From the IMG/VR virus record IMGVR_UViG_2778261177_000004, positions 1 through 45,510 of that record: 45,510 nt of DNA; one strand, written 5' to 3'. Numbering within the stretch: position 1 is the stretch's first letter; every line of letters begins with the position of its first letter. This DNA comes from a virus. Its lineage: Duplodnaviria; Heunggongvirae; Uroviricota; Caudoviricetes. Of this stretch, positions 1 to 45,510 are shown piece after piece. Position numbers and translations under genes: made by a program. The notes beneath the pieces are model-generated. The model searched no databases and was not told the origin of the DNA. It saw only the letters and a list, made by a program, of their open reading frames with translations.

Positions 1-266
1 AACGTTCTCATGATGAACTGGTAGCTGACGCTGAACAGAAAAAACAGTCGCTGATTGATACCGCAATGGCTTCCATTAGTTTTATTCAACTGAAATTACA
101 GGCCGGGCGGAATCTTACGCAGGCTGAAACCACCCGACTTAACACTGTGATGGATTATATCGATGAACTGAATGCTCTTGATTTTACTGGCATTGCAGAC
201 AATATAGACGTTGATGCGATTGTCTGGCCCACAATTCCCGACGAAGACAAAAACGTTGAAATGTGA
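1..266 (+). CDS. tail fiber assembly protein, C-terminal fragment (5'-partial; alternative U'-like copy)
   Basis: ORF is open from the window edge (frame of nt 3) to the stop at 264-266. Its C-terminus (...DVDAIVWPTIP) parallels the C-terminus (...DADISWPEMP) of the convergent Tfa at 485-907. A hairpin plus T-run follows. Confidence 0.5.
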   Translation, partial: RSHDELVADAEQKKQSLIDTAMASISFIQLKLQAGRNLTQAETTRLNTVMDYIDELNALDFTGIADNIDVDAIVWPTIPDEDKNVEM

Positions 267-336
267 GACTTCAAAAGCGTCATTCAGTGAATATAATACC
301 GACTCTCTCAGATACTACTAACTGGGTATTCATTAT

Positions 337-370
337 GCCCGCCGTCATTGACTAGACGGCGGGCTTTTTT
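337..370 (+). terminator. rho-independent terminator (GC stem gcccgccgtc/gacggcgggc followed by TTTTTT)
   Basis: Perfect 10-bp GC-rich inverted repeat with an 8-nt loop and a T6 run, immediately after the partial plus-strand CDS. Confidence 0.55.
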
Positions 371-484
371 GTACCGAAGGACCGCATTGCTCAAAAAATC
401 ACAAAACCGCACGCTAATGAAGCCCTCAACAAAAGAGGGCTTGAAATATCAAAAAAGCAGTGCTGATTGGATTGTTATGATTGT

Positions 485-907
485 TTATGCAGGCATCTCA
501 GGCCATGAGATATCTGCATCAACAGAAGTGTCAACTCTATTAAGAAGAACTCTATACCTCTTTAACTTTGTCAACATTTCTATTTCCTCATCAGTGGCAA
601 TATCCATATCAACAGCATCCTGAAGCGTTGATATTTTTATGCTCACATCATTAATAAGACTACTTTTGGTGTTTTCAGCAATGCTGACTCTATCCTCTAA
701 GCTCATAGGTTGTGGGTCAGATAACATTGGATAACCATCGCCATTTGCAATTATTATTTTCCCATTGCCATACCCTGATAACAATTCATCATATAAGTCA
801 TCAGGTATATGTACAGCATCTGACGGCCATGAACCGTTTTTATCGTAATCTTCTTTTAGTCTATCGTCGTAGAAACCACCAGTATCTTTGCTGTAATACT
901 TTGCCAT
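485..907 (-). CDS. tail fiber assembly protein (Tfa / P1 U-like chaperone)
   Basis: 140-aa ORF directly downstream of the tail fiber gene. N-terminus MAKYYSKDTGGFYDD and C-terminus ...LLNRVDTSVDADISWPEMPA are typical of Tfa-family chaperones, and the position matches. Confidence 0.7.
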   Translation of the reverse strand: MAKYYSKDTGGFYDDRLKEDYDKNGSWPSDAVHIPDDLYDELLSGYGNGKIIIANGDGYPMLSDPQPMSLEDRVSIAENTKSSLINDVSIKISTLQDAVDMDIATDEEIEMLTKLKRYRVLLNRVDTSVDADISWPEMPA

Positions 908-938
908 TTAAAAGCCTTCATTCTAATTAACTATATTT

Positions 939-3900
939 TTAATACCCATAAGCAACATACTGTGCATATACTTTATCAGTGGAGCTACTTTTTACTGTAA
1001 AACCAGTGGCTGAGTTGTTGTATGTATAAAGAATTGCATTAACAGCATTCCCGCTATTAGGTGAAATCACAACTACCGCACACGCCTCAGGAAAAGCAGT
1101 CGGAAATTTAACTACGCTTCCTGGAGTAACAGCCGCTATAATACCCCACTGCATCATCACCTTAGTTGATGTATCCTTATGCCATCCATGAATGTTGGCA
1201 TATGCTGTGTTTTTAGCCTGATATTTCGTGTTGAAATTACTATAGTTACCAGGGGTAATCTGACCAGCGGCAGATAAATTCCCCATAACCCTTACATGGC
1301 CATCAGCACGTCCTAATTCTACGCGACCATCACCGCCATCTATCTTTAATGGAGTGTAAACGACATCACCATTAACATTTTGCCCAGTGGTTGATATCTG
1401 GAAACTATATCCAGTATTAGTTATTAGGAATCCATAGTTATTATTATAAGTTAGGCGTATAGCATTTTGGCTGCTGGATATAATTTCACCGGTAACAGTA
1501 CCACCTGTTGTTGGTAACGCACCAACATGACTTGCCGTTAATGTGATATCTGCAGAACCATCAAAAGCCACGCCACTTATTTTTCTGGCAGTTTTTAACT
1601 TTGTAGCTGTAGCTGCATTGCCACTTGTATTTTGATTCCCGGCAATATTAACGCCCGGAAGATTGATGTTTGCTGAACCATCAAACGAAACCCCGCCTAT
1701 TGTGCGTGCTGTTTGCAGTTTTGTGGCAGTTGCAGCATTGCCGGTAGTGCTCTGATTGCCTGTTTTATTCACGCCCGGCAGGTCGATGTTTGCGGTGCCA
1801 TTAAATGAAACGCCACCAATGGTTCTTGCCGTTTGTAATTTCGTTGCAGACGCCGCGTTTCCAGTTGTGTTCTGGTTGCCTGTTGTATTTACACCAGGGA
1901 TGGAATCCTTCGATGTGTAGACCTGCGCCCACTCAGACCATGCAGCATCTGTTGAATCCCTGCGAGAGCGAATGAAAGCCGGTGCATGAGCACCACTAGT
2001 CCCACTCCAGCCAATGAGCAGCTCACCTTCACCAACGGCAGTAGATCCCTTCAGGTGAAGTAGATTCCCGTAAGTCGTGGGGTAACCATTGTTGTACACC
2101 TCATACATCTGCAATCCAGTGGTAGCACCTTGCGTTGTGCTGGTAAGCGCAGTAACACGCCCTCTGGACGTAATTGTTGGTATCGAAATGTTCGCAGAAC
2201 CATCAAACTTAACACCGTTGATTGTGCGGGCTGTTTGCAGTTTTGTAGCGGTTGCAGCATTACCTGTTGTGTTCTGGTTACCGGCAATGTTCACACCCGG
2301 CAGGTTGATATTGGCGGTGCCATCAAATGCCACCCCGCCGATTGTGCGTGCCGTCTGAAGTTTCGTTGCGGTTGCAGCATTACCGGTTGTGCTCTGATTA
2401 CCTGTTTTATTTACGCCTGGAAGATCGATATTGGCACTACCATCGAATGACACTCCGCCTATTGTGCGTGCTGTTTGCAGTTTTGTGGCAGTTGCAGCAT
2501 TGCCGGTAGTGCTCTGATTGCCTGTTTTATTCACGCCCGGCAGGTCGATGTTTGCGGTGCCATTAAATGAAACGCCACCAATGGTTCTTGCCGTTTGTAA
2601 TTTCGTTGCAGACGCCGCGTTTCCAGTTGTGTTCTGGTTGCCTGTTGTATTTACACCAGGGATGGAATCCTTCGATGTGTAGACCTGCGCCCACTCAGAC
2701 CATGCAGCATCTGTTGAATCCCTGCGAGAGCGAATGAAAGCCGGTGCATGAGCACCACTAGTCCCACTCCAGCCAATGAGCAGCTCACCTTCACCAACGG
2801 CAGTAGATCCCTTCAGGTGAAGTAGATTCCCGTAAGTCGTGGGGTAACCATTGTTGTACACCTCATACATCTGCAATCCAGTGGTAGCACCTTGCGTTGT
2901 GCTGGTAAGCGCAGTAACACGCCCTCTGGACGTAATTGTTGGTATCGAAATGTTCGCAGAACCATCAAACTTAACACCGTTGATTGTGCGGGCTGTTTGC
3001 AGTTTTGTAGCGGTTGCAGCATTACCTGTTGTGTTCTGGTTACCGGCAATGTTCACACCCGGCAGGTTGATATTAGCGGTGCCATCAAACGCCACTCCGC
3101 CAATTGTGCGTGCCGTTTGAAGTTTCGTTGCGGTTGCAGCATTGCCAGTAGTGCTCTGATTACCTGTTTTATTAACGCCCGGCAGGTCGATATTGGCGGT
3201 GCCATCAAATGCCACCCCGCCGATTGTGCGGGCTGTCTGAAGTTTCGTTGCGGTTGCGGCATTGCCGCTTGTGTTCTGGTTACCAGCAACGTTCACGCCT
3301 GGCAGGTTGATATCTGCCGAACCGTCAAATGCCACCCCGCCGATCTTGCGAGACGCCTGAAGTTTCGTTGCGGTTGCAGCATTACCGGTTGTGCTCTGAT
3401 TGCCTGCTTTATTCACGCCCGGCAGGTCGATATTGGCGGTGCCATCAAATGACACTCCGCCGATCGTTCGAGCTGTCTTGAGCTTTGTGGCAGTATCGGC
3501 GTTCCCGGTCAGCGTACCAGTAATCCCACCGCCAACTTTTACGCCGTTACCGATGGACACCAACCCAGTTCTTAAGTTTATAGAAAATGGTCTTAATGGC
3601 CCGATGTCACCATTTTCACCCTCCCCTTCATTTGTCGGGATAAGATGAAGATATTCCTCGGATCTCCTGAAGATAAGGCCAAAGGCCTGGTTAAATATTC
3701 GAAGGGCATTTATTGTGCCAATTTTTAGCTGCCCCCCCATTGTGTCGCCAGAACGCTGAACTGCGTTACCAGCTTGAGAAGCAATATCCGTTAAGCCAAG
3801 ATCTTCAGGGGTAAGAGTAATATCTGCCGAACCGTCAAATGCCACCCCGTTAATCTTTCTGGCTGTTTTTAATTTCGTCGCGGTATCGGCGTTCCCGGTC

Positions 3901-5210
3901 AGCGTACCAGTGATCCCCGCGCTGAAAGTCTGGCGTGCATTCCATGTGTTAGCCGTGCTCAACAGGGGGATTTTTTCACCGCTGGTACCGAGTTCTCTTA
4001 AACCAAGGTATTGGATAACAGCCAGAGTGCTTGTTTTAGCCAGAATATCGCGACCGACTGACGTTAAATCAGTCTGGGCTACAGTGTCTGTTCCGGTAAA
4101 GTACGGTAATTTATTTGCTCCCGTCGCCAGGCCAGCGAGCGCGGTTAAGGTTGCGTCGAGAGGCTGCTTACCTGCCAGGGCATTTGTCATTGTAGTCGCA
4201 AAGTTCGGGTCATTGCCCAGTGCTGCGGCAAGCTCATTCAGGGTATCAAGAGCTTCTGGTGATGAGCCGACCAATGCAGAAATAGCGGCACGAACATAAG
4301 CGGTTGTTGCAATCTGAGTGTTGTTCGTACCTTGTGACGCCGTAGGAGCTGTTGGAACCCCCGTAAATGCCGGGCTTAATAACGGCGCTTTAAGAGCTAA
4401 CGCATCATTAATCGTCTGGCTAAACTGGGGATCATTGTTTATTGCATCTGCAATTTTTTTCAGCGTATCCAACGCTGAAGGAGAACCATCAATAAGGGCG
4501 GTTATTGCGGCCTGAACAAAGGCAGTGTTTGCGATTTGTGTACTGTTTGTACCTTGTTCCGGAGTTGGAGATTTAGGTATACCAATAAACTCCGGGCTAT
4601 CAACCGGAGCTTTTAGTTTGTTTAACGTGCTGATAGCAAGAGGTGTTGCGGCTTTATATTCTTCGTCACTATCCAAAGCACTGGAAAACTCAACACCAAC
4701 AGCACGATTAGCACGATATTCAGTGCTAATCATATCTGCGGTAACGGCTTGAGCATTGTCAGGCACGATCACGCGGCATAGCTCAATCTGGTTAGATGCT
4801 ATTTCCTCATCAACGAGAGCAATAATTCTCGCTGCGCTAATATCCGATGAACTATCTACCTGGCTGGTTTTCACTCCATGTTCGTAATTAGCTTCAAGAA
4901 CGATGATTGTCGTTACACCAGCTTCTACAGGAACAAGAACATCACTGACTTGCTGCACGGATATCTGACATTTACCCACGTCAATTGAAGCCGCCCCTCT
5001 TCCCTCTGTTTTCTCGGATGTAATCCGCACAAACAGACCATCCCCTGGCACCGGTTCAAACCCACAGTACACTCCGGGCAGAACGATATTTTTCATCTTC
5101 CTGTTTAGAGCTTCGGTGCTATACAGCTCAAAGTATTGCATGTCTGCAATTAGTGGAGCGGAAATGTCCGAAGATAAGGTGACAATATTCTTTACTTTAT
5201 CTGCGCACAT
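939..5210 (-). CDS. long tail fiber protein (P1 S-like), 1423 aa, with internal repeats
   Basis: Very long ORF with about 40-aa repeats ([28 protein letters not shown]...) typical of phage tail fibers. It sits between baseplate genes and the Tfa gene. Confidence 0.8.
1693..3074 (-). repeat. tandem direct duplication of a 762-bp unit (copy A about 1693-2312, copy B about 2455-3074), embedded in a roughly 120-bp periodic repeat array spanning about 1560-3500
   Basis: Same sequence found at offset 762 (e.g. ccggtagtgctctgattgcc at 1741 and 2503); identical overlapping ORFs at 2051..2287 and 2813..3049 in the supplied track; a 254-aa block occurs twice in the tail fiber protein. Confidence 0.85.
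3993..4018. other. candidate site-specific invertase crossover site (hix/gix/cix-like 26-bp site) inside the tail fiber gene
   Basis: ttctcttaaaccaaggtattggataa matches hixL (TTCTTGAAAACCAAGGTTTTTGATAA, recalled from memory) at 21 of 26 positions including the AAACCAAGGT core. One half-site, TTATCCAATACC, is close to the Din-family consensus. Confidence 0.4.
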
Positions 5211-5212
5211 AA

Positions 5213-5659
5213 TTATCCCTCGACCTGTTCAATGGTCATGAGCAAGCTGTATCGCTTACCTTTGAATAAGGTGTCCTGTTGAGTGCAAACAACCCCAAAA
5301 GCCTGATCCTCTGCATCTACGAGAACCAGCGTATTGAAATCGTAAGGTGTATCGTCCGGCATCGTTTCTTGTGGAAAAGCGGCATTAATCGTAATGACAC
5401 CATCGAGGCTGGAAAGAATGAGATTGGATTCAGCAAAATGCTGTGCATCACTTAACTTGAAGTCGAGCGGAATATCAGAAATAGTCCAGCCACCAGCACT
5501 ATTTACCGTCACAAGATCTGACTTGCACCAATAAGCCTTTGTCATAACAAAACGCTCACCCCTGCCGATTGCAGACTCTGCACGGCGAGAGTAGTAGTAA
5601 GAAAGGAGTTGCGCCTTGTAAATACTTGAATCGCTTTGAGATTTTAAAGTTTCAGCCAT
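5213..5659 (-). CDS. tail fiber-associated / baseplate protein (position of P1 R), function uncertain
   Basis: 148-aa ORF whose stop abuts the tail fiber start; assignment by synteny only. Confidence 0.4.
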
Positions 5660-5775
5660 AAGAACATAGCCCCTTTAACAAGCAATAAATCGAAGGGCAG
5701 TATGTTCAGTTTGTGATTTCCGGTGGTCTTCTGTTTTAAGAAATGGCCCCACCCAGTTTGGCGGGGCCTGGTTTG

Positions 5776-6618
5776 CTAAGGTGCAAAATTATAATCCAGC
5801 GCCCAGGCGTCGAGCGGGAGTTCATCGAGATGAAGCACTCTTTCCGTCGTCCGGTCTGGCCTTCCTGCGAACTGGATGCCGTCTAATTGAATGATCGTAT
5901 CGCTAATAGATAGTTCATCGACCATCTCTTGCGTCGTGTACACCCCCTCAATAAAGGACACTTCCGCAGATAAGCAATTCAAGATCTCCGCCATTTCCGG
6001 CAATGTTGCGCTCAACTGGAAAGAAACACCATCAAACACGATATGCAATGGCAATAGCGGCGCAATAACCGTATCAAAATCTGCAAGTAGCTTCTGTACA
6101 GCAACGTCTCTGTCCTCACCATCATAAGCTCGATACAGCTTATTTTGGTTGACGACAACCAGCCCTCTGGATGTCAGAAAAAACTCACCATATTGTGCCT
6201 GAGCGGTCGGTATTTCATTTGCAGTCGCGAAGAATGAACCATAGGGATGTTTTTCTGTATCGACAGGCGCATACAAAGGTTCCCATGAGACGGGGATTGT
6301 GCCAAATTCACGCCAGAACGTTTGCTCTATCGGCCTTACTGTTCCTTTGAAGTGCACCTCATCCAGTCGTTGAGCTAATAGCATTGGCCTGCGTGTTTTG
6401 TCCGTTTCTGTGATAACAAAGAAACGACCATATTCAGCAATGCGAGTGTCCATATCCTCGCTTGCCATTGTGAAAAACGATTTACGGTTGCTTATTCGCG
6501 TGAGAATAGGTTCAACCGATTCATTCCACACGTCCTGAATCGTATCAACAAAGGCGGCCCACAATTTAGAATCCTGTTTAAATTGCGTCAGACGCTCTTT
6601 TAGCCAGTTATTCTGCAT
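5776..6618 (-). CDS. baseplate protein (gpI / P1 gene 16-like position)
   Basis: 280-aa ORF between the gpJ-like gene and the tail fiber region; assignment by synteny only. Confidence 0.4.
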   Translation of the reverse strand: MQNNWLKERLTQFKQDSKLWAAFVDTIQDVWNESVEPILTRISNRKSFFTMASEDMDTRIAEYGRFFVITETDKTRRPMLLAQRLDEVHFKGTVRPIEQTFWREFGTIPVSWEPLYAPVDTEKHPYGSFFATANEIPTAQAQYGEFFLTSRGLVVVNQNKLYRAYDGEDRDVAVQKLLADFDTVIAPLLPLHIVFDGVSFQLSATLPEMAEILNCLSAEVSFIEGVYTTQEMVDELSISDTIIQLDGIQFAGRPDRTTERVLHLDELPLDAWALDYNFAP

Positions 6619-6627
6619 TGTGACCTC

Positions 6628-8058
6628 TTACGGATAGGTTATGCTGAACGTTGATGATTCCACGTCCAGATAAACAAAATCATTAAAGTACACAGCTTCT
6701 TTCATGTTCTGCGTAGCCACGTCATAAGACAGGAACATATCCAGCGATTCGATTACTCGCCAGATATCTTTTACTTTGACCTGTGCATAACATTGCTGTG
6801 AGTCGTCATCACTCTGCAATAGCTGGCTAAATGACATGGAGTCTTTACCGAAGTTCTCCTCCAGTGCCGCTTTAATTGCAGTTAGCGCGTCATCCACCAG
6901 CACACTCTTTTTTACGATACCGGTAAATTTGATGTTGAACGGCTGTTCATTGGTGGCGACGTATTCGAACTTCTTATTCAGCTCATTAGGGATACTCTCA
7001 AGGGCTGATAATATCTCTGTTTTCAGAGCTTCCTGTGTTACGCCGGGCTTATGCCCACAAAAGAAAATTTTGTTGATATTACGCACATCAAAGCCCGTTA
7101 TTTTCTCCTGTAGCGCCTCCCCCCACACGTTAAGCCATGACGTGCCACTGACCACGTTCTGAATGAACTGGCGGTAATCACCGCCCCAAACAACCTGCTC
7201 ATCGTAGGCCACATAATACTGCGCCCTGTTTCGGGTTTCCTCGGTAGTTTCCATGCCACCACCGCCAGAAATGATCGAATCGGTTTTTACTTCCAGTGAT
7301 TCGACATACCCGGAGATGTTCCCTGCTGGTTCAAGTTTCTGGCCTTCAGCCAGCGTGTAATCACCGAGGCTTGCCATAATATCAATGCGTACCTGACTCC
7401 CTGCCGCTGGCATCATCCCCATTGATCCATCACCGAAGCGCACGCCGATCTGTTCTGTCGGCTTATAAACCAACACATAATGTTTACTGTTATCCCTGGA
7501 CATGCGGAATAGGGGGTTATGTGTCCATTTTTCCTCGACACCATTAGTTATCACGACAACTTCCAGGCTGGCGACTTCTGCTGTTAACTCACGGGAAAGT
7601 AACAACGTCAGGAATGGTGTTTCTTGCACCACGTCGAACGTTATGCTGACTGCTTCATGCTGTTTTACTTCTATTCCGGATACTGTTTCACCAGCAGGGA
7701 TAACAACACTACTGCTGGTTGCAATTGGTGTCTGGTCACTTGTCAGTAATTCAGCCCCTCCGGGTAGCGTAATATCCCTGTCGGTTTTGTTGGTGATGGA
7801 AACAGTGCCGTATGACGCATCGACCAAACGACCGACATAGCCACGGTCTTCCGCTGCCGCGAGAATACTTGCTCTGCGCGTCGCGGTGGAAATGAATCCT
7901 TCTGTAAGTGCACGGCTTGCAAATGTACGCGCAATATAAACAATCTGCGCGCCCAAAACGGACTGCATTTGAATAAACTGGCTGTTTACAAATCGCGCCC
8001 ACCAGGGGTTTTCGTTCAGCTTGGCATTAAACTTGTCCAGTAATTCGGTAATACTCAC
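6628..8058 (-). CDS. baseplate wedge protein (gpJ / gp6-like; P1 bplA position)
   Basis: 476-aa ORF immediately downstream of, and overlapping, the gp25-like gene, as in P2 W-J and T4 25-6 arrangements. Confidence 0.5.
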   Translation of the reverse strand: MSITELLDKFNAKLNENPWWARFVNSQFIQMQSVLGAQIVYIARTFASRALTEGFISTATRRASILAAAEDRGYVGRLVDASYGTVSITNKTDRDITLPGGAELLTSDQTPIATSSSVVIPAGETVSGIEVKQHEAVSITFDVVQETPFLTLLLSRELTAEVASLEVVVITNGVEEKWTHNPLFRMSRDNSKHYVLVYKPTEQIGVRFGDGSMGMMPAAGSQVRIDIMASLGDYTLAEGQKLEPAGNISGYVESLEVKTDSIISGGGGMETTEETRNRAQYYVAYDEQVVWGGDYRQFIQNVVSGTSWLNVWGEALQEKITGFDVRNINKIFFCGHKPGVTQEALKTEILSALESIPNELNKKFEYVATNEQPFNIKFTGIVKKSVLVDDALTAIKAALEENFGKDSMSFSQLLQSDDDSQQCYAQVKVKDIWRVIESLDMFLSYDVATQNMKEAVYFNDFVYLDVESSTFSITYP

Positions 8059-8429
8059 GCTGTATCTCCGCTATCTTTCTGCATAACAACATTCACGGTG
8101 CCTCCTTTTGCCTGGAAGCTAATTAGTAACTGGTCTTCAGAGACAGTCGCGCAGCGGATCGCCTGGAGTCCAAGCCCTGGTAAGTCCTGCTGTAGCTTCG
8201 TCATCATTCGCGCTTCAATCGCCACTTCAACAATGTGTGACGTATCAGAACCGAAGGGTTCGTGTTTGAACTCCTCCATCGGATTCCCCCATGACGGCAA
8301 TCCGTAAACGCTGCCATTTGGTGTCCGTAGCCATTCATCGAGTCGGGCTATCCAGGCGTTTGTGTCGCCTTCAGCGATCACCACCCCGCTCTCGTTTGTC
8401 TGAAGGCGGGCATCAATCTCATAAAGCAT
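8055..8429 (-). CDS. baseplate wedge subunit, GPW/gp25-like
   Basis: 124-aa protein with the motif WLRTPNGSVYGLPSWGN, which resembles the conserved LRTPxGSR...YGS core of the GPW/gp25 family. Confidence 0.55.
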   Translation of the reverse strand: MLYEIDARLQTNESGVVIAEGDTNAWIARLDEWLRTPNGSVYGLPSWGNPMEEFKHEPFGSDTSHIVEVAIEARMMTKLQQDLPGLGLQAIRCATVSEDQLLISFQAKGGTVNVVMQKDSGDTA

Positions 8430-8434
8430 CGGTC

Positions 8435-11400
8435 TTAATCCTCCAGTAATTTGTCAAGAGATGGGTCATTGATAGTCGTGCTGGCACGCTGACGAGGTTG
8501 TGGTTGTGATGTGTTCACAACTTTGTCCTGATCGCCTTTGCGGTTGTCTTTGCTTACGCCAAGAATCTCTTTGAGAACGGAATAAACGTTCTCCAGTGCT
8601 TTCAACATAGCCGGATCGTTATTTGCGGTATCTGTTGTTAGCATCTGCCTTATTCCGCTTCGTGCGAGGTCTGTGACGGTTGGTAGCTGAGGAGGCATTG
8701 CAAGGAACGGTTCTTTAGCAGCCACGCCCGAAGCAAACAGGCTTTGATTGATTGCGCCAGTCGTGTCCCTGATCGTATCCGCCGTTTTCTGTATGCCACC
8801 ATTCAGCCAGCCGCCAACACTTCTTGTTAACGGACTAATAGCGCGAGCAACATCGGTATTCTGTCCAGAGGACTGCAATACAAAGTCATTTAACATTCCG
8901 GTGCTATCGATACCGCCAACAAGTCGCGAGAGGTTATCTCCAACGGCGGGGAGGACGGCGGAGCCTACCTGTTTAAGCCCTGACACCGTTGAATCAAATA
9001 GCGAGCCAAAGAAGCCCCTGTCCTCACCTTCAACCACCTTGTAGCCGTTGTCGTAAATCTGCACACCCGCCGGTGTCGATGTGGCACGCTTCCCGCTGAT
9101 GGTTGCCGGACTCTCCGGAAGCAGGTCAATGGTTTCTGTATCGCGGTTAACGTTGCGCTTTTGCTGTATAGCCGTAGTGATATCGGCGATCTGTTCCGCC
9201 TTCTGGAAACTAAAGTTTTTGCCCGTTGCTCTGGATATTTTTTCAACAAGGAACTTATCCAATTGCTTGGCTTTTGCTGCTAACGAGGACATCTCTTCCG
9301 GAGAACTGACAGGGCCGAGATTTAGCCCCATATTGGGATCTCCCCCAACTATCCCGGCGATGACGCCCCCAACACCGTCTGCACTCATTAACCGATCCGT
9401 CAATCCGGCTGCGGCGGAAGAGTTGCCACTAGCTTTCGCGTGGCTGATCGCCTGGGCATTTTCCTGTTGAGCCGCCTTCGGTTTTTTAGCTGCCTGTGCG
9501 TGTTGAACCACATCAGTAGGGGTAGGCATTACAGCCTGGGCTACGCTTGACGCAGGAATAGCAGAAGATGAGCCGTTGGCGTATTTGACTTTGCTACCGA
9601 CACTATATTGGGAGTTGCGAGCGATTAGAGGACCGCCCTTTTCCTTCTGGATTTTATTAATGTGTTCCAGCGTTTCATCATTGAATTGCCCTTCCCAACG
9701 CCCAGTTTTAGCGTTGAATGAACCAAGAGCTGTTTTGATGAAATTGTTGTTAACCGCCGGGTTCCCCCCCTCCTTCGTCGCAATAGCGCGAACAAGGTGC
9801 GTCATAACTTCAGGGTTACTAACGTCTATTTTATCGTTGGGGGATACCCCTAGATATTTGCTGACGTTTTCAATGTACTGATTGGTGTTGTTCTCTGTTG
9901 GTGGTGCCCATTTTGAAATGATGCTGGATACTGTTTGCAGCTTCTGATACCCGGCGGCAGCACTTGTACCGTTGTAATAACTCGATACCTGGTTTGCCAA
10001 TGCCCGAATCCCTTCTTCGGGCGTATTAAACCGCGCAAAACGCTGTTCGCCTTTCGCGTTCGGCGCTTCCAGTACCGCCCCCTCCTGATTTGCAAAAACC
10101 AGGTTCCCCAGGTTGTTATTCCGGTAATTCCTGTTCTTGGCGTTGCTTCCGCCTATATTCAGATCAGCCGTTATTGTATTTTTTTCAGGCGCTTTAAATT
10201 CGTCTGGCGATTTGTAGCCGTGTTCACCCACGCCATCCTCACCTCTGCGCCCGCCCTGTAGCTGTCGGGCCAGATCATTAATTGCGGCTACCGTTTGCTT
10301 GGTGCCATCTTCAACGGCTTTCTTAACCTGCGCAGTGCCTTCGCTGCTTGATGAGAACGATTCTTTTAGGCTGCTGAATGCGTTCTTCGACGCGTCGATA
10401 GAACTATTTATGCCGCGAGCGATATTGCTGGTATCAAGACTCTGAAGTTTTTGTCCGACACCTTCAAAGCCTAGCGCGGACATCCCCTCGCCAATGAGGT
10501 TAGCCGCTCCCGTCACCAGACCGCCCATATCCAGGACGTTAGCAGCGGCGTAGGCGCTCTTTTGCTGTGTTGTAACGTCCTGCCCTTCCTTCAGGTTATA
10601 AGTCGCCCTCTGCGCTTCTGTGTCGCTGTAGCCGTCTACGGCATCATAACCAACCATAGCCACCTGGCCGATGACTGGAATCGCCCTGAATCCGGCCCTT
10701 GCGGCAACACCTCCGGCAGCTTTGAGAGCCACTTTTCCAGCTTCTTTTTTCGCGATGTTTTCACCAGTGGCAACGGCAACCTTACCCGCCTCTTTCCTGG
10801 TAAGGCTTTCCCCAGCGGAAGTTGCCGCTTTACCAGCGTCTTTCCCTGCCGCTCCACCAGCCGCCGTTTTGGCTACGCTTTCTTCAGTGACCTTACCTGC
10901 TCTGGTTTTAACTGAAGATTTATCACCCGATGATTTTGGTGAGGTACTACCCTCGTTCCCACCAGCATTTTTTGTCCGATTTTTTTCCTCGCCCGCACTG
11001 TTGTTTTTGCCTGGCTGATTTTTTTTCCCCTCTTTGCCTTCCTGACTCCTGCCCGTCTCAGTAGGTTTGCTGGTGTTTTTTCCCTTCTTGCCCTTGTTTT
11101 CTTTACTGTCTCCAGTGCGGCCCGTGTTGCCACCACGTGCACTGCTACGACCGCGTGTAGGGGATATTTTGGAACGTAATCTGCCACCGCCGAGGAGGTC
11201 GCTCAGTTTTAGCCCACTCTCCTGCGACTTTCGTAGTTTCCGGATCTCTTCGGATACAGTTTCCAGCTCATCAATTATCTGGCTGTCGTTGCGTTGAAGA
11301 ACTTTCGTTTGTTCTTCGATCGCACGTACAGATTTTTCTTTAACGGCTTCAGTAAATGCCTTTGCTGAACCGGGCGCGTTATCTGGAGTCTTCCTTTCAT

Positions 11401-12298
11401 TGTCAGGTGCCGGGTAAGTAATGGCGGGGGCTTTTGCGACCACCGGTGCGCCAGCCGCTTTATCGTTGCCATTATCTATCCATTCTTTCAATGATTTAGC
11501 CTTACCAGTAATCTCGCGGCTGATATCAAATACGCCCCGTGCTGCCATCCATAGTGGACCACCAGCCCCTACCCCGGCAGCATCGGTTACAGCTCCATCG
11601 TCGGCTTTCCCTGAACCATCAACCCCCATAATGGAACCGAGTTTTCGCAGGAACCCAACCTGTAGTTTTGCCTGTGCGCGTAGCTCATTCTGGCGTGCGA
11701 GATCCTCGTTTTTTTTCTGAGAGGCAAATCGTCCGTTGCTATCCCGTAACGGTGCACCAGAGGTGCTCTGGCTTTCTCTAACTGGTTGTTCTTGCCTTGC
11801 AGGCTGAATGTCAGGAGTGAGCAACTGAATGCGCTCTGGCGATGACTTCGTGGCTTTGCCTTCAGCCAGTGGTGCTGTTTTTGATTCCGAATGAGCGGTG
11901 CGGTGATCTGCTGCTGCTTTTTGCGGATTATCTATCTCGCTAGTGTTGTTTATACGTAATCTCTGTTTCCTGGTAGGGAGCCGGTCTTTATACGGCCCCT
12001 GTGTGAAACTGTTGCGTTGCGCCCCTGCTTTCCCTGTTCGGGCCAGGCGACGACTTACGCGTCCTTGTGGTGCGTCGCTGGTATCAGGATTGCGTCCGTA
12101 AGACTCAAGTGCTTTTTTTATTTCTGAAAGCGCAGCTAGCTCTTTCGCGTTTGCCGTTTGTATTGCGTCGATTATCGCTATTCGGTCTTTTTTATCGTTC
12201 AAAATAACCTCACTTACATCGGCGGTGATCACCCTGTTTTTTTGGCGTGGGCTTTGTATTTCTCTTCCAGTGCTTTTTCCATATGGAGTGCCCGCCAC
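8435..12298 (-). CDS. large virion injection / tape-measure-like protein (P1 Sit-like position), 1287 aa with K/G/A-rich low-complexity repeats
   Basis: Giant ORF immediately upstream of baseplate genes with an internal repetitive segment (EAGKVA repeats). No catalytic motif could be confirmed by eye. Confidence 0.5.
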   Translation of the reverse strand: MAGTPYGKSTGREIQSPRQKNRVITADVSEVILNDKKDRIAIIDAIQTANAKELAALSEIKKALESYGRNPDTSDAPQGRVSRRLARTGKAGAQRNSFTQGPYKDRLPTRKQRLRINNTSEIDNPQKAAADHRTAHSESKTAPLAEGKATKSSPERIQLLTPDIQPARQEQPVRESQSTSGAPLRDSNGRFASQKKNEDLARQNELRAQAKLQVGFLRKLGSIMGVDGSGKADDGAVTDAAGVGAGGPLWMAARGVFDISREITGKAKSLKEWIDNGNDKAAGAPVVAKAPAITYPAPDNERKTPDNAPGSAKAFTEAVKEKSVRAIEEQTKVLQRNDSQIIDELETVSEEIRKLRKSQESGLKLSDLLGGGRLRSKISPTRGRSSARGGNTGRTGDSKENKGKKGKNTSKPTETGRSQEGKEGKKNQPGKNNSAGEEKNRTKNAGGNEGSTSPKSSGDKSSVKTRAGKVTEESVAKTAAGGAAGKDAGKAATSAGESLTRKEAGKVAVATGENIAKKEAGKVALKAAGGVAARAGFRAIPVIGQVAMVGYDAVDGYSDTEAQRATYNLKEGQDVTTQQKSAYAAANVLDMGGLVTGAANLIGEGMSALGFEGVGQKLQSLDTSNIARGINSSIDASKNAFSSLKESFSSSSEGTAQVKKAVEDGTKQTVAAINDLARQLQGGRRGEDGVGEHGYKSPDEFKAPEKNTITADLNIGGSNAKNRNYRNNNLGNLVFANQEGAVLEAPNAKGEQRFARFNTPEEGIRALANQVSSYYNGTSAAAGYQKLQTVSSIISKWAPPTENNTNQYIENVSKYLGVSPNDKIDVSNPEVMTHLVRAIATKEGGNPAVNNNFIKTALGSFNAKTGRWEGQFNDETLEHINKIQKEKGGPLIARNSQYSVGSKVKYANGSSSAIPASSVAQAVMPTPTDVVQHAQAAKKPKAAQQENAQAISHAKASGNSSAAAGLTDRLMSADGVGGVIAGIVGGDPNMGLNLGPVSSPEEMSSLAAKAKQLDKFLVEKISRATGKNFSFQKAEQIADITTAIQQKRNVNRDTETIDLLPESPATISGKRATSTPAGVQIYDNGYKVVEGEDRGFFGSLFDSTVSGLKQVGSAVLPAVGDNLSRLVGGIDSTGMLNDFVLQSSGQNTDVARAISPLTRSVGGWLNGGIQKTADTIRDTTGAINQSLFASGVAAKEPFLAMPPQLPTVTDLARSGIRQMLTTDTANNDPAMLKALENVYSVLKEILGVSKDNRKGDQDKVVNTSQPQPRQRASTTINDPSLDKLLED

Positions 12299-12352
12299 TG
12301 CGGTAATTGTTCAACGTCACTAACTGGCTGGTAGCCGTATAACGTCAGGTTA

Positions 12353-13174
12353 TTAATAATGGTTAGCCATCCATTCAGATCTAATTGATGGGATAAACTC
12401 TCTATTGAGAAATGGGGCGTACAGCGTGGTAGTCACGTCTGCACCCTCCTTAGCGTTTTTGCAGCGTTGTGGCGGTAGGATCAGGCGGCTTGTGCCTCGT
12501 TCAATAGCCATTTTTAAGCCGTGGCGAAGGTCTTTCTGCATGAGCTGAATGCGAGCTACCAGAGGGGTAAACTCGGTTTCCAGTGCCATGTTTTCAATGA
12601 TATCGAATCGTCTGTTTGCAGCTTGTGTGAAGTCTTCTGGATCGTCGTTCAGAGATGTACACAAGGCCAACTCAGCTATGCGGAGACGAGCAACCTCAGC
12701 ACTGTACTCTGGAGTTTTCATATCAGGCAAAGTGGCGCGCATACGTTCAAGCAATTCAGCGCCTTTCCCTGTTAGTGGTTTAAGCGTCCACTCGGTTGGT
12801 ACTCCGTTTATAGGGACCATAGTTTTAATAAACGGCGGGACAGTCAGGATTTCTACCGTTTCGGCAAGGTCTGAAAGGTTAATATCTGCGTGATGAACGT
12901 TTCCACAGTGACCACACTCATATGAGTAAGTCATGACGGCATCAGGCCTGGAATTAACAAAGATCCACCAAAGCGCGGTTCTGCGATCCTGAACTGTCCA
13001 GTTTGAGCTGTCGTTAATTTCGCCGTCTTGCATAGCGTTGAGGTATTCTGTTGTGGTTGCCTCGTCTTCTGCCGGATTGATGTCTGAATATTTCAAGGCA
13101 TCTTTCACAGTAGGTGCATGAAACTGAATTTCTATTTCAGGCTGTGAAGGCAATGGGAATTTGGGAATGTTCAA
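12353..13174 (-). CDS. hypothetical virion-associated protein (contains a CGHCG motif)
   Basis: 273-aa ORF at the head of the minus-strand baseplate operon. Confidence 0.4.
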   Translation of the reverse strand: MNIPKFPLPSQPEIEIQFHAPTVKDALKYSDINPAEDEATTTEYLNAMQDGEINDSSNWTVQDRRTALWWIFVNSRPDAVMTYSYECGHCGNVHHADINLSDLAETVEILTVPPFIKTMVPINGVPTEWTLKPLTGKGAELLERMRATLPDMKTPEYSAEVARLRIAELALCTSLNDDPEDFTQAANRRFDIIENMALETEFTPLVARIQLMQKDLRHGLKMAIERGTSRLILPPQRCKNAKEGADVTTTLYAPFLNREFIPSIRSEWMANHY

Positions 13175-13314
13175 GGATTCCTCCGAAAGCTAGGTTCAGT
13201 TAGTTTTTCAGAGGATAGGGAGTGTGTGATTTGTGGGAGTATTGAATAAGGATCTTTGTCGATCGAACAGCAACTATTGAGGGTGATTTTTACACCTTAA
13301 GTGACGCAATTCAC

Positions 13315-13323
13315 ATATCCACA
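13315..13323. promoter_or_regulatory. candidate DnaA box (ATATCCACA) within an AT-rich origin region
   Basis: One mismatch to TTATCCACA. It sits next to an AT-rich tract, GATC sites and an inverted iteron-like element (13279-13296) upstream of the iteron array. Confidence 0.35.
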
Positions 13324-13418
13324 GAGTATTTTTATAAACCTTTTTCTCTTTTTAATCCTTTTTAGATCCTTTTTAGGCATCGTGGAGGCCAGGTGTGGCG
13401 GGGCTTGTAGAGGACCAA

Positions 13419-13536
13419 GGTGTAAGATTTGCCCTCAATTAAGCTATTGAGGTGTAAGATTTGCCCTCAGCAGGTGTAAGATTTGCCCTCAAAAGGTGTA
13501 GTAATTGCCCTCAAAGTGATGTAAAAATTGCCCTCA
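13419..13536 (+). repeat. iteron array upstream of repA (5 direct 19-bp repeats, GGTGTAAGATTTGCCCTCA and variants); origin / autoregulatory site
   Basis: Repeats at 13419-13437, 13451-13469, 13473-13491, 13495-13513 and 13518-13536. Confidence 0.85.
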
Positions 13537-13560
13537 CCATTTGAAGGATCACACAGGGTT

Positions 13561-14316
13561 ATGAACAGAGCGGAATTAACGGCAAAAGCCGTCAGTCTGA
13601 TTGAATCAGCGACACCAATTAGCCGTAGCTTGGCGCAGGCCAATGAGATCACAGAGGCGGCTTATCACCTGACACGCGACCAAAAGCGACTGTTGTTTAT
13701 TGTGGTGGGAAGACTTCGCTATGCTTCTAAGGATGGCGTTCTTGGTTCAGGTGCCTGTGAGTTGACGGTCAACGAATATGCAGAGATGTATAATTTGCCC
13801 TCTGCTGAAGCCAGCAAGGATATTCGTAAAGCTATCTCCGGACTTAGTGAGAAGAAAGTCACGATATATAACCCTGATGAATCAACCGAATCAGAAGACA
13901 GTTATGAGTCTTATCCCTGGATGATTAAGGAGGCTTACTCACCACGCCGGGGGACTTACATTATTCATCTGAATCCATATCTCATGCCGTTTTTTACTCT
14001 GCTTGATAAGAGGTTCACGAGGCTGAATTTTACTGAAGTGTCTCGCCTGACAAACCCTTATTCTATGCGGCTTTATGAGTCCTTATGCCAGTATAGAAAG
14101 GATGATGGGAGCGGCTTCGCTATACTTGGCGTTGAATGGATGCGGGAGCGTTATGGTCTTCCCAAAAGCTATCAACGGTACGCCGAATTTAAGAGAAGCT
14201 TTCTGGCAAAAGCTGTAGCTGAAATCGAAAAAAACACAAAAATGAAAATAGTTTTCTCAGAGGTTACAGAAGGTGGCAGAGTTACAAAAATAAAATTCAC
14301 CTATCAGCAGTCTTAA
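13561..14316 (+). CDS. repA: replication initiator RepA (Rep_3 / RepE-like, iteron-binding)
   Basis: 251-aa protein flanked by iterons. Start chosen at the ATG at 13561 rather than the track start, which lies inside iteron 5. Context matches iteron plasmid replicons. Confidence 0.8.
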   Translation: MNRAELTAKAVSLIESATPISRSLAQANEITEAAYHLTRDQKRLLFIVVGRLRYASKDGVLGSGACELTVNEYAEMYNLPSAEASKDIRKAISGLSEKKVTIYNPDESTESEDSYESYPWMIKEAYSPRRGTYIIHLNPYLMPFFTLLDKRFTRLNFTEVSRLTNPYSMRLYESLCQYRKDDGSGFAILGVEWMRERYGLPKSYQRYAEFKRSFLAKAVAEIEKNTKMKIVFSEVTEGGRVTKIKFTYQQS

Positions 14317-14605
14317 GGGCAATTTCTACACCTCTCTGTAGGTGTAGGATTTGCCCTTAAAGATGGGAGATTGAGGGCAATTCTTACATTATTAGTTAGT
14401 TGGTTGGATCTTTAACGGCTAACATTATTTGTAATTTATTGATTAATAAGGAATGTGTAAAAATCACCCTCAGATGGCATCGTATGCTATAGCTATTCTT
14501 ATCGCACTACTGTTGAATGTTTTATGGTTGTAACGCGTTGATTTTGTTGTGATGTGTAAAAAATGCCATCATTGACGTAAACAGCAGGTGTAGATATTGC
14601 CCTCA
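14316..14605. repeat. downstream iteron cluster (incA-like copy-control locus) with direct and inverted iteron copies
   Basis: Iteron-like elements at about 14316-14332 (inverted), 14341-14359, 14373-14390 (inverted), 14454-14472, 14551-14571 and 14587-14605. Confidence 0.65.
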
Positions 14606-14647
14606 AGTTTGCCCCTTCCCCACCTTCTCGCACTTTAATACTGCATT

Positions 14648-15385
14648 TCAAAACTTGATCACGTTGCTGGCGGCGCTTTTAAGTGCGCTTGTTGCTAAAC
14701 CAGCAGCTCCATTGACTAATGCGGACAGGCCGGAACCAGCAGATGTGTATCGCTGGAACGTGATCGGATAGGACAAGAATTCGGACACCTGATCACGTGA
14801 GCGGCTGATCTCTCCTATCTGAGTCGGAAATACACGCATTTCCTCTTCCAGCTCTTTCCCGCCTTCCTGTGTAACGCGGTATAGCCTGATATTCATGAGA
14901 TAATCTGGCGGCAGGTTTAGCGTACCATCGCTATTGGTTACACGGGCGCGGCGCTCCTTGAACCAATTCATTATTTTGCCGTCTTCTGTGTCTCTGACCG
15001 TCATTGTTACCGGTCCGGCGGTTACGTGCGTTGGCTTATTGAACTCGACGCTACCAATGATTTTGCTTTCTGTTTCAATATTCCCGCTACTGTAAGTGAT
15101 GTCCTTAACGAACATATCAAAGCCGTTTAATCCGTCTACGTCTACCGTCCACTGCCAGCCCTGGGCATAGCGGATACGCATAGCCGTAGCAACTACGTTC
15201 TTTCCGTAAGCGATGTCATTGCCGTAGCTCCCGCTAACGCCACTGCCAGACAACGCTCTATCCAGAATGTCGCTGATAAGGTTGCTGGTGAACGATTTCG
15301 CGTTAAACGATACCGCACTGGCTAGCGTTTGCGTTGTAGCACTAAAAATACTCACGTAGCCCTCCGTGTTAAAAAATGGTAGCAC
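14648..15385 (-). CDS. hypothetical tail/virion protein
   Basis: 245-aa ORF in the minus-strand structural operon. Confidence 0.4.
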   Translation of the reverse strand: MLPFFNTEGYVSIFSATTQTLASAVSFNAKSFTSNLISDILDRALSGSGVSGSYGNDIAYGKNVVATAMRIRYAQGWQWTVDVDGLNGFDMFVKDITYSSGNIETESKIIGSVEFNKPTHVTAGPVTMTVRDTEDGKIMNWFKERRARVTNSDGTLNLPPDYLMNIRLYRVTQEGGKELEEEMRVFPTQIGEISRSRDQVSEFLSYPITFQRYTSAGSGLSALVNGAAGLATSALKSAASNVIKF

Positions 15386-15920
15386 CAGGGATAATGGCCC
15401 GGTTGGCTGCCATTTTTTCTTCTATCTCCTGAACACGCGCGTAGAGCGTCGCCTCATCAGGAAGATCGGAGTAATCAAACTTGCCATCAATCGACGCCCT
15501 TCGCTGCCGGGCAACGTTGCGGACATTGATAAGTGCTTCAAGATATTCCTCAAGCATTCCGATAATAGCAGGTGGCACTTGCCACTCATCCAGGTTGCGA
15601 TCGCGGAGATTTACAAGGTATTGCATCTTGAAAGGCCAGCGTTCAGAACCGGTAAGCTCAAGTTCGACAAAACCGGCAATCTCGTCGGCGTAAACCAGAA
15701 GCCCGTTGTGGTCAGTGACGTGGACCAGAGACAGATAATCATCCGGAACAGGGATCGCCGTGCCGTCTGCTTTCTCCAGCTTTAACGCCTTAACTACTCC
15801 CGCTCTGTCCTGGTAAGTAGTCAACGCTTTGAGCAGGAATGCTTTCAGTGTCTCTTCCTCCCGTACAAGAAGAGGATTGAATCGCGCTTTAACGCTTTCT
15901 AATAGTTCAGAAGGTGTCAT
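15369..15920 (-). CDS. hypothetical tail/virion protein
   Basis: 183-aa ORF overlapping the downstream gene, indicating operon coupling. Confidence 0.4.
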   Translation of the reverse strand: MTPSELLESVKARFNPLLVREEETLKAFLLKALTTYQDRAGVVKALKLEKADGTAIPVPDDYLSLVHVTDHNGLLVYADEIAGFVELELTGSERWPFKMQYLVNLRDRNLDEWQVPPAIIGMLEEYLEALINVRNVARQRRASIDGKFDYSDLPDEATLYARVQEIEEKMAANRAIIPGATIF

Positions 15921-15971
15921 AAATACTCCGGACGGAGGGGGATAATCCCGCTCTTTTGAGCGGGATCGGTA

Positions 15972-16463
15972 TTACTCAACCCAGTTGTACACAATACGCA
16001 GGGTCGGTCTGACAACCGCCGTTACATCTTCTGACGAGAAATCAACGGCATCGGAATACACTTTGCAGTGTGAGTAAGTGCGTGACAGACCTTTGCTGTC
16101 ACCGCTGTTAGATTCAGCGGCAGCCTGGAAAGAGATATCCAGATATTTCTTCTCATAAACCATCTCTTTGACGGCAGCGAGTACAACACCTTCAATCGTC
16201 TCCGCACAGGTAACCTGAAATTCACCTGAGTTACGCAGTGGGCCGTGTTGGTTGAACTTCATACCGCCTGGAGCGTAATCTTCTACGTCTTCACGCGTCA
16301 TTTCCGGTAACTGCGCGGTGCGGATCAGCACTGACAGATTTTCGTATCCCTTAATGGTCATCCAATATTCAGTGCCAATTAATTTTTCGCCTGCTGCCAG
16401 GTTCTTGTTGAATCTGGCTTTCAGGAAGGCGAGATCGGCTTTTGTGTTTGAAAAACCGGCCAT
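15972..16463 (-). CDS. tail tube protein (T4 gp19-like)
   Basis: 163 aa, the same length as T4 gp19, with a C-terminal ...IVYNWVE resembling the gp19 C-terminus. Located in the sheath/tube neighbourhood. Confidence 0.55.
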   Translation of the reverse strand: MAGFSNTKADLAFLKARFNKNLAAGEKLIGTEYWMTIKGYENLSVLIRTAQLPEMTREDVEDYAPGGMKFNQHGPLRNSGEFQVTCAETIEGVVLAAVKEMVYEKKYLDISFQAAAESNSGDSKGLSRTYSHCKVYSDAVDFSSEDVTAVVRPTLRIVYNWVE

Positions 16464-16471
16464 AATTACTC

Positions 16472-17089
16472 CTAAACAAAAACAGATGAGATATTGCTGC
16501 GGTTAATAGATGTGTTACCACTGCATTGCAGAGTGACCGTGTTGTGGGTGAAATAGCCTTCCGATGTGCGCGGGGCGTCAAGCTGATAGCTGACGCTTTT
16601 GATCACAACGTTCGTTAACATCACGTTCCTGCCGATATTTATCGTTACGGCCTCCGGGACTCGACCAAAAGGCGTAATGTCGTTTAGTTCTGGAGATGCC
16701 ATTTTCAGCAACGTCGTGATGGCGTCATTCACCTCAATTTTTGCGCTGGATGTAGCTAAAAAATCCAGGACAAGGGTAAATTCCGGCGGTTGTTGCCCTT
16801 CCCACACGAGGGTGGAGTTGAACCGGCTTTTACTCGTGTACCCTGATGATGTCTGCACGATGCCTGCAAGAGATGATGCCGCCTCGCTAATAGCGCCTAA
16901 CATGCTGCCCATCGCTTTATCTTCAAATGGCGACTGCCACAGAGACGATAGTTCGGCAGAGGAACCTTCGCCGATATATCCGACTACCATATCCTCGCTT
17001 GACTTGATGTAGGCTTTCATTAGCGGGCTTATGCCGTCTGCCATGATCGCGCCGCAAATCACTGCTATTTCTCCCAAACAGGCCACCAT
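16472..17089 (-). CDS. hypothetical tail protein (start uncertain; possibly the MADGIS start at 17044)
   Basis: ORF between the acidic protein gene and the tube gene. Confidence 0.4.
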   Translation of the reverse strand: MVACLGEIAVICGAIMADGISPLMKAYIKSSEDMVVGYIGEGSSAELSSLWQSPFEDKAMGSMLGAISEAASSLAGIVQTSSGYTSKSRFNSTLVWEGQQPPEFTLVLDFLATSSAKIEVNDAITTLLKMASPELNDITPFGRVPEAVTINIGRNVMLTNVVIKSVSYQLDAPRTSEGYFTHNTVTLQCSGNTSINRSNISSVFV

Positions 17090-17107
17090 TACAGGTGGCT
17101 TACATAA

Positions 17108-17854
17108 TTACAGGCCGCGTTTTTTGCGAATGCGGATAGACTTCCGGCGGCGAGTGTTAGCTATCGACGTATGCGCCTTAAGGCGCGCTTTTTTCAGCGC
17201 CTGCTTTTGTAAGGACGTCATGCGACGCGGGCGCGGGCGTTTGCGGATGATAGTAACCTTGCCATCACGGACGACTTTTTTGCTTACAGCTTCGAGCATT
17301 GCTGTATTGCCACCAGCAACGGTGTAAATTGCAATGGCTTCTTCCATCATTTCGCTATCGCTTTCTGACAGTGCGTCAAATACGCGTTCTGCTGCCGCGT
17401 CATCTTCGTCATCGATCATCTCGGTGACGTCGTCCTGATCAGCGCCCAGGGCCACAGCCGCGTTAGCCAACGCCGCGAGTGCGTCGTTATATGCGTCAAC
17501 CTGTTCGTCGGTCAGTTCTGTGTCTTCGTCAATGTCGGCCAGGCCAGCCATTGTGATTGCCAGCGCATCAAATGAATCCGCTTCAGGGTCGCCATCTTCT
17601 ACCCAGCTCGCCAGCATTGAAGCTGCCAGACTGCGGATGTCACTTTGTGCACGGGATTCCACCGCTTCCATCATTGCGGCTTCGATATCCGCGCCATCGG
17701 TTCCATTCTTGGCACTTTCCAGGATGGCGTTATCGCCACTTTCAAAACAACCAGAATCTTTGGCGCTTTCCAGTATGGCTGTATCTGCGTTATCGGCTGT
17801 TTTGCCTGCAAATAGCGCGCGCATGAATGGATCAACAACAGAATAGTTTTTCAT
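17108..17854 (-). CDS. hypothetical virion protein with a highly acidic N-terminal region and an Arg/Lys-rich C-terminal tail
   Basis: 248-aa ORF with a D/E-rich body and an RKRPRPRR...RRRKSIRIRKKRGL tail. Confidence 0.45.
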   Translation of the reverse strand: MKNYSVVDPFMRALFAGKTADNADTAILESAKDSGCFESGDNAILESAKNGTDGADIEAAMMEAVESRAQSDIRSLAASMLASWVEDGDPEADSFDALAITMAGLADIDEDTELTDEQVDAYNDALAALANAAVALGADQDDVTEMIDDEDDAAAERVFDALSESDSEMMEEAIAIYTVAGGNTAMLEAVSKKVVRDGKVTIIRKRPRPRRMTSLQKQALKKARLKAHTSIANTRRRKSIRIRKKRGL

Positions 17855-17897
17855 TAGGAAACCTCATTCATCCCCGCGTTTCAGCGGGGAAGATAAA

Positions 17898-19553
17898 TCA
17901 ACGCATCAGGATTGGTTTGCCGAGGATTCGACGAGCAGTGCCTGTTGGGCACACGGACCATTCCACTTCCCACAAGTCGATGTCTTTTTGAGTTACCTTG
18001 ACCACATAAGGGTCTGAACCTTGAGATTCATCGCGTGGTGTAACCAGCGCACCAGCCGCATAAAAACGGTCCAGAAGATCTGTCAGTGCGTTAGTCAGAC
18101 TTTCCTGCGTTACGCCATCAGGTTCATGCTTGATTGCCTGAGCAACTTCATAGAAATTGCGGGCAATTGCATTCATCAGTGATGAAACGTGCTGGAATCG
18201 CAGATAGTTATTTTTGCTGTATGTCGTCAGGGAGTCGTCGATGTAGACAGAACCATCCGCTGCAACGCTTACAGGGTTAATACGAGCGGTCACATACGCT
18301 TCACGATCGATTGTGCCAATCCCGGAGAGTCTGGTGATGTTCTGGCGATCAATGATTGCGCGAGACAGACCTGCCGGGGCGTAATGCCAGCCGCCTACAT
18401 CAGACACAAGCGCAACGCCTTTAGCTTTTGCCACAAATGCGTCGCAACTGATTCCGTAAACCACATTCATACCGCTGAAAGTGTCACGGCATGAGTACGG
18501 GAAGTGATAACGTGCAGCCTGGTGGGATTTGCCGAAACCATGTGATTTAGCTTCTGCGATAGCGTTTTCACCAGTCTGAGCACATTTCAGGTCGTAGAAC
18601 ATATCCACGCGAACGTCTTCTGCCAGCGAATTGATTTTTGCCAGCACGGATGCGTCGTAGCAGCCCATAGAAAGCAGCGCGGTATAATTAACTTCTGACG
18701 CTTCGAGAACCTCTAACGCTTTCAGATAATCATCAGTGTCAATTGAGGACAGATCGCCATCTGTACCGCCTTCAAACGCTACATCTTCGAAAGTCAGCAA
18801 GTGAGCGGAGTCTTCGGCACCATCAGCCAGTACAGCTCCAAGCCTGGTGGACTGACTTTCTAACAACGCAGGAATCCATGCTGGCTGGCCCATATCGTTC
18901 GTTGCATCCGGATCGAAAGAAACCTGGTAGCTTTCCAGAGTTTCTACAGAACCATCGGTCTGTGTCTCTTTCAGTTCCAGAGTGAACAGGTCATTTTCTT
19001 CGTCCTCACGGGTCAGTGATAACGTGCGGTTGGTCGAAGCATCACCGTCCTTAATGTAGAAAATAGCCAGTTCATCCCCGGAAATTTCAGGTGTTTCGCT
19101 TGCAGCGAAAGTTACCGGAGAAGTGGCACCAGAAACGGCACGAACGGTCAGTGTATCGCCGATGTTTACCGTTGCTTCGGTCGGAGCAATTTGCAGAGTT
19201 TTTGCAGACTTAGTGCTTTTCGACTTGGCCTGAACAGAAACGGCAATGCCCGGTACTTTCATGTCTTTTGCGCATACGCGAACCACATAACCGCTGCCGC
19301 CTTTTACTGCGCGTTCAACGTGGCGATATGGTTCAAATGCGGCCCCGGTGCGCGGGTGAAGAGGTGAACCTAACACGCTCTGATAGTTGGCTGCTGTAAC
19401 CTGCAAAACCTTACCTGGCGCCCCTCTGCGGGAAATGACCAGCCCGGCAAAGACGGAAGCACCGCCAGATGTGTTAGTCAGAGTAGCATCGGCATTAACG
19501 TCCGCTACCGCAACGCCCGCAGCCTGACCAACAGAAAAACCAATTTTATTCAT
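17898..19553 (-). CDS. tail sheath protein (P1 gp22-like)
   Basis: 551 aa; the N-terminal region (GGASVFAGLVISRRGAPGKVLQVTAANYQSVLG...YVVRV) resembles sheath N-terminal domains; located upstream of the tube gene. Confidence 0.6.
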   Translation of the reverse strand: MNKIGFSVGQAAGVAVADVNADATLTNTSGGASVFAGLVISRRGAPGKVLQVTAANYQSVLGSPLHPRTGAAFEPYRHVERAVKGGSGYVVRVCAKDMKVPGIAVSVQAKSKSTKSAKTLQIAPTEATVNIGDTLTVRAVSGATSPVTFAASETPEISGDELAIFYIKDGDASTNRTLSLTREDEENDLFTLELKETQTDGSVETLESYQVSFDPDATNDMGQPAWIPALLESQSTRLGAVLADGAEDSAHLLTFEDVAFEGGTDGDLSSIDTDDYLKALEVLEASEVNYTALLSMGCYDASVLAKINSLAEDVRVDMFYDLKCAQTGENAIAEAKSHGFGKSHQAARYHFPYSCRDTFSGMNVVYGISCDAFVAKAKGVALVSDVGGWHYAPAGLSRAIIDRQNITRLSGIGTIDREAYVTARINPVSVAADGSVYIDDSLTTYSKNNYLRFQHVSSLMNAIARNFYEVAQAIKHEPDGVTQESLTNALTDLLDRFYAAGALVTPRDESQGSDPYVVKVTQKDIDLWEVEWSVCPTGTARRILGKPILMR

Positions 19554-19587
19554 GCTGCTCTTTTCCTCTTTATCGAGCGGATGAGAG

Positions 19588-19618
19588 AAGCCTCCCCATT
19601 TGCATGGGGAGGCTTTTA
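19588..19618 (-). terminator. hairpin (gcctcccca/tggggaggc) between the decoration gene and the sheath gene; probable attenuator or partial terminator
   Basis: 9-bp GC-rich stem with a short loop and a pyrimidine-rich 3' flank on the minus strand. Confidence 0.4.
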
Positions 19619-19897
19619 TCAGGCTTCGCCGACCGTGAAGCTGTCACCTACCGTCACTTCTTTGGTTGACGGATCAACGCTGACAGAGTCGACACTTACT
19701 GCGGCTTCATTAACCGTTACAGTGCACGTTGCGGTTTTATTTCCATCTGTAGTTTTGATGGTTAGTACCGCAGTACCAGCAGATACTGCGGTGCATGTGG
19801 TTCCATCAACTCTCACAATTTCCGGATGATCGGATTCGACAGTGAAAGTTTTATCTGTCGCATTTGGTGGGGTAATAGTTACTTTGATATCAGCCAT
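19619..19897 (-). CDS. Ig-like (Big_2-type) domain protein, probable head decoration protein
   Basis: About 92 aa, T/V-rich beta-strand pattern (MADIKVTITPP...TCTVTVNEAAVSVDSVSV). A strong GGAGG RBS precedes the MADIKV start. Lies between the capsid-like and sheath genes. Confidence 0.55.
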   Translation of the reverse strand: MADIKVTITPPNATDKTFTVESDHPEIVRVDGTTCTAVSAGTAVLTIKTTDGNKTATCTVTVNEAAVSVDSVSVDPSTKEVTVGDSFTVGEA

Positions 19898-20038
19898 TTT
19901 TTCCTCCATATAGCCCCCTATTCAGGGGCTGGTCTTACTTCTTTTTGGGTGTTTTTCGTGTCTTTGAAGTGCTCGCGGCGATAGTTTCACCTTCGTTTAC
20001 TTCAATTGCCGTTGGTGAAACTGACACGTTCGCCACTG

Positions 20039-21736
20039 CTACTTTTTTTCGTTGATTTGCCCGCTCAACATGTCAATCGCACCTTCTTTCGAACGTGTCA
20101 GGCGAAGGCGAGTGAAATAGTTCTCACCGTTGCGCGGATGCACATCGTTGATTGCTGTACCCCAAAGAGTGGTGCGGTTTACCAGGGCTGGATTTGTTTC
20201 GTGGACATACGGAATAGCAGGCACAGCATCACCAGCGACCAGGCCTGCTTTACCAATGCCTTCGCCACGACCATAGAAGTAGATGTCGTCCAGGCCAAAG
20301 TCGTAGCCATGTTCCTGGAATTGTTTGCAGATAGGCTTCGGCACTTCGTAGATACGAATGGAACCAAACAGGGTGCCGATGTATTGAATGTACGGCGACT
20401 GTACATAGCCCGGTGCCAACTGGAAGTGCTGCGGCGGTAAGGAACGCAGGAAGTTAGCAGCATCGCCACCAGCAAAGCCACCACGGATACCGGTAGTCAG
20501 GGTGCGGTCAGCCATGTCCTGTGACAGCGCGTTCACTACATGGCGAATTAAACCAACCCACGATTCGTAGTTCTGCGCTTCTGGCAGTGCCACATCAAAT
20601 TCACGACCGTAAACTGTGTGGAATACCAGAGTGCGCAGGCGCATCATATCGATTTCGTGGGAAATCCAGTTGCGCATTGCGGAGAATTGCAATGCTGCCA
20701 GTTCGAGTCCGTGTTCACGGCTCAGGTCAGATGCTGTCATAACCGTATGTTCGGATGCGATCACGTACTGCGACGGGCGCAGGGCGTAATTGCGCATGGA
20801 CTGGTTTATGACTGGTATCAGGCTCGGATTGCGTTCAATGTTGATTTCAACCTGAACAGCGATTTCTGTGCCTTCTGCTGGTGCTTCAGTAAAGGTGATA
20901 TCGATAACGCCGGTATCGTATTTAACTTTTGCTGTAGCAGAGAAAGAGTTGCCGTTGACGTCTTTGTCGTTGAAATACAGGTTGCCGTCACCATCATCTA
21001 CTTTGGACGGTTTGCGGTTAATCAGCAGTTTGTTGTAGCCCTGGCGCAGCGGGCAGGCCTGGCCTTCGAAGTTCTGGATATCAAACTGGAAGGTGGTTTT
21101 GCTGCCATCGCCTTTTTCGGTCAGGATGTACAGGCGTTTCATCTGCGAATACACGCCAGCAGACTGCATGTTCAGTTCATCGCCCTGCTCGAATGTACCG
21201 AATTTTGTACCAGCAACGTTGGTCAGTTCGTAAATATTGGTTTCATCACGATCACAAGGGATAAACGTACATGCGTCGCTGGTGGCTGCGCCGAGAGAAG
21301 CAGGCAGGATCAGTGCGGCATATTGTGCAACCTTCATTACACCATCGGAGGTGCGCATGTCCTTGGCTACTGATTCAAACATGGCTTTGCCAGCGCCTTC
21401 ATGCGTCTCTTTAGCGGACTCCATCATCAGGCGCTCAAGTGCTACATGGGCGTTGGCTAATACATCGCTTGCCGGATAGTGCCCATGCTGGCGTTTGTAT
21501 TCATGAATAGACATGGCCCAGCTACCAATGATCTGGCGAGCTGCTTCTGGTCCAACGCCTTCAAACATAGGCTCTTTCTGGATAGCTTTTTCCAGGTTAG
21601 CCATCATCACTTCGTTGTCGGCAATCATGTTACCGGCAGCATCAGTGGTTGGATCGACGGTCATAGCCATGACGCTTGCCGCCCGATTCATAATCTCGCG
21701 CTCGCGCTTACGAGCTGGCTCAATGTTCTTGTTCAC
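20039..21736 (-). CDS. putative major head (capsid) protein (P1 gp23-like, 565 aa)
   Basis: Size and position (upstream of decoration and sheath genes, followed by an attenuator hairpin) resemble P1 gene 23. No motif-level confirmation by eye. Confidence 0.45.
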   Translation of the reverse strand: MNKNIEPARKREREIMNRAASVMAMTVDPTTDAAGNMIADNEVMMANLEKAIQKEPMFEGVGPEAARQIIGSWAMSIHEYKRQHGHYPASDVLANAHVALERLMMESAKETHEGAGKAMFESVAKDMRTSDGVMKVAQYAALILPASLGAATSDACTFIPCDRDETNIYELTNVAGTKFGTFEQGDELNMQSAGVYSQMKRLYILTEKGDGSKTTFQFDIQNFEGQACPLRQGYNKLLINRKPSKVDDGDGNLYFNDKDVNGNSFSATAKVKYDTGVIDITFTEAPAEGTEIAVQVEINIERNPSLIPVINQSMRNYALRPSQYVIASEHTVMTASDLSREHGLELAALQFSAMRNWISHEIDMMRLRTLVFHTVYGREFDVALPEAQNYESWVGLIRHVVNALSQDMADRTLTTGIRGGFAGGDAANFLRSLPPQHFQLAPGYVQSPYIQYIGTLFGSIRIYEVPKPICKQFQEHGYDFGLDDIYFYGRGEGIGKAGLVAGDAVPAIPYVHETNPALVNRTTLWGTAINDVHPRNGENYFTRLRLTRSKEGAIDMLSGQINEKK

Positions 21737-21840
21737 GGTTAAACCCTAAATTCGGGCGCGGCGTGAAGATTCTTTTGACGAGGTGACAATACTCACTTTG
21801 TTATTTAGTCAATAGCATTAGCAAAATAATTTTCTTTAAC

Positions 21841-21891
21841 AAAACTGTGTTGCTATGATTTAATCTTAGTTTTCTAACACAATCATTAGAA
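21841..21891. promoter_or_regulatory. divergent promoter region with operator-like inverted repeat (AAAACTGTGTT ... TTCTAACACAATCATTAGAA)
   Basis: Shares the TGTGTTAG / CTAACACA motif with the palindromes at 29930-29979 and 44009-44038. Confidence 0.35.
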
Positions 21892-21894
21892 CAA

Positions 21895-22287
21895 ATGGCG
21901 TACAAGATCTTCGTTTCATACAAAAATGGTGCTAAAAGCCATTCTCTGAACACAAGCAGCAGATGCCTTGTAGAAGCTCAACTGTCATCAATCCTTACTG
22001 AAAGAGACATTCTTTCCCTGGCTGAACGAATCGTGATTCTGCATTCAGGAAAGGCTATTCTTGATGTTCCCGCGCTTACCCCGCCTTCTGACGTTTTGGC
22101 ATCTGTTAAGTGGCCTCAAATGGGCACACCTGTAAGAGTGGAAGATCCTGTAACCACCACTCTTTATATGCCGAAGTCAGTAAGGGATTGGCTTGCTGCG
22201 GTTGGTAATGGGAAGGTCAGCGCGGGGCTTCGGAAGTTAGTGGAAATGGCTGATATTCCGGAGCTGAAAAATGCATGGAGACAGTGA
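21895..22287 (+). CDS. hypothetical protein (possible regulator)
   Basis: 130-aa ORF starting right after the operator-like repeat. Confidence 0.4.
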   Translation: MAYKIFVSYKNGAKSHSLNTSSRCLVEAQLSSILTERDILSLAERIVILHSGKAILDVPALTPPSDVLASVKWPQMGTPVRVEDPVTTTLYMPKSVRDWLAAVGNGKVSAGLRKLVEMADIPELKNAWRQ

Positions 22288-22298
22288 GTAGAGGAAAC

Positions 22299-22757
22299 AT
22301 GAGTCACGCGAACCCATCGAAAACACAATATCGTTTAATGCTGGCTATCGCGTCAGCTATACCAACCAGCCTGAATCCACCCGCTGGCTATCCCGCTATT
22401 GTTGATGATTGTTTTCAGTATTACGGTGAAGACATCCTGAGTCAGTCTAAGGCACTCAAACAGTTATGCAAGGCAGGCATTCTTCACTGCATAGGCGATC
22501 CGGATGATTTTGTAGTCATGCTGGCAGATCGTGACTCTTTTCTGCTGTCCTGGAAAGCCGGGGCGCGCGAAGCGCGTTTGGGTAATGGTATTGGCTACAT
22601 CGACTATAGCGATTGTCCGCTGGCATTTGCTGGTGGATATATGCATTGGCATGAGCGAAATAGAGGCCGTCAGCGCCAGTATCGCTTGAGTGACTTTAAC
22701 GTCTGTCACGGTTTCGAAGAAGCTGACAGCCAGGACATCTGGCTTCAGGAGCCTTGA
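22299..22757 (+). CDS. hypothetical protein
   Basis: ORF with an AGAGGA RBS before the ATG at 22299; the track start at 22275 would overlap the upstream gene. Confidence 0.4.
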   Translation: MSHANPSKTQYRLMLAIASAIPTSLNPPAGYPAIVDDCFQYYGEDILSQSKALKQLCKAGILHCIGDPDDFVVMLADRDSFLLSWKAGAREARLGNGIGYIDYSDCPLAFAGGYMHWHERNRGRQRQYRLSDFNVCHGFEEADSQDIWLQEP

Positions 22758-23077
22758 TCCCCCTTCCCTTCCCAAATCTCCCTGTTTCTTTGGTTATTCA
22801 GTGCGTTTCTTTGGTTGCATTCATCGATAGTGCTGAATAACTGTTCAGTGTATGCCGGATACTTGTTTAACAGCACAGGCGTGTCCTCTGGCACTATGCA
22901 AGGGGTATAATCAATCAGATTTCCCTGCGGTTTGCTGGTGGCTTCTACGGTAATTTGCATTGGCACGCTGATTGATTTCTTTTGCCCGTTCCCGCTGCAT
23001 CCTGATAACGTCATCAGGCACACGCACATCATTAACCCCGGCATTGCGTAACGCAGTTTCAAGACGATTGATTTCAT
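22745..23077 (-). CDS. outer-membrane lipoprotein, o-spanin (Rz1)-like
   Basis: Signal peptide with lipobox LSGC; the ORF overlaps the 3' end of the upstream coiled-coil membrane protein gene in another frame, as in Rz/Rz1 pairs. Confidence 0.4.
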   Translation of the reverse strand: MKSIVLKLRYAMPGLMMCVCLMTLSGCSGNGQKKSISVPMQITVEATSKPQGNLIDYTPCIVPEDTPVLLNKYPAYTEQLFSTIDECNQRNALNNQRNREIWEGKGDQGS

Positions 23078-23369
23078 TCTGGCTTTCCTCCCGTTGTTTG
23101 ATCAGGCTGGTATTCAGTTCTGCTGTTTTGCGCTGGTACTCCTTCTCCAGTGTTTTAATTCTTTCGTTTTCAGCCATCATGGCAGATCGCGATTTTTCAC
23201 TTAACTGCAATGCGGTAGAAAGCGTGTTGTTCTCGCTTTCAAGTTGTGATTTTGAGTCTTCCAGGGAACGGATATACCTGATGTGATCGATAACTGCCGC
23301 CGTAGTACGGTAAATTCCATAAATGGCTAAAAGCGCAACTACTATCAAAATTATCTTTTTCAAAACCAT
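22911..23369 (-). CDS. i-spanin (Rz)-like protein with N-terminal transmembrane helix and coiled coil
   Basis: 152 aa with N-terminal TM helix (ILIVVALLAIYGIY) followed by a charged coiled-coil region. Confidence 0.45.
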   Translation of the reverse strand: MVLKKIILIVVALLAIYGIYRTTAAVIDHIRYIRSLEDSKSQLESENNTLSTALQLSEKSRSAMMAENERIKTLEKEYQRKTAELNTSLIKQREESQNEINRLETALRNAGVNDVRVPDDVIRMQRERAKEINQRANANYRRSHQQTAGKSD

Positions 23370-23439
23370 CCTCTTCAGATTTTTTGTTGGTGTGATATGT
23401 GTACCAATTTGTAACCATTTATGGGCTTAAATGGTGTGG

Positions 23440-24234
23440 TTATGGTTCCTTTTTAGTGTTGCTTTGGAGCGCATCGATTACACCTTGTGGCATGATCAAA
23501 CTGATTGCCGGACTCATTACTTCATCGCCCAGTAGAGAACCGGTTAACGTAATGGCTACAGCATTTTCCAGTCCCTGTTTGGCTTTTCCGGTAGAGTCCT
23601 TAACTTGCTGTGCAAGTGTTGAGAGACTACTGCTCGTGTTGTTTATTGCATTTATTTGTTCTGTTGCTGCTTCCACAGCGTCTTTTAGTGCTTTGATCTC
23701 TTCTTCTGTTAGTGCTGGTTGCTGTGTTGTTCCGGTGGAACTTCCGTTGCCTGAAGCCTCCCCGCTTGACGCCTGAACTTTTGCATTTATAGCGGTCATA
23801 GCTGAAGTGATTGGCACCAGTTCAAATGCTGCCAACGCGTCAATAAGCGATTGCGGATGCAGGGTATCTCCCATAACTGTCACGAGAGCAAATTCTGGCG
23901 CAGGAGATAACTCATTACCTTTGACGTAACATTCCCAGCCAATTTTCATCTGAAGTAATTCAGTTGGCGAAGTATACGGAGACAGCGAGTCGGCTAAATT
24001 GGTTGCTTCTGCACTGACAGTTTTCAGTTGTTCTGAAAAGACAGAAAGCTGATTGACCCATGAAACCACCGACGCCGGGTATGCTTTATCCTTCAGGATA
24101 AGAGCCTGGATATTCTCTTCCAGAGAACTGGCATTGGATGACGCTGTTTTACTTAGCGTGATAGATGCAGGCGTAGTTGTGCCTGATGCATTTAGAATTT
24201 TGAATGCGTTAACTTCAGCGATTGAATCAAGCAT
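23440..24234 (-). CDS. hypothetical protein (Ser/Thr/Ala-rich)
   Basis: 264-aa ORF translationally coupled to the PAAR gene. Confidence 0.4.
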   Translation of the reverse strand: MLDSIAEVNAFKILNASGTTTPASITLSKTASSNASSLEENIQALILKDKAYPASVVSWVNQLSVFSEQLKTVSAEATNLADSLSPYTSPTELLQMKIGWECYVKGNELSPAPEFALVTVMGDTLHPQSLIDALAAFELVPITSAMTAINAKVQASSGEASGNGSSTGTTQQPALTEEEIKALKDAVEAATEQINAINNTSSSLSTLAQQVKDSTGKAKQGLENAVAITLTGSLLGDEVMSPAISLIMPQGVIDALQSNTKKEP

Positions 24235-24518
24235 TATGACACCTGAAAAATTGCCTCACCATTGGCGATGACTGAGCCACAAGAAAGGGGATCTCCCACA
24301 CAAACAACTCCTTTCCCGCCTATTGCAAACCATGAGCGCGTCGATACGGCTGATCCGGGGTGCGCGCTATTTCCGTCTGTATGGCTGGGGAACGCTCCCC
24401 CATCTACAACCACTGGCTTTCCATTTACGGTAAACCAGGAAACTGTTTCTGCTACAGGTCGCGGAGGGAATCCTCCATGACCAGAACAAACTGTGTCACT
24501 GGTCGCTATTGCACTCAT
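24234..24518 (-). CDS. PAAR-domain spike-tip protein
   Basis: 94 aa with Gly/Cys-rich PAAR-like repeats (CSGHGG...VNGKPVVVDGG...GGKGVVCVGDPLSCGSVIANG); strong AAGGAGG RBS. Confidence 0.55.
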   Translation of the reverse strand: MSAIATSDTVCSGHGGFPPRPVAETVSWFTVNGKPVVVDGGAFPSHTDGNSAHPGSAVSTRSWFAIGGKGVVCVGDPLSCGSVIANGEAIFQVS

Positions 24519-24539
24519 CTAACACCTCCTTTTTCTTAA

Positions 24540-24760
24540 ATCTTCTCCACTTTGTGATTTTCACTCTTCAGATTTCTTACTTCTCATATTTGTCTCTGAT
24601 TTGTCTCAAAAGGGTATCATGGGTACATCATGTATCATCTAAGTCTCTTTTGTGTCTCTTTTACGTCTCTAGTTTGATGCTTTTTACGCTATCTAACTTC
24701 TGGTCTTATTTTGTTTTCTCATATAAAATTCAATTCTTTCTCAAATGTGTCTCAGAAGTG
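24540..24760 (+). promoter_or_regulatory. parC-like centromere/promoter region upstream of parM, with repeated TGTCTC and ATCATG motifs
   Basis: CT-rich region with repeated short motifs directly upstream of the ParM gene, analogous to R1 parC. Confidence 0.4.
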
Positions 24761-24767
24761 GAGCAAT

Positions 24768-25727
24768 ATGATGCGCATTTTTATCGACGATGGTTCTACC
24801 AATATCAAAATGCTGTGGGAACAAGACGGGGAAACTCGAACCCATATCTGTCCGAACAGTTTTAAACGTGGATGGTCCGCCACATTTGGCGCAGGAAAGC
24901 CGTTTAACTACATCATTGATGACGAAAAATATTCATATGACTTGATTTCGCCGGATGTGCTGCCGACGAATAATGTGGAATGGCAATACAGCCCGCTTAA
25001 TGTGCTTGCTGTTCATCATGCCCTGCTTACAAGTGGCATTGAGCCTCAAGAAGTGGAAATAGTTGTCACGTTGCCACTGGCAGAGTTTTATGACGACGAC
25101 GCACAATACAACATGAAAAATATTGAGCGGAAAAAGGCCAGCCTGATGCGACCAGTCACCCTTAACAAAGGTCAGGTTTTTACTATCAAAAAAGTGACTG
25201 TGCGCCCGGAGTCAATACCCGCAGGGATCGGTCTGTGCGACAGCCTTGTGCCAGCGCATTCTGTGCTTATTGTTGATCTTGGTGGGACTACTCTGGATGT
25301 GTCGATGGTCGCCGGGCAAATGACCGCCGTTTCTCGCGTATTTGGCGATTCTAATCTCGGCGTTTCGCTGGTAACTAAAGAGGTCAGACAGGCACTTGCA
25401 AAAGCGAATACCGAAACCTCTAATTATAATGTCGATCAATTAATCATTAATCGTGATGATGAGGATTATTTGACCGACAATATTAACGATCCGTCTGCTA
25501 TTGATGATGTTAAGAAAGCCATTTCGTCAAGCATAGAACGACTCCGTACACGCGTACTGGATGTGATCAGTGATTTCAAAGGATACACGCATGTTATGGT
25601 CATTGGTGGCGGCGCGCCGCTTGTTGCTGATGCTATCCGTGAGCAGGTAAACATTCGTGACGATAGGTTTTTCGTTGCTGATGATCCACAACTTGCTCTT
25701 GTCTATGGTCTAAAATCTATCGGTTGA
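24768..25727 (+). CDS. parM: plasmid segregation actin-like ATPase ParM (StbA)
   Basis: Alignable along its whole length with R1 ParM (recalled from memory), e.g. MMRIFIDDGSTNIK, NVLAVHHALLTSG, MPESIPAG, DLGGTTLD, GDSNLGVSLVT, GYTHVMVIGGGA. Confidence 0.85.
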   Translation: MMRIFIDDGSTNIKMLWEQDGETRTHICPNSFKRGWSATFGAGKPFNYIIDDEKYSYDLISPDVLPTNNVEWQYSPLNVLAVHHALLTSGIEPQEVEIVVTLPLAEFYDDDAQYNMKNIERKKASLMRPVTLNKGQVFTIKKVTVRPESIPAGIGLCDSLVPAHSVLIVDLGGTTLDVSMVAGQMTAVSRVFGDSNLGVSLVTKEVRQALAKANTETSNYNVDQLIINRDDEDYLTDNINDPSAIDDVKKAISSSIERLRTRVLDVISDFKGYTHVMVIGGGAPLVADAIREQVNIRDDRFFVADDPQLALVYGLKSIG

Positions 25728-25737
25728 TGAGGTTGCC

Positions 25738-26103
25738 ATGTCTCAGGAACGTCGAAAAGTATTGTTTTATCTTCGTCCTGGTCTTAACGCCAGTGAGCAA
25801 TATGCTGATGCAAAACTTGAGGGCCATCCATTAAGAGATCGCAATGATATGGCGCGCACAGCGATGCTTGCAGGTATCGCTCTTGGCGAGGTTGATAGCA
25901 GATTACCTCCCATGTTGGCATCGCTTTTATCCGGTGATAATAGCCCTGAAGTGATCAGAAAAATGCTGGTTTCATTTCTTGAAATTTCGCCTGAAGTTCG
26001 GGAAAACCCTGAAGGAAACCCCTCTGCTTCAGCGGATGTTAAAAAACCTGGCGTTTCGAAAAGCCGCTCTGCACAGAATTTGGCAAACTCACTCCCTGAT
26101 TAA
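25738..26103 (+). CDS. parR: ParR-like centromere-binding adaptor (StbB)
   Basis: 121-aa ORF immediately after parM, with an RBS and a terminator after its stop. Confidence 0.55.
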   Translation: MSQERRKVLFYLRPGLNASEQYADAKLEGHPLRDRNDMARTAMLAGIALGEVDSRLPPMLASLLSGDNSPEVIRKMLVSFLEISPEVRENPEGNPSASADVKKPGVSKSRSAQNLANSLPD

Positions 26104-26118
26104 CAAATCTACATCTTC

Positions 26119-26146
26119 AAAGGCTGCAATTTGCAGCCTTTTTTAT
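26119..26146 (+). terminator. rho-independent terminator after parR
   Basis: Hairpin ggctgcaa/ttgcagcc followed by a T6 run. Confidence 0.55.
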
Positions 26147-26149
26147 ACT

Positions 26150-26380
26150 GTTATGGTTCTAACTTGGTGTTCTTTTAGTACCAAAACGGTGTTGTTATGG
26201 TGCTGTTTTGTGTCTGGTTCCACTTTGAGGCTGATTTCGTGTTAAACAGGATGCAAGAGAGGGTAAATTTAGAGTGTTTAGTGTTATACTTTTGCAAAGC
26301 ATAGTGACTCCACTATAGAGCCAAAACCGCATCAAGAAGGCTTCTGTTTGGAACCAGTTTGATACCAAAATAACACCGAG
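26150..26380. repeat. centromere-like repeats upstream of parA (GTACCAAAACGGTGTT family), mirrored downstream of parG at about 27325-27400
   Basis: agtaccaaaacggtgtt (26186-26202), gataccaaaataacaccg (about 26352-26370), aacaccgttttggttcc (27329-27345, inverted) and agtaccagaatggtgtt (27381-27397). Confidence 0.4.
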
Positions 26381-26388
26381 GAACGGAT

Positions 26389-27030
26389 ATGATTATATTG
26401 GTAGTCAGCCAAAAAGGTGGCTGTGGAAAATCAACCACAAGCGTAAACATCTGTGCGGAGCTTGCCCGCGAAAATAAGGATGTAGTGTTACTGGATGCAG
26501 ACAAGCAAGGAACAGCTGCCCGCTGGGCAGCTGACCGTAACACGGCAGAGGTTTCTCCTGTAATTCATTGTGTCCAGAAGTTTGGTAATATTCGAGAAAC
26601 ACTTCTCGATCTGGATAAGCGTTATGAATTTGTAGTTGTTGATACAGCCGGGCGCGATAGCAAAGAGATGCGTACAGGCATAACCGCTGCAGATATTGTG
26701 TTGGTCCCATTCAGACCATCTCAACCAGATTTAGACACGCTGGCACACTTTGTTGAAGTGTTTGAAGAGGCTTTGGACCTGATGCCTAATCCTAGCATTA
26801 AGGCGTTCGCAGTCTTAACAATGGCCCCATCCAATCCGGTTGTGAATGAAACCAATGAGGCCAAAGAGTACCTAGCTGAATATCCGCAACTGAAGTTGCT
26901 GAAAACCATCATTCGTGATCGTAAGGTTTACCGCGATTGCATGGCTGAAGGGAAGGGCGTTGTTGAGATGGACAACGGGAAAGCTAAAGGTGAAATCCAG
27001 ATGTTGGTTAAGGAGTTATTAAGTGATTAA
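26389..27030 (+). CDS. parA: partition ATPase ParA (small ParF-like Walker-type)
   Basis: Deviant Walker A motif KGGCGKST; C-terminal KAKGEIQMLVKELL resembles the ParF C-terminus; 213 aa. Confidence 0.8.
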   Translation: MIILVVSQKGGCGKSTTSVNICAELARENKDVVLLDADKQGTAARWAADRNTAEVSPVIHCVQKFGNIRETLLDLDKRYEFVVVDTAGRDSKEMRTGITAADIVLVPFRPSQPDLDTLAHFVEVFEEALDLMPNPSIKAFAVLTMAPSNPVVNETNEAKEYLAEYPQLKLLKTIIRDRKVYRDCMAEGKGVVEMDNGKAKGEIQMLVKELLSD

Positions 27031-27310
27031 GCCTCGTAAATCGGTAAAAGCCCCCGAAGTAAAAGACCCCGATCTTGAACGCCGAATTGAGGATTTTGCC
27101 AGTAAGGCTGATTTGGTGCCGGGTGAGCAACCAGAAGACAACAAAGTGCTCGATAAGGACGCCCCACGTGATTTTAAATCCATTCGTGTTGGCTTCAATG
27201 AATACGAGTACCAGGTACTTGATGCGTTAAGCAAAAAGCATAATCGCAGCAAATTGAATATGATCCGCCATGCTATCCTCATGCTTGCAGAGTCTGAGGA
27301 TACAAAATGA
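27023..27310 (+). CDS. ParG-like ribbon-helix-helix centromere-binding protein
   Basis: 95 aa, GTG start with AAGGAG RBS, overlaps the parA stop; C-terminal RHH-like segment RVGFNEYEYQVLDALSKKHNRSKLNMIRHAI. Confidence 0.5.
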   Translation: MIKPRKSVKAPEVKDPDLERRIEDFASKADLVPGEQPEDNKVLDKDAPRDFKSIRVGFNEYEYQVLDALSKKHNRSKLNMIRHAILMLAESEDTK

Positions 27311-27422
27311 CGCCGGAATAACACCGTTTTGGTTCCATGTGGTATTTTGATACTACTTTGATGCCTTTTTAGTACCAGAATGGTGTTATTAGTGTACCGT
27401 AATGGCGTTTATTTGATGTTAT

Positions 27423-27442
27423 AAAAGCCCCATATGGGGCTT
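27423..27442. terminator. bidirectional terminator hairpin (aaagcccca/tggggcttt) between parG and dam
   Basis: Palindromic GC stem flanked by A/T runs on both sides. Confidence 0.5.
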
Positions 27443-27445
27443 TTC

Positions 27446-28288
27446 TTAATTGAGCGTGGCTATAATGTCGTTAGCTATCATTCGCGTTGATGCTTTACAG
27501 GATACAGAGCGACGGGATGGCATAGGATACACCTTGAAGCCATTGCCAACGTAAAGTTCGCGAATGTTAGGCGCACCACTGTTTGTTATCACAATTTTCG
27601 CTCCGCGTCTGTGGGCATCCACCAGCAGTGACACCAGCCGTTGTTGATCTTCAAACCTAAAGCTATGCCCTGAGTAATTTGTAAATCCGGTAGTGTCGGG
27701 CAATGGTTCATAGGGGGGATCGCAGAAAATCACATCATCATTCCCGGCAGCCTCAATTACACCAGCAAAATCGCCGGACACAAATTCCGAATACTTTGAA
27801 ATATCGTCAGCCAGGAACGCCTCCATTTCCGCGAGAGGGAAGTGGGGTGATTTCTGCTTTCCATATCCGACGTTGAACTCTCCTTTACGGTTATAGCGAG
27901 TGACGCCATTAAAACAATGACGATTGAGATACAGGAACGCCGCTGCATGGTGAAGGGAATCATAAGCACCATTGTTGAATGCATTGCGAACATTCAAAAA
28001 TGCATCAGCAGAGTTGTAATCCTGAAAAAAACGATATGCCAGTGTGATAAGAGAATGCCCTTCACGCTGCAATGTCTGATAGAAGTTAATCAGGTCATTA
28101 TTGATATCGTTCAGCAGGTTGCTTTTAAATCCGGCATTAGTGAAAACAGCGCCACCTCCAACGAAAGGTTCTATCAACCGTTTTCCGTGGGGCAGGTGTT
28201 CGAAGATAATGGGCAGTGCAGAAAATTTGCCGCCGACCCACTTAAAGACGGGGCGATCAAATTCGTCCTCCGAGCGAATACGTCGCAT
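27446..28288 (-). CDS. dam: DNA adenine methyltransferase (Dam, N6A-MTase)
   Basis: Motifs FKWVGGK, EPFVGGGAV and DPPY. Start set at the ATG at 28288; the track ORF extends to 28480. Confidence 0.8.
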   Translation of the reverse strand: MRRIRSEDEFDRPVFKWVGGKFSALPIIFEHLPHGKRLIEPFVGGGAVFTNAGFKSNLLNDINNDLINFYQTLQREGHSLITLAYRFFQDYNSADAFLNVRNAFNNGAYDSLHHAAAFLYLNRHCFNGVTRYNRKGEFNVGYGKQKSPHFPLAEMEAFLADDISKYSEFVSGDFAGVIEAAGNDDVIFCDPPYEPLPDTTGFTNYSGHSFRFEDQQRLVSLLVDAHRRGAKIVITNSGAPNIRELYVGNGFKVYPMPSRRSVSCKASTRMIANDIIATLN

Positions 28289-28355
28289 ATGGCTGATAGT
28301 GGCTTCCGCCGCAGGACGATGATTGTCGCTATAAGAAATAAATTTAGCACCAATA

Positions 28356-29162
28356 TCAGCCACGGATTCCCTCCTTATTTGCTTCAAATACAGCTCTTGC
28401 AAAACCGTAAGGTGTCGCGCTACGAAAATTCGCTCTTTCAGGTCCTGGCGGTGCCTTGTGTATTCGGTTGTCTGGATCACCTAACGACTCGTCGATTCGC
28501 GGAGTTGGCATGATGAATCCTTGTCCGCTCCACAGGCATGTTTTTTTGGTGTAATTGTCTTCCTTGCAATATGCAGTGAAGTGATAAGGATGGAATATGT
28601 GATCAGGTTTACGCCAGAATGTCGATATTTGGCTGACCGGGTTTTCAATCATGTACGGGCAACCAATCATCTTTGCAATGTCGTAACACTGCCAGACAAC
28701 CTGCATTGCTTTGAACTGGAAAACCGGATCTTTTTTCGCTTTATCTGCGAACCAGCGTGCGCCAGATACAGCCAGGTCAGTACATGGAGGGAAACCGGCT
28801 AAAAATACAACTCTGTGCAAATTTTTCCGAAGGAAATTGTAGACCTCATCACTGTCAATAATTGCGCTGATACGTGTGAGTACAGCACCTGACTCCATCA
28901 ATTGGCTGCCGGACTCCTGGTGTTGCGGATCGACAATGACTGCATCAATGCCGTGTTCCAGCCAGGGGGAAACCATATTCCCTGTATAATCACAAAGACT
29001 CACCGCCAGCGGTCGGTTATTAATGCTCTGCTTCACCGCCAATGGCCTCCACCAGCGAGCTAAACATCGCGGATAATTCGCTTGTGAACAGAATGAAGTC
29101 AGCATCAAATCGCTGGGCAACATCTTCACGGTCGATGTCATCGTTCTGGTCATAGAGATCAT
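28356..29162 (-). CDS. DNA (cytosine-5)-methyltransferase-like protein (short; start uncertain)
   Basis: Motif IV-like GFPPCTDLAVSG and motif VI-like ENP; motif I is degenerate. The ORF start overlaps the rdgC 3' end. Confidence 0.45.
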   Translation of the reverse strand: MISMTRTMTSTVKMLPSDLMLTSFCSQANYPRCLARWWRPLAVKQSINNRPLAVSLCDYTGNMVSPWLEHGIDAVIVDPQHQESGSQLMESGAVLTRISAIIDSDEVYNFLRKNLHRVVFLAGFPPCTDLAVSGARWFADKAKKDPVFQFKAMQVVWQCYDIAKMIGCPYMIENPVSQISTFWRKPDHIFHPYHFTAYCKEDNYTKKTCLWSGQGFIMPTPRIDESLGDPDNRIHKAPPGPERANFRSATPYGFARAVFEANKEGIRG

Positions 29163-29925
29163 CGCAAAACGTCAGTGCTTTGATGCTCATGTCATCGTTT
29201 AACCTGAAGGTCGCGCGGTCCTGCCAGTTTATTGCAACTGTTGTTGCAACTTTTCCGGCTTCAATATGAGTCATTATTTCCTCTGACTGTAGGTCTACTT
29301 TCTTGCAACGAACTGCGCCGCCGTCATCGAACAGAGATTTCAATATGGCTTCTTCGCCTGCTTTAAAGCCTTGAGGAAATGTTGACTTGAACCATTCGGT
29401 CATAGTCATTTCGAGCGGTTCTATCGGCGTGAATGGAATCACTGGCAGGCTGCCAAGTGATTTACGTAAGAGCGCCAGCATTTCTTCTGCTTTTCTGGCG
29501 CTGGAAGCTTCAACGAAGACCAGATAGTTGTCGCGATCAATAAGGATTCGCGACAATGATTTGCGAGTGAATGCGCGAGGCAACAAAGAGTGGAGAACTT
29601 CATCCTTCAGGGTGTTTTTTTCCGACTTCTTCAGCTTACGAGATTGCTCATTTTCGAGCTTTTCCACTTTTTTCTGCACTTCCTCCTTAATGACATGAGA
29701 GGGCAGGAGCTTAATTTCTCGCTGTTGCTGGAGAAGTAGAAAACCGTGGTATTCATGGATCAGGTTGTCAGCCAGAACCGGCACCCATCCGACTTTTGCC
29801 ATTTCTTGTGATGCGCATGGAGTGAATGTGAATTGGCTTAAGGCATCACTAACGGTGGTTGAGTCCAGTTTAATTTCGCGGGCAAGGCGATAGACGTATA
29901 TGTTTTTAAAGGCGACTAATCTCAT
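29020..29925 (-). CDS. rdgC: recombination-associated protein RdgC homolog
   Basis: Collinear similarity to E. coli RdgC (recalled from memory): VYRL, FTPC, VLHSLLPRAF, LALLRKSLGSLPV, EDIDRED.AQRFDADFIL. ATG at 29925 chosen over the TTG at 29934. Confidence 0.85.
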   Translation of the reverse strand: MRLVAFKNIYVYRLAREIKLDSTTVSDALSQFTFTPCASQEMAKVGWVPVLADNLIHEYHGFLLLQQQREIKLLPSHVIKEEVQKKVEKLENEQSRKLKKSEKNTLKDEVLHSLLPRAFTRKSLSRILIDRDNYLVFVEASSARKAEEMLALLRKSLGSLPVIPFTPIEPLEMTMTEWFKSTFPQGFKAGEEAILKSLFDDGGAVRCKKVDLQSEEIMTHIEAGKVATTVAINWQDRATFRLNDDMSIKALTFCDDLYDQNDDIDREDVAQRFDADFILFTSELSAMFSSLVEAIGGEAEH

Positions 29926-29929
29926 GTTT

Positions 29930-29979
29930 TGCAAAACTGTGTTAGAAAATAAAACTCAATTATCTAACACAGTTTTGCA
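29930..29979. promoter_or_regulatory. 50-bp palindrome with perfect 17-bp arms (TGCAAAACTGTGTTAGA ... TCTAACACAGTTTTGCA); candidate operator or regulatory hairpin
   Basis: Lies between the spike gene stop and the rdgC start, 5 nt from the rdgC ATG, which has no obvious SD. Shares the TGTGTTAGAAAAT motif with other sites. Confidence 0.5.
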
Positions 29980-29984
29980 TTTTG

Positions 29985-30662
29985 CTATCCCTTCACAAAG
30001 GAGAAATTGCTCGCTGTTGCTTTTAGCGCGCCACCAGCTTTCAGGGCTATATCACCATCAGCGGCGACGGTTACATTGCTGCCTTTTACATTAACGTCTC
30101 CATCAGAGGATACATTGGTTTTGCTGCTTGATTTGACGTTAACCTCACCTCCAGCATTAAGCACTATATTCGCCGGGCCGATTATGTAAATCTGGCCGGA
30201 TTCGTTCATCCCTATCCTTGATCCTGCGGCGGTGTTTGCTATTTCATAGCCACCGCCAGCCGTTCTGACCTCAAGGATATTGTTTCGGTGAATAACAAAA
30301 TCTTCAGTCGCCGAAAACTGGGGGCGGGCAGGAGCACCATCAACTTCTTCTGGCGACCATCCACTTCCTTGTCCGGAGGCTTCTGGAGGCACATTTGGTA
30401 CGCCTCCTGGGGCATCCTGCGCCGCACCAACGATTAAAGGTCGGCGCGTGTCTATCCTGCCTTTAGCATCCAGATAAGGAAATTCGACCCAGACTAAATC
30501 GCCGCTGACTGTAGGTGTAAAGGCGTTACCGATAGGCATTTGATACTCTGCCCATGGGAGGTCTTCATCCGGTACACCGTTCCAGTCAGGCAGTATGCGG
30601 ACCTGCGCTCGCATAAGTCCGGCAGGGTGTTTGGTCCCTACGATTTGCGCTCTGCGTTTCAC
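29985..30662 (-). CDS. baseplate central spike protein (gpV / gp45 / gp5 OB-fold-like)
   Basis: 225 aa; N-terminal OB-like region (RAQVRILPDWNGVPDEDLPWAEY...GDLVWVEF) and C-terminal Gly-rich beta-helix-like repeats. Confidence 0.55.
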   Translation of the reverse strand: MKRRAQIVGTKHPAGLMRAQVRILPDWNGVPDEDLPWAEYQMPIGNAFTPTVSGDLVWVEFPYLDAKGRIDTRRPLIVGAAQDAPGGVPNVPPEASGQGSGWSPEEVDGAPARPQFSATEDFVIHRNNILEVRTAGGGYEIANTAAGSRIGMNESGQIYIIGPANIVLNAGGEVNVKSSSKTNVSSDGDVNVKGSNVTVAADGDIALKAGGALKATASNFSFVKG

Positions 30663-31639
30663 TGGTTGGGTACTCCTAATATCATTCGTGTTGTATAGCC
30701 GATCCGGTCCTCAAAATGGGCTACGTTTTTCACCAACAGCTTACGAGGCAACGATTCGTCCAGCTTATTTTCCTGGTCGTAACGATACACGAGGATCTCA
30801 ATAACCATTCCCGGCGTGATGTCGGGATTACCCGCGACCTCAATATCCATTTTGGGTACGAGCGACAATTGCATATTGCGCAGAGTTTCCATATCCGGAT
30901 CGGATATATAGCGTATTGGAAGTGAGCTATCGCCATATTCGACATAGCCTTCAGTCATTGAATAGCCGGTAAATCGATACTGAGTATTTTCCGTAACGGC
31001 ATACTCTTGCTGTATAAGCCTCATTTTTGAAATCGTGTATTCCGCCCTGGGGTTGTTCCCTTCATAGGTGAATGATGGTTTGGCTTTCATAAGGTCAGCT
31101 AATGTATAAAAGTTAAACTGACCACGGCAGGCCCAGCATAAAGCGCCTTTGTCGCGGGCCATTTCAGATAGCATTTTGGAGGGTTTTTCCCCGGCGGAAA
31201 GATGGTACGTACAGCTTCGTTTCAATGCGCTGGAGGCGATTTTCAGTGTACCGGTATACGTCTTGAAAATGGTATCAGGCGTTTTATTTGTATGCAGGTT
31301 AGCCCGTATAGCGGGGATCTTAAATATCCGAACGTCTTCACTGACTGCAATGACCGTGATGACATCACCAGCCAGCACCGCAGATGTTACGAAAAAAGTT
31401 GTTTTAAACGTGCCTGAATTGCCTTGTGGATCTCCCATCTCTGCAACCAGTGCTGCGCCGTATTTTGTTTTCCAGTCATCAATTATGGTGCCGGTAATGT
31501 CGTGAATTTCCAGTTTCAGCAATGGTGCACGCAGGTTTGCCTTTTCCACATATACGGCAGTGAATATCCACTCCCTGGGTACTTTGTTTCCGTTGATGGT
31601 AACGGACTGTAGAAAGTATTGCTGTAGCTCCTGGGACAT
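30659..31639 (-). CDS. baseplate hub-like protein (gpD/gp44 position), function uncertain
   Basis: 326-aa ORF immediately upstream of the spike gene; assignment by synteny only. Confidence 0.4.
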   Translation of the reverse strand: MSQELQQYFLQSVTINGNKVPREWIFTAVYVEKANLRAPLLKLEIHDITGTIIDDWKTKYGAALVAEMGDPQGNSGTFKTTFFVTSAVLAGDVITVIAVSEDVRIFKIPAIRANLHTNKTPDTIFKTYTGTLKIASSALKRSCTYHLSAGEKPSKMLSEMARDKGALCWACRGQFNFYTLADLMKAKPSFTYEGNNPRAEYTISKMRLIQQEYAVTENTQYRFTGYSMTEGYVEYGDSSLPIRYISDPDMETLRNMQLSLVPKMDIEVAGNPDITPGMVIEILVYRYDQENKLDESLPRKLLVKNVAHFEDRIGYTTRMILGVPNQ

Positions 31640-31642
31640 GGC

Positions 31643-32410
31643 TTACCCCATTCTCAGAGAGGTTTCAGTAATAATTCGTTTCGCGTCCAGCTCCCAGGCG
31701 GTGATCACGTCTGCTATAACACTAATTGCCGTTTGTGCAGCATAAATACGCTCTTCCCCAATTGGGGCTGAAACATCAGTAAAACTGATGTCTTTAGCAT
31801 CCTGAATCGCGCAAATTAGCGGGACGGGTACTCGTACCAGCGGGGTTGTTGCTTCAAACTGCGTTCCTGCCATCAAGCGAAGACGTGCTCCTAGCGAATT
31901 ACACATCAGACTCATGGTCGCCTTATCCGTCGCCATTAATGTAACGTCATACGTCAGATTTGCCTGGGTGTATTCCAGGGCTACTAAAGGCATACCGCTG
32001 CCAGGTTCGCAGAAGTGATCACAGCTTTTGCGGTCTATCTGCTGGTCATTGTTGATATAGCTGATATCCATTGAGCGCGAGATATTAATCAGAGGGAGTG
32101 CATCGCGATTAATGTTCGGATTCTCTGGCTTTCTCCCTTGCCCGGCATTAGCACGGCGAACCGCTTTAAGGAACTCGACCGCGTTATCAAAACGGGCAAC
32201 ATAAACACGCTCCGCTGGTGGGCGACTCAGGAATGATGCAAAGCGCCTTTCTTCTTTTGCTGGTTCCACCAGCGTTACGTCAGAAAAAATGTCACTGATT
32301 AGCGTAGCAAAAGCGTTATCCACTCTTTCCAGACCAGTTGTCTGGAATTTTCCAGTACGCGTTGTCTGCCACTCGCCAATGCGGGACAGGAGAGTTTTGT
32401 TGGGTGTCAT
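31643..32410 (-). CDS. hypothetical tail/baseplate assembly protein
   Basis: 255-aa ORF in the operon. Confidence 0.4.
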   Translation of the reverse strand: MTPNKTLLSRIGEWQTTRTGKFQTTGLERVDNAFATLISDIFSDVTLVEPAKEERRFASFLSRPPAERVYVARFDNAVEFLKAVRRANAGQGRKPENPNINRDALPLINISRSMDISYINNDQQIDRKSCDHFCEPGSGMPLVALEYTQANLTYDVTLMATDKATMSLMCNSLGARLRLMAGTQFEATTPLVRVPVPLICAIQDAKDISFTDVSAPIGEERIYAAQTAISVIADVITAWELDAKRIITETSLRMG

Positions 32411-33276
32411 TCGATCACTCCGTTTTGAGTGGTATCAAAGTTCCTGGCCGGGATGCAGTAATAAAGGGAGCCGACGTGTTGTGTTCCGTAGCTGAAGATT
32501 CGATGCACGTACCACCAGCGGCGGGCGAGGCCATTCGCCATTTCTTCGTTCCATTCCAGGATTGAACCAACAGGTACGTTGTTTGCAGCAATACGTAGGA
32601 TTAGCACTTCATCAGCAAGACCATCCTGTTCTCCATCGGCATCAATGGCATGAAACGAATCCCTTCCGTCCGGGTTATCTAGGACGTATACGATTTCCGG
32701 TTCCAGATAGGTAAGCTCACGCTGGTTGTTGTCCAGTTGCGTGAAAGACTCTTCACCTGTTTCATCGTTTACGACGCCATAGGTGCCATCAGCCGGGCGG
32801 TATAAAAGCGCCTCGAACGCGTCAGGGCTTGATTCAATAATGAGCATCCAATCGGCGCGGATCTGGTCGTTGAACGCTTTATGTCCGTTATATCGGGTTT
32901 TAAGCTGCTGGTTTGGTTCTCTGTTAGCGAGCGATGCCGGTAGGGGAGCGATGTCAGGTTCAATCACTTCCGTAACAGAGTCACCAGCATTATCAGGCCA
33001 ATTATCATGGCTATTAGATTGGGTGGCGGCGTGCTCTTCCAGAATACTGAATGGCCCTGCACTGACATTCCCATTTTCCGTTGTGCTTCCTTCATTCGCT
33101 TCAACCGTCGTTGTCTCTTCTCTCTGCGTGCTGTCATGTTCTGTTCCCTTTCTCATCAGGCTTGCATCATCAGCAAGCCATTCATCAAAACGGCCCATAA
33201 GCGTCCTCAAAGGTCGATTTATCTGGTATCGAGGGGCATTGTCTGGAGATTGTGATTTCAATTCATATCCCAGCAT
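32407..33276 (-). CDS. hypothetical tail protein (acidic)
   Basis: 289-aa ORF, first in this minus-strand cluster. Confidence 0.4.
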   Translation of the reverse strand: MLGYELKSQSPDNAPRYQINRPLRTLMGRFDEWLADDASLMRKGTEHDSTQREETTTVEANEGSTTENGNVSAGPFSILEEHAATQSNSHDNWPDNAGDSVTEVIEPDIAPLPASLANREPNQQLKTRYNGHKAFNDQIRADWMLIIESSPDAFEALLYRPADGTYGVVNDETGEESFTQLDNNQRELTYLEPEIVYVLDNPDGRDSFHAIDADGEQDGLADEVLILRIAANNVPVGSILEWNEEMANGLARRWWYVHRIFSYGTQHVGSLYYCIPARNFDTTQNGVIE

Positions 33277-33342
33277 GGGACTAAAGTGCTTTACATTGTC
33301 CCATATTGGGACTACTATACTTTCAGAGAGAAGGAATCTGTG

Positions 33343-33645
33343 ATGAAAATAATTTCGGTAAAAACACTAAGGGATTTCTGGGCGAAGAATCCCGATGCAG
33401 AACAGCCATTAAAGGCATGGGTTGATGAAGCAACAAAGGCTGACTGGAAAAACCCGGCTGAGATCAAAGAACAGTACCGGACAGCCAGCATCCTTAAAAA
33501 CAGGCGCGTGGTGTTTAATATTAAGGGAAATGATTACAGGTTAATTGTCGCAATTGCTTATCAGCGAGGATGGATGTTCGTTAAGTTTATTGGAACACAT
33601 AAGGAATACGATGCCATTGAAGCGGATACAATAGAACTGGAGTAA
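33343..33645 (+). CDS. higB: type II toxin HigB (RelE/ParE superfamily mRNA interferase)
   Basis: 100 aa from the ATG at 33343 with an AAGGA RBS; ...GNDYRLIVAIAYQRGWMFVKFIGTHKEYD matches the HigB/YgjN pattern; toxin precedes antitoxin as in higBA. Confidence 0.8.
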   Translation: MKIISVKTLRDFWAKNPDAEQPLKAWVDEATKADWKNPAEIKEQYRTASILKNRRVVFNIKGNDYRLIVAIAYQRGWMFVKFIGTHKEYDAIEADTIELE

Positions 33646-33648
33646 ATC

Positions 33649-34008
33649 ATGAACATTAAACCTATCCGTACAGAACAAGATTATGAGGCCGCACTGCGTG
33701 CGGTCGAACCGATGTTCGATAACGAACCGGAAATGAACACACCGGAAGGCGATTTCTTTGAAGTAATGTGCCTGCTCATCGAAGAGTACGAGAAAAAGCA
33801 TTACCCAATTGAGCCACCATCACCTATTGAAGCCATTAAGTTTCGTATGGAACAGCAAGGGCTGACAGTGAAGGATCTGGAACCGGCAATTGGTAAGTCA
33901 AACCGTGTTTACGAAGTGCTTAATGGCACGCGAAATTTGACGTTACCTATGATTCGTCGTTTACATTCCCAGTTTGGCATTCCTCTTGAAAGCCTGGTTG
34001 GTGTTTGA
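33649..34008 (+). CDS. higA: antitoxin HigA (HTH-XRE)
   Basis: 119 aa with a C-terminal HTH (GLTVKDLEPAIGKSNRVYEVLNGTRNLTLPMIRRL) directly after higB. Confidence 0.8.
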   Translation: MNIKPIRTEQDYEAALRAVEPMFDNEPEMNTPEGDFFEVMCLLIEEYEKKHYPIEPPSPIEAIKFRMEQQGLTVKDLEPAIGKSNRVYEVLNGTRNLTLPMIRRLHSQFGIPLESLVGV

Positions 34009-34069
34009 GTCTGGCGGTCTGGAAGACCGCCTTCACCAAAAATAAAGATAAGAAGGTTTGAATTTTTAT

Positions 34070-34807
34070 ATGAGCAAAGATTCATCATTAGAAAATAAAG
34101 ATGAAAATGTCACAGTCAGGAACACAATAGAAGAAGCCATAAGAGACAAGTTATTTAATAAGTTGTTTGCATATGTTGTGGTTTCTTTTTTTGTCGTTAA
34201 CTGGCAGGATATTATTATATTATTTAAATCAAAGTACGATATATATACAACATTGTCTATAGTATGGGTTGGTGAGAAATATCACTTTCCTTATGTTGGC
34301 CCCATCATTGTATCTCCGTTTGTGGCTCATTTTGTTATGCCATTTATATATGGAACCACTGCGTCAGTGGTAATGCCTTATATAACAATGTATATATCAA
34401 AAGCAACAGGCAGGAACTATGCAAGAATTAGATACATTGACTATGAGTTTGATTTAGAAGAGAGGGCAAGAATAAAAGAGTTGCAGATCAACTTGAAGCA
34501 AAAAGAGAGCAAGCTTTTAAGTCTAGAAAAGCAAACAGAAGATCAATATAAATTATTGTCTGCAATTGAAGAGAAGAAGAGAGAGACTGAGAGTGCCAGA
34601 GTGGCTCTGTATCACGGCATAAAAGTAATTGTCGATGTATATAAAGCAAAAAAGAAAAGAATTTCCACCCAAGAAGATTTTGCCGATTTATTAAAAGCAA
34701 TTGAAGAAAGCGATTTTTATAAAGACACTGGATTGTGGGGTATTAATAAACTAATAGATGACGTAGAGACAATATATGAGTCTCAATCGACATCAAAGGA
34801 CAAGTAA
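34070..34807 (+). CDS. AT-rich integral membrane protein with C-terminal coiled coil (unknown function; candidate exclusion/abortive-infection factor)
   Basis: About 245 aa from the ATG at 34070 (AGAAGG RBS); about 4 predicted TM segments then a charged coiled-coil tail; sampled GC about 30-35 percent versus about 50 percent nearby; flanked by hairpins. Confidence 0.55.
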   Translation: MSKDSSLENKDENVTVRNTIEEAIRDKLFNKLFAYVVVSFFVVNWQDIIILFKSKYDIYTTLSIVWVGEKYHFPYVGPIIVSPFVAHFVMPFIYGTTASVVMPYITMYISKATGRNYARIRYIDYEFDLEERARIKELQINLKQKESKLLSLEKQTEDQYKLLSAIEEKKRETESARVALYHGIKVIVDVYKAKKKRISTQEDFADLLKAIEESDFYKDTGLWGINKLIDDVETIYESQSTSKDK

Positions 34808-34812
34808 TATAA

Positions 34813-34832
34813 AAGGCGGGATAACCGCCTTT
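34813..34832. terminator. bidirectional terminator hairpin (aaaggcgg/ccgccttt)
   Basis: Inverted repeat between convergent genes with T/A-rich flanks. Confidence 0.5.
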
Positions 34833-34840
34833 GTTGTAAA

Positions 34841-36037
34841 TTAAGAACCTTTCTTCACATACTCCATAAACATTTTTTCAGCTTGCTCAGGTGACGTTCC
34901 TGTCATGACCAGCGCATCAATGAACGCTTGCTTCTTCAGTGCGAATTGATCGGCAAGGCGTTGCTGAAGCTCCTTGTTTTTCTGTTTCTCACGTTGCAAG
35001 GCTGCTTCTTTTGCTGCTGCCCGTTTTTTCTGTGCATCGGACAACTTTCTGGCCCTGGTCAGCTGATCACGTAGCTTGTCAATCTTGCCGTTGTCCTTTG
35101 CCAGTTTTGTGCTTAAAGCGGCCTGGCGTTTCTGATAGAGCTTCCATTCACGTTTAGCTGCCTCAACATTCGTTTTGCTGCTACGATTTCGATTGAACGC
35201 CTTCTCGTCTTCTTTTGTGAAGTGTTTTGTCGTGCGGCGGCGATCGTCACCAAAGGCAACTTGCGTTGCAGCTTTTTGCAGGGCGCGAGCAATACTCATC
35301 TGCCAACTGGCAGACTGTAGTCGTGTCATTGAGTGGATCACATGTTTACAGGCGACGCCTTGCAGCTTAGGGTTGCGAACTTTTGGATAGGCGTATTCTT
35401 TTGGCGGGGCCAGGGCAAAGTTACCCGCAGTGGCGATGTAGCGATACCAGTATTGATGGCGACCGCAGTCACAATCGAAAGACACTCGCCCGGCACACAG
35501 TGATTTTGTGACTTTCAGGGCTGATTTATCGTCTTCTGCGATGTCATCGACCATCTGATCCCATTCTTCAAAACGTACCCGGACAATGTGGTGCTGGTGA
35601 ACGGATATATCGGACGCTTCCACGCGGATATTAATCACATTGTGACGAAGAGATACGGGCGTAGCTCTTTTGATACCAGAACCGTCGTCTACGGCGTTAT
35701 TTGCTCGCTTAATATCGATAGCCTGGCTGGACGCTACCAGTTGTGCGTATGTAATGCCAGCCGTCTTGCTGTCGTATTTTTCGCGTGCTTTGCTTCGCAG
35801 CTTTTCGAAGCCTTTCAGATCGTCACGCGTAAAGAACGTGCCGCCTTTCTTTTTCCCCAGCTTAAGAATGTCTTCGGCTGATTTATTCCTAAGCCTGCCC
35901 GGCGTGAGTGTCCTGTGCGCCTGGCGGCGTTTGCGGTTTTGCTCTTTCCTGATGAGTTCAAATACGCGTGTGAAATCCTTAGAGGACAGGCCGTCAGTGA
36001 TATATCGCCCGTCCTGATTTTTCAGGAAGTCAGGCAT
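34841..36037 (-). CDS. SWIM-type zinc-finger protein with basic coiled-coil C-terminus
   Basis: 398 aa; CxC...CxH signature (FDCDCGRHQYW...GVACKHVIH); K/R/Q-rich C-terminal coiled coil. Confidence 0.5.
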   Translation of the reverse strand: MPDFLKNQDGRYITDGLSSKDFTRVFELIRKEQNRKRRQAHRTLTPGRLRNKSAEDILKLGKKKGGTFFTRDDLKGFEKLRSKAREKYDSKTAGITYAQLVASSQAIDIKRANNAVDDGSGIKRATPVSLRHNVINIRVEASDISVHQHHIVRVRFEEWDQMVDDIAEDDKSALKVTKSLCAGRVSFDCDCGRHQYWYRYIATAGNFALAPPKEYAYPKVRNPKLQGVACKHVIHSMTRLQSASWQMSIARALQKAATQVAFGDDRRRTTKHFTKEDEKAFNRNRSSKTNVEAAKREWKLYQKRQAALSTKLAKDNGKIDKLRDQLTRARKLSDAQKKRAAAKEAALQREKQKNKELQQRLADQFALKKQAFIDALVMTGTSPEQAEKMFMEYVKKGS

Positions 36038-36359
36038 TTTCTATCTCCGGTGCCGAGCCAGCGTAATCGCGAATCTTGTTTCTTAGCCATGCTGCGTCAG
36101 GAAGAGTTAACGTTGTCCCTACCGGCATTTCTTCCATTTCTGACTCATGGCCCACCAGCACGCGAAATACCCAGCGCAAATCAGCGTTGCCATAGGCGCG
36201 ATAGGCCGCCAGGTCTGAGCGATAAACCTCATCAATTTTTATCGTGTACTGGAAATTATCGGAGTGATACTCCGATACCCGCTTGATCATCTCCTGATGG
36301 AATAGTGCGCGCAGCACATCGTCTTCAATGCATCGATCGTCGAGCCTGCTGTAACTCAT
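36030..36359 (-). CDS. hypothetical protein (operon partner of the SWIM protein)
   Basis: 109-aa ORF overlapping the downstream gene by 8 nt. Confidence 0.45.
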   Translation of the reverse strand: MSYSRLDDRCIEDDVLRALFHQEMIKRVSEYHSDNFQYTIKIDEVYRSDLAAYRAYGNADLRWVFRVLVGHESEMEEMPVGTTLTLPDAAWLRNKIRDYAGSAPEIENA

Positions 36360-36552
36360 AACAGTTCCTCACAGTCATAACCTGGGGGAAACTGTATACA
36401 GGGTGTGAAATGCGAGAAACAGACAGGCCACCAGTTCAGGGGGATGTGGTTCATAAATCCCCTCATTGGTGACAAGTGACTTTCATTAATCTTTATGCGG
36501 GGGCCAGCTTCATTTGCTGGCATTAGATTAAAAATTAAACGGAGTGAATGAC

Positions 36553-36687
36553 ATGGATGTTATTCTAGAATTGTTAAAGCTTATTGATCTGTTTATGAAC
36601 GCCTCATTGACCACGCAAATACTGGCGTCAGTATTTTTGTTACTCTTCTACCTAGTATTGAGGGAGTTAACAAAGCTACTAATGTGA
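36553..36687 (+). CDS. small hydrophobic peptide (44 aa; candidate membrane peptide / type I toxin-like)
   Basis: GGAG RBS upstream of the ATG; sequence MDVILELLKLIDLFMNASLTTQILASVFLLLFYLVLRELTKLLM; stop abuts the convergent gene. Below the ORF-track size cutoff. Confidence 0.35.
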   Translation: MDVILELLKLIDLFMNASLTTQILASVFLLLFYLVLRELTKLLM

Positions 36688-37341
36688 TCAAAGTATCACG
36701 GTATCTTCATCAACTTCTTTCCCAGCCAGTGACTTTGGCTGGGAGGTGCCTGCTTTAACTTTTTCATGCCCAATAATGGAAAGGAACGAAGCGAGTATGC
36801 CTGTTTTTTGCTCTTTCTCGACTGTCCCGGTCATCTGCTCTACGTAATCCGCACTGGCAACGTTGTGGTATACGGTCGCGTAGCAACACAGGATCATCAG
36901 AATATGCTCCGGCCTGATATCCTGCCAGTTCACCCTGTAGACTTCTTCTCCGTTACCGTTGTATTCGGTATCAACGATAGAGTCGGGGATTTCGAAAGCA
37001 CCTTTGTTATTTTGCGGCAGGGATAATAGCTTCTGGAGTTTTAACTCTCTGTATCTTTCCATCCCGACGATGATTGCTGCTCTGCCATCGGCATGACGTG
37101 TCTTGAGAGTCACTTGGCTTGCTCCGGTGCCAGCGGAGATCGTTGGCGTAATTTCGTCTACCAGTACCTTAAATTTGCTTTTCCGCAGGGCTGCTATAGC
37201 TGGAGGAATTTTTTGCTTTTGCTCCAATGCTGACGCGGGAAGGGGTTTTACTTCGTTAATAATGAGAGCACCGTCTTTCAGTATTGCAGTGAGCATTTGA
37301 GGCTTGCTGGTGGTCAGGCTGAATATTGCGATCTTTTCCAT
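36688..37341 (-). CDS. hypothetical protein
   Basis: 217 aa from the ATG at 37341 with a strong GGAGGAAGG RBS; the track start at 37383 would run into the upstream terminator hairpin. Confidence 0.5.
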   Translation of the reverse strand: MEKIAIFSLTTSKPQMLTAILKDGALIINEVKPLPASALEQKQKIPPAIAALRKSKFKVLVDEITPTISAGTGASQVTLKTRHADGRAAIIVGMERYRELKLQKLLSLPQNNKGAFEIPDSIVDTEYNGNGEEVYRVNWQDIRPEHILMILCCYATVYHNVASADYVEQMTGTVEKEQKTGILASFLSIIGHEKVKAGTSQPKSLAGKEVDEDTVIL

Positions 37342-37368
37342 TGTCCTTCCTCCACGGATGACGGATAC

Positions 37369-37392
37369 AAAAAAAGGCCGCACATGGCGGCC
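37369..37392 (-). terminator. strong rho-independent terminator-like hairpin (ggccgccatgtgcggcc + U7) on the minus strand, directly upstream of the 36688-37341 gene
   Basis: GC-rich 6-bp stem with a 5-nt loop followed by a T7 run on the minus strand. Confidence 0.5.
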
Positions 37393-37624
37393 TGCTTTGG
37401 CGTTATGACTCCCTACCGCGCTTCGGCTGAAAGTTAATCGTCAAAAGAACCTTCAACGGGAGCCGTTAGCGCGATGGATTATGTGTAGTTTGTGATTTCC
37501 AAAATAGTGTCAACCACTTTTTGTGGATTTTATTTTTTGACCGAAATTTGGCCTAAATCATGTTGATGTAGTTAATTGTTTTTATAACATAAAACTTCAT
37601 TTTGTTTACATGAAGGATGGTGTA

Positions 37625-38233
37625 GTGAAGTTAAGGGTTTTAGGGGCCGCGCTCGCGGCTATGTTGGGATGCGTATCTGTTAATACTGCCAATGCAACTG
37701 CGTTACCTGCACAATTCAGGGCAGGACAGCAGGTTATGAATAACGCTGGTGGGGATCATTCACAAGCGGCAATTATGGACTTTTGCAAGAGGGAGGGCAT
37801 TCTATTACGGCCTGTTGGAACTCAGTTTATTGGTAAAACTGACTTTTGCGTTTTTGCATATACAGCATATCTGACGGACAAAGCTATAACAAAAACAGGT
37901 TATTCAACCAAAGATACTCTTTCCAGATTAAGTCAGGGATGGCAGCAATTCGAAGTGTATCGCCAGCAAGGATTAGGTGAGTTATTGCAACCTCTTTTTA
38001 TGCTTGCGTTGGTGCCAGAGGGGCAGCAATTTTTGGTTAAAAAGGGAATGCTTCGCCAAAGTGATATTGCCGGGTTCGATAGCATGATGGCTTATGAGCG
38101 CAAACTAACCGAGCAGCGAAATAAAAAACCATCTGCTTCATGTGTGCAAAGTAAAACAGCAGAATACAGTGCAGTAGCCGGGCCTTTAGCCAAACAAATG
38201 GCAGAGCAATGGTGTAAAAAATACGGGCAATAA
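37625..38233 (+). CDS. secreted/periplasmic protein of unknown function (signal peptide)
   Basis: GTG start at 37625 with an AAGGA RBS; N-terminal MKLRVLGAALAAMLGCVSVNTANA signal peptide with an AXA cleavage site. Confidence 0.5.
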   Translation: MKLRVLGAALAAMLGCVSVNTANATALPAQFRAGQQVMNNAGGDHSQAAIMDFCKREGILLRPVGTQFIGKTDFCVFAYTAYLTDKAITKTGYSTKDTLSRLSQGWQQFEVYRQQGLGELLQPLFMLALVPEGQQFLVKKGMLRQSDIAGFDSMMAYERKLTEQRNKKPSASCVQSKTAEYSAVAGPLAKQMAEQWCKKYGQ

Positions 38234-38253
38234 GTTACGCAGCGGAGGCAGAA

Positions 38254-38646
38254 TTGAAAAGATTTGCTATTGCTTTACTGGCGTCTTTCCCTTTGATCGC
38301 GAGCGCCGGAAATTTACAAGTTAAGTGCGGTCGGTTTGATATAAAAATCTATCCAGATGCCATATTTCTGAATGGGAATAAGGTTGATAACGCACACCGA
38401 AAAACTGAATCTGACGTAATGAGCTATGTGTTCCAGTAGTATGCGGAGATGGGGGGAACTTACACGCTGTACTCGCTGGATGTTCCTTCTCGCGGTGATA
38501 TGACATTATCCCATCAATGGCAGAACGCCGATGGCGAAGCTCTGCGCGAGGTTAAAACAGAAAAATGTGGCACTTTCCATTCTTTTAAAGGGAAAGCGCC
38601 AAATGTTAAATCTGTGCTTGAAAAACAGCGCGCAGGTGATTTTTAA
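38254..38646 (+). pseudogene. secreted small protein gene interrupted by an in-frame amber (TAG at 38437-38439)
   Basis: ORFs 38254..38439 and 38449..38646 are in the same frame; GGAGG RBS and TTG start; signal peptide MKRFAIALLASFPLIASA; both halves contain a KCG.F motif. Confidence 0.35.
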
Positions 38647-38734
38647 ACTGCGTTAGAACTTTGAACATGGCGACAACACATCTTGGTGGCTGCGTTGTCG
38701 CTGTATGCTTTTATAATATAAAGCATTAAAGTTT

Positions 38735-39352
38735 TCATTTTTGTCGGATCTTTTCCAGCATATTTAATTCATTATCACTTTCTGCTGCTGAGACGGTTGG
38801 CCTCACATTTCCGAAATATTTCCTGTGAGACTCATGACTTATGTATTCACCGACAGTTTCATTCTTGAATATACGAATTTGACATATGCGAGATCCAACA
38901 ATAAGTTCCACAGGGCTATTCCCATGATTAAATAACTCTAAAGATATACAGCCTCTGTACCCTGGTTGTATCATGGTATTTAATGAAAGACCAAGCCTTG
39001 TATAGCTGCTTCTGGACAATACATCAGCGTAGCAATCTGGTGGCAAACAAACATATTCTAATGTTGTTGCCAGTACCACTTGATTCGGGTAAACAATGAA
39101 TCTATCCCCAAGATCTCTCCTTGTTTCCTGGAAAAATGTTCTGATTGGTTGATGAGTATCATTGTTTTTAGAGGGAATTAACTCTATTGACGGCTTCCTT
39201 GTCATAATAGACACTAAAAAATCGTAACCAAGTCTAAGGTCTATGGTGAAGTTCCCAATTTGGTTTTTATTTAGAAGAGGTTCAATGAACAACGATTCAG
39301 GTTCTTCTGATTCATAATATTGCAGTAATTCAGCTTTGCTTAGGAGATTCAT
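38735..39352 (-). CDS. dCTP deaminase (Dcd/dUTPase-fold) family protein
   Basis: Collinear similarity to E. coli Dcd (recalled from memory): IDLRLGYDF; SRSSYTRLGL versus GRSSLARLGL; IQPGYRGCISLELFNHGNSPVELIVGSRICQIRIF versus [34 protein letters not shown]. ATGA start/stop overlap with the upstream gene. AT-rich. Confidence 0.7.
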   Translation of the reverse strand: MNLLSKAELLQYYESEEPESLFIEPLLNKNQIGNFTIDLRLGYDFLVSIMTRKPSIELIPSKNNDTHQPIRTFFQETRRDLGDRFIVYPNQVVLATTLEYVCLPPDCYADVLSRSSYTRLGLSLNTMIQPGYRGCISLELFNHGNSPVELIVGSRICQIRIFKNETVGEYISHESHRKYFGNVRPTVSAAESDNELNMLEKIRQK

Positions 39353-40434
39353 TGTGCATTCCATTTTTCAAGAATCATTACGTTTCGAATCGATTTTTCA
39401 ACCAAATCATTTATAGTTTTTTCTATGGCTTCTTTTGACAACCCAGACCATATACCCGTAGGTTTTTCCCATTCAGAGCATAAGTACTGCCAGCTGCTGT
39501 TAATAAAAGCATGCATTTCATTGTGGTCGCGAATAACAAAAGGACGCACATTATCAAAAGCTGATTTCACATCAAGCAAAGGTGTCGGCAATGTCAAACA
39601 AGGAGAAATAATTTGCCCACCCTTATGTAAGGCTGATATCACAGCATTGAACATGCCAATAACTGGATTTTCCACTTTGTTCAAAAAGTCGCTTACAACT
39701 TTAACCCTGTTTTCTGTTGATGGGTGAGTTTCGCTTGCAGGATGAGAACCAGCTAATTTGTATAAGAAATCCACACCGCTTTCCCCTACAAATTGCGCAC
39801 TGAAAAGATCTGCAAAATACTCCCTACAGTGATTCAGCCAAATAACATCAGGTAATTTAGACCACTCAATACCTTTATGTGGCACAGGAAGCGTACCTTG
39901 ATTAATAGAACGAAAGTTTAGATTGGCAAGCTCAGAAATACCTTTGCTAATATCAACAAAGTGGCCCAACTCGTGATATAAAGGTGTTGAGCACAATGGT
40001 CGTCTTCGGTACATTTCAGGTAATGAAATCTGAATTAATTCGATATCGCATTTAACATGTAAAATTTCATTAAGTAAAGTGTAGAAATTCTTACTTACAG
40101 ACTTAAAATAAAACCCATTCATATCTGGCGATAGAGCCGTTGTAATAAGTGTTTTTTCACTTATCCATTTTTTACAGGCATCATTTAAGCAATAAACAAT
40201 CTCGTAGGGAATTTTCTTTGTAGTACTGCCAGTGAAAAAATTAACTGCATCGGTGATAAAAAAAGTACAATCAGCAATTATTTCATCGGCAACCTTCTCA
40301 TGGTTTTCATATAGCTTATCTGCTGCTTCTTGTAGAACAGCGAGATATTCATGCATGTCTTTAGAAAAATAGGGAGATTCTGAAATCTCCCTTAGCTTAT
40401 TTCGAACTAATGTAAGTTGTGTAAATGCAAGCAT
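39349..40434 (-). CDS. HExxH zinc metallopeptidase-like protein (ImmA/IrrE-like signature)
   Basis: 361 aa with LYHELGHFVD followed about 45 aa later by EYFADLFSAQF, resembling the ImmA/IrrE HExxH...E..AN.FA pattern; TAATG overlap with the upstream gene; AT-rich. Confidence 0.5.
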   Translation of the reverse strand: MLAFTQLTLVRNKLREISESPYFSKDMHEYLAVLQEAADKLYENHEKVADEIIADCTFFITDAVNFFTGSTTKKIPYEIVYCLNDACKKWISEKTLITTALSPDMNGFYFKSVSKNFYTLLNEILHVKCDIELIQISLPEMYRRRPLCSTPLYHELGHFVDISKGISELANLNFRSINQGTLPVPHKGIEWSKLPDVIWLNHCREYFADLFSAQFVGESGVDFLYKLAGSHPASETHPSTENRVKVVSDFLNKVENPVIGMFNAVISALHKGGQIISPCLTLPTPLLDVKSAFDNVRPFVIRDHNEMHAFINSSWQYLCSEWEKPTGIWSGLSKEAIEKTINDLVEKSIRNVMILEKWNAQ

Positions 40435-40739
40435 TAAATGTACTCTAATACATTCCGGGCCATTACGGGTTCTAACATATCTTCGCTAGTTACTTTGGTT
40501 AGCACCTTGGCTAGCGCCTTAGTATGGCGTATTTCTACCGCGAGCGAGATGGACTCTCTGTGAGAGGGAATCTGTAGTTGATCACCTTTATCTACACTTA
40601 AGTTTGAGGCTTCTCTGATCACCTCATAAACCCGTAACTTTAACTGCTGTGACACTTCTTGTTGAGATGCTATAAGCTGAAGTACAGTCTTGATCAACTT
40701 CAAAGAATCAGAAGCTTGCTGAGGAACCGCATAGAGCAT
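40434..40739 (-). CDS. small helical protein, first gene of the three-gene operon
   Basis: 101-aa ORF translationally coupled to the metallopeptidase-like gene. Confidence 0.45.
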   Translation of the reverse strand: MLYAVPQQASDSLKLIKTVLQLIASQQEVSQQLKLRVYEVIREASNLSVDKGDQLQIPSHRESISLAVEIRHTKALAKVLTKVTSEDMLEPVMARNVLEYI

Positions 40740-40877
40740 AACCCCTCCTTTCCCTTATCTATAACCGCTTTCTTTTTTTCTGTGTATGTTAAAAGTAGAA
40801 GCGGTTTTTACCTTTTGTAATATATATAGTGTCTAAAACTAACTTTGGCACTATATATGGCATGATATCTATGTTTT

Positions 40878-40920
40878 AAAGACACAAAAGCTCTGTTTTA
40901 ACAGAGCTTTTGTGTCTTTA
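40878..40920. repeat. perfect 43-bp palindrome (19-bp arms, aaagacacaaaagctctgtt / aacagagcttttgtgtcttta) in a highly structured intergenic region
   Basis: Perfect inverted repeat; additional inverted repeats nearby at about 40763-40807, 40822-40858 and 40949-40997. Confidence 0.6.
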
Positions 40921-41065
40921 ACTTGATCATTTTCTCGCTGAAGTGTATGTCAGGCTTAGCTCATAATCAAGTTGCTTCCAAGCTAAAAATGAGCTGGCTC
41001 CCTGAAACACTAAGAGCGGGGTGTTTCATTTATTAGCGTTGGGCCTGACGGTGTGTAGGTGAGTT

Positions 41066-41380
41066 TTAGCTCATTACTCGATAACGACGGGGAACGGAAT
41101 TATCCATCAGGTCACGAATTACTCCCGCTTCACGCAGTTCCTCTGTCTCCCAGTATCTGTTTGTCACCAGGTCAAGGCTGGCAATGACTTTATGCCGGTC
41201 ATTCGGCATTGCTTCTTTTTCAGCCATTATCATCAGTGAGAACTCTTCATCCAGTAGAATTTGATACCAGACTTTTGACAGTTCCAACTCTCTAATGAGG
41301 GTGAAGCGCCGCTCAATTGTGGCGGAAGAATAAGTGAAATCAATTTTTTTCGTGGCATACATTTTGCTGTGTCCGGTCAC
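41066..41380 (-). CDS. hypothetical protein downstream of the antirepressor
   Basis: 104-aa ORF. Confidence 0.45.
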   Translation of the reverse strand: MTGHSKMYATKKIDFTYSSATIERRFTLIRELELSKVWYQILLDEEFSLMIMAEKEAMPNDRHKVIASLDLVTNRYWETEELREAGVIRDLMDNSVPRRYRVMS

Positions 41381-41418
41381 TTAGTAGTTAAAGCCCCGGC
41401 ATGACCGGGGCAAATCTA

Positions 41419-42360
41419 TTAACTAACAATCCAGTCGGTCGCTGCTACATCTTCTGGCTGTAAATCAATCGCACAGATTTTGCCGTCGCGAATGGTGCGC
41501 CAGTTTTTCCGTGAGCCTCTTTCGGGCCATACCCAGACACTTTCAGGCCAGGATGCTCGACGGCATACGGTTGCATACCCTGTTTTAATCTTCTCTCTGG
41601 CGGTATGCAACGACAGGTTTGCCTTTGGACTTTCAGGCACAGGATGGTGAATGGCCTGAAATAGCCCCATCCTGGGATGATACCAGCGTTTGTTACGTGG
41701 TTCTGCCTCCGACATAACCTGCTTAAAGGCTTTCCGGAAGGGGGCCAGGGCCACAATGGAGCGTCTCGCGAGCAAACCATCGGGAGTTAAAAACTCATGT
41801 GTATCGGTGGGAATCCGATACGCATTGACCAGGTTACGGCATTTGGCTTCAGTCAGGCCGCATTTTGCCGCTAACTGGCGGTAGCTAATGTAGCCTTCCG
41901 GAATATTGCCTTTCTTTATTTGCTCGACGGTTTCAGCGACTTTGGACACTTGTGCCGATACTTCGGCTACCTGGGCATTAACGGCGTTGATCCGGCGTTC
42001 ATGCTCAAGATGCATTTGCGCCATTTCGGCCAAGATTTCGGCTTTTGATTTTAACGGTCCCCTGGCATTCTCCAGTTCGCGCCAGCGGTCCACCAGCCGG
42101 GCGGTGAATTCGGGAGAGAGCTGCGCGACGACAATGATGCTATCGCGCTTGCCTTGTTCGCCTTCAAAGATGTAAGCCTTGGAAAATCGACGAGGGCCAA
42201 CTGATTGTTTATTTTCAATTTCCTCAATTTGAGGAAATTGAATGACACCACCTTTAGTTAATACTTCAATGGTACGCTTCACATTATCATGACGCTTACC
42301 TACCAGTTCCGCGATCTCAATACTGGTCATTGTCGCTTTTTGAGAGATGGACAGATTCAT
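41419..42360 (-). CDS. ant: antirepressor (Rha/Ant-like N-terminal domain)
   Basis: 313 aa; N-terminal MTSIEIAELVGKRHDNVKRTIE is typical of the Rha/antirepressor family; translationally coupled (TGATG) to the upstream small ORF, as in P1 icd-ant. Confidence 0.65.
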   Translation of the reverse strand: MNLSISQKATMTSIEIAELVGKRHDNVKRTIEVLTKGGVIQFPQIEEIENKQSVGPRRFSKAYIFEGEQGKRDSIIVVAQLSPEFTARLVDRWRELENARGPLKSKAEILAEMAQMHLEHERRINAVNAQVAEVSAQVSKVAETVEQIKKGNIPEGYISYRQLAAKCGLTEAKCRNLVNAYRIPTDTHEFLTPDGLLARRSIVALAPFRKAFKQVMSEAEPRNKRWYHPRMGLFQAIHHPVPESPKANLSLHTAREKIKTGYATVCRRASWPESVWVWPERGSRKNWRTIRDGKICAIDLQPEDVAATDWIVS

Positions 42361-42575
42361 CAGTGCACCTCCACGCAGTTCATTGGCAGATTCCAGTAAT
42401 TGAGGATCTCCATCGCATCAAGAGTGAAGCGAGCAGCAAAAATGCAGGGTTCTTCGGGAAGGTATGAGCGCGCCTCTGCTTCGGTAGCAGCCATTACGCA
42501 GATATAGAGGTGTTTTTGGCAGGAATAGAAACGCCAGATAAATTCAGAATGAGTTGGGGTAGGGATAGTAGCCAT
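42360..42575 (-). CDS. small protein coupled to ant (Icd-like position)
   Basis: 71 aa, AAGGAGG RBS, stop overlaps the ant start codon; the architecture parallels P1 immI (c4-icd-ant). Confidence 0.4.
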   Translation of the reverse strand: MATIPTPTHSEFIWRFYSCQKHLYICVMAATEAEARSYLPEEPCIFAARFTLDAMEILNYWNLPMNCVEVH

Positions 42576-42589
42576 ATTGGCAGCCTCCT

Positions 42590-42700
42590 TTGACTAAGTT
42601 AAGGAGCTACCGCGTGAGGTTCCAATCTCAATGGCGGTAGCACTGACTGGGTTGGAACTACCGGCGTCAAAGGGAACCGGCCTGCCTTTCGGCAGCCCAG
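42590..42700 (-). ncRNA. candidate c4-like antisense/regulatory RNA leader upstream of the icd-like ORF
   Basis: Hairpin gctaccgc...gcggtagc with a 20-nt loop plus complementary GTTCCAA/TTGGAAC segments, directly upstream of the icd-like RBS. Purely structural inference. Confidence 0.25.
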
Positions 42701-42888
42701 CCAGCACTACCATTGATCTCTGAGCTAAACGCTAAGTATGGCTGTGCGATGGCATGACACAAAAAAAGACGCGTTCGGCGTCTGTGTCGCCTTTGACATT
42801 ATCCGGGGTTCCAATCCCGGCACCCGTTTTTCTAAGGTGCCGTAGAAATATACCCCACGATAATGCCAGGGCGCAACTGTGTGTTTTC

Positions 42889-43056
42889 TTATGCTTTTCT
42901 TTTCTTCTTTTGGGCTTGCTTGCAGGCGTAGGCCATTGCTTTAGCTTTCACTTCATCCAGCTTCCCGGTGAACACTTCTTTTCCGAGAGTGACAAACCAG
43001 TCATAGCAACCGCCAGTGATGTTCTGGATTTGAAAGTTGAGGTAGCGAACGGTCAT
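42889..43056 (-). CDS. small basic protein (55 aa), hypothetical
   Basis: Minus-strand ORF MTVRYLNFQIQNITGGCYDWFVTLGKEVFTGKLDEVKAKAMAYACKQAQKKKRKA with a G-rich RBS-like sequence 8 nt upstream; judged more plausible than the antisense 126-aa track ORF. Confidence 0.3.
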   Translation of the reverse strand: MTVRYLNFQIQNITGGCYDWFVTLGKEVFTGKLDEVKAKAMAYACKQAQKKKRKA

Positions 43057-43387
43057 TTTGACACCCCCAGCGCGAGTAAAGAATGCAGATTATCGCGTGA
43101 GTGGCGGACAACGAGTGATGGGAAAAGACAGTAGCTGTTCATAGTGTAGTGACTCCTTGCTTTCGGAGCCGCCATCGACTGTTCCACGGTCTGGTGGCGG
43201 CGCAATAAAGGTTGGAACACCGTGAGTCAACGGGGGCTTTTCAGCCACCTATATTGCACCGCCATTGGTATGGCGGCGGCAATCATACGAAAAACCAAAC
43301 GGTTTGTCTCAAAAAGTTGACCGGTGTACCAATCGGTTGTGAATGTACAACGGCGAATCTCACAATTCAACTTAAAATGTTAGAAAA

Positions 43388-43963
43388 TTAATTTATTAAT
43401 TCAGTCACCATCTGATACAACGTCATTTCATCAGCATTGTGCCGCCTGAAATCTGCTTTGCCGCCTATTTTTCCATCAGCATGAACAGGAACCAACCAGG
43501 GGTATTGCTCGCGGATCTCTGCTGGCGCTGCGTGTTGATGGTGCCATTTACACAAAGGGAGGACGTATTTATGCGCGTTCTCTGCTGTTCTTCCGAAGAT
43601 GTGGTGCAGGGATACCACAGGGCTATGCTGTCCGTGCATATGGCAGGCAATGCAGGGGAGAGCACCGATGGCAGTTTGTATCCGGCGCTCATCTGCTGTG
43701 AGTGTTCTGCCTTTCAGGCCGCGTGACGCGCGAGTTTTTTTGACAGGAGCAGAAGCGGCCTTCTCTTTTCTTCGCTGTTCATATTGCTTCGCTTTTTCAA
43801 TTTTCTTTTGCCGATATTCAGGCGATGCGGCTTTTTCTCGCGCACGCTGCTGCTGGCGTTGAGCTTGCTGAAGACGCTTTGCCCTTTGTTCCTCCCGCCA
43901 TTTCGGATCAGCCAGTTTTTGCAGGGCTTTTTGTGTCTGTTTCTCCCAATAGCTTTGCTTCAT
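43388..43963 (-). CDS. ref: Ref-like HNH endonuclease (P1 recombination enhancement function homolog)
   Basis: Strong similarity to P1 Ref (recalled from memory): KLADPKWREEQ, GALPCIACHMHG, VSLHHI.GRTA, LPLCKWHHQHAAPAEIREQYPWLVPVHADG. Start at the ATG at 43963 by alignment. Confidence 0.85.
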   Translation of the reverse strand: MKQSYWEKQTQKALQKLADPKWREEQRAKRLQQAQRQQQRAREKAASPEYRQKKIEKAKQYEQRRKEKAASAPVKKTRASRGLKGRTLTADERRIQTAIGALPCIACHMHGQHSPVVSLHHIFGRTAENAHKYVLPLCKWHHQHAAPAEIREQYPWLVPVHADGKIGGKADFRRHNADEMTLYQMVTELIN

Positions 43964-44008
43964 AGAAATACCCGGTTTGTCTACATCGCCGCTATGGTTG
44001 ATCAAATA

Positions 44009-44038
44009 TGTTAGAAAATCAAAATTGATTTTCTAACA
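44009..44038. promoter_or_regulatory. 30-bp near-perfect palindrome (TGTTAGAAAATCAAAATTGATTTTCTAACA); candidate repressor operator between ref and a divergent operon
   Basis: Centred about 60 bp upstream of the ref ATG and about 55 bp upstream of the divergent small ORF; motif also at 43378-43390, 29930-29979 and 21841-21891. Confidence 0.5.
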
Positions 44039-44079
44039 CAAAATGAAGATACTTTTTTCAGACGCTATATCAGGAGGTC

Positions 44080-44235
44080 ATGATGCTTGTCGCAATAAGT
44101 GCAATCCACCAGCAATCCGGTACAGAAATTGGGTTGCTATATGCCCTGTTTTTCACTGTCCTGGCGTTGTTTGAGCTGGGCATTGAACTCTTTGCTCTCA
44201 TCAACTTTTGCGTAACGTTCCTGGGGAAACTTTGA
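44080..44235 (+). CDS. small hydrophobic membrane peptide (51 aa), translationally coupled to the downstream gene
   Basis: Strong AGGAGG RBS 5 nt upstream of ATGATG; MMLVAISAIHQQSGTEIGLLYALFFTVLALFELGIELFALINFCVTFLGKL; TGATG overlap with the next start. Confidence 0.4.
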   Translation: MMLVAISAIHQQSGTEIGLLYALFFTVLALFELGIELFALINFCVTFLGKL

Positions 44236-44846
44236 TGTCAAAACGCATTATGAAAATTTACATCGCGGGTCCGATGACTGGTTATCCCGACTACAACCGC
44301 ACAGCGTTTTTTTCGAAAGCAAAAGAGCTGATGGAGGTAGGGCATATTGTTCTGAATCCGGCGCTGTTACCTGCTGGCCTCTGCGAGAGCGAATACATGG
44401 ATATTTGCCTTGCAATGGTGCGTTCGGCTAATGCGGTCTATTTGCTCAAGGGGTGGGAGGAATCAGTTGGCGCTCGTGCAGAGCACGAGCTGGCTCAAAA
44501 GCTGGGGCTGAATGTAATTTATGAGTCACCAACCAACATTGAATGCCAGGTTGCTCCGCATATTTACCGGGAACTGGTCAATGCACTACGTGATATCGCT
44601 GCTGTATATCACGGCACAGAACAGCTTCGTGAGCGTTTAGCCCATACCATTTCCTATTACCTGTCTGCATCTCATGAGCACAAGCTCCGTCAGAAGGTAA
44701 TGATCAAATTTATCATGAGGTTATCGAAATCCCTGGCAAGCGCCGATCCAAAGAATCCATTACCGAAAGAGGCAATGAATTACCTGAAGTCCTGCAACGT
44801 TGTTTCTGAAGATGGCGTTCTTTTGGTTAGAAGGAGTTCTGCGTGA
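44235..44846 (+). CDS. hypothetical protein with an N-terminal nucleoside 2-deoxyribosyltransferase-like (DUF4406-like) motif
   Basis: MKIYIAGPMTGYPDYNRTAFF...HIVLNPA resembles the IYIAGPMTG signature of DUF4406-type proteins; GGGGAA RBS. Confidence 0.45.
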   Translation: MSKRIMKIYIAGPMTGYPDYNRTAFFSKAKELMEVGHIVLNPALLPAGLCESEYMDICLAMVRSANAVYLLKGWEESVGARAEHELAQKLGLNVIYESPTNIECQVAPHIYRELVNALRDIAAVYHGTEQLRERLAHTISYYLSASHEHKLRQKVMIKFIMRLSKSLASADPKNPLPKEAMNYLKSCNVVSEDGVLLVRRSSA

Positions 44847-45160
44847 GCTGGCGGGGATGGGGAAGGGCAGAAATCATGATACTCCGCCAGTGCGCCGGGA
44901 CTATGACAGTCGAGGGTATTGGGAGACTGATCGGGCGTACCGGTGGTGCTGTCAGGACTAAAGCGCGGCAATTGCGGATCAGCATGATTCTGAAAGGTGA
45001 CTTTCACCAGTCAGCCAAATACCGGCAGAGCGATATAGAGCTGGCGCGGCAGCTTCATCAGTGTGGCGTTCCCCGCCGTGAGATCGCAGAAAAACTCGAA
45101 ATGCCCCTGGGCATGATTAATCAGTACGTTTATTTCGAAAGGAGAGTGCATGAAGTCTGA
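44843..45160 (+). CDS. putative HTH DNA-binding protein
   Basis: GTG start with AAGGAG RBS overlapping the upstream stop; helix-turn-helix-like segments (VEGIGRLIGRTGGAVRTKARQL; VPRREIAEKLEMPLG). Confidence 0.4.
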   Translation: MSWRGWGRAEIMILRQCAGTMTVEGIGRLIGRTGGAVRTKARQLRISMILKGDFHQSAKYRQSDIELARQLHQCGVPRREIAEKLEMPLGMINQYVYFERRVHEV

Positions 45161-45510
45161 AGGTTTAACGCCCGCACAACTGGCAGAGCGTAACGCTGAG
45201 TATGTAACGGAAATTTCCCGACTTGAGAAAGAGCGCGCGGCGCTGGCGGCGGAGAATGCTCTTGCTCGTAAAGCTGTTCAGGCATTCTGTGAGGTTGTTG
45301 GCGACAACACTGAGATTATCTCCGAGTTGGTTGGGCAAGATGGCGTTCTGGTTATTTTGAAGGCCATGAAGGCAACAGGAAATATGTCAGCCACCGACGC
45401 TTTCCTGGCTGAAATACGTGCGGAGGCACGCAACGAGGGGATTAACTACACCGCAAGCCGTCTTGCTGCTGCGTTCAATCACGGATTTATCAATAAGTCT
45501 TTGCGTGAAG
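45150..45510 (+). CDS. hypothetical protein (3'-partial, runs off the window end)
   Basis: ATG at 45150 with an AAGGAGAG RBS; open frame to the window edge; overlaps the upstream stop by 11 nt. Confidence 0.4.
   Translation, partial: MKSEGLTPAQLAERNAEYVTEISRLEKERAALAAENALARKAVQAFCEVVGDNTEIISELVGQDGVLVILKAMKATGNMSATDAFLAEIRAEARNEGINYTASRLAAAFNHGFINKSLRE

Follow-up and report, generated by a model that had tools for sequence, protein, structure and literature searches.

Why would a phage-plasmid carry a dCTP deaminase homolog in an operon with a putative peptidase? The window analyzed in the present study, a 45,510-nucleotide stretch of viral DNA (IMG/VR record IMGVR_UViG_2778261177_000004), belongs to a P1-like phage-plasmid of Escherichia coli that also carries HigB/HigA. 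It contains a three-gene operon that encodes a small protein (A), a peptidase-like protein (B), and a dCTP deaminase homolog (C). The explanation that we prefer, with about even confidence, is that the operon and its control region form a self-contained three-protein module carried as cargo, most likely for anti-phage defense or abortive infection, in which C would be an active dCTP-deaminase effector gated by B.

Structure and boundaries of the cassette

The operon consists of three overlapping genes on the minus strand. Gene A (40434-40739) encodes a soluble small protein of 101 aa, gene B (39349-40434) a protein of 361 aa, and gene C (38735-39352) a protein of 205 aa, or of 209 aa if translation starts at another ATG at 39364. 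Genes A and B overlap in TAATG, and genes B and C in ATGA. A first-pass annotation of this DNA had described three coupled minus-strand ORFs with these overlaps, and our coordinates confirmed that description.

A comparison with P1-like plasmids that lack the trio delimited the whole cassette as a 2,430-bp insert at 38649-41078. In a blastn alignment with one such plasmid (L002), homology stops at 38648 and restarts at 41079, with approximately 31 bp between these points in L002. The flanks are separated by 31-34 bp or by approximately 2,417-2,420 bp in other related records. Approximately 8 of 74 related E. coli phage-plasmids carry the cassette, and those of the others that could be paired have the 31-34 bp instead. 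The insertion site was either empty or occupied by the trio in all paired records, which ruled out a hotspot for multiple cargoes. An imperfect 12-bp direct repeat was found at the junctions by alignment, with its left copy, AGGTGATTTTTA, at 38634-38645 and its right copy, AGGTGAGTTTTA, at 41057-41068 (plus strand); the empty site of L002 retains a single diverged copy, AGGTGAGCTTTA.

The GC content of the cassette is 37.6% (30.5% to 44.5% in 200-bp windows), that of the whole window is 46.9%, and those of the flanks are 44.8% and 49.4%. The direction of the difference noted at first pass was correct; however, the values given at that time (25-35% versus 50%) were overstated. These results support the cassette being a discrete, low-GC, horizontally acquired cargo that is present or absent on a mobile element, as previously proposed.

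Protein C is a predicted dCTP deaminase

Protein C matched the Pfam DCD profile (PF22769; 1.3e-30; 107 bits; cutoff, 27) and the equivalog model TIGR02274 (113.3 bits; curated cutoff, 92.8). Its alignment with E. coli Dcd (E 7.9e-15 against 1XS1) is collinear and covers the RSS..RLG segment and the catalytic Glu in SLELFN, in agreement with the first reading of this gene. The equivalents of E. coli Dcd Ser111, Arg115, and Glu138 are S115, R119, and E139, which are conserved in 97, 98, and 100% of 60 homologs, respectively, and the C-terminal nucleotide arm is at least 95% conserved in the same set. Judged by its sequence, C is a dCTP deaminase of the Dcd/dUTPase fold with intact catalytic residues. 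One position distinguishes the family: Gln129 replaces the motif-3 Asp (Asp128) of E. coli Dcd in the window protein and in 57 of 60 homologs (95%). We take this position to align with D90 of Dut. Since Gln stands in place of the dUTPase-type catalytic Asp, C probably stops short of dUTP hydrolysis.

The deamination of dCTP has a precedent in anti-phage defense (Tal et al., bioRxiv 10.1101/2021.04.26.441389). The defensive enzyme described is a single 576-aa protein in which a zinc-dependent cytosine-deaminase domain is combined with an N-terminal kinase domain (bioRxiv 10.1101/2021.04.26.441389). The first-pass annotation correctly stated that known defensive dCTP deaminases are larger kinase-fusion proteins, and they also differ from C in fold. 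The only Pfam families matched by C were those of the DCD/dUTPase fold, with no zinc-dependent cytosine-deaminase (CDA-fold) domain. It has no N-terminal kinase-like domain, and its 205 aa constitute a single Dcd domain.

Protein B is a predicted M48-like zinc peptidase

The HELGH and EYFADLF motifs previously noted in protein B occupy residues 154-158 and 205-211, respectively, and both lie in invariant columns of the family. H154ExxH158 and E205xxAD209 (H154, E155, H158, E205, A208, and D209) were invariant in 60 sequences, as were H237P238 and R243 of an HPxxxxR motif. The score of the window protein against Pfam M48 (PF01435) was 17.4 bits, below the gathering score of 20.3, which was exceeded by its relatives P0100 (24.6) and P0077 (21.5). 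Among 60 members, M48 was matched by 13 at E<0.01 and ATLF by 11. Although the motifs stood, the proposed ImmA/IrrE type did not: M78 (PF06114) was matched neither by B nor by any of 60 homologs, and genuine M78/CapP proteins encoded beside the trio elsewhere scored 1e-8 to 1e-18 against the same profile as a positive control. The AF2 model of B was confident (pLDDT 93.6); however, it had no significant match in the PDB or BFVD and no close solved relative. Since the fold matches no solved peptidase, the peptidase assignment rests on the motifs and weak profile matches. These data support B being a predicted M48-like (gluzincin) HExxH zinc peptidase with extra helical domains rather than a member of ImmA/IrrE.

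The invariance of the catalytic motifs of B, together with its larger size and multi-domain organization, is also compatible with reversed roles. B may be the effector, cleaving an essential protein of the host or phage in the manner of the Lit protease, which cleaves EF-Tu, and C may serve as an allosteric switch or nucleotide sensor that responds to pools of dCTP, dUTP, or phage-modified dCTP; nucleotide binding and allosteric regulation are properties of Dcd-fold proteins. Moreover, B may act alone because two loci (L024 and L067) retain B without C. However, conservation of the catalytic Ser, Arg, and Glu of C at 97-100% is expected of an enzyme and not of a pure sensor. B homologs amounted to 372 matches and to 543 clusters at 50% identity, and the fusions among the top 150 representatives showed no partner domain other than Dcd. 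We consider the reversal of roles to be rather improbable, and continue with C as the effector.

Protein A and the control region

Protein A matched phrog_27938 over its full length and had no significant relative in Pfam, PADLOC, or the PDB. The A protein of Bacteroidota is a distant homolog of that in the window (hhalign probability 86.5%, E 4.5e-6). No DNA-binding domain was recognized by comparisons with Pfam and the PDB, and the C-termini of A homologs, which were inspected for ubiquitin-like (Ubl) conjugation, have no conserved Gly. We regard A as a candidate for the role of partner, inhibitor, or autoregulator.

A strong Shine-Dalgarno sequence, AAGGAGG, precedes gene A at 40750-40744. 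Farther upstream, repeat searches identified two elements with dyad symmetry. The first is a perfect palindrome at 40876-40921 (22-nt arms and a 2-nt gap), upstream of the predicted promoter, which folds into a 21-bp stem and is maintained with symmetric substitutions in the cassettes of Proteus (L003) and Dickeya (L072); it is a candidate terminator or insulator hairpin, or an operator. The second, ATATATAGTG...CACTATATAT at 40822-40858, is a candidate operator that is maintained with compensatory changes in the same two cassettes. Its promoter-proximal arm includes the -10-like TATAGT, and it overlaps a sigma-70 promoter-like site for the operon (TTAAAA-18-TATAGT; 40850-40879, minus strand) found in a consensus scan. 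Because such matches in this region were not above chance, the site is a candidate; its placement between the hairpin and the ribosome-binding site is suggestive. Conservation of this dyad symmetry at the promoter points to tight control, which is usual for toxic modules.

Downstream of gene C, RNA folding identified a hairpin with an 11-bp stem (38670-38701, minus strand; z = -3.3), and a terminator-like site lies on the plus strand of the same region at 38684-38703. The hairpin is a candidate terminator in common with the convergent backbone gene. A backbone ORF at 41066-41380 was ruled out as a regulator of the cassette because it is also present in plasmids that lack the trio.

Distribution of the trio and its neighbors

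We surveyed the neighborhoods of 64 loci from Proteobacteria, Bacteroidota, and others, and the results are given as raw neighbor counts. In 60 of 62 loci, which span different phyla, C was either the neighbor of B or fused to it, and A or an A-like small ORF preceded B in 56 of 59. All three ORFs have deep homologs, and their order is maintained from phylum to phylum. Natural B-C fusion proteins were also found (n=23), and the model of such a fusion had a pTM of 0.86. The distribution is patchy and horizontal, with most members being chromosomal.

The trio recurs across phyla beside genes for phage defense, and, therefore, we consider it to probably be an undescribed defense module. Examples of its neighbors are QatABCD with an integrase, type I R-M with Abi_C, and HTH-M78 within an integrase/AlpA island. 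CapH/CapP was a neighbor in 10-11 or more loci, and regulator pairs of either the CapH/CapP or the HTH+M78 kind border the trio in more than 10 other genomes; some loci have ordinary metabolic neighbors. A, B, and C had no significant match in PADLOC-DB v2.0.0, a library of known and candidate defense proteins, and the argument for a defensive role accordingly rests on guilt by association. Literature searches that combined dCTP deaminase with peptidase, defense, phage-plasmid, or Bub retrieved no description of a Dcd-peptidase trio. These searches agree with the novelty suggested at first pass, and the neighbors of the trio in other bacteria favor the defensive function proposed there.

The main alternative raised in the first-pass annotation was ordinary nucleotide metabolism, in which an extra dCTP deaminase supplies dUMP/dTTP for phage-plasmid replication. 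The RefSeq label of C ('dcd'), its TIGR02274 score above the equivalog cutoff, and a gene for the large subunit of ribonucleotide reductase directly upstream of the trio in 3 loci are in keeping with this function. However, metabolism offers no rationale for a deaminase that is obligately linked or fused to the peptidase and small protein, the host has its own Dcd, and the Q129 of the family is unlike housekeeping Dcd. The horizontal distribution also argues against it, as does the lack of the cassette in most sister plasmids. B was found in 0 of 50,697 deposited phage records by tblastn, and neither megablast nor tblastn detected the cassette in a deposited phage genome. The former result also counts against the module that we prefer. 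We regard a purely metabolic role as highly improbable.

A module for addiction or stress was also considered, which would stabilize the phage-plasmid or island in the manner of a toxin-antitoxin system and have no specific anti-phage role, with A as the antitoxin or autorepressor and C, or B and C, as the toxin. The small upstream gene followed by translationally coupled enzyme genes and the conserved palindromic elements that overlap the promoter resemble such modules. The plasmid already has HigB/HigA, and CapH/CapP, which accompany the trio elsewhere, respond to both DNA damage and phages. On the other hand, most members of the family are chromosomal and reside in defense-type neighborhoods, and A has no detectable DNA-binding domain. 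Since only approximately 8 of 74 related plasmids have it, the cassette is dispensable for plasmid maintenance. A module of this kind appears to us to be quite unlikely.

The neighborhoods also link the trio to Bub (6E/DUF6527) operons, which are bacterial ubiquitination-like pathways with no known target, effector, or phenotype (bioRxiv 10.1101/2024.11.21.623953). A Bub operon (Multi_ubiq, Prok-E2_E, JAB-ThiF E1, and DUF6527) was located within approximately 3.5 kb of the trio in 18 of 64 loci, in varying orientations and mostly with CapH/CapP in between. Loci of Polaromonas (L018) and Mesorhizobium (L025) are examples in which Bub, CapH/CapP, and the trio occur together. The trio may thus serve Bub pathways as an accessory or as their output arm, with the cassette in the window as a minimal version, similar to type I versus type II CBASS. 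In this general form, we find the relationship distinctly doubtful: approximately 70% of the loci, including the window, have no Bub genes, the trio and Bub operons may be mere defense-island neighbors under common CapH/CapP control, and neither the Bub papers nor their supplements mention a deaminase or trio-like genes. The window itself has no homolog of Ubl, E1, E2, or DUF6527 at E<=1e-3 and none of CapH/CapP. A narrower form is still unlikely, if slightly less so. The trio may be the so far missing output arm of some Bub pathways, in which Ubl conjugation or deconjugation would switch a B/C complex on or off, and the cassette in the window may be a minimal form that operates independently of Bub.

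Proposed mechanism and its significance

We propose that the module acts through C, which would convert dCTP to dUTP, with the dCTP pool collapsing and the cell possibly being flooded with dUTP. E. coli Dut rapidly clears dUTP, and the Dcd of the host performs the same reaction harmlessly under feedback by dTTP; therefore, the toxicity of C would require deregulated activity. B, as a cytosolic M48-like zinc peptidase, may form a complex with C and gate its activity in response to a trigger such as infection or plasmid loss, as suggested at first pass. A may be a small third subunit, possibly an inhibitor or a substrate of the peptidase, and may also bind the dyad-symmetric promoter elements as an autoregulator. 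We are guessing both at the role of A and at which of B and C controls the other.

If the trio provides defense, immunity by nucleotide depletion arose at least two times, from the unrelated CDA-type and dUTPase-type deaminase folds, and the physical coupling of a deaminase to a zinc peptidase would represent a new regulatory logic. The present case also shows candidate immune cassettes being spread among enterobacteria by P1-like phage-plasmids. At only 2.4 kb, the cassette lends itself to direct testing in E. coli, to which it is native, under its own predicted promoter. Furthermore, since the trio is recurrently linked to Bub operons and CapH/CapP, it provides a concrete lead on the published question of the role and targets of Bub pathways. 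If the trio is their output arm, bacterial ubiquitin-like signaling would be linked to the destruction of nucleotide pools.

Comparison with known systems

C has the same fold as housekeeping Dcd (E. coli, 1XS1; TIGR02274) and retains the catalytic Ser, Arg, and Glu and the C-terminal arm. In contrast, it has Q129, shares its operon or, in fusions, its polypeptide chain with a peptidase, is horizontally mobile, and is an extra copy beside the dcd gene of the host. The outcome proposed for C is similar to that of AvcD-type defensive dCTP deaminases, namely, the deamination of dCTP and starvation of phage replication, and AvcD-type genes are likewise located in defense islands and mobile elements. 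However, C is always accompanied by the M48-like peptidase and small protein instead, and since the two folds are not homologous, any common function would be convergent.

Similar to the M48 peptidases HtpX, Ste24, BepA, and Oma1 (PF01435), B has HExxH, an ExxAD glutamate helix, and HPxxxxR. It resembles ImmA/IrrE (M78) and CapH/CapP as an HExxH peptidase tied to defense operons, whereas it has no M78 match, lacks an HTH partner, and differs in the motifs that follow HExxH. The ImmA/IrrE label given at first pass suits the neighbors of the trio in other genomes rather than B itself. The trio shares an association with CapH/CapP and the status of a candidate immune pathway with Bub operons; however, it contains no Ubl, E1, E2, or DUF6527 component and stands alone in most loci, including the window.

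Results and Discussion

The three minus-strand genes A, B, and C (the trio) are carried by a discrete cassette. The region matches pEC213_2, an E. coli plasmid of 92.7 kb, at 99% identity. Since pEC213_2 has phage-type annotations (Icd-like, Rha/Ant, Ref nuclease, maturation control protein, and baseplate and tail genes), we infer that the host element is a P1-like phage-plasmid. Homology to L002, a sister plasmid without the trio, ends at 38648 and restarts at 41079 with approximately 31 bp between, which defines a cassette of 2,430 bp (38649–41078). An imperfect 12-bp direct repeat, AGGTGA[T/G]TTTTA, bounds it in the junction alignment. The flanks were separated by 31–34 bp or by about 2,417–2,420 bp in all records in which both could be paired; therefore, the insertion site is a simple presence/absence polymorphism, and a multi-cargo hotspot was ruled out in these records. 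The cassette was carried by 8 of approximately 74 related E. coli plasmids and by several Salmonella plasmids, and was not found in any deposited phage genome searched. Its GC content was 37.6%, versus 46.9% in the whole window and 44.8 and 49.4% in the 2-kb flanks. The presence/absence pattern and low GC content uphold the first-pass annotation in regarding these genes as horizontally acquired cargo; the direction of its compositional claim was correct, but its figures (25–35% versus 50%) were too strong.

A 104-aa ORF (41066–41380, minus strand) separates the Rha/Ant gene from the cassette. It is shared with trio-less plasmids and is a backbone gene, and its final codons lie within the cassette junction; RefSeq names it a transcriptional regulator, and no Pfam match was obtained. 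Elsewhere on the same phage-plasmid, a HigB (PF09907, 4.9e-34) and HTH_3 antitoxin pair (33286–34008, plus strand) is, by its domains, a HigB/HigA-type toxin-antitoxin module. The 249-aa ORF at 34058–34807 (plus strand), which has no Pfam match, is located in the kilobase with the lowest GC content in the window (34001–35000, GC 0.356) and may likewise be acquired cargo.

Genes A (40739–40434, 101 aa), B (40434–39349, 361 aa), and C (39352–38735, 205 aa; 209 aa from an alternative in-frame ATG at 39364) overlap at TAATG (A/B) and ATGA (B/C). These ORFs and the motifs originally read in them (HELGH, EYFADLF, RSS..RLG, and SLELFN) were all found in the window. A ribosome-binding site, AAGGAGG, lies 4 nt 5' of the gene A ATG, and a hairpin (38670–38701) follows gene C. 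Upstream of A, a perfect palindrome with 22-nt arms (40876–40921) is read as a candidate terminator/insulator or operator, and an inverted repeat between it and A (40822–40858), overlapping a -10-like TATAGT, as a candidate operator. The Proteus and Dickeya cassettes keep both elements with symmetric, compensatory substitutions.

By sequence, C is a Dcd-family member with one deviant motif residue. It matched Pfam DCD (1.3e-30) and NCBIfam TIGR02274 (dCTP deaminase equivalog; 113.3 bits, cutoff 92.8), and aligned collinearly with E. coli Dcd (1XS1) with Ser111, Arg115, and Glu138 kept, confirming the original assignment. Among 60 non-identical homologs from related loci, S115, R119, E139, and the C-terminal arm (Y170 and R177-K178-Y179) were 95–100% conserved, which is consistent with a working enzyme. 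The Asp of the IDPGW motif (D128 in E. coli Dcd) was Gln in 57 of the 60, a family-specific change. The same position may align with Asp90 of E. coli dUTPase, which we treat as a lead only. From the Asp-to-Gln change, we infer that C is a monofunctional deaminase that would release dUTP without hydrolysing it.

Protein B had 372 homologs in a large protein collection, nearly all without annotation, and 543 clusters at 50% identity among 1.84 billion representatives. Its invariant columns are H154-E-x-x-H158, D161, E205-x-x-A-D209, H237-P238, and R243. HExxH, ExxAD, and (T)HPxxxxR together form the signature of M48 peptidases (HtpX/Ste24/BepA). Pfam M48 matched 13 of 60 family members; the homologs P0100 (24.6 bits) and P0077 (21.5 bits) exceeded the gathering score of 20.3 and covered profile positions 69–183, while B of the window scored 17.4 bits. 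The profile of ATLF (anthrax lethal factor, another HExxH zinc-peptidase family) matched 11 of 60. The invariant residues and M48 matches sustain the zinc-peptidase reading of this gene. Its ImmA/IrrE-like label is not supported, as Peptidase_M78 matched none of the 60 members profiled.

Protein A, a small soluble protein, shows weak conservation, limited to the MLxA at its N-terminus and a few Leu/Ala positions, and has no relative in Pfam, PADLOC, or PDB. On a Hasllibacter MAG contig (L042:2948–5559), three A-like paralogs (148–158 aa) precede a B gene broken into two ORFs.

Scanning a single genome for each species identified 61 loci in Gamma-, Beta-, and Alphaproteobacteria, Desulfobacterota, Leptospirales, and many Bacteroidota; individual look-ups added further loci, including Proteus, Aeromonas, and Dickeya. 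C directly followed B, or formed a fusion with it, in 60 of the 62 loci with downstream sequence (median overlap 17 nt, with starts taken from the longest ORFs), L024 and L067 being the only ones without C. A small ORF of approximately 100 aa preceded B in 56/59 loci; that of Bacteroidota is distantly homologous to A (hhalign probability 86.5%, E 4.5e-6). Twenty-three distinct natural B-C fusions (547–640 aa) were found, and no partner other than Dcd was fused to B among its top 150 representatives. The structure model of a fusion (pTM 0.86) suggests that the two domains dock in a defined manner. Collectively, this evidence points to A, B, and C acting as a single functional unit in which B contacts C directly.

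Both C-less loci (L024:9989–11077 and L067:9824–10939) retain B and A or an A-like gene, and no Dcd-like sequence was found anywhere in them; a Bub operon lies immediately next to B in L067. At L073:10088–10699, the Dcd-like sequence is full length, sharing 74% identity with C of locus L018 over 205 residues, but only a 69-aa product is publicly called, probably because the gene was miscalled or contains an internal stop.

Trio neighbours included QatABCD and an integrase in Proteus, type I R-M with Abi_C in a betaproteobacterium, an integrase/AlpA island with an HTH-M78 protein in Dickeya, and an HTH+M78 pair with transposon genes in Dechloromonas. Among the 128 ORFs closest to the trio across 63 loci were 10 CapP (best E 7e-73), 7 E1-E2/ThiF, 5 JAB, and 5 integrases, an enrichment that is qualitative. 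That the trio is a toxin-antitoxin-like addiction or stress module is improbable in our view.

A full Bub (6E/DUF6527) ubiquitin-like operon (Multi_ubiq, Prok-E2_E, JAB-ThiF E1, and DUF6527) was identified by neighbour clustering and annotation directly beside the trio in 18/64 loci, around locus coordinates 6–15 kb in each (L013, L018, L025–L030, L032, L037, L041, L043, L046, L053, L054, L058, L067, and L069). Its orientation relative to the trio varied, usually with CapH/CapP between. Bub has no reported phenotype, target, effector, or function (bioRxiv 10.1101/2024.11.21.623953); the Bub papers do not mention a deaminase or a Bub-trio linkage, and a deaminase is also absent from their supplements. 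The trio may be an accessory arm of the Bub pathway; we consider this unlikely, and a homology search of the window found no CapH/CapP or Bub homologs.

Some trio loci have plain metabolic neighbours. In three (Adhaeribacter, Hymenobacter, and a MAG labelled Janthinobacterium), a ribonucleotide reductase large subunit (ATP-cone + Ribonuc_red_lgN/lgC, approximately 795 aa; L056:6950–9340, L066:7108–9486, and L071:7083–9461) lies 110–133 nt upstream on the same strand, which could mean that related genomes share the insertion site or that the trio is linked to nucleotide metabolism. That the trio serves ordinary nucleotide metabolism appears very improbable to us.

As the most likely explanation, held at roughly even chances, we propose that the trio is a defence or abortive-infection module of three components, whose peptidase-coupled Dcd-fold enzyme would destroy dCTP. 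The roles may also be reversed, with the peptidase as the effector and C as the sensor; the conserved catalytic residues of C fit a working enzyme, and we regard this arrangement as doubtful. With its small size and E. coli origin, the cassette lends itself to straightforward decisive tests.

The first-pass annotation stands for Dcd, the zinc peptidase, acquired cargo, and an undescribed candidate defence, but not for ImmA/IrrE or its GC values. PADLOC v2 has no matching model for A, B, or C, no description of the trio was found in the literature searched, and defence-type neighbours occur elsewhere. The established defensive dCTP deaminase (Tal et al., bioRxiv 10.1101/2021.04.26.441389) is a 576-aa kinase and zinc-dependent cytosine-deaminase protein, which differs from C and the trio in fold and architecture. 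Therefore, the trio may work like this known nucleotide-depletion defence, but it is not a member of the defensive dCTP deaminase family.

Follow-up and report, generated by a model that had tools for sequence, protein, structure and literature searches.

What is the function of the 30-bp palindrome that lies between the nuclease gene ref and the divergent genes next to it, and which protein would bind it? This question is raised by positions 44009-44038 of the window, by which we mean the whole stretch of 45,510 nucleotides analysed here. An earlier note on this DNA had described a near-perfect palindrome at this place and had proposed that it is an operator. The palindrome is indeed real, but the word near-perfect has to be corrected, because in the window its arms are perfect: the inverted repeat (14+2+14, 30 bp) consists of TGTTAGAAAATCAA (44009-44022) and TTGATTTTCTAACA (44025-44038), which are 100% complementary, and only the central dinucleotide AA, which forms the 2-nt separator, is not self-complementary. 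Of 200 first-order Markov simulations of the window, only 0.5% had an inverted repeat whose arms are perfect, at least 14 nt long and no more than 4 nt apart. The distance from the palindrome to the annotated ATG of ref (43963, minus strand) is 45 nt and the distance to the ATG of a 51-aa ORF (44080, plus strand) is 41 nt; therefore, the palindrome is centred in a divergent intergenic gap of 116 bp, and its position between ref and a divergent operon is as the earlier note had placed it. We consider it quite probable that this palindrome serves the C1-type master repressor of a D6-like phage-plasmid of the P1 family as a bivalent operator.

The genes on both sides of the gap were also recognized correctly by the earlier note: the searches returned PF16786 for ref, a hydrophobic 51-aa ORF, PF14359 (DUF4406) for the second gene of the divergent operon and phrog_323 for its regulator gene. 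The ref gene is annotated as a Ref family nuclease both in the Escherichia coli plasmid NZ_LR890273.1 and in phage D6. The 51-aa ORF is preceded by AGGAGG at 44072-44077, and its stop codon TGA overlaps the start codon ATG of the DUF4406 gene (ATGA overlap). The 94-aa protein encoded further downstream has a match to Pfam Sigma70_r4_2 under the cut-off and is called a DNA-binding protein in the annotation of the closest plasmid.

The closest plasmid is NZ_LR890273.1, a non-mobilizable replicon of 92.8 kb. The part of the window from 43300 to 45510 is 99.5% identical to this plasmid and 88% identical to phage D6, and the whole window is collinear with NZ_LR890273.1 with the sole exception of 38646-41079. 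On the basis of the identity and collinearity with NZ_LR890273.1 and D6 we assign the window to a D6-like plasmid prophage of the P1 family, of which, judged by its sequence, it is a part. The locus with ref and the palindrome matches 242 plasmid records of PLSDB, nearly all of them from Escherichia or Salmonella.

Each arm of the palindrome is a copy of a half-site motif, TGTTAGAAAAYYAAnnT, that is dispersed over the element. The window has five copies of its 10-nt core, TGTTAGAAAA (in the two arms of the palindrome and at 43378, 29940 and 21870), vs 0.10 expected, and none of 100 shuffled sequences reached this number. The 12 sites of the complete plasmid that contain the exact core served to construct a position weight matrix, which with a cut-off of at least 10 bits detected 8 sites in the window; the corresponding numbers are 20 for the complete closest plasmid and 18 for D6. 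All 16 of the D6 sites that were checked against the annotation are intergenic, while intergenic DNA makes up 10.2% of that genome; for the 13 strong D6 sites, all of them intergenic, P is about 1e-13. In the information profile of 32 distinct sites, positions 1-10 (TGTTAGAAAA), 13-14 (AA) and 17 (T) are conserved and positions 11-12 (Y) partially so; there is no internal dyad, and the T at position 17 is retained in the monovalent sites as well. By this profile the unit site is asymmetric and about 17 nt long. At the palindrome the left and the right 17-nt units overlap by 4 bp, which gives a total of 30 bp. The complete plasmid has five such paired sites, every one of them 30 bp long and made of two inverted 17-mers with a 4-bp overlap; two of the five are present in the window.

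Table 1. Features of the window that bear on the palindrome; bit scores refer to the site matrix unless a family is given, and all operators and promoters are candidates.
Feature	Positions	Strand	Evidence
Candidate bivalent (palindromic) operator, two inverted 14-nt half-sites TGTTAGAAAATCAA, 2-nt gap	44009..44038	.	both arms 30-33 bits
Candidate left 17-nt operator unit TGTTAGAAAATCAAAAT, ref-proximal	44009..44025	+	information-content profile, 32 sites
Candidate right 17-nt operator unit TGTTAGAAAATCAATTT (minus-strand reading), proximal to plus-strand operon	44022..44038	-	matrix, profile, conservation
Predicted sigma-70 promoter of plus-strand operon: -35 TTGATT 44025-44030, 17-nt spacer, -10 GATACT 44048-44053	44025..44053	+	weighted scan, score 8.8
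Predicted ref promoter: -35 TTGATT 44022-44017, 17-nt spacer, -10 AACCAT 43999-43994	43994..44022	-	weighted scan, score 6.9, weak
ref, RecA-dependent nuclease, 191 aa from annotated ATG	43388..43963	-	PF16786, E = 5e-36
51-aa hydrophobic ORF, D6 orf88 homologue, first in divergent operon	44080..44235	+	phrog_8890, E = 7e-31
DUF4406 gene, nucleoside 2-deoxyribosyltransferase-like	44235..44846	+	PF14359, E = 4e-35; phrog_355
94-aa putative DNA-binding (HTH) protein	44876..45160	+	phrog_323 'transcriptional regulator', E = 2e-23
Candidate monovalent operator TGTTAGAAAATTAATTT, overlaps ref stop codon, upstream of isrK-like/c4/icd/ant (immI)	43378..43394	+	31 bits
Candidate second 30-bp bivalent operator (TGTTAGAAAATAAA / TGTTAGATAATTGA), directly upstream of rdgC/hrdC-like gene	29940..29969	.	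28 and 20.5 bits
Candidate monovalent operator TGTTAGAAAACTAA, between major-capsid gene and divergent 130-aa ORF	21866..21879	-	26.5 bits, intergenic
Weak operator-like site TGTTATAAAAACAA, mat-like/simB-like divergent gap	37576..37589	-	16.4 bits, intergenic
C4 antisense RNA, immI region	42630..42717	-	Rfam RF01695, 77 bits

The remaining sites of the window have their counterparts in the relatives. The site at 43378 is kept in all D6-like loci. The second pair, whose weaker partner is located at 29956-29969, lies in the intergenic gap between the ORFs 29020-29934 and 29985-30662 and corresponds to positions 64116-64145 of D6; the counterpart of the site at 21866 is found at 54204 of D6 and that of the weak site at 37576 is found at 72198. 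When the D6 and plasmid sites are compared with the annotation, they are located 15 bp upstream of the c1-like gene, upstream of lpa, repL and ref, at the ref stop codon, upstream of both c4/icd/ant-type regions and of hrdC (rdgC)/dam, between ppp and pdcB, between the major capsid gene and the divergent ORF, and at the 3' end of cre. The orientation of the sites relative to the downstream genes is not uniform: a rule by which the 5' end of the operator serves as the -35 element holds for ref, orf88, lpa and immI-1 but not for c1, pmgS and immI-2, and was rejected. An operator-like sequence with two mismatches, TGTTAGAAAGTCAG at 18852-18865, did not reach 10 bits with the matrix; in the closest plasmid it corresponds to position 81858, inside an annotated structural-gene CDS (81170-82825), and this sequence is probably a chance match. 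No operators are annotated in the D6 records, and a full-text literature search found no description of the motif; this search covered literature other than the D6 genome paper, so an earlier description is possible.

The conservation of the site was followed in an alignment of 29 distinct ref-upstream sequences (27 from IMG/VR, D6 and the window), 26 of which are D6-like. The right arm is invariant in 25 of the 26 distinct D6-like sequences and the flanks diverge strongly. Together with the adjoining CAAAA the right arm is essentially invariant among the 26, the exceptions being a one-base deletion in L031 and a symmetric substitution in L035, a locus whose Ref is 72% identical and whose two arms share an identical A-to-T change. 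In the sub-clade of the window the left arm is perfect, and in the D6 clade, where the TTAGA core is kept, it is degenerate (NGTTAGATATTCAA); in D6 itself the ref-proximal arm, GATTAGATATTCAA, is mismatched at 4 of 14 positions. Therefore, the perfect palindrome is specific to the sub-clade of the window, and a strictly bivalent site is not universal at this locus. The block CTATGRTTGATCA, which includes a GATC sequence, is also conserved among the D6-like sequences. This GATC (Dam) site, at 44000-44003 just left of the palindrome and in the spacer of the predicted ref promoter, is present in all aligned D6-like sequences; in the P1 record, Dam-sensitive promoters are annotated for cre.

Outside the D6-like group the operator code is different. 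The C1 repressor of P1 is reported to bind 22 dispersed asymmetric operators of 17 bp with the consensus ATTGCTCTAATAAATTT (PMC8546580). The P1 record places one of them, Oref, between the -35 and -10 elements of P2ref, a second one, Omat, at the ref stop codon, and Oc1a-e around c1/coi; the earlier note had stated that ref of P1 is under C1 control, and an annotated C1 operator, Oref, does precede this gene. No TGTTAGAAAA-type site was found at the P1 loci or at three Ref-bearing loci of other lineages. P1 and L033 carry TGCTCTAAT-type sites, and the P1-type loci have ATTGCTCTAAT-type operators in place of TGTTAGAAAA. Single isolated copies of TGCTCTAAT also occur in D6 (L040) and L035, at none of the D6-like operator positions. 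Similarly, a match to the P1/P7 consensus ATTGCTCTAATAAATTT was found at none of the D6-like operator positions. Thus the palindrome is not an operator of P1 immunity and would be at most its heteroimmune counterpart, and the earlier remark that its sequence departs from the P1 C1 consensus holds: ATTGCTCTAATAAATTT is unmatched here and the P1-type loci are without the D6-type motif. The best alignment of the two motifs, with the P1 operator reverse-complemented, gives 13 consensus-level matches at 17 positions around the TTAGA core, but column-shuffled controls are not beaten (p = 0.21), and the homology of the D6-type motif to the P1 operator is therefore a lead only. In the alternative alignment, with both motifs in the same orientation, it is mainly the AT-rich 3' half that they have in common.

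Which repressor would recognize this motif? The c1 gene lies outside the window, as the earlier note had expected when it suggested looking for a c1-like gene there, and in the closest relatives the c1 position is occupied by a gene for a 345-aa protein; in the near-identical plasmid this gene adjoins pacB and is divergent from cre, as expected for the P1 c1 position. The 345-aa protein is 21% identical to P1 C1 over 241 aa (E = 1e-7) and both proteins belong to phrog_1678, while the NCBIfam model phage_rep_C1 gives a sub-threshold score of 24 bits vs a cut-off of 500. It is 80% identical to the product of D6 orf1, which is annotated as a prophage repressor similar to P1 C1. WP_029701835.1 and YP_009914678.1 are examples of such D6-type C1 proteins. 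By these sequence comparisons the protein is a distant C1 homologue, known from close relatives of the window element. A search for distant C1 relatives, in which repressor and operator could be compared for covariation, gave only proteins at least 99% identical. The co-repressor Lxc was reported to be absent from D6-like elements (PMC6799933).

The promoters of the gap are predicted with less certainty. A consensus promoter scan of the gap between ref and the 51-aa ORF called no promoter, and the two candidates from the weighted scan score no higher than random windows may do (median 6.6, 90th percentile 9.2), so their placements are hypotheses only. They are supported by the fact that the same aligned positions score best in the window and in D6, and by the analogy with Oref of P1: the plus-strand candidate is the best of its strand in the window, as is the one at the aligned position of D6, and the candidate for ref has the best minus-strand score in the window, with TTGAAT/AATCAT (8.2) at the aligned position in D6. 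In both candidates the inner hexamer of the operator arm is hypothesized to be the -35 element of a promoter directed outward.

From the features of the locus we infer the binding, its stoichiometry, the promoter positions and the binding protein, and with them a role of the palindrome as the D6-lineage counterpart of the P1 C1 operator at a divergent promoter region. Two repressor molecules, or one dimer, would sit on the two arms as long as the element is a plasmid prophage. The inner hexamers TTGATT of the arms would be the -35 elements of promoters firing outward, to the left into ref and to the right into the early operon of the 51-aa ORF, the DUF4406 gene and the HTH gene. Because each inner hexamer is a candidate -35 element, occupation of this single site would close the two divergent promoters. 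Both would open again if the repressor were inactivated, for instance by Ant, the antirepressor from the neighbouring immI region. Through the set of about 20 sites the lytic and accessory genes of the plasmid prophage are most likely silenced. The proposal of the earlier note, a repressor operator with a specificity other than that of P1, agrees with the intergenic dispersed motif in front of the counterparts of P1 C1 targets and with the distant C1 homologue, which would be its ligand.

One would argue that the palindrome could serve another regulator of the phage, above all the 94-aa HTH protein, which as an autoregulator or a Cro-like protein might share the site with C1 or use it instead. 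Such an arrangement is conceivable, as a putative transcriptional regulator (phrog_323, E = 2e-23) is among the products of the operon that the palindrome would control, and autoregulation through a palindrome in the own promoter is common. The presence or absence of the two genes cannot separate the HTH protein from C1, because the HTH gene is present in every D6-like element examined. However, the distribution of the motif speaks against this: about 20 sites are found all over the 92-kb element, among them sites directly before c1, lpa, repL and c4, which is the target pattern of C1 in P1 (PMC8546580), and an asymmetric unit of about 17 nt that occurs both single and paired is characteristic of C1. 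In addition, the homologues of the HTH protein are distant (30-40% identity) and belong to unrelated Vibrio, Serratia and Mu-like phages. We thus regard control by the HTH protein as unlikely. It is highly improbable that the palindrome is a site of a host protein, such as a nucleoid-associated protein or a global regulator, or an AT-rich palindrome arisen by chance. Although the sequence is AT-rich and intergenic and has the conserved GATC (Dam) alongside, inspection revealed no fit to the generally known consensus sequences of LexA, FNR, IHF, CRP and Fur, and chance is excluded by the count of the core (5 vs 0.10 expected) as well as by the Markov simulations (0.5%). Moreover, the motif is found only in D6-lineage elements, whereas P1-lineage elements in the same hosts carry another motif; a motif confined to one lineage therefore points to a ligand encoded by the element.

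A palindrome of this kind could also act as a structure of the nucleic acid itself, either as an RNA hairpin (a terminator or a processing signal) or as a DNA cruciform. If transcribed, it would form a stem of 13 bp, a stretch of 61 nt folds at -16.9 kcal/mol (z = -5.8), and L035 has matching changes in both arms. However, both flanking genes diverge from the palindrome, and for this reason there is nothing there to terminate; the stem is AT-rich, a T-run follows the palindrome on neither strand, and the terminator scan made no call. The left arm of the D6 clade, with its 3-4 uncompensated mismatches, breaks the stem and still keeps the TTAGA core, and the half-site stands alone at many sites where a hairpin is impossible. 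The divergent genes, the missing T-run, the uncompensated changes in one arm and the lone half-sites led us to reject the terminator or hairpin reading, and a structural role as such seems scarcely credible to us.

Besides the sites of the motif, the window has several other features. An isrK-type Hfq-binding RNA match at 42762-42840 (minus strand, 61 bits) immediately precedes the C4 RNA, and the C4 and isrK-type RNAs lie upstream of icd and a Rha-type ant gene, which makes an immI-type immunity region beside ref. D6-like elements have a second icd/Rha-type antirepressor region with its own upstream operator (L003 17183-18473; D6 19986-21276), a region that is also described in PMC6799933. 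A perfect palindrome of 14+1+14 nt at 42214-42242, TTCAATTTCCTCAA/TTGAGGAAATTGAA, is located inside the Rha-type ant ORF (41419-42360, minus strand). The longest palindrome of the window is a perfect one of 46 bp at 40876-40921 (22+2+22), TTAAAGACACAAAAGCTCTGTT/AACAGAGCTTTTGTGTCTTTAA, which precedes the first ORF of a three-gene cassette (38735-40739, minus strand) by about 140 bp. This cassette consists of a 101-aa ORF, a 361-aa ORF with an HELGH motif and a 209-aa dCTP-deaminase-like ORF (PF22769, E = 1e-30), and it sits between the simB-like and ant genes in the stretch 38646-41079 that does not align with the closest plasmid. PADLOC gave no match for the cassette and Pfam none for the 361-aa ORF; the cassette may be an accessory or defence insertion.

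The reading of the palindrome as a C1-type operator leaves the general picture of P1-type immunity unchanged. The palindrome is an expected kind of feature with a sequence that differs from that of P1. Its value is that the operator code of the master repressor defines the immunity group of the D6-like phage-plasmids and allows a sequence-based prediction of their lysogeny regulon, which would include ref, the DUF4406 early operon, rdgC/dam, repL, lpa and the two immI regions. Phage-plasmids of the D6 type are frequent in Escherichia coli and Salmonella, and some P1-family relatives carry resistance genes. The 30-bp site is also a concrete reagent for tests of repression and induction. A more far-reaching idea, which we put forward tentatively and consider rather unlikely, is that the C1 repressors of the D6 lineage, which are about 60 aa longer than P1 C1 and come from elements for which the absence of Lxc is reported, recognize their operators by a mechanism different from that of P1 C1. 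They could bind as obligate or cooperative dimers by means of the C-terminal extension; if this is true, the paired sites of 30 bp would be high-affinity switches and the ref/orf88 palindrome would be a single bidirectional switch. If the alignment of the TCTAA core to the P1 operator reflects true homology, the paired units would be oriented opposite to those of the P1 bivalent operators. If either is true, the P1 family would have a second, independently evolved operator code.

The nearest known systems are phage D6 (NC_050154 / MF356679) and D6-like plasmid prophages such as pYU39_89, which have the gene order ref, orf88, DUF4406, orf90 in common with the window. The DNA identity to D6 at the locus is 88%, with no change in the right operator arm, and the set of operators is conserved throughout the genome; D6 differs by its degenerate ref-proximal arm. 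The comparison with P1, where C1 controls repL and lpa among other genes (PMC8546580), and in particular with its Oref (former Op2a) and Oc1ab (former Op99a,b), reveals the same organization: both systems have about 20 dispersed sites, an asymmetric unit of about 17 nt that is used singly and as inverted pairs with the units overlapping at the dyad, an operator within the ref promoter region and another one at the ref stop codon, and c1, lpa, repL and c4 as other targets, and the candidate repressor of the D6-like elements belongs to the protein family of P1 C1. What differs is the sequence (TGTTAGAAAAYYAAnnT in D6-like elements vs ATTGCTCTAATAAATTT in P1), the span of the pair, which is 30 bp with a 4-bp overlap in D6-like elements and 28 bp in P1, where the bivalent Oc1ab is made of two inverted 17-mers with a 6-bp overlap, and the repressor, with a candidate of 345 aa vs 283 aa in P1 (21% identity). 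The ref operator of P1 is monovalent and serves one promoter, whereas that of the window is bivalent and lies between divergent genes that are absent from this place in P1. The predicted -35 elements of the window are inside the operator arms, which resembles P1, where Oref fills the spacer of P2ref. The lambdoid OR-type regions are similar in that a repressor-bound region between divergent genes would control both directions and in that heteroimmune relatives have different operator sequences. However, the lambdoid operators, which are bound by dimeric HTH repressors, are symmetric and form clusters at two loci, while the D6-like unit site, as in P1 and unlike the lambdoid one, also stands alone and is scattered over the genome.
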